A stretch of 6,030 bases of DNA, taken from the IMG/VR virus record IMGVR_UViG_3300006195_000036, positions 1 through 6,030 of that record; one strand, written 5' to 3'. The stretch's first letter is position 1, and each line of letters opens with the position of its first letter. Under the pieces are notes generated by a model, which had not been told where the DNA came from, made no database searches, and was given only the letters and a program-made list of their open reading frames with translations. A program made the translations under genes and the position numbers. Below, piece by piece: positions 1 to 6,030 of the stretch. This DNA is from a virus.

Positions 1-100
1 CGGCTTCACGTGAACCGATGCCGACTTGTAGAGCGAGAACGCCGCCTTCGGCAACTTGTAGCGCTTTTTGATCGGCGCGGTTTTCCAGGCGTTGCCCATC
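1..100. repeat. Terminal direct duplication, copy 1 (identical to 5931-6030); circular closure overlap
   Basis: Base-by-base comparison of the first 100 nt with the last 100 nt shows an exact match. The repeat lies inside the Zot coding sequence. Confidence 0.95.
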
Positions 101-507
101 GAGCACTCGGGCCACTCGTACCACCAGCGGCCGAGAAAGCCGATGTCGCGAATGTGCACGTGCCGGCCGACCAAGTCGCGCACGTTGCTATGGACGAGCT
201 TCGGACCCTGCGTGATGATGTAGAAGTCGATACCGCGGTGACGGTGCGTCTCAAGCGCTGCAATGTCATCGGGCACCTTCTGCCCCGGACCCATCGGACG
301 CCAGCGACGTTGCACCTCGTCGACCACGACGACGGCACCGTCCGGCACTTCCTCGTGCCACTTCCGCACGTCGATCGGCGTGTGCTCGAGCACAAGGCCG
401 TTGAGCCCGTCGACGAACAATGGCCGATCGCCGCTCAGCTTGCGAAGGAAGTCGACCGCCGCAGCGGTCTTGCCGTTGCCCGGCTGGCCAGTAAAAAGCG
501 TGATCAT
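1..507 (-). CDS. Zot/pI-like assembly NTPase, N-terminal P-loop domain (aa 1-169). It continues across the circular junction into 5930-5484, giving 317 aa in total.
   Basis: This part is missed by the ORF track because it runs off the window edge. My manual translation from ATG 507-505 is MITLFTGQPGNGKTAAAVDFLRKL...AVVVVDEVQRRW...ETHRHRGIDFYIITQGP...ECSMGNAWKT. Walker A GQPGNGKT lies at 466-489, followed by Walker B VVVVDE and the Zot-family HRHxGxD..ITQ motif. The frame is continuous with ORF 5484..6029 (507-99 = 408 nt, a multiple of 3). The start forms an ATGA overlap with the stop of the upstream pVI-like gene. Confidence 0.9.
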   Translation of the reverse strand, partial: MITLFTGQPGNGKTAAAVDFLRKLSGDRPLFVDGLNGLVLEHTPIDVRKWHEEVPDGAVVVVDEVQRRWRPMGPGQKVPDDIAALETHRHRGIDFYIITQGPKLVHSNVRDLVGRHVHIRDIGFLGRWWYEWPECSMGNAWKTAPIKKRYKLPKAAFSLYKSASVHVKP

Positions 508-782
508 GACGTGCGCAACGCCAGGTGCTTCATCGTCATCCAGGCCAGCCCCGACACAATGCCGCCACTCGTGATCGCCATGTAGTCGAAAAAGCCCGCC
601 ATCGCGAACAGGTTCGCGATCGTCGGCCCCAGGCCGGTGAATGCATTCTTCGCTGCGTCAAGCGCGGCCCCGATCGCCGAGTCAGCGCCGGTGTACGTCA
701 CGTAGCCGAAGCCGAGCGATGTCAGCACGCGCGAGACCAGCGGCCATGAGATGTTCGACAGCCACGCGCCTAAGGTGTCCAT
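504..782 (-). CDS. pVI-like small hydrophobic minor coat/assembly protein (92 aa)
   Basis: ATG at 782-780 (MDTLGAWLSNISWPLV...) has GGAAGGG 6 nt upstream. The protein is hydrophobic and Gly/Ala-rich and sits between the adsorption protein and Zot, as gVI does in Ff. The stop overlaps the Zot start (ATGA). The track ORF 504..833 was trimmed to this start. Confidence 0.7.
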   Translation of the reverse strand: MDTLGAWLSNISWPLVSRVLTSLGFGYVTYTGADSAIGAALDAAKNAFTGLGPTIANLFAMAGFFDYMAITSGGIVSGLAWMTMKHLALRTS

Positions 783-2050
783 CAGTTGCCCTTCCGTGAG
801 AGGCCCAAAAAGCCGATTGCTGCACTGACCCAAGCGAGCGCGAGCACCACGGGCCGAATACCCGTGGCCATGTCGCAGAACGGCTGCCAGCTAAAGCTGT
901 AGGTGTGCCCCAGAAGGTTCGCCGTCTGCGGCGCCGGGCAAGTGCCGTTGCTCGGCCCATACCCGCTGCTCGGCGTGATCGCGAGGGGGACCACCGTCGC
1001 CTGCAACGGCTGCGTCTCGACGGTGCCCGGTTTCATGCAGCCGACCGTGTCGGGGTCTTGCTCACACGGACTGCCTTCACCGCCACCCGAGCCCGAGCCC
1101 GTGCCACCCGAGCCGCCGCTACCGCACAGCTTGCTGCCCGGGTTCTTCGAACAAAACTCCGACTGCGTCTGCGATGTCGACCCCGTCGTGGTCGCCGTCC
1201 CGCTACTCGTGCCGCCCGTCGTCGTCGTGGTCGTTGTCGTCGTTGTCGTGCAGATGCCCTCGTTGCACGTCGTCGTCCCGCTCGTCGTCGACCCCGAGGA
1301 CGATGCCGGCCCCGAGCCCGTCGTCGTGCCGCTCGCCGCCCCAGACGGTGCCGGCGCGCTCGCAGGCCCAGAGCACGGCACCACCACCGACAGACCGTTA
1401 ACCTGACCGGGACACTGCCCCGGCGGCAGCGGCTCTGGCGGACTGCTCACCGGAGCCGGATCAGCGCCCCCACTCCCTGCGCCCGTACACGACCCACCAG
1501 CCGACGTCATCGGGCCCCACACGAACGACCCGTTCGAGTCCTTGACCGCCAACGTCCCGTCGTAGACGCAAAGTCCGATGCAGACCCTGTAGTCGCTCGC
1601 GCCGTTCAAGACCTTGTAATACGCGCTCGCGCTACCCGGCATCACTACGCCCTTGGCGGGACAAGCAGGCGGCGTGCAAACGCCGCCAACATCCGTCTTG
1701 GGCGCCGGGCAGGTCGTCACCGTCTTGTAGCAACCGTACGTTGCGTGCTGGAGCCATCCCGGCGCCCCCGAGCAGTCCTCACTGACGCTGTTGACATACG
1801 ACGGCGCCGCCGTCCCGGTGTGCCCCATGCACTGAGCGCTCCGCGTCGGCATTACCCCCGCCATGTTCTGGTAGTAGTCGTAGACCCGCCCTGTCGCCGT
1901 CTCCACCAATCCGCGACACGCCTGATCGACCGTGTCGTAACGCGCCGCCGTCGCGAAGTTCCACCACGTCGAATGCGTATCGACCAACGCCCACGCCGAC
2001 GACGCCCAGAGCATTGCCAAGACCGCCACCGCCCTGCGCAGCAGCTGCAT
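782..2050 (-). CDS. pIII-like minor coat/adsorption protein (422 aa)
   Basis: ATG at 2050-2048 is preceded by GAAGGAG plus 5 nt. The signal peptide is MQLLRRAVAVLAMLWASSAWA|LVD. Cys-rich N-terminal domains are separated by Gly/Ser/Thr/Pro-rich linkers, including an 11-Thr run and GSGGSGGTGSGSGGGEGS. The C-terminal membrane anchor is RPVVLALAWVSAAIGFLGLSRKGN. The upstream part of track ORF 782..2107 begins at a TTG and was trimmed. Confidence 0.8.
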   Translation of the reverse strand: MQLLRRAVAVLAMLWASSAWALVDTHSTWWNFATAARYDTVDQACRGLVETATGRVYDYYQNMAGVMPTRSAQCMGHTGTAAPSYVNSVSEDCSGAPGWLQHATYGCYKTVTTCPAPKTDVGGVCTPPACPAKGVVMPGSASAYYKVLNGASDYRVCIGLCVYDGTLAVKDSNGSFVWGPMTSAGGSCTGAGSGGADPAPVSSPPEPLPPGQCPGQVNGLSVVVPCSGPASAPAPSGAASGTTTGSGPASSSGSTTSGTTTCNEGICTTTTTTTTTTTGGTSSGTATTTGSTSQTQSEFCSKNPGSKLCGSGGSGGTGSGSGGGEGSPCEQDPDTVGCMKPGTVETQPLQATVVPLAITPSSGYGPSNGTCPAPQTANLLGHTYSFSWQPFCDMATGIRPVVLALAWVSAAIGFLGLSRKGN

Positions 2051-2124
2051 CACCACTCCTTCACGATGACCCACACGCACAGCGCGAAGGCGAGAAGGAC
2101 GGCCCAAAACTCAGGCGTTGCCAT
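2050..2124 (-). CDS. Putative 24-aa hydrophobic peptide, candidate pVII/pIX-like virion tip or assembly protein
   Basis: Manual translation from ATG 2124-2122 gives MATPEFWAVLLAFALCVWVIVKEW*. The TGA stop (2052-2050) shares its A with the pIII ATG (TGATG). The start overlaps the last codons of the 109-aa ORF, and GAGGGGG lies 10 nt upstream. It is below the ORF-track length cutoff, and the short length keeps confidence moderate. Confidence 0.45.
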   Translation of the reverse strand: MATPEFWAVLLAFALCVWVIVKEW

Positions 2125-2440
2125 GATCGCGAAGCCCCCTCGTTACGAACATCAGCGCGTACACCGCTAGCACGGCGGCGGCGATGCCCCACCCCATCAC
2201 CACCGCGTCTTCCGCGCCCATCAGCACACACGGTTGCGGAGTCGCCGCAAACGTCTGTGTTGAAGCCGTGCCCCCAAGCGGCGTGTAGCTGTAGGTGATC
2301 GTCGTCGCGGTCACTCCCGCGACATCGACAACGACCACGGAGCCGCCATGTTCCAAGTTAGCCCCGACGAGCGCAGACGCTGCCGCAGCGTTAGCAGCTT
2401 CGGCCGTGTCGTAGCACGCAGTGCCAACTTGGAATGCCAT
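2111..2440 (-). CDS. 109-aa protein with a C-terminal transmembrane segment paralogous to the major coat protein; putative minor coat protein
   Basis: ATG at 2440-2438 (MAFQVGTACYD...) has AAGGG 6 nt upstream and overlaps the pVIII stop (TGATG). The C-terminus AEDAVVMGWGIAAAVLAVYALMFVTRGLR aligns with pVIII ADALTVAGIVLAAIVAVYAFKFIRKGL. The long Arg-rich N-terminal extension of track ORF 2111..2764 overlaps pVIII out of frame and was rejected. Confidence 0.65.
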   Translation of the reverse strand: MAFQVGTACYDTAEAANAAAASALVGANLEHGGSVVVVDVAGVTATTITYSYTPLGGTASTQTFAATPQPCVLMGAEDAVVMGWGIAAAVLAVYALMFVTRGLRDHGNA

Positions 2441-2625
2441 CACAGACCCTTGCGGATGAACTTGAAGGCGTAGACCGCGACGATCGCGGCGAGGACGATG
2501 CCGGCGACGGTCAGAGCGTCGGCCTGCAGGTCGGTCAGGGCCGTCGACACGGCAGCGGGAACCGCGGCCATTGCGTAGCCGCCGAGCGAGGTGAGCGGCA
2601 CCAGGACCGCGAGCTTCTTGAACAT
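2440..2625 (-). CDS. Major coat protein, pVIII-type (61-aa precursor, about 41-aa mature)
   Basis: ATG at 2625-2623 is preceded by CAGGAG plus 6 nt. The signal peptide is MFKKLAVLVPLTSLGGYAMA and the mature protein is AVPAAVSTALTDLQADALTVAGIVLAAIVAVYAFKFIRKGL. This shows the classic acidic N-terminus, hydrophobic core and basic C-terminus layout. Confidence 0.85.
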   Translation of the reverse strand: MFKKLAVLVPLTSLGGYAMAAVPAAVSTALTDLQADALTVAGIVLAAIVAVYAFKFIRKGL

Positions 2626-2646
2626 GTGGAACTCCTGAAGGTAAGC

Positions 2647-2683
2647 GCTGCGAAATTGCAGCCCCGAGCCCTGCGCGCAGGGC
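2647..2683. promoter_or_regulatory. Two adjacent inverted repeats just upstream of the major coat gene
   Basis: GCTGC-GAAATT-GCAGC lies at 2647-2662 and the perfect 16-bp palindrome GCCCTGCGCGCAGGGC at 2668-2683. Both sit in the only sizeable gap (72 nt) inside the structural operon. The function is unknown; it could be an RNA stability or processing element, an attenuator, or a protein-binding site. Confidence 0.4.
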
Positions 2684-2697
2684 AAGGAGCTGGAATC

Positions 2698-2946
2698 TCA
2701 CAGCACGTAGGGCCTCACCCGCACCACGAAGCCGCGAGCGCGCAAAACGTCCGCGCTGCGACACGCAAGTTGGGAGTTCTCGAAGGGCTTACCCTCCGCC
2801 GTCCAGACGTCGACCCACTGGCCGTTGTCACGCTTGGCCCGCCCGACGCGCCGCTCGACCACATGCACGATCGGCAAGTGCGGGAGAAGGAAGCCAGCGC
2901 CCGACTGGCCTTCACGGTTATGGGCGTTGTTATGCGCAGCGCGCAT
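2698..2946 (-). CDS. Hypothetical 82-aa soluble protein
   Basis: ATG at 2946-2944 lies 1 nt after the ssb stop, with GAAGG 6 nt upstream. Third codon positions are strongly G/C-biased, like the neighbouring genes. There is no TM segment and I recognise no motif. Confidence 0.6.
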   Translation of the reverse strand: MRAAHNNAHNREGQSGAGFLLPHLPIVHVVERRVGRAKRDNGQWVDVWTAEGKPFENSQLACRSADVLRARGFVVRVRPYVL

Positions 2947-2947
2947 G

Positions 2948-3232
2948 TCAAGCCTTCGGGGCTTTGGCGGGCACGAAGGCGACGAGGTCGGTCAGTACCG
3001 CCTCGATCTGCCGAGATGCTGGGTTCGCTCGCATAGCGAACGTCCCACGATAGACGCCGACCTGGGCTTTCTTGATCAGGTCGTCGCCCTTGATCTTCAG
3101 CACGCCGACTTGATCGACCTCGCCCGCATCCGTCAGGAGCAGGCATTCGGCGCTGTGAGAGAAGCCGCTCCGGCCCTCCATGGTCCAGGCCTTGGGTTCG
3201 TTCAGCTTGAGGATTTGGATGATCGATTGCAT
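2948..3232 (-). CDS. gV-like single-stranded DNA-binding protein (94 aa)
   Basis: ATG at 3232 has GGAG 7 nt upstream. The size, the position after the replication module, and by-eye similarity to Ff gene V protein all fit: ECLLLTDAG vs QLCYVDLG, GVYRGTF vs GLYTVHL, and C-terminal LVAFVPAK vs LRLVPAK. Confidence 0.75.
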   Translation of the reverse strand: MQSIIQILKLNEPKAWTMEGRSGFSHSAECLLLTDAGEVDQVGVLKIKGDDLIKKAQVGVYRGTFAMRANPASRQIEAVLTDLVAFVPAKAPKA

Positions 3233-3277
3233 GGGTGACTCCGGTTAGTCAGGCGGGCGAGTGCCCTGTTGCCGGCA

Positions 3278-3325
3278 TTACGTGATGTAACGCCTTACAC
3301 GACGTTATCCCATTACACCGCGTAA
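3278..3325. promoter_or_regulatory. Operator array of three TTAC-N5-GTAA palindromes in the divergent ssb/regulator control region
   Basis: The sites are caTTACGTGATGTAAcg (3278-3290), ccTTACACGACGTTAtc (3295-3307, one mismatch) and caTTACACCGCGTAAcg (3313-3325). Centre-to-centre spacing is 17-18 bp. A weaker TTACGCCGTGTCA lies at 3344-3356. I did not see this palindrome anywhere else in the window. Confidence 0.6.
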
Positions 3326-3374
3326 CGCAACACCGGAGTACCCTTACGCCGTGTCAATCGCCACAGAACCCGCC

Positions 3375-3725
3375 ATGAACGCCTCAGTGACCCTCATCGA
3401 CCGCGCCACACAAGCCGAAAAGAGCAACTCACAGGCGCTCTCTACCGCCCTTGGAATGAGCGAAAGCGCGCTCGCCGTCTCCAAGCACCGAGGCCACATC
3501 AGCCCCGAAGTCGCCGCGAAACTCGCCGACCGCCTAGGGCTCGACCCCGCGCTATGGGCGGGCATCGCCGCGCTTGAAGCCATCAAGCAGCCCGACGCCA
3601 AGACAAAGACCCTCCTACAGCGCCTGCGAGAGAGGGCGCGCAACTCATGGCTTGCGATCACTGGACGACCCGGCGCCGCGCGGCCCTCTCAGCGTGCTCC
3701 CCGGGCCCGCCATCGCACCGCCTGA
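3375..3725 (+). CDS. Xre/cI-like helix-turn-helix transcriptional regulator (putative phage repressor/immunity protein), 116 aa
   Basis: This is the only convincing plus-strand gene. The HTH pattern is SQALSTALGMSESALAVSKHRGHISPEVAAKLADRLGLD. The start is uncertain: ATG 3375 has no SD, and GTG 3351 has GGAG 12 nt upstream. The Arg/Pro-rich C-terminal tail overlaps the recombinase 3' end. Confidence 0.7.
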   Translation: MNASVTLIDRATQAEKSNSQALSTALGMSESALAVSKHRGHISPEVAAKLADRLGLDPALWAGIAALEAIKQPDAKTKTLLQRLRERARNSWLAITGRPGAARPSQRAPRARHRTA

Positions 3726-4263
3726 CGCCCACTGCAGCACGCCGCGCCGTCGCATGTGCCACCCCCAGCCGCCGACCAATCCGCTTCCAGCCTAGACCCT
3801 CTGCGCGCAGCGCCAGAACCGCCGCCCGATCCACAGTCGGCTCCTTCCCGAAACGCACCCCCCGCTCCATCGCCTCCGCCCGCCCCGCAGCACATGCCTG
3901 CAGGATCATCGACCGATTCAACTGCGCGACAGCCCCAAGCACCTGCAGCAAGAACTCGCCCATCGCGTCGCTAGTATCGATAGGCTCAGTCAAAGACCGA
4001 AACGAAGCTCCAACCGCGACGACACGCTCCAAGATGGCGAGCAGATCGCGAAGACTCCGCGCCAGTCGGTCGACCTTGTAGACCACCAGCTCATCGCCCG
4101 CCTTGAGCTGCCCCAGGACCCACGCAAGTACCGGCCGATTCGACCCTTGCCGCCCGCTCCGCTTCTCCTCAAAAACCCTCCTCACGCCAGCACGCCTAAA
4201 CGCCGCCGTTTGCATCGCCGTGTCCTGTTGCACCGTAGACACCCTCGCATATCCGTACTTCAT
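3658..4263 (-). CDS. Small serine recombinase (resolvase/invertase family, 201 aa); putative integrase
   Basis: The N-terminus MKYGYARVSTVQQD carries the catalytic Ser motif YxRVST. It also has VYKVDRLARS (the DRLxR motif), helix-E-like DAMGEFLLQVLGAVAQLNR, and a C-terminal HTH GWKRIGRRLGVAHATARRA. The SD is weak (ACGGA). Confidence 0.85.
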   Translation of the reverse strand: MKYGYARVSTVQQDTAMQTAAFRRAGVRRVFEEKRSGRQGSNRPVLAWVLGQLKAGDELVVYKVDRLARSLRDLLAILERVVAVGASFRSLTEPIDTSDAMGEFLLQVLGAVAQLNRSMILQACAAGRAEAMERGVRFGKEPTVDRAAVLALRAEGLGWKRIGRRLGVAHATARRAAVGVRRCDGGPGEHAERAARRRVVQ

Positions 4264-4340
4264 TGGGTCCGTTCGTTGTTGTGGAACTCTTCACTACGCG
4301 CCGCACGCGCCCAACCCGACACCCGCGAACCGCCCTCGTG

Positions 4341-5213
4341 TCAAACCTCACACACCCTAAGCCGCCGAGGCGACTCAGGCTCGGTCGATATGTAGAACGT
4401 GTCCCCGAACCGCGAGAGCCACGTGAACGTGTCTCGCAGCCCGACGCACACGTCGGCGTAGACAAGATCCACCAGCTCGGCGAGCGTGGCTCCCGTGAAC
4501 TCAAGCCGCTGCGGCTGTGGCAACGCAACGGCTGCACTGCCGCTGTATCGATTCGACCAGTCCTCGCCTTGCTCGAACGCCTTGAGCATGTACTTCGATA
4601 GGTAGGCCGCGAGACGCCCCGGGCTGTAGCGCTTCCACGGCTTCTCTTTCCCGATATTGGCCGTGCCCCCCAGCTCACCGACCACGCTGCGCCAGATGGC
4701 TCGCACAAGGTCATAGCTCTTCACCCGTATGCCCTTGACGATGAACGACGGATCGATGCGGCGAACTGCCATGTGAACGTGCCACGCGCCCCGGCCCTGA
4801 GGCTCGAACGCAGCGACATAGCGCCACTCTGGGATCACACGTTTGATGCGGCGAACGAACTCCTTCATATGCCGCTTGCACAGCGCGAGATCGCGCTGGT
4901 TAGCCCGATAGGTCAGAGTCACCATGCAATCGAGCCCCAGGGCCTTGCAAAGCCGCCTGACGCGGGTCTTTGCGCGTCGCGCTGATCGCTTCCGATTCGC
5001 CTCGCGCTTTTCATCCTCGTTTGGGTCTTCACGTTCACCGCGTAGCACCTGAGCCGCGATGCTGTCCGAGTCGAGCAATCCCGCATCAACCCACTCAATC
5101 GGCCGCTGGATGCACGCTTCGCGATGACCGTGGCCCAGGTCATGGACCGTCATCCGGAAACGCGTGGTGCTGGGCTTACCTTCGAAGAGCTGACCGTCTA
5201 TGATCCGAAACAC
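4341..5213 (-). CDS. HUH-superfamily rolling-circle replication initiation protein (290 aa)
   Basis: The GTG start at 5213-5211 has GGGAG 5-6 nt upstream. Motif 1 is MVTLTY, motif 2 is AWHVHMAV (HUH, H145/H147) and motif 3 is AAYLSKYMLK (Y204/Y208, a two-tyrosine YxxKY arrangement). Confidence 0.85.
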   Translation of the reverse strand: MFRIIDGQLFEGKPSTTRFRMTVHDLGHGHREACIQRPIEWVDAGLLDSDSIAAQVLRGEREDPNEDEKREANRKRSARRAKTRVRRLCKALGLDCMVTLTYRANQRDLALCKRHMKEFVRRIKRVIPEWRYVAAFEPQGRGAWHVHMAVRRIDPSFIVKGIRVKSYDLVRAIWRSVVGELGGTANIGKEKPWKRYSPGRLAAYLSKYMLKAFEQGEDWSNRYSGSAAVALPQPQRLEFTGATLAELVDLVYADVCVGLRDTFTWLSRFGDTFYISTEPESPRRLRVCEV

Positions 5214-5242
5214 TGAGGCTCCCGGTATGAGTCTTAGTCACC

Positions 5243-5285
5243 GCCCCGGCCACTGCGTCAACAGTGAGTGCCGGGGCTTTCTTTT
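5243..5285 (+). terminator. Intrinsic-terminator-like hairpin plus T-tract, oriented on the plus strand
   Basis: The stem is GCCCCGGC-CACTG / CAGTG-(AGT bulge)-GCCGGGGC with loop CGTCAA (5243-5277), followed by TTTCTTTT (5278-5285). It lies immediately upstream of rep in minus-strand sense. It could equally be an origin or promoter-associated structure. Confidence 0.45.
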
Positions 5286-5292
5286 GGGGACG

Positions 5293-5314
5293 CTTCAGGC
5301 TTGATGTTCTGAAG
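5293..5314. promoter_or_regulatory. Hairpin CTTCAG-N10-CTGAAG with CTTGAT in the loop; candidate Rep nick site/origin
   Basis: The inverted repeat spans 5293-5298 and 5309-5314. The loop GCTTGATGTT contains CTTGAT (5300-5305) on the plus strand, which resembles the phiX174/pC194-class nick core CTTG/AT. Confidence 0.3.
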
Positions 5315-5333
5315 TGTCCTAGGAATAAATTTA

Positions 5334-5383
5334 GGCCGCGCTGCGCGCGGCCCGGGCCGGAGCTAAAGCTCCTGACCCGGGCC
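5334..5383. promoter_or_regulatory. Tandem GC-rich hairpins downstream of Zot; candidate terminator, packaging signal or complementary-strand origin
   Basis: Hairpin A is GGCCGCGC-TGC-GCGCGGCC (5334-5352). Hairpin B is GGCCCGGGCCGGAGCT..AGCTCCTGACCCGGGCC (5349-5383). In minus-strand sense they are followed by TAAATTTATT. They lie in the only large non-coding region. Confidence 0.5.
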
Positions 5384-5438
5384 GCCCAAGCAAGATAAAG
5401 CCGCTCTCGCGAGCACCACAGAGCACGCGCACACGCTC

Positions 5439-5455
5439 CCCGGCTGCACGCCGGG
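5439..5455. other. Short hairpin CCCGGC-TGCAC-GCCGGG, 28 nt downstream of the Zot stop
   Basis: The inverted repeat was read directly from the sequence. No T-tract follows it on either strand. Confidence 0.3.
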
Positions 5456-5483
5456 AATACCGCTCAGCAGGAGGGAGCACAGC

Positions 5484-6030
5484 TTAAGCCCGAGGCGCTG
5501 ACGCGGCACCAGCTGGCGCAGGCGCAACGTAATACGGGTCGAACGGCGGGTTCTTCAACCACTCGTAGCACGCCCTGGCGTCGATCGGCGCACGCATGCC
5601 GTTTTGGATGAAGCAGTAGCACTTGCCGGCTTGGCAATAGCCACCCTGGACGCGAGGCATGTTCACGACCTTGCGCAACGTATCGTAGGCCGGCGCTGTC
5701 TCCGGCTGCGCGGCAATGCGCGGCGTGAAGCTCGCGCGGATGCTATGGGCTGTGATGGGCTCGCTCGCCTTCAGCGACGGCCCTGCGAGCGGCCCAGGGA
5801 CCACGCTGACCGGTTCCGCAGGCGTTGGGTGCATACGCTCATTGATTCGCCGCATGGCGTACCACGAGCCCAACGCAACGAAGAGCACGAGCGCCGCCAC
5901 GAGGGCCACAAGCCACGGGAACGAACGCACCGGCTTCACGTGAACCGATGCCGACTTGTAGAGCGAGAACGCCGCCTTCGGCAACTTGTAGCGCTTTTTG
6001 ATCGGCGCGGTTTTCCAGGCGTTGCCCATC
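5484..6030 (-). CDS. Zot/pI-like assembly protein, C-terminal part (TM segment plus periplasmic domain); 5931-6030 duplicates 1-100
   Basis: Track ORF 5484..6029 begins at an internal Met of the protein that starts at 507. The TM helix is FPWLVALVAALVLFVALGSWYAM, followed by a Pro/Ala-rich segment and a Cys-containing C-terminal domain. The TAA stop is at 5486-5484. Confidence 0.9.
   Translation of the reverse strand, partial: MGNAWKTAPIKKRYKLPKAAFSLYKSASVHVKPVRSFPWLVALVAALVLFVALGSWYAMRRINERMHPTPAEPVSVVPGPLAGPSLKASEPITAHSIRASFTPRIAAQPETAPAYDTLRKVVNMPRVQGGYCQAGKCYCFIQNGMRAPIDARACYEWLKNPPFDPYYVAPAPAGAASAPRA
5931..6030. repeat. Terminal direct duplication, copy 2 (identical to 1-100)
   Basis: All 100 nt match exactly. 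Confidence 0.95.

Follow-up and report, generated by a model that had tools for sequence, protein, structure and literature searches.

The locus studied here raises the question of what a small membrane protein does when its gene lies between the major coat protein gene and the pIII-like gene of a filamentous phage. The answer bears on how assembly starts in filamentous phages other than Ff. The window, which is the whole stretch of 6,030 nucleotides of viral DNA that we analysed, contains a genome of 5.93 kb in which six genes were matched to families by Pfam or PHROG (Rep, recombinase, repressor, coat, pIII, and pVI, the last as DUF2523), and Zot was assigned by synteny. The coat gene (2440..2625, minus strand) encodes a 61-aa precursor of the Coat B type (PF05356 Phage_Coat_B, E 9.6e-14; phrog_7106, E 6.9e-21). 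The pIII-like adsorption protein (782..2050, minus strand) has a signal peptide, Thr- and Gly/Ser-rich linkers, and a TspB-type C-terminal domain, in which residues 321-412 match PF05616 Neisseria_TspB (E 1.5e-6); it also matches phrog_13221 and phrog_4352. Neither ORF reading nor Pfam/PHROG matches revealed a pIV or pXI gene in the window. Two further ORFs, of 94 and 82 aa, gave no Pfam or PHROG family match and showed no hydrophobic segment on reading.

Between coat and pIII lies the 109-aa gene (2111..2440, minus strand; 109 codons and a TGA stop, which is included in the coordinates). The first-pass annotation had treated it as a genuine gene, and this is borne out by 193 representative homologues and by dN/dS values of 0.11 against locus L009 and 0.17 against L001. 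The gene is under purifying selection, which is strong across the whole N-terminal domain. Its proposed translational coupling to the coat gene was also found at the junction AAGGGTCTGTGATG (2438..2451, minus strand), where an SD-like AAGGG (2451-2447) within the last codons of the coat gene is followed by the coat stop T2442-G2441-A2440 and the ATG at 2440-2438. The TGATG overlap is therefore real, since A2440 is common to the stop and the start codon. In 10 of 14 related loci the start of the homologue overlaps the stop of the upstream gene, and the syntenic locus L036 has the identical TGATG. We rejected a start at an upstream GTG (2764) in a long open frame, because the added stretch is the coat gene read in an alternate, Arg-rich frame, and almost every homologue begins M-x-[FY]-Q-V-G. 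A frameshift fusion with the coat ORF, as proposed for NgoPhi6 ORF4-ORF5, was likewise rejected: there is no slippery heptamer upstream of the window junction, the junction is unconserved (several loci have a spacer of 2-73 nt or a 40-aa gene in between), and such a fusion would leave a Lys/Arg-free domain in the cytoplasm.

A second overlap follows directly. A hydrophobic ORF of 24 aa, MATPEFWAVLLAFALCVWVIVKEW (2050..2124, minus strand), which the first-pass annotation had overlooked, starts at an ATG within the final codons of the 109-aa gene. Its stop overlaps the pIII ATG, giving another TGATG, and the codons AAG GAG TGG at its end contain the SD for pIII. It is present in 13 of 14 related loci, and its positional equivalents are RS611 ORF6 (phrog_16542), Neisseria Orf12, and a tiny ORF in L036.

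The 109-aa protein belongs to a large, syntenic, unannotated family of filamentous phages in which a small domain is set on a coat-like membrane helix. The 193 representative homologues (E <= 1e-3) are nearly all 100-120 aa long and are matched over almost their full length; none is named and none has a Pfam domain. A 678-aa match with 12 matched stretches was set aside as repetitive and probably a spurious translation (P0083). The family spans phages of Comamonadaceae, Ralstonia RSS1-type phages, and Neisseria Nf, and the gene order is fixed as coat, the protein of ~105 aa, an ORF of ~24 aa, pIII, DUF2523, and Zot. This order was seen in Comamonadaceae prophages and viral contigs, RS611, RSBg, MW202882, the saliva inovirus D_HF3_10, and a Neisseria prophage (L032). 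Throughout, the family gene stands between coat and pIII, also at L036, and an overlapping hydrophobic ORF of ~21-26 aa comes next. The shared architecture consists of an N-terminal G-x-x-C-[YFL], a second Cys just before the single C-terminal helix, and a basic end; RS611, MW202882, D_HF3_10, and Nf ORF5 have the same Cys and helix arrangement. Comparison of the family with four distant positional equivalents by hhalign gave 96.5% (E 7.6e-10, 100 columns). Among 115 family members, 85 matched phrog_12382, whose function is unknown (best E 1.5e-6), and the window protein alone reached E 0.031, with residues 5-103 on profile positions 8-111 of 111. Family membership had not been noticed in the first-pass annotation, and the protein is no peculiarity of one genome. 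Other searches gave nothing: a tblastn search of 50,697 phage records with the 109-aa protein as query had no match up to E 10, its Pfam scan gave only a sub-threshold SnoaL_4 that we judged to be noise, and a profile search against PDB sequences was likewise empty at E 10.

By sequence, the 109-aa protein is a distant relative of RSS1-type ORF5 and of Neisseria Nf/NgoPhi6 ORF5. The Ralstonia gene (RS611 ORF5, RSBg orf4; phrog_12382) follows the coat gene directly with a TGATG overlap, as in the window. RS611 ORF5 is of similar size (111 aa), with a Cys near the N-terminus and a second one before a C-terminal helix that has the D-G-x-x-x-G-W-G motif and basic end of the window family, and an overlapping 26-aa hydrophobic ORF and pIII come after it in the same order. 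The hhalign probability is 89% for RS611 ORF5 alone, and it reaches 96.5% together with the other distant members. It differs, however, in having five Lys/Arg in the N-domain and an anchor unlike its own coat (3/26 identities). In Neisseria Nf, MDA, and NgoPhi6, coat ORF4 is followed by ORF5 (92 aa), the overlapping 23-aa Orf12, and further on by a TspB-type pIII. The N-terminus MYCQVGNKC of ORF5 corresponds to MAFQVGTAC in the window protein, and a Cys precedes, by ~20 residues, a C-terminal helix with basic residues at its end. On its own, Neisseria ORF5 is matched very weakly (7.5 bits, hhalign 3%), and it is included in the 96.5% profile match; its N-domain is rich in Lys/Arg and an extra 110-aa ORF6 precedes pIII. 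The one ORF5-like protein reported in virions is NgoPhi6 ORF5-FLAG, which was seen on a western blot of purified phagemid particles of NgoPhi6 (PMC6107182). Orf5 has been modelled with a coat-like C-end (PMC7561177). The Neisseria papers assign the protein to the filament tube, going as far as to call it a second main structural protein, and not to the tip, and they read a 25-kDa band as an ORF4-ORF5 fusion (PMC6107182, PMC7561177).

The anchor helix of the window protein (residues 76-104; 2129..2215, minus strand) is predicted with a pLDDT of ~95 and contains Asp78, an invariant Gly83-Trp84, a hydrophobic core, Tyr94, and then Arg101 and Arg104. A Gly-Trp pair does occur in the Neisseria coat. 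The family C-tail is not net positive, with a mean of 1.47 Lys+Arg against 1.37 Asp+Glu. The first-pass annotation had aligned this end of the protein with the helix and basic tail of the coat, and BLASTP agreed: residues 78-103 match coat residues 36-61 with 11/26 identities and 18/26 positives (pairwise E 4e-5). The DNA is well diverged, as had been stated, with 44/78 nucleotides common to the two coding stretches. The register is that of Coat B proteins (PF05356; Pf1-type), i.e. an Asp, ~20 hydrophobic residues, an aromatic residue at ~+16, basic residues, and Gly-Leu. Unlike Coat B, the protein has no signal peptide, and where the mature coat has its outer 16 residues it carries a globular N-domain of 75 aa. 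The described layout of an extra domain on a coat-type anchor thus fits our results, with ~75 aa at the N-terminus and a specifically coat-like C-terminal helix.

Would two Ala/Val-rich membrane helices match equally well by chance or composition, so that the anchor is only a generic transmembrane helix? The comparable stretch is short, Pfam Coat_B stays below threshold in every member, and RS611 ORF5 matches its own coat no better than shuffled sequences (3/26, core-shuffle z 0.2), sharing only the layout. The controls nevertheless largely refute this explanation, which we regard as hardly probable at all. In the window, the fixed-register BLOSUM62 score of 58 gave z = 6.6 against full tail shuffles, and z = 3.3 (p = 0.002) against shuffles of the hydrophobic core only. 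Alignment of 115 homologues with 13 co-resident coats by hhalign gave a probability of 79% and a score of 33.3, above every control: 9.7 for the reversed alignment, 8.7 +/- 1.6 for whole-column shuffles, 20.9 +/- 2.7 (maximum 29.5) for shuffles of the TM core only, and at most 18.4 for other membrane helices of the same phages. Because none of the 200 core-only shuffles reached the observed score, the similarity exceeds what two Ala/Val-rich helices would give. Moreover, the family HMM on the anchor picked the window coat at 12.6 bits and the Neisseria coat at 13.6 bits, and gave at most 0.6 bits for the pIII anchor, pVI, and the fd, Pf1, and RS611 coats. The likeness is uneven over the family, with 3 to 12 identities of 26 across the 13 co-resident pairs. 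Six of 115 members matched the coat PHROG and two of 115 Coat_B (best E 0.011), all below threshold; the window protein had no PF05356 match, and no member passed the Pfam gathering score.

An old duplication of pVIII had been proposed on the basis of this likeness. The similarity stands, and common ancestry of the anchor and the coat gene is probable; duplicate origin itself is not established by ~26 comparable residues with an hhalign probability of 79% and no such likeness in RS611. Since the likeness of the anchor to its own coat disappears in RS611, it may also be convergent, a product of both helices packing into one lattice. The lineage does contain duplicated coat genes: a clear leaderless coat paralogue of 40 aa is found at the same place in five loci of related phages (95.8%).

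The N-terminal domain (residues 1-75; 2216..2440, minus strand) is predicted to be a small alpha/beta fold. The AlphaFold2 model (mean pLDDT 79.8) has strands at residues 3-5, 8-10, 28-31, 34-43, 47-54, and 60-65 and a helix at 13-22, and a Foldseek search with it gave no match at E <= 0.001 (best E 0.7 in PDB and 0.08 in BFVD). The weak Foldseek matches included a Thermus competence pilin and Vibrio fs1 proteins. Cys9 is present in 114/115 family members and Cys71 in 115/115, and 114/115 have exactly two Cys. The first 77 residues of the window protein contain no Lys/Arg, and the family mean is 0.75 Lys+Arg per 78 residues, compared with 3.5% in the pIII ectodomain and 13-18% in cytoplasmic proteins; the value for the window protein does not decide the matter by itself (P = 0.066), since the pIII ectodomain is itself low in Lys/Arg. 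The depletion fades in distant relatives, to 14% in the N-domain of Neisseria ORF5 on reading of the sequence.

We agree with the first-pass annotation that there is no signal peptide: no Lys/Arg occurs before residue 101, and neither a basic n-region nor a hydrophobic segment before residue 76 is present. The Kyte-Doolittle 19-residue mean is at most 1.15 in sampled windows starting before residue 71 and 2.18 over residues 80-98, so the protein is leaderless with a single predicted C-terminal hydrophobic helix. How the N-domain would cross the membrane had been left as a puzzle, and our answers to it are indirect. A syntenic homologue (P0112, at L036) with the same TGATG start has a classical signal peptide preceding the conserved domain. 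Considering this signal peptide together with the near absence of Lys/Arg and the two near-invariant Cys, the N-domain is probably periplasmic.

A role in the virion was one of several that had been suggested for this protein, and it is the best reading, since the distant Neisseria homologue ORF5 was found in purified particles (PMC6107182, PMC7561177). The 109-aa protein is most likely a minor virion protein, at the tip, rather than a second major coat. On the grounds of geometry and elimination, our preferred reading, to which we give a little less than an even chance, is that the 109-aa and 24-aa proteins together cap the leading end of the filament and do the job of pVII and pIX.

Re-initiation after the coat gene would produce small amounts of the 109-aa protein, which would insert in the inner membrane in the orientation of the coat, with the acidic, Lys/Arg-free, putatively disulfide-bonded N-domain of ~75 aa in the periplasm and the short Arg-containing C-tail in the cytoplasm. 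As the protein has no signal peptide, we propose that the N-domain is exported by N-tail translocation, which is known for the Pf3 coat, pVII/pIX, and ProW. The coat-like helix would then pack among pVIII helices, and a few copies, together with the 24-aa protein, would form the leading, assembly-initiating cap, with the N-domain as a knob on this tip. We place the cap there since an N-terminal globule fits best at the end to which the pVIII N-termini point.

Functional equivalence with pVII and pIX of Ff is an inference by analogy. The genes of these two proteins are translationally coupled in the structural operon, and both proteins resemble the 109-aa protein in having no signal peptide and a single hydrophobic helix. 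In the Ff virion, their N-terminus points out and their charged C-terminus faces the DNA, the helices of pIX alternate with those of pVIII, and display at that tip works only with fusions to the N-terminus (PMC10175506); we expect the same orientation for the 109-aa protein. On the other hand, pVII and pIX are 33 and 32 aa long, lack an additional domain, and have their genes upstream of gVIII, so the 24-aa ORF is the closer match in size. Neither the window protein nor the 115 family members matched any pVII or pIX family in Pfam or PHROG, and the window genome encodes no pVII/pIX otherwise. Homologues of gIX, and often gVII, are reportedly missing from integrative inoviruses (bioRxiv 10.1101/2024.03.19.585677). 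Considering that the other presumed genes of the window fit other roles or have no hydrophobic segment, only the 109-aa protein and the 24-aa ORF remain as candidates for the cap. Extension of this cap to pVII/pIX-less integrative inoviruses in general, including Ralstonia RSS1 and Neisseria MDA/Ngo, is more tentative; it takes in a folded disulfide-bonded knob, N-tail export without a signal peptide, and an anchor derived from a duplicated coat gene. We rejected identity with PSB15, which binds the packaging signal in Xanthomonas phages. The PSB15 gene occupies a different place in the genome, its product is a peripheral and not an integral membrane protein, and the 109-aa protein lacks the WAGFXF motif of PSB15.

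Other places in the virion have to be weighed against the leading end. We consider it rather unlikely that the protein co-assembles at low frequency among pVIII along the shaft, with its N-domain all over the surface, as a natural counterpart of hybrid 'type 88' display. Such decoration would agree with the coat register of the anchor and with the published view of Neisseria ORF5, which places it in the filament tube together with ORF4 (PMC6107182, PMC7561177). However, the mature coat helix has 42 aa, of which the anchor covers no more than the 26 inner residues, and judging from the f1 structure we would expect a globule of 75 aa to clash with the overlapping N-terminal layer of its neighbours (PMC10175506). 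In addition, the C-tail has no net positive charge for DNA neutralisation, which we count for the tip over the shaft, and the invariant Gly-Trp and Trp90, missing in the co-resident coat, suggest a specialised contact. The opposite end of the filament seems quite improbable for an auxiliary adsorption or entry protein that acts with pIII. Two overlapping junctions do tie the 109-aa gene to pIII via the 24-aa ORF, and the pIII-type ORF6/Orf7 of Neisseria is dispensable for pilus binding or infection, so that another protein may contribute (PMC12819557, PMC7561177). However, it is the C-termini of pVIII and not the N-termini that face the pIII tip (PMC10175506), where a coat-oriented helix would bury its N-terminal domain, and pVI (DUF2523) is already there as the partner of pIII.

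The remaining alternatives keep the protein in the cell. A membrane-resident morphogenesis factor at the assembly site, absent from virions, such as a pVIII chaperone or a link between pI/Zot and a host secretin, is clearly unlikely in our estimate. A single-pass membrane protein of the structural and assembly operon, in a phage without a pIV or pXI gene, would suit this role, and its coat-like helix could bind pVIII in the membrane; against this, the tagged Neisseria homologue co-purifies with particles (PMC6107182), and all other genes of the block encode virion proteins. The first-pass annotation had also named superinfection exclusion, and this or another accessory membrane function benefiting the lysogen would suit a temperate inovirus protein that is small and membrane-bound; among the small membrane proteins of inoviruses, PfsE of Pf phages is an example of such a role. 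We nevertheless judge this option highly improbable, because the gene is a deeply conserved core gene of the structural module that keeps its position and architecture from Neisseria to Ralstonia to Comamonadaceae phages, with strong purifying selection over the whole N-domain.

The finding would be an ordinary one if the protein does no more than decorate the shaft in low copy or act as a membrane factor. If the leading-end cap is real, these phages would have another, so far unexplored surface for interactions at the tip opposite pIII, together with a natural scaffold for display there, and the leaderless export of a ~75-residue domain would be a tidy model for N-tail translocation. Three sets of hypothetical or loosely described proteins (Comamonadaceae, Ralstonia RSS1 ORF5, and Neisseria Nf ORF5) are joined into one syntenic family with a shared architecture. 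Pairing this family with a conserved tiny ORF gives two candidates for the missing cap, which can be tested in the culturable phages RSS1 of Ralstonia and MDA/NgoPhi6 of Neisseria, with relevance to plant and human disease. Some members have other cap candidates, since in the close relatives L001 and L002 a further small hydrophobic ORF lies upstream of the coat, and the 40-aa coat paralogue occurs in the five loci mentioned above.

The 109-aa gene (2440-2111, minus strand) starts in a TGATG overlap with the Coat-B major coat gene (2625-2440, minus strand), and an SD-like AAGGG lies 6 nt 5' of its ATG within the last coat codons. On reading the sequence, we found the coordinates, length and overlap given in the first-pass annotation to be correct. 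The tail also resembles the coat as claimed there: residues 78-103 align with coat residues 36-61 with 11 of 26 positions identical and 18 of 26 positive (pairwise BLASTP, E 4e-5). The two coding stretches have 44 of 78 nt in common, so the DNA is diverged, as had been observed, and this is not a recent repeat. Residues 80-98 are the sole strongly hydrophobic segment, and no Lys or Arg precedes residue 101, in agreement with the reported absence of a signal peptide. An AlphaFold2 model built from the homologue alignment (mean pLDDT 79.8) predicts that residues 1-70 form a small alpha/beta domain and residues 76-104 a helix (pLDDT ~95), which upholds the suggested domain-plus-anchor layout; the model showed no significant structural likeness to solved or predicted viral structures. 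The gene is under purifying selection, with dN/dS values of 0.11 and 0.17 against the related loci L009 and L001, respectively, and 0.11 for the N-domain alone.

In an exhaustive profile search, 193 cluster representatives passed E <= 1e-3, of which 115 also passed E <= 1e-10. Almost all homologues are 100-120 aa long and are matched across nearly their entire length; they contain no Pfam domain, and the few names given by any source are all 'hypothetical protein'. Among the 115 sequences, Gln4, Val5, Gly6, Cys9, Tyr10 and Cys71 are near-invariant, together with Leu73, Leu74, Asp78, Gly83, Trp84 and Trp90 in the C-terminal part. The gene order around the homologues is constant (coat, 109-aa homologue, pIII, DUF2523, Zot), and in 10 of 14 loci the start codon of the homologue shares bases with the stop codon of the preceding gene.

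The family to which the 109-aa gene belongs already exists but has no name, and the gene is one of its divergent members. Ralstonia phage RS611 has the same layout, with coat, TGATG, a 111-aa ORF5, a 26-aa ORF6 and pIII, as do the environmental inovirus MW202882 and the human-saliva inovirus D_HF3_10. RS611 ORF5 defines phrog_12382 (E 2.6e-69), which is matched by 85 of the 115 family members and, weakly (E 0.031) but across the full length, by the window protein. The Neisseria Nf prophage, found in IMG/VR with sequence derived from published primers, is arranged as ORF4 coat, 92-aa ORF5, 23-aa Orf12, ORF6 and TspB, and its ORF5 follows the pattern MYCQVGNKC…AEC…helix…LLKKVLK. When the proteins of these four distant sources were aligned and compared with the family profile, the match reached 96.5% (E 7.6e-10, 100 columns). 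Purified phagemid particles were found to contain NgoPhi6 ORF5 tagged with a C-terminal FLAG (PMC6107182), and the Orf5 C-end was modelled as weakly coat-like, the protein being termed an accessory structural protein (PMC7561177). The label 'putative minor coat protein', unsupported by evidence, was given to RSCq orf5, in a numbering unlike that of RS611 (PMC11323561). What is new here is that three phage protein sets are linked and their architecture is defined, and that a partner ORF and a cap hypothesis are added.

The coat resemblance of the anchor is specific, yet short and uneven. The fixed-register tail score was 6.6 SD over the mean of tail shuffles, and 3.3 SD over the mean (p 0.002) with a core-only shuffle in which the Asp and the basic end were held. 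Profile-profile comparison of the 115 homologues with 13 coats encoded beside homologues gave a probability of 79% and a score of 33.3, with Asp78 opposite coat Asp36. Scores were 9.5-9.7 for reversed alignments, 8.7 +/- 1.6 (maximum 14.8) when all coat columns were shuffled, 9.9 +/- 1.8 when coat residues 36-61 were shuffled, and 20.9 +/- 2.7 (maximum 29.5; 0 of 200 at 33.3) in the strictest control, in which the 18 TM-core columns were shuffled. Against the family, real helices of the same phages scored 17.2 (pIII anchor), 12.4 (pVI) and 8.5 (24-aa ORF). The similarity thus goes beyond that of two Ala/Val-rich TM helices, since all of these controls lie below 33.3. The family HMM was also selective, with 12.6 bits for the window coat and 13.6 bits for the Neisseria Nf coat, which has a D-G-x-x-x-G-W motif in common with the family, and <= 0.6 bits for the fd, Pf1 and RS611 coats and the pIII and pVI helices. 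Matches to the coat PHROG (6 of 115 members, best E 0.001) and to Pfam Coat_B (2 of 115, best E 0.011) were all below threshold. Identities in the 13 co-resident pairs ranged from 12 of 26 down to 3 of 26 in RS611, whose ORF5 matched its own coat no better than shuffled sequence.

The likeness of anchor and coat could have arisen by convergence or by shared descent. Five related phages carry a leaderless 40-54-aa ORF between coat and homologue (L005 5876-6016, L007 2072-2194, L008 5879-6016, L012 1172-1294 and L017 ~2261-2380), which the window does not have. This ORF, without a signal peptide, is clearly paralogous to the coat (hhalign 95.8%, score 43.9). Coat duplication does therefore occur at this spot, one point that speaks for shared descent over convergence.

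In terms of topology, the window N-domain has no Lys or Arg in 77 residues, and family N-domains have a mean of 0.75 per 78 residues, with none in 51 of 115 sequences. In the same genome, Lys/Arg content is 3.5% in the exported pIII ectodomain versus 13-18% in cytoplasmic proteins. Exactly two Cys occur in 114 of the 115 family sequences, and Arg residues come after the anchor helix of the 109-aa protein. The syntenic homologue P0112 (L036 515-1027), with the same TGATG start, has a classical signal peptide (MAAPRWLMACVPWVFGALLLLMAVAPFSAFA, followed by QG) and a ~30-aa Cys-rich insert before the conserved domain begins; no other such case occurs among the 150 best representatives. Taken together, the Lys/Arg depletion, the Cys pair, the trailing Arg and the P0112 signal peptide point to an N-out, C-in protein like the coat, whose N-domain would be periplasmic and probably disulfide-bonded. 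The Lys/Arg-rich N-domain of the Neisseria protein is a caveat to this reading. There are precedents for leaderless export, namely pVII/pIX, the Pf3 coat and ProW, whose N-tail is 100 residues long.

A 24-aa hydrophobic ORF (MATPEFWAVLLAFALCVWVIVKEW; 2124-2050, minus strand) begins within the 3' end of the 109-aa gene, its ATG falling among the final codons (…CAT GGC AAC GCC TGA). This overlap accounts for the Gly-Asn-Ala/Thr conserved at the C-terminus of the family. A second TGATG joins the stop of the 24-aa ORF to the start of pIII, and the SD for pIII is supplied by the final codons of this ORF, AAG GAG TGG. Considering the overlapping junctions and embedded SDs, the coat, the 109-aa gene, the 24-aa ORF and pIII form one coupled chain, each gene bearing the SD for the next. 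The 24-aa ORF is present in 13 of 14 related loci, with RS611 ORF6 (phrog_16542) and Neisseria Orf12 as positional matches. Its length makes it easily overlooked by gene callers, and the first-pass annotation missed it. Directly upstream of the coat, the closest prophage relatives, L002 (1999-2130) and also L001, carry a 43-aa ORF that includes a single hydrophobic segment (…AMLVWGGIVALVGFGFGYLV…) and has no equivalent in the window, possibly another small virion or exclusion protein of that lineage.

Bases 1-100 of the window recur exactly at 5931-6030, and this 100-bp terminal redundancy shows that the inovirus genome, 5,930 bp long, is circular and complete. From ORF reading and family matches, the structural genes were assigned to the minus strand. 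Of the other ORFs taken as genes, seven fit a known role: the coat, a pIII-like protein with a TspB-type C-terminus (2050-782, minus), DUF2523 pVI (833-504, minus), Zot/pI (minus, from near 507 across the circle junction to 5484, by ORF reading and synteny with L001), rolling-circle Rep (5213-4341, minus), a resolvase-type serine recombinase (4263-3658, minus; PF00239, E 3.4e-35) and an adjoining, divergent CI-like HTH repressor (3351-3725, plus). A 94-aa ORF (3232-2948, minus) and a basic, soluble 82-aa ORF upstream of the coat (2946-2698, minus) had no family match and, on reading, no hydrophobic segment. With these genes accounted for, the 109-aa protein and the 24-aa ORF are the only leaderless hydrophobic-helix proteins left.

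In f1, pVII and pIX have no signal peptide, and their N-termini are exposed at the round (leading) tip with the C-termini DNA-ward; around a core of pVII, pIX and pVIII take alternating places, and the pVIII N-termini aim at that tip (PMC10175506). Integrative inoviruses reportedly have no gIX and often no gVII (bioRxiv 10.1101/2024.03.19.585677). A coat-type helix with an N-terminal 75-aa domain would sterically suit the end where N-termini point. From the elimination, this steric fit and the charge of the C-tail, we tentatively propose, at slightly under an even chance, that the 109-aa and 24-aa proteins together form the leading cap, where filament assembly initiates, and that the N-domain would be a knob exposed there. 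A low-copy decoration of the shaft would agree with the wording of the Neisseria authors; however, the C-tail has no net positive charge, which would make the protein a poor shaft subunit. Its other possible roles are a membrane-resident assembly factor, a component of the pIII end, or superinfection exclusion. The weaker claim, that the 109-aa protein is a virion component with N-out topology, we consider fairly probable.

Relatives occur as prophages in Alicycliphilus, Variovorax and other Burkholderiales, and L001 shows one integrated in a bacterial chromosome. At the DNA level, there were only weak matches, in the Zot region (Ralstonia RSS-type phages) and the coat gene (one Pf-type phage). 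The serine recombinase beside the divergent repressor suggests a temperate, integrating inovirus. Between Rep and the Zot end, non-coding positions 5240-5390 hold dense GC-rich inverted repeats, such as GGCCGCGC/GCGCGGCC at 5334-5352 and GCGGCCCGGG/CCCGGGCCGC at 5347-5385, a candidate replication origin or packaging-signal hairpin. In the 82-aa ORF, SGAGFLL may faintly recall WAGFXF, the DNA-binding motif of the Xanthomonas packaging-signal protein PSB15. Finally, pIII contains a run of ~10 Thr and Gly/Ser-rich stretches (…TTTTTTTTTTGGTSSG…, …GSGGSGGTGSGSGGGEGS…) at window positions 1150-1420 (minus strand), similar to the flexible interdomain linkers of Ff pIII.

Follow-up and report, generated by a model that had tools for sequence, protein, structure and literature searches.

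Among phage-encoded recombination systems, the nearest described relative of the one considered here is the integration unit of the R. solanacearum phages phiRSM1 and phiRSM3, in which Int is ORF14 and the repressor is ORF15 (Askora et al. 2011, as cited in PMC4471427). According to the latter source, phiRSM Int was found by experiment to catalyze both integration and excision, and attP is located between int and the repressor gene. A second arrangement is described for XacF1 and phiRSS0, whose attP is part of the coding sequence of a phage regulator that is split or truncated on integration (PMC5666396; PMC4471427). For the large serine integrases, PMC3783163 (with refs 43 and 44 therein) describes the central dinucleotide as the sole determinant of site polarity; synapsis, cleavage and rotation proceed equally in parallel and antiparallel alignments, but efficient strand exchange occurs only in parallel. 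Finally, activated Tn3 resolvase, when given two copies of site I without accessory sites, carries out resolution and inversion in a ratio of about 1:1 (PMC2602789).

We analyzed a stretch of viral DNA of 6,030 nt (hereafter, the window). It carries a gene that we consider probable to be the phage’s own integrase/excisionase, a small serine recombinase belonging to an Int-attP-repressor module. This module is a variant of the one already known from the Ralstonia phage phiRSM. Most likely, the phage inserts into the host chromosome, in either direction, at a site with which it has only the dinucleotide AT in common.

Bases 5931-6030 of the window repeat bases 1-100 exactly, the 100-nt overlap left when a circular contig was assembled; without it, the genome is a circle of 5,930 nt. 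The window encodes the inovirus genes Zot, coat B, DUF2523/pVI and Rep. The features that orient the reader are these:

510 to 1, then 5930 to 5484 (across the circle junction): Zot/pI gene, frame continuous, 318 aa
4341 to 5213, minus strand: Rep, rolling-circle replication initiator (PF23343, E=3e-15; phrog_3419, E=1e-50)
3658 to 4263, minus strand: small serine recombinase gene (resolvase/invertase type), the proposed integrase/excisionase, 201 aa, starting MKYGYARVST
3351 to 3725, plus strand: repressor-like helix-turn-helix (HTH) ORF, 124 aa from GTG or 116 aa from the ATG at 3375

The initial annotation had placed the recombinase gene between rep and ssb. The first half of that description stands: Rep is 77 nt upstream on the same strand, and the two genes are probably co-transcribed. 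A scan of 3150-5500 for sigma-70-like promoters found none, including in the Rep-recombinase gap. On the other side, the directly adjacent gene is not “ssb” but the convergent repressor-like ORF, and the 94-aa “ssb” protein had no family match in Pfam or PHROGs. Searching GenBank phages by megablast with the entire window gave no match. Neither a tRNA nor a tRNA fragment was found in a tRNA search of the window, and an attP of the phiRSM tRNA style was rejected on that ground.

The identification of the gene product as a resolvase-type serine recombinase of 201 aa, originally made from the sequence alone, is borne out by profiles, alignment and fold. Residues 3-136 match Pfam PF00239 Resolvase (E=3.4e-35; 121.7 bits against a cut-off of 23.3), and the PHROGs match is phrog_125 (E=7e-52), which bears the label “DNA invertase”. 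The YARVST and VDRLAR motifs are present as described, and the C-terminal HTH is visible both in the model and as weak Pfam HTH_23/HTH_38 matches at residues 145-175. HMMER finds the gamma-delta resolvase structures 2gm4 and 1gdt (E~1e-33 and 1e-30, respectively); the alignment to gamma-delta resolvase covers residues 3-174, is gapless through helix E, and reaches gamma-delta residue 176. In the AlphaFold model (pLDDT 88.7), residues 100-133 form one long helix and residues 146-178 a three-helix HTH. The model’s best Foldseek matches are gamma-delta/Tn3 resolvase, and its TM score against 1gdt_A is 0.66-0.72 over 177 columns. The long E helix, the short HTH and the length of 201 aa are those of a small serine recombinase, a group whose members span ~180-210 aa. 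Large serine recombinases match over the catalytic domain only (ranks 37-44), and the recombinase domain, zinc ribbon and coiled coil that characterize the large integrases, proteins of >400 aa, are absent from the Pfam matches; thus, no directionality control or recombination directionality factor (RDF) is obvious here.

4237 to 4239, minus strand: codon of Ser9, the predicted nucleophile, equivalent to gamma-delta S10 in MAFFT and HMMER alignments
3730 to 3828, minus strand: DNA-binding HTH of the C-terminal part (residues 146-178); residues 179-201 after it form a tail specific to the family, RRCDGG...

Equivalents of gamma-delta Y6, R8, Q14, Q19, D36, R45, D67, R68 and R71 are all present. 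The residues that are essential in Tn3 resolvase (Y6, R8, S10, D36, R68 and R71) appear in the window protein as Y5, R7, S9, E, R66 and R69. D36 is among the essential residues of the Tn3 enzyme (PMC2794168); the E found here is likewise a carboxylate, and it is the majority residue of the family at this position (86 of 120 homologues).

Where such recombinases act can be read from their relatives, of which 580 were found in genome contigs, mostly of Comamonadaceae/Burkholderiales. In most of the 80 loci that were fetched, Zot/Rep is encoded 1-3 kb upstream on the same strand; a repressor homologue, where detected, is ~6-7 kb upstream on the opposite strand. A metagenome search with the recombinase protein alone returned 8 loci, mostly short, with L010 being useful. 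Relatives occupy the extreme edge of integrated inovirus prophages, the junction coming 5-12 nt after the recombinase stop codon, and the integrase reading is therefore well grounded. Further, the recombinase is 50% identical to phiRSM Int (RSM1/RSM3/Rs551) over residues 1-146, a span of 146 aa, confirming the kinship that had been suspected. The initial annotation’s view of the gene as an integrase is supported by both results.

Prophage L003 provides a full set of sites. Its attL reads GGGCGAATT-AT-GAGTTGCGCGCCC and its attR CCTAAGCC-AT-AGAATTCGCGCCC, while the empty attB, GGGCGAATT-AT-AGAATTCGCGCCC, is found 10 nt before the ispD start in five contigs that lack the prophage and come from the same host or related ones. 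Comparison of the prophage with the empty host sites gives an attB that reads GCGAATT-AT-AGAATTCGC, with one AT between the host arms. This attB is intergenic (mfd-ispD), non-tRNA and near-palindromic. AT alone is common to all four sites (attL, attR, attB and attP). The P arm AAGCC and the P' arm GAGTTGCGCGCCC of the window also border L003, at attR and attL, respectively, and they meet at the circular junction of the window as AAGCC-AT-GAGTTGCGCGCCC. The proposed attP has these parts:

3639 to 3656: proposed attP core, an 18-bp imperfect palindrome; the minus strand reads CGCAAGCC-AT-GAGTTGCG
3647 to 3648: crossover dinucleotide AT, 10 nt downstream of the recombinase stop codon
Longer P arm: ...GTGATCGCAAGCC-AT
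Longer P' arm: AT-GAGTTGCGCGCCCTCTC...

The junctions of L008, L059 and L109 agree with this placement of the core. The core is unique in the window, where 0.01 chance matches are expected, and the whole genome holds one copy only within 3 mismatches, although degenerate accessory half-sites could escape a sequence search of this kind. Among the four L003 arms, G-C-G at -11 to -9 and A/T at -5/-4 are common, and P' and B' have the outer CGCGCCC in common; the window P arm fits this half-site pattern less well (9/15 symmetric). A perfect 8-nt inverted repeat (3630-3637 / 3683-3690) brackets attP and the stop-codon region. Its centre is not on the AT, and it is not counted as a part of attP.

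Junctions are found in both orientations at two host loci. In L004, rc(B')-AT-P' is present at the L003 locus, and L059 has P-AT-rc(B) of the L008 locus; for L109, a single contig has the two junctions together, both of them inverted. L004 is a metagenome contig in which both flanks are the same host arm, and it thus represents a mixed population, not one resolved genome. An assembly artefact was rejected as the origin of its inverted junction, as the joined sequences have no common k-mer >7 nt at that point. An exact-pattern search of IMG/VR and JGI metagenome contigs with the 21-nt P arm gave no match, and no integrated copy of this exact phage was found; hence, we infer its attB from its relatives, and the transfer from L003 is to be read with the identity of the two recombinases, only 60%, in mind. 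A candidate attB sequence is GATACAGCGGGCGAATTATAGAATTCGCGCCCACATG.

These sites also bear on two other functions that the protein might have. It is improbable that the protein is a true resolvase, acting solely on multimers of the replicative form (attP x attP in cis) of a phage that does not integrate. Membership in the small resolvase family, a central AT like the crossover point of res site I, and the possibility of multimers in rolling-circle replicons would all suit that role, as would the fact that the phage is known solely as a circular or >1-unit contig. However, integration at precisely the homologous site is seen in the closest recombinase relatives, L008 and L059, and in L003, the nearest relative by backbone; a search of the genome gave one att-like site and no array of accessory sites of the res type; and the phiRSM homolog is an integrase by experiment, as described in PMC4471427. 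We give scarcely any credence to a DNA invertase of the Hin/Gin type that switches a phage segment such as a host-range gene. The PHROGs label and 40% identity to Gin point that way, and the N-terminal half of pIII is hypervariable between the window and L003; yet, besides the one att-like site, no inverted pair of sites was found around any segment of the genome, and the relatives’ junctions put the crossover at the prophage boundary. Prophage flipping is, as far as shown, a by-product of the palindromic core and not a dedicated switch.

For an integrase, the chemistry of the serine recombinase family suggests the following course of events. Recombinase dimers would bind the near-palindromic attP (3639-3656) and a similar near-palindromic attB in the chromosome, and two such dimers would synapse to form a tetramer. 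Ser9 would cut all four strands at the central AT to give 2-nt overhangs; half of the complex would then rotate by 180 degrees, and the ends would be rejoined. In the resulting prophage, the repressor and recombinase genes would lie at opposite edges. Because AT is its own reverse complement and no accessory sites were found, insertion, or later attL x attR flipping, could take place in either orientation.

The position of attP has a consequence for the repressor-like ORF, which matches Phage_CI_repr (E=0.0014) and phrog_4441/638 (E~2e-8, residues 9-103). This ORF converges on the recombinase gene with a 68-nt overlap, and attP falls at these convergent 3' ends, both between and within them. 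The last base of the Ser99 codon (3645-3647) is the A of the crossover AT, and the 25-aa tail encoded by bases 3648-3725 exists in the circular form only. The repressor homologues at six prophage junctions end in ...(N/K)S*, with the stop codon coming from the host arm. On integration of the window phage, the ORF would be cut after Ser99 and would likewise receive its stop codon from the host. If this is true, the repressor is short (...ARNS) in lysogens and 25 aa longer on the episome, because attB donates the stop codon. Upstream of the ORF are the following elements:

3233 to 3350, unstranded: putative divergent regulatory region separating the structural operon from the repressor gene; contains repeats of the motif CATTAC...GTAACGC
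3276 to 3328: direct repeats D1/D2
3315 to 3354: inverted repeat I1

The CATTAC...GTAACGC repeats are candidate operators.

The initial annotation drew attention to helix E, and its reading of that string, AVAQLNRSMILQACAAG, is correct.

3865 to 3966, minus strand: helix E (residues 100-133), from AlphaFold secondary structure and alignments
3916 to 3918, minus strand: N116, replacing gamma-delta E118
3898 to 3900, minus strand: Q122, replacing gamma-delta E124
3895 to 3897, minus strand: A123, replacing gamma-delta R125

Its claim that conserved positions are replaced was likewise sound, as the alignment with gamma-delta resolvase has N116/Q122/A123 and did not reveal conservation there; of the conserved residues E118, R119, E124 and R125, the window protein keeps only R119 (as R117). 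E/E/R is retained in some 85-98% of relatives (in 83 of the 98 related loci), and only the window, L008 and L059 carry N/Q/(A or S). The latter two are diverged relatives, both of them integrated prophages, and the L008 recombinase is 71% identical to that of the window. A at the R125 position is unique to the window recombinase among the 120 closest homologues; E124Q alone occurs in 6 further prophage recombinases. In Tn3 resolvase, E124 and R125 are non-essential for catalysis, and the role of E118 is probably non-catalytic or accessory, yet E118 mutants lost in vivo resolution (PMC2794168). The helix-E mismatch thus makes this protein a less typical member of the family, but a member nonetheless. 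Elsewhere, the protein has K at the E56 position, as in activated mutants, and D/A/E at positions equivalent to 101/102/105.

What did not survive is the suggestion that these substitutions make for a simple attP x attB integrase. The canonical E/E/R proteins phiRSM Int, Dulem virus 61 and L003 integrate as well, and integration is independent of the helix-E changes because such relatives integrate in the same way. Nor can E124Q be called an activating change in itself; alone, it gives Tn3 resolvase no site I x site I activity (PMC2602789). In the same enzyme, E118A/Q lowers cleavage about 50-fold, and R125A chiefly affects synapsis (PMC2794168).

A tentative alternative, to which we assign well under even odds, is that N116/Q122/A123, along with K at 56 and D/A/E at 101/102/105, constitute a naturally “activated” recombinase, the changes being functionally important and not tolerated drift. 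Natural activation would free synapsis and catalysis from regulatory interfaces, allowing, e.g., higher or less selective integration. The changes do fall where activating Tn3/gamma-delta mutations cluster, at the E-helix/dimer interface (PMC2602789), and the PDB entry that matches best in sequence is 2gm4, an activated mutant of gamma-delta (120 bits, versus 110 bits for wild-type 1gdt). Further, the three members with the triple change have preserved it under purifying selection while diverging to ~66-71% identity, and E124Q alone recurs in the 6 prophage recombinases mentioned above. On the other hand, E118Q and R125A reduce activity or synapsis in Tn3 resolvase (PMC2794168), and E/E/R relatives (L003/L004, L109) use the same kind of att site in both orientations; the activation phenotype is thus not specific to the variant.

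The same residues could be taken as signs of decay, the loss of the E118, E124 and R125 equivalents being a loss of function in an inactive remnant. Three conserved positions have changed together, one of them to the unique A; in Tn3 resolvase, E118A/Q leaves no detectable in vivo resolution (PMC2794168). We regard decay as very unlikely all the same. The ORF is intact and identical in three independent data sets (the identical protein was found on only two short or circular contigs), dN/dS against L008 is ~0.15, an approximate value because dS is saturated, the substitutions persist in two diverged relatives at precise prophage junctions, and the Tn3-essential catalytic residues are all kept. 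Under the preferred reading of a functional integrase, N116/Q122/A123 would be a remodelling of the regulatory dimer/tetramer interface that is specific to this lineage and conserved in it, and would not be what turns the enzyme into an integrase.

Comparison with L003 reveals a mosaic, with the recombinase-repressor block 45-70% identical and the backbone 80-95%; the closest recombinase (71%) is on a different backbone, Rep_trans. Along with a bias of G over C at third codon positions (G3:C3 of 113:37 versus 486:393, p=6e-6), these observations support the earlier proposal of modular acquisition, and the recombinase module appears to have been acquired by exchange. The codon argument first offered for it, an excess of T- and A-ending codons, did not hold up: AT3 of the recombinase is 26% versus 20% (p=0.10), and its GC3 (0.743) is that of Rep (0.746). 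An A/T-ending excess was thus rejected as a sign of foreign origin, whereas the G3-versus-C3 bias stands.

The larger picture may be that of a natural “minimal integrase”, an idea we advance with considerable reserve. Such an enzyme of ~200 aa would need no accessory sites or directionality factor, would use near-palindromic sites of ~20-30 bp sharing only AT, and would insert in either orientation and permit prophage flipping. Its E helix would be the natural counterpart of those in activated resolvases, and the stop codon donated by attB would turn the repressor, short in the lysogen and 25 aa longer on the episome, into an integration sensor. A repressor C-terminus set by integration state and orientation-neutral insertion 10 nt upstream of the essential ispDF operon would be testable ties between the state of the phage and the expression of host or phage genes. 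Engineered recombinases are built on the catalytic domains of laboratory-activated resolvases and invertases. A natural small serine recombinase on simple sites, with a sub-lineage altered at E118/E124/R125, offers a comparison set for studying regulation of the dimer-tetramer switch. There is also a practical implication. The usual way to locate the ends of inovirus prophages is to look for direct repeats of at least 10 bp (Roux et al. 2019, PMC6813254); prophages with a 2-bp core in Comamonadaceae and other Burkholderiales are probably under-called, because direct-repeat searches miss such cores.

Compared with known systems, the window phage resembles phiRSM in that an inovirus encodes a small serine recombinase and has attP between the int and repressor genes. 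The phiRSM attP matches the tRNA-Ser 3' end over 13 nt (PMC4471427) and is upstream of int, with the repressor co-oriented, whereas here attP is 10 nt downstream of the int stop codon and inside a convergent repressor ORF. The attB proposed here is non-tRNA and near-palindromic, with only AT in common with attP, and both orientations occur. Helix E is canonical E/E/R in phiRSM Int and N/Q/A in the window. The genome is smaller, as had been noted: 5.9 kb compared with 9.0 kb.

With Tn3/gamma-delta resolvase, the protein has in common the fold, the domain order, 38-40% identity and crossover at a central palindromic AT. The wild-type resolvases act at a 114-bp res with two accessory sites, on direct repeats in cis only; here, one simple site was found, and the proposed reaction is intermolecular integration. 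Like activated mutants, the protein has Q for E124 and K for E56, and the inversion and resolution that such mutants perform on simple sites parallel the two prophage orientations seen here. N at E118 and A at R125, by contrast, are absent from the activating changes described in PMC2794168 and PMC2602789. The large serine integrases (phiC31, Bxb1, A118) likewise integrate a phage by attP x attB recombination with a minimal shared core of 2 bp, but the present enzyme differs in its 201 aa, its simple HTH and its naturally palindromic core. XacF1 and phiRSS0 also have attP within a regulator coding region; they use the host XerC/D tyrosine recombinases at dif, whereas the window phage has its own serine recombinase, and here the regulator’s stop codon comes from the host arm.

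The closest recombinases in the databases are those of Dulem virus 61 (PP511899; 56%) and of Comamonadaceae inovirus prophages (45-62% identity). As in the window, the recombinase gene in these is followed by a convergent small ORF at the prophage edge. Dulem virus 61 and many of those prophages differ in having a canonical helix E and an attP that resembles a tRNA 3' end (...CCGCCTCCGCCA, ...CCGTTTCCGCCA).

The 201-aa product of the open reading frame at 3658-4263 (minus strand) is a resolvase-type small serine recombinase, as the initial annotation had proposed. It matches the Pfam Resolvase family (E=3.4e-35) and phrog_125 of PHROGs (E=7e-52), has weak Pfam HTH matches at residues 145-175, and aligns by HMMER with gamma-delta resolvase over residues 3-174, gap-free in helix E. 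Its AlphaFold model (29 homologues as input; pLDDT 88.7) comprises a catalytic domain, a long helix (100-133), a three-helix HTH (146-178) and a tail helix of lower confidence; Foldseek matched it to gamma-delta resolvase, Tn3 resolvase, Sin and Gin. In the alignment, Ser9 occupies the position of the S10 nucleophile, and the equivalents of Y6, R8, Q14, Q19, R45, D67, R68 and R71 are retained; the D36 position is E, as in 86/120 of the closest homologues.

Bases 1-100 of the window are exactly repeated as bases 5931-6030, the terminal overlap of a circular contig, which leaves a true genome of 5,930 nt. With a single exception, the recognisable genes are carried on the minus strand:

510 to 1, then 5930 to 5484, minus strand: Zot/pI, 318 aa, spanning the circle junction
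5213 to 4341, minus strand: Rep (PF23343, phrog_3419)
4263 to 3658, minus strand: recombinase
3351-3725, plus strand: HTH repressor-like ORF (Phage_CI_repr, E=0.0014; phrog_4441/638, E~2e-8)
3232 to 2948, minus strand: 94-aa ORF
minus strand: 82-aa ORF without a family match
2685 to 2440, minus strand: coat B
minus strand: 109-aa ORF
2107 to 782, minus strand: TspB/pIII-like protein
833 to 504, minus strand: DUF2523/pVI

The repressor-like ORF, unmentioned in the initial annotation, and the recombinase gene are convergent and overlap by 68 nt. The name "ssb" first given to the 94-aa ORF came from position only, and searches of Pfam and PHROGs gave no match; its position would fit a gV-like ssDNA-binding protein. 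In the divergent region separating the repressor gene from the structural operon, a CATTAC…GTAACGC motif recurs at 3276-3354, forming direct repeats of two families as well as an inverted repeat of 20 nt, and these repeats are candidate operators. The Zot-Rep intergenic region (5214-5483) holds a GC-rich hairpin with a 9-bp stem followed by an A/T-rich run (5333-5353, minus strand); it may either terminate transcription after Zot or belong to the replication origin. One further contig, L001 (ENA ERZ27257635, 6,943 nt), exceeds one genome unit: part is 100% and the remainder 97.6% identical to the window, and at one end small ORFs of 102 and 71 aa replace those of 94 and 82 aa. It is either an assembler-joined pair of co-occurring strains or a heterologous tandem.

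Relatives of the recombinase (580 matches in one-genome-per-species contigs) occur chiefly in Comamonadaceae and other Burkholderiales; the identical protein was found on two other contigs only, both non-integrated. In most of the 80 loci that we fetched, Zot, and often Rep, lies 1-3 kb upstream of the recombinase on the same strand, and the repressor homologue, where detected, is 6-7 kb upstream on the opposite strand. The recombinase is thus the final gene of an integrated inovirus. One such prophage, L003, located between mfd and ispD on a 116-kb metagenome contig, has a backbone with 80-95% nucleotide identity to the window. Five contigs (L099, L100, L101, L104, L105) whose IspD matches that of the L003 contig fully or at 91-99% identity carry the empty site, 10 nt ahead of the ispD start codon (2975-3000 in L099, corresponding to 10637-10665 in L003). 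The att sites read:

attL (L003): GGGCGAATT-AT-GAGTTGCGCGCCC
attR (L003): CCTAAGCC-AT-AGAATTCGCGCCC
attB, empty (L099-L105): GGGCGAATT-AT-AGAATTCGCGCCC
attP, circular (window, minus strand): …GATCGCAAGCC-AT-GAGTTGCGCGCCC…

AT is the sole sequence that the four have in common, the signature of a 2-nt staggered cut by a serine recombinase. In the window it lies at 3647-3648, 10 nt beyond the recombinase stop, within an 18-bp core, CGCAAGCC-AT-GAGTTGCG (3639-3656), that is an imperfect palindrome and unique in the genome (chance expectation 0.01 matches). The same arrangement of phage arms, P-AT and AT-P', is present in L008, L010 and L109. The comparative evidence supports the integrase reading well and, extended from these relatives to this exact phage, indicates that the recombinase is probably its integrase. 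A perfect 8-nt inverted repeat (GAGAGGGC / GCCCTCTC, 3630-3637 / 3683-3690) encloses both the recombinase stop and the core of attP; its centre differs from the crossover point. More distant family members in Variovorax (L007, L026, L027, L028, L049) sit between ppnK and hrcA in one common orientation, and by eye, unlike the AT-core group, they share TACAAC at their two junctions, a core that is longer and not palindromic.

The core AT is its own reverse complement, and both junction polarities are found among the prophages. The L003 junctions at mfd-ispD read B-AT-P' and P-AT-B', where B and B' are the host arms; L004, a 99.97% identical prophage from a sister sample, has rc(B')-AT-P' (rc, reverse complement). 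At a second host locus, L008 reads B-AT-P' and L059 reads P-AT-rc(B), matching over 36 nt with a single mismatch. A single contig, L109, holds both junctions inverted relative to an asymmetric GCGAATT-AT-AGAATTCGC-type site, and L017 and L107 have the same repressor-side arm. In serine integrases, polarity is set by the central dinucleotide alone (PMC3783163 and its refs 43 and 44), and activated Tn3 resolvase acting on site I x site I yields inversion and resolution at about 1:1 (PMC2602789); the two polarities match the established behaviour of these enzymes. They could stem either from independent insertions in either direction or from attL x attR recombination that flips the prophage in situ. 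Insertion of an L003-type phage cuts the essential ispDF operon off from its upstream region, and in one orientation the rep-recombinase transcription unit points at ispD.

The crossover falls within the repressor ORF, at Ser99 (TCA, 3645-3647; the following codon is TGG), and this ORF (3645-3725, plus strand, from the crossover codon to its end) has no stop of its own ahead of attP. At six prophage junctions (L003 and L004, both 4503-4510; L008, 32-40; L017, L107, L109) the homologous ORF ends in …(N/K)S*; its TAA or TAG stop combines the core T with two host bases, whichever the orientation. In the circular form it extends for 25 codons in the window and for 17 in an L003 circle as reconstructed, running antisense to the tail of the recombinase gene; PHROG profile matches stop near residue 102. 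The repressor C-terminus may serve as a switch governed by whether the phage is integrated. In the XerCD-dependent inoviruses XacF1 and phiRSS0, attP likewise lies within a regulator ORF (PMC5666396; PMC4471427).

Alignments bear out the replacement of conserved helix-E residues: N116, Q122 and A123 stand at gamma-delta E118, E124 and R125, which are kept in 118/120, 113/120 and 118/120 of the closest database homologues. Among 98 recombinase copies in the fetched loci, 83 are E/E/R and six E/Q/R; N/Q/(A or S) is limited to the window protein (also on L001 and L002), L008 (71% identical) and L059 (about 66%). PhiRSM1 ORF14, Dulem virus 61 (a database relative) and L003 are canonical. The variant state is no general trait of the family. 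It is maintained: dN/dS between window and L008 is about 0.15 (approximate, with dS saturated), and L008 and L059 are located at precise prophage junctions. In Tn3 resolvase, E124 is dispensable, R125A/K is proficient with altered synapsis, and E118, a dimer-interface residue, leaves a cleavage rate of about 1.5-2% and no in vivo resolution when changed to A or Q (PMC2794168). E124Q gives no site I x site I recombination unless other changes accompany it, as in D102Y E124Q (PMC2602789); its description as an activating change is therefore true only conditionally. That activating substitutions explain the integrase behaviour is not supported, as the AT-core, non-tRNA mode accompanies canonical as well as variant helix E.

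Modular acquisition had been proposed from codon usage, where the excess of T/A-ending codons is weak (26% against 20%, p=0.10) and GC3 is 0.743 for the recombinase and 0.746 for Rep. The recombinase does favour G3 over C3 (113:37 against 486:393, p=6e-6) and AGG (6/30 Arg codons against 6/118). Other evidence does support an exchange of modules: repressor, attP and recombinase, which together occupy about 3240-4325, show 45-70% identity to L003, their neighbours (Rep, Zot, pVI, 94-aa ORF) are 80-95% identical, and the closest recombinase, that of L008, resides on another backbone, one whose initiator is of the Rep_trans type. The 94-aa ORF and its counterpart in L003 are 96% identical. In the TspB/pIII-like protein the N-terminal two-thirds (~1000-2080), and likewise the 82-aa ORF (~2674-2937), are only 30-60% identical to L003, against 80-95% for adjoining genes. 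Between pVI and Zot, L003 carries an additional coat-B-like ORF of 48 aa, which is absent from the window.

Many relatives carry sequence resembling a tRNA 3' end (…CCGTTTCCGCCA, …CCGCCTCCGCCA) at the junction or attP: about 10-30 nt past the recombinase stop in L030, L031, L036, L038, L042, L044, L045, L052 and L085, on the repressor side of L063 and L067, and at 2415-2440 of L098. Dulem virus 61 and many others resemble phiRSM in this respect, which makes the AT-core, non-tRNA mode the trait of a sub-lineage. Among known systems, the phiRSM Int-attP-repressor unit comes closest: it shares with the window the protein family, the host virus type and the placing of attP between the genes for Int and the repressor (PMC4471427). 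The window lineage differs from it in attP position and gene orientation, in a shared core of 2 bp rather than 13 nt, in the lack of a tRNA target at attP (a tRNA search of the window was negative), and in its two insertion orientations, variant helix E and much smaller genome.
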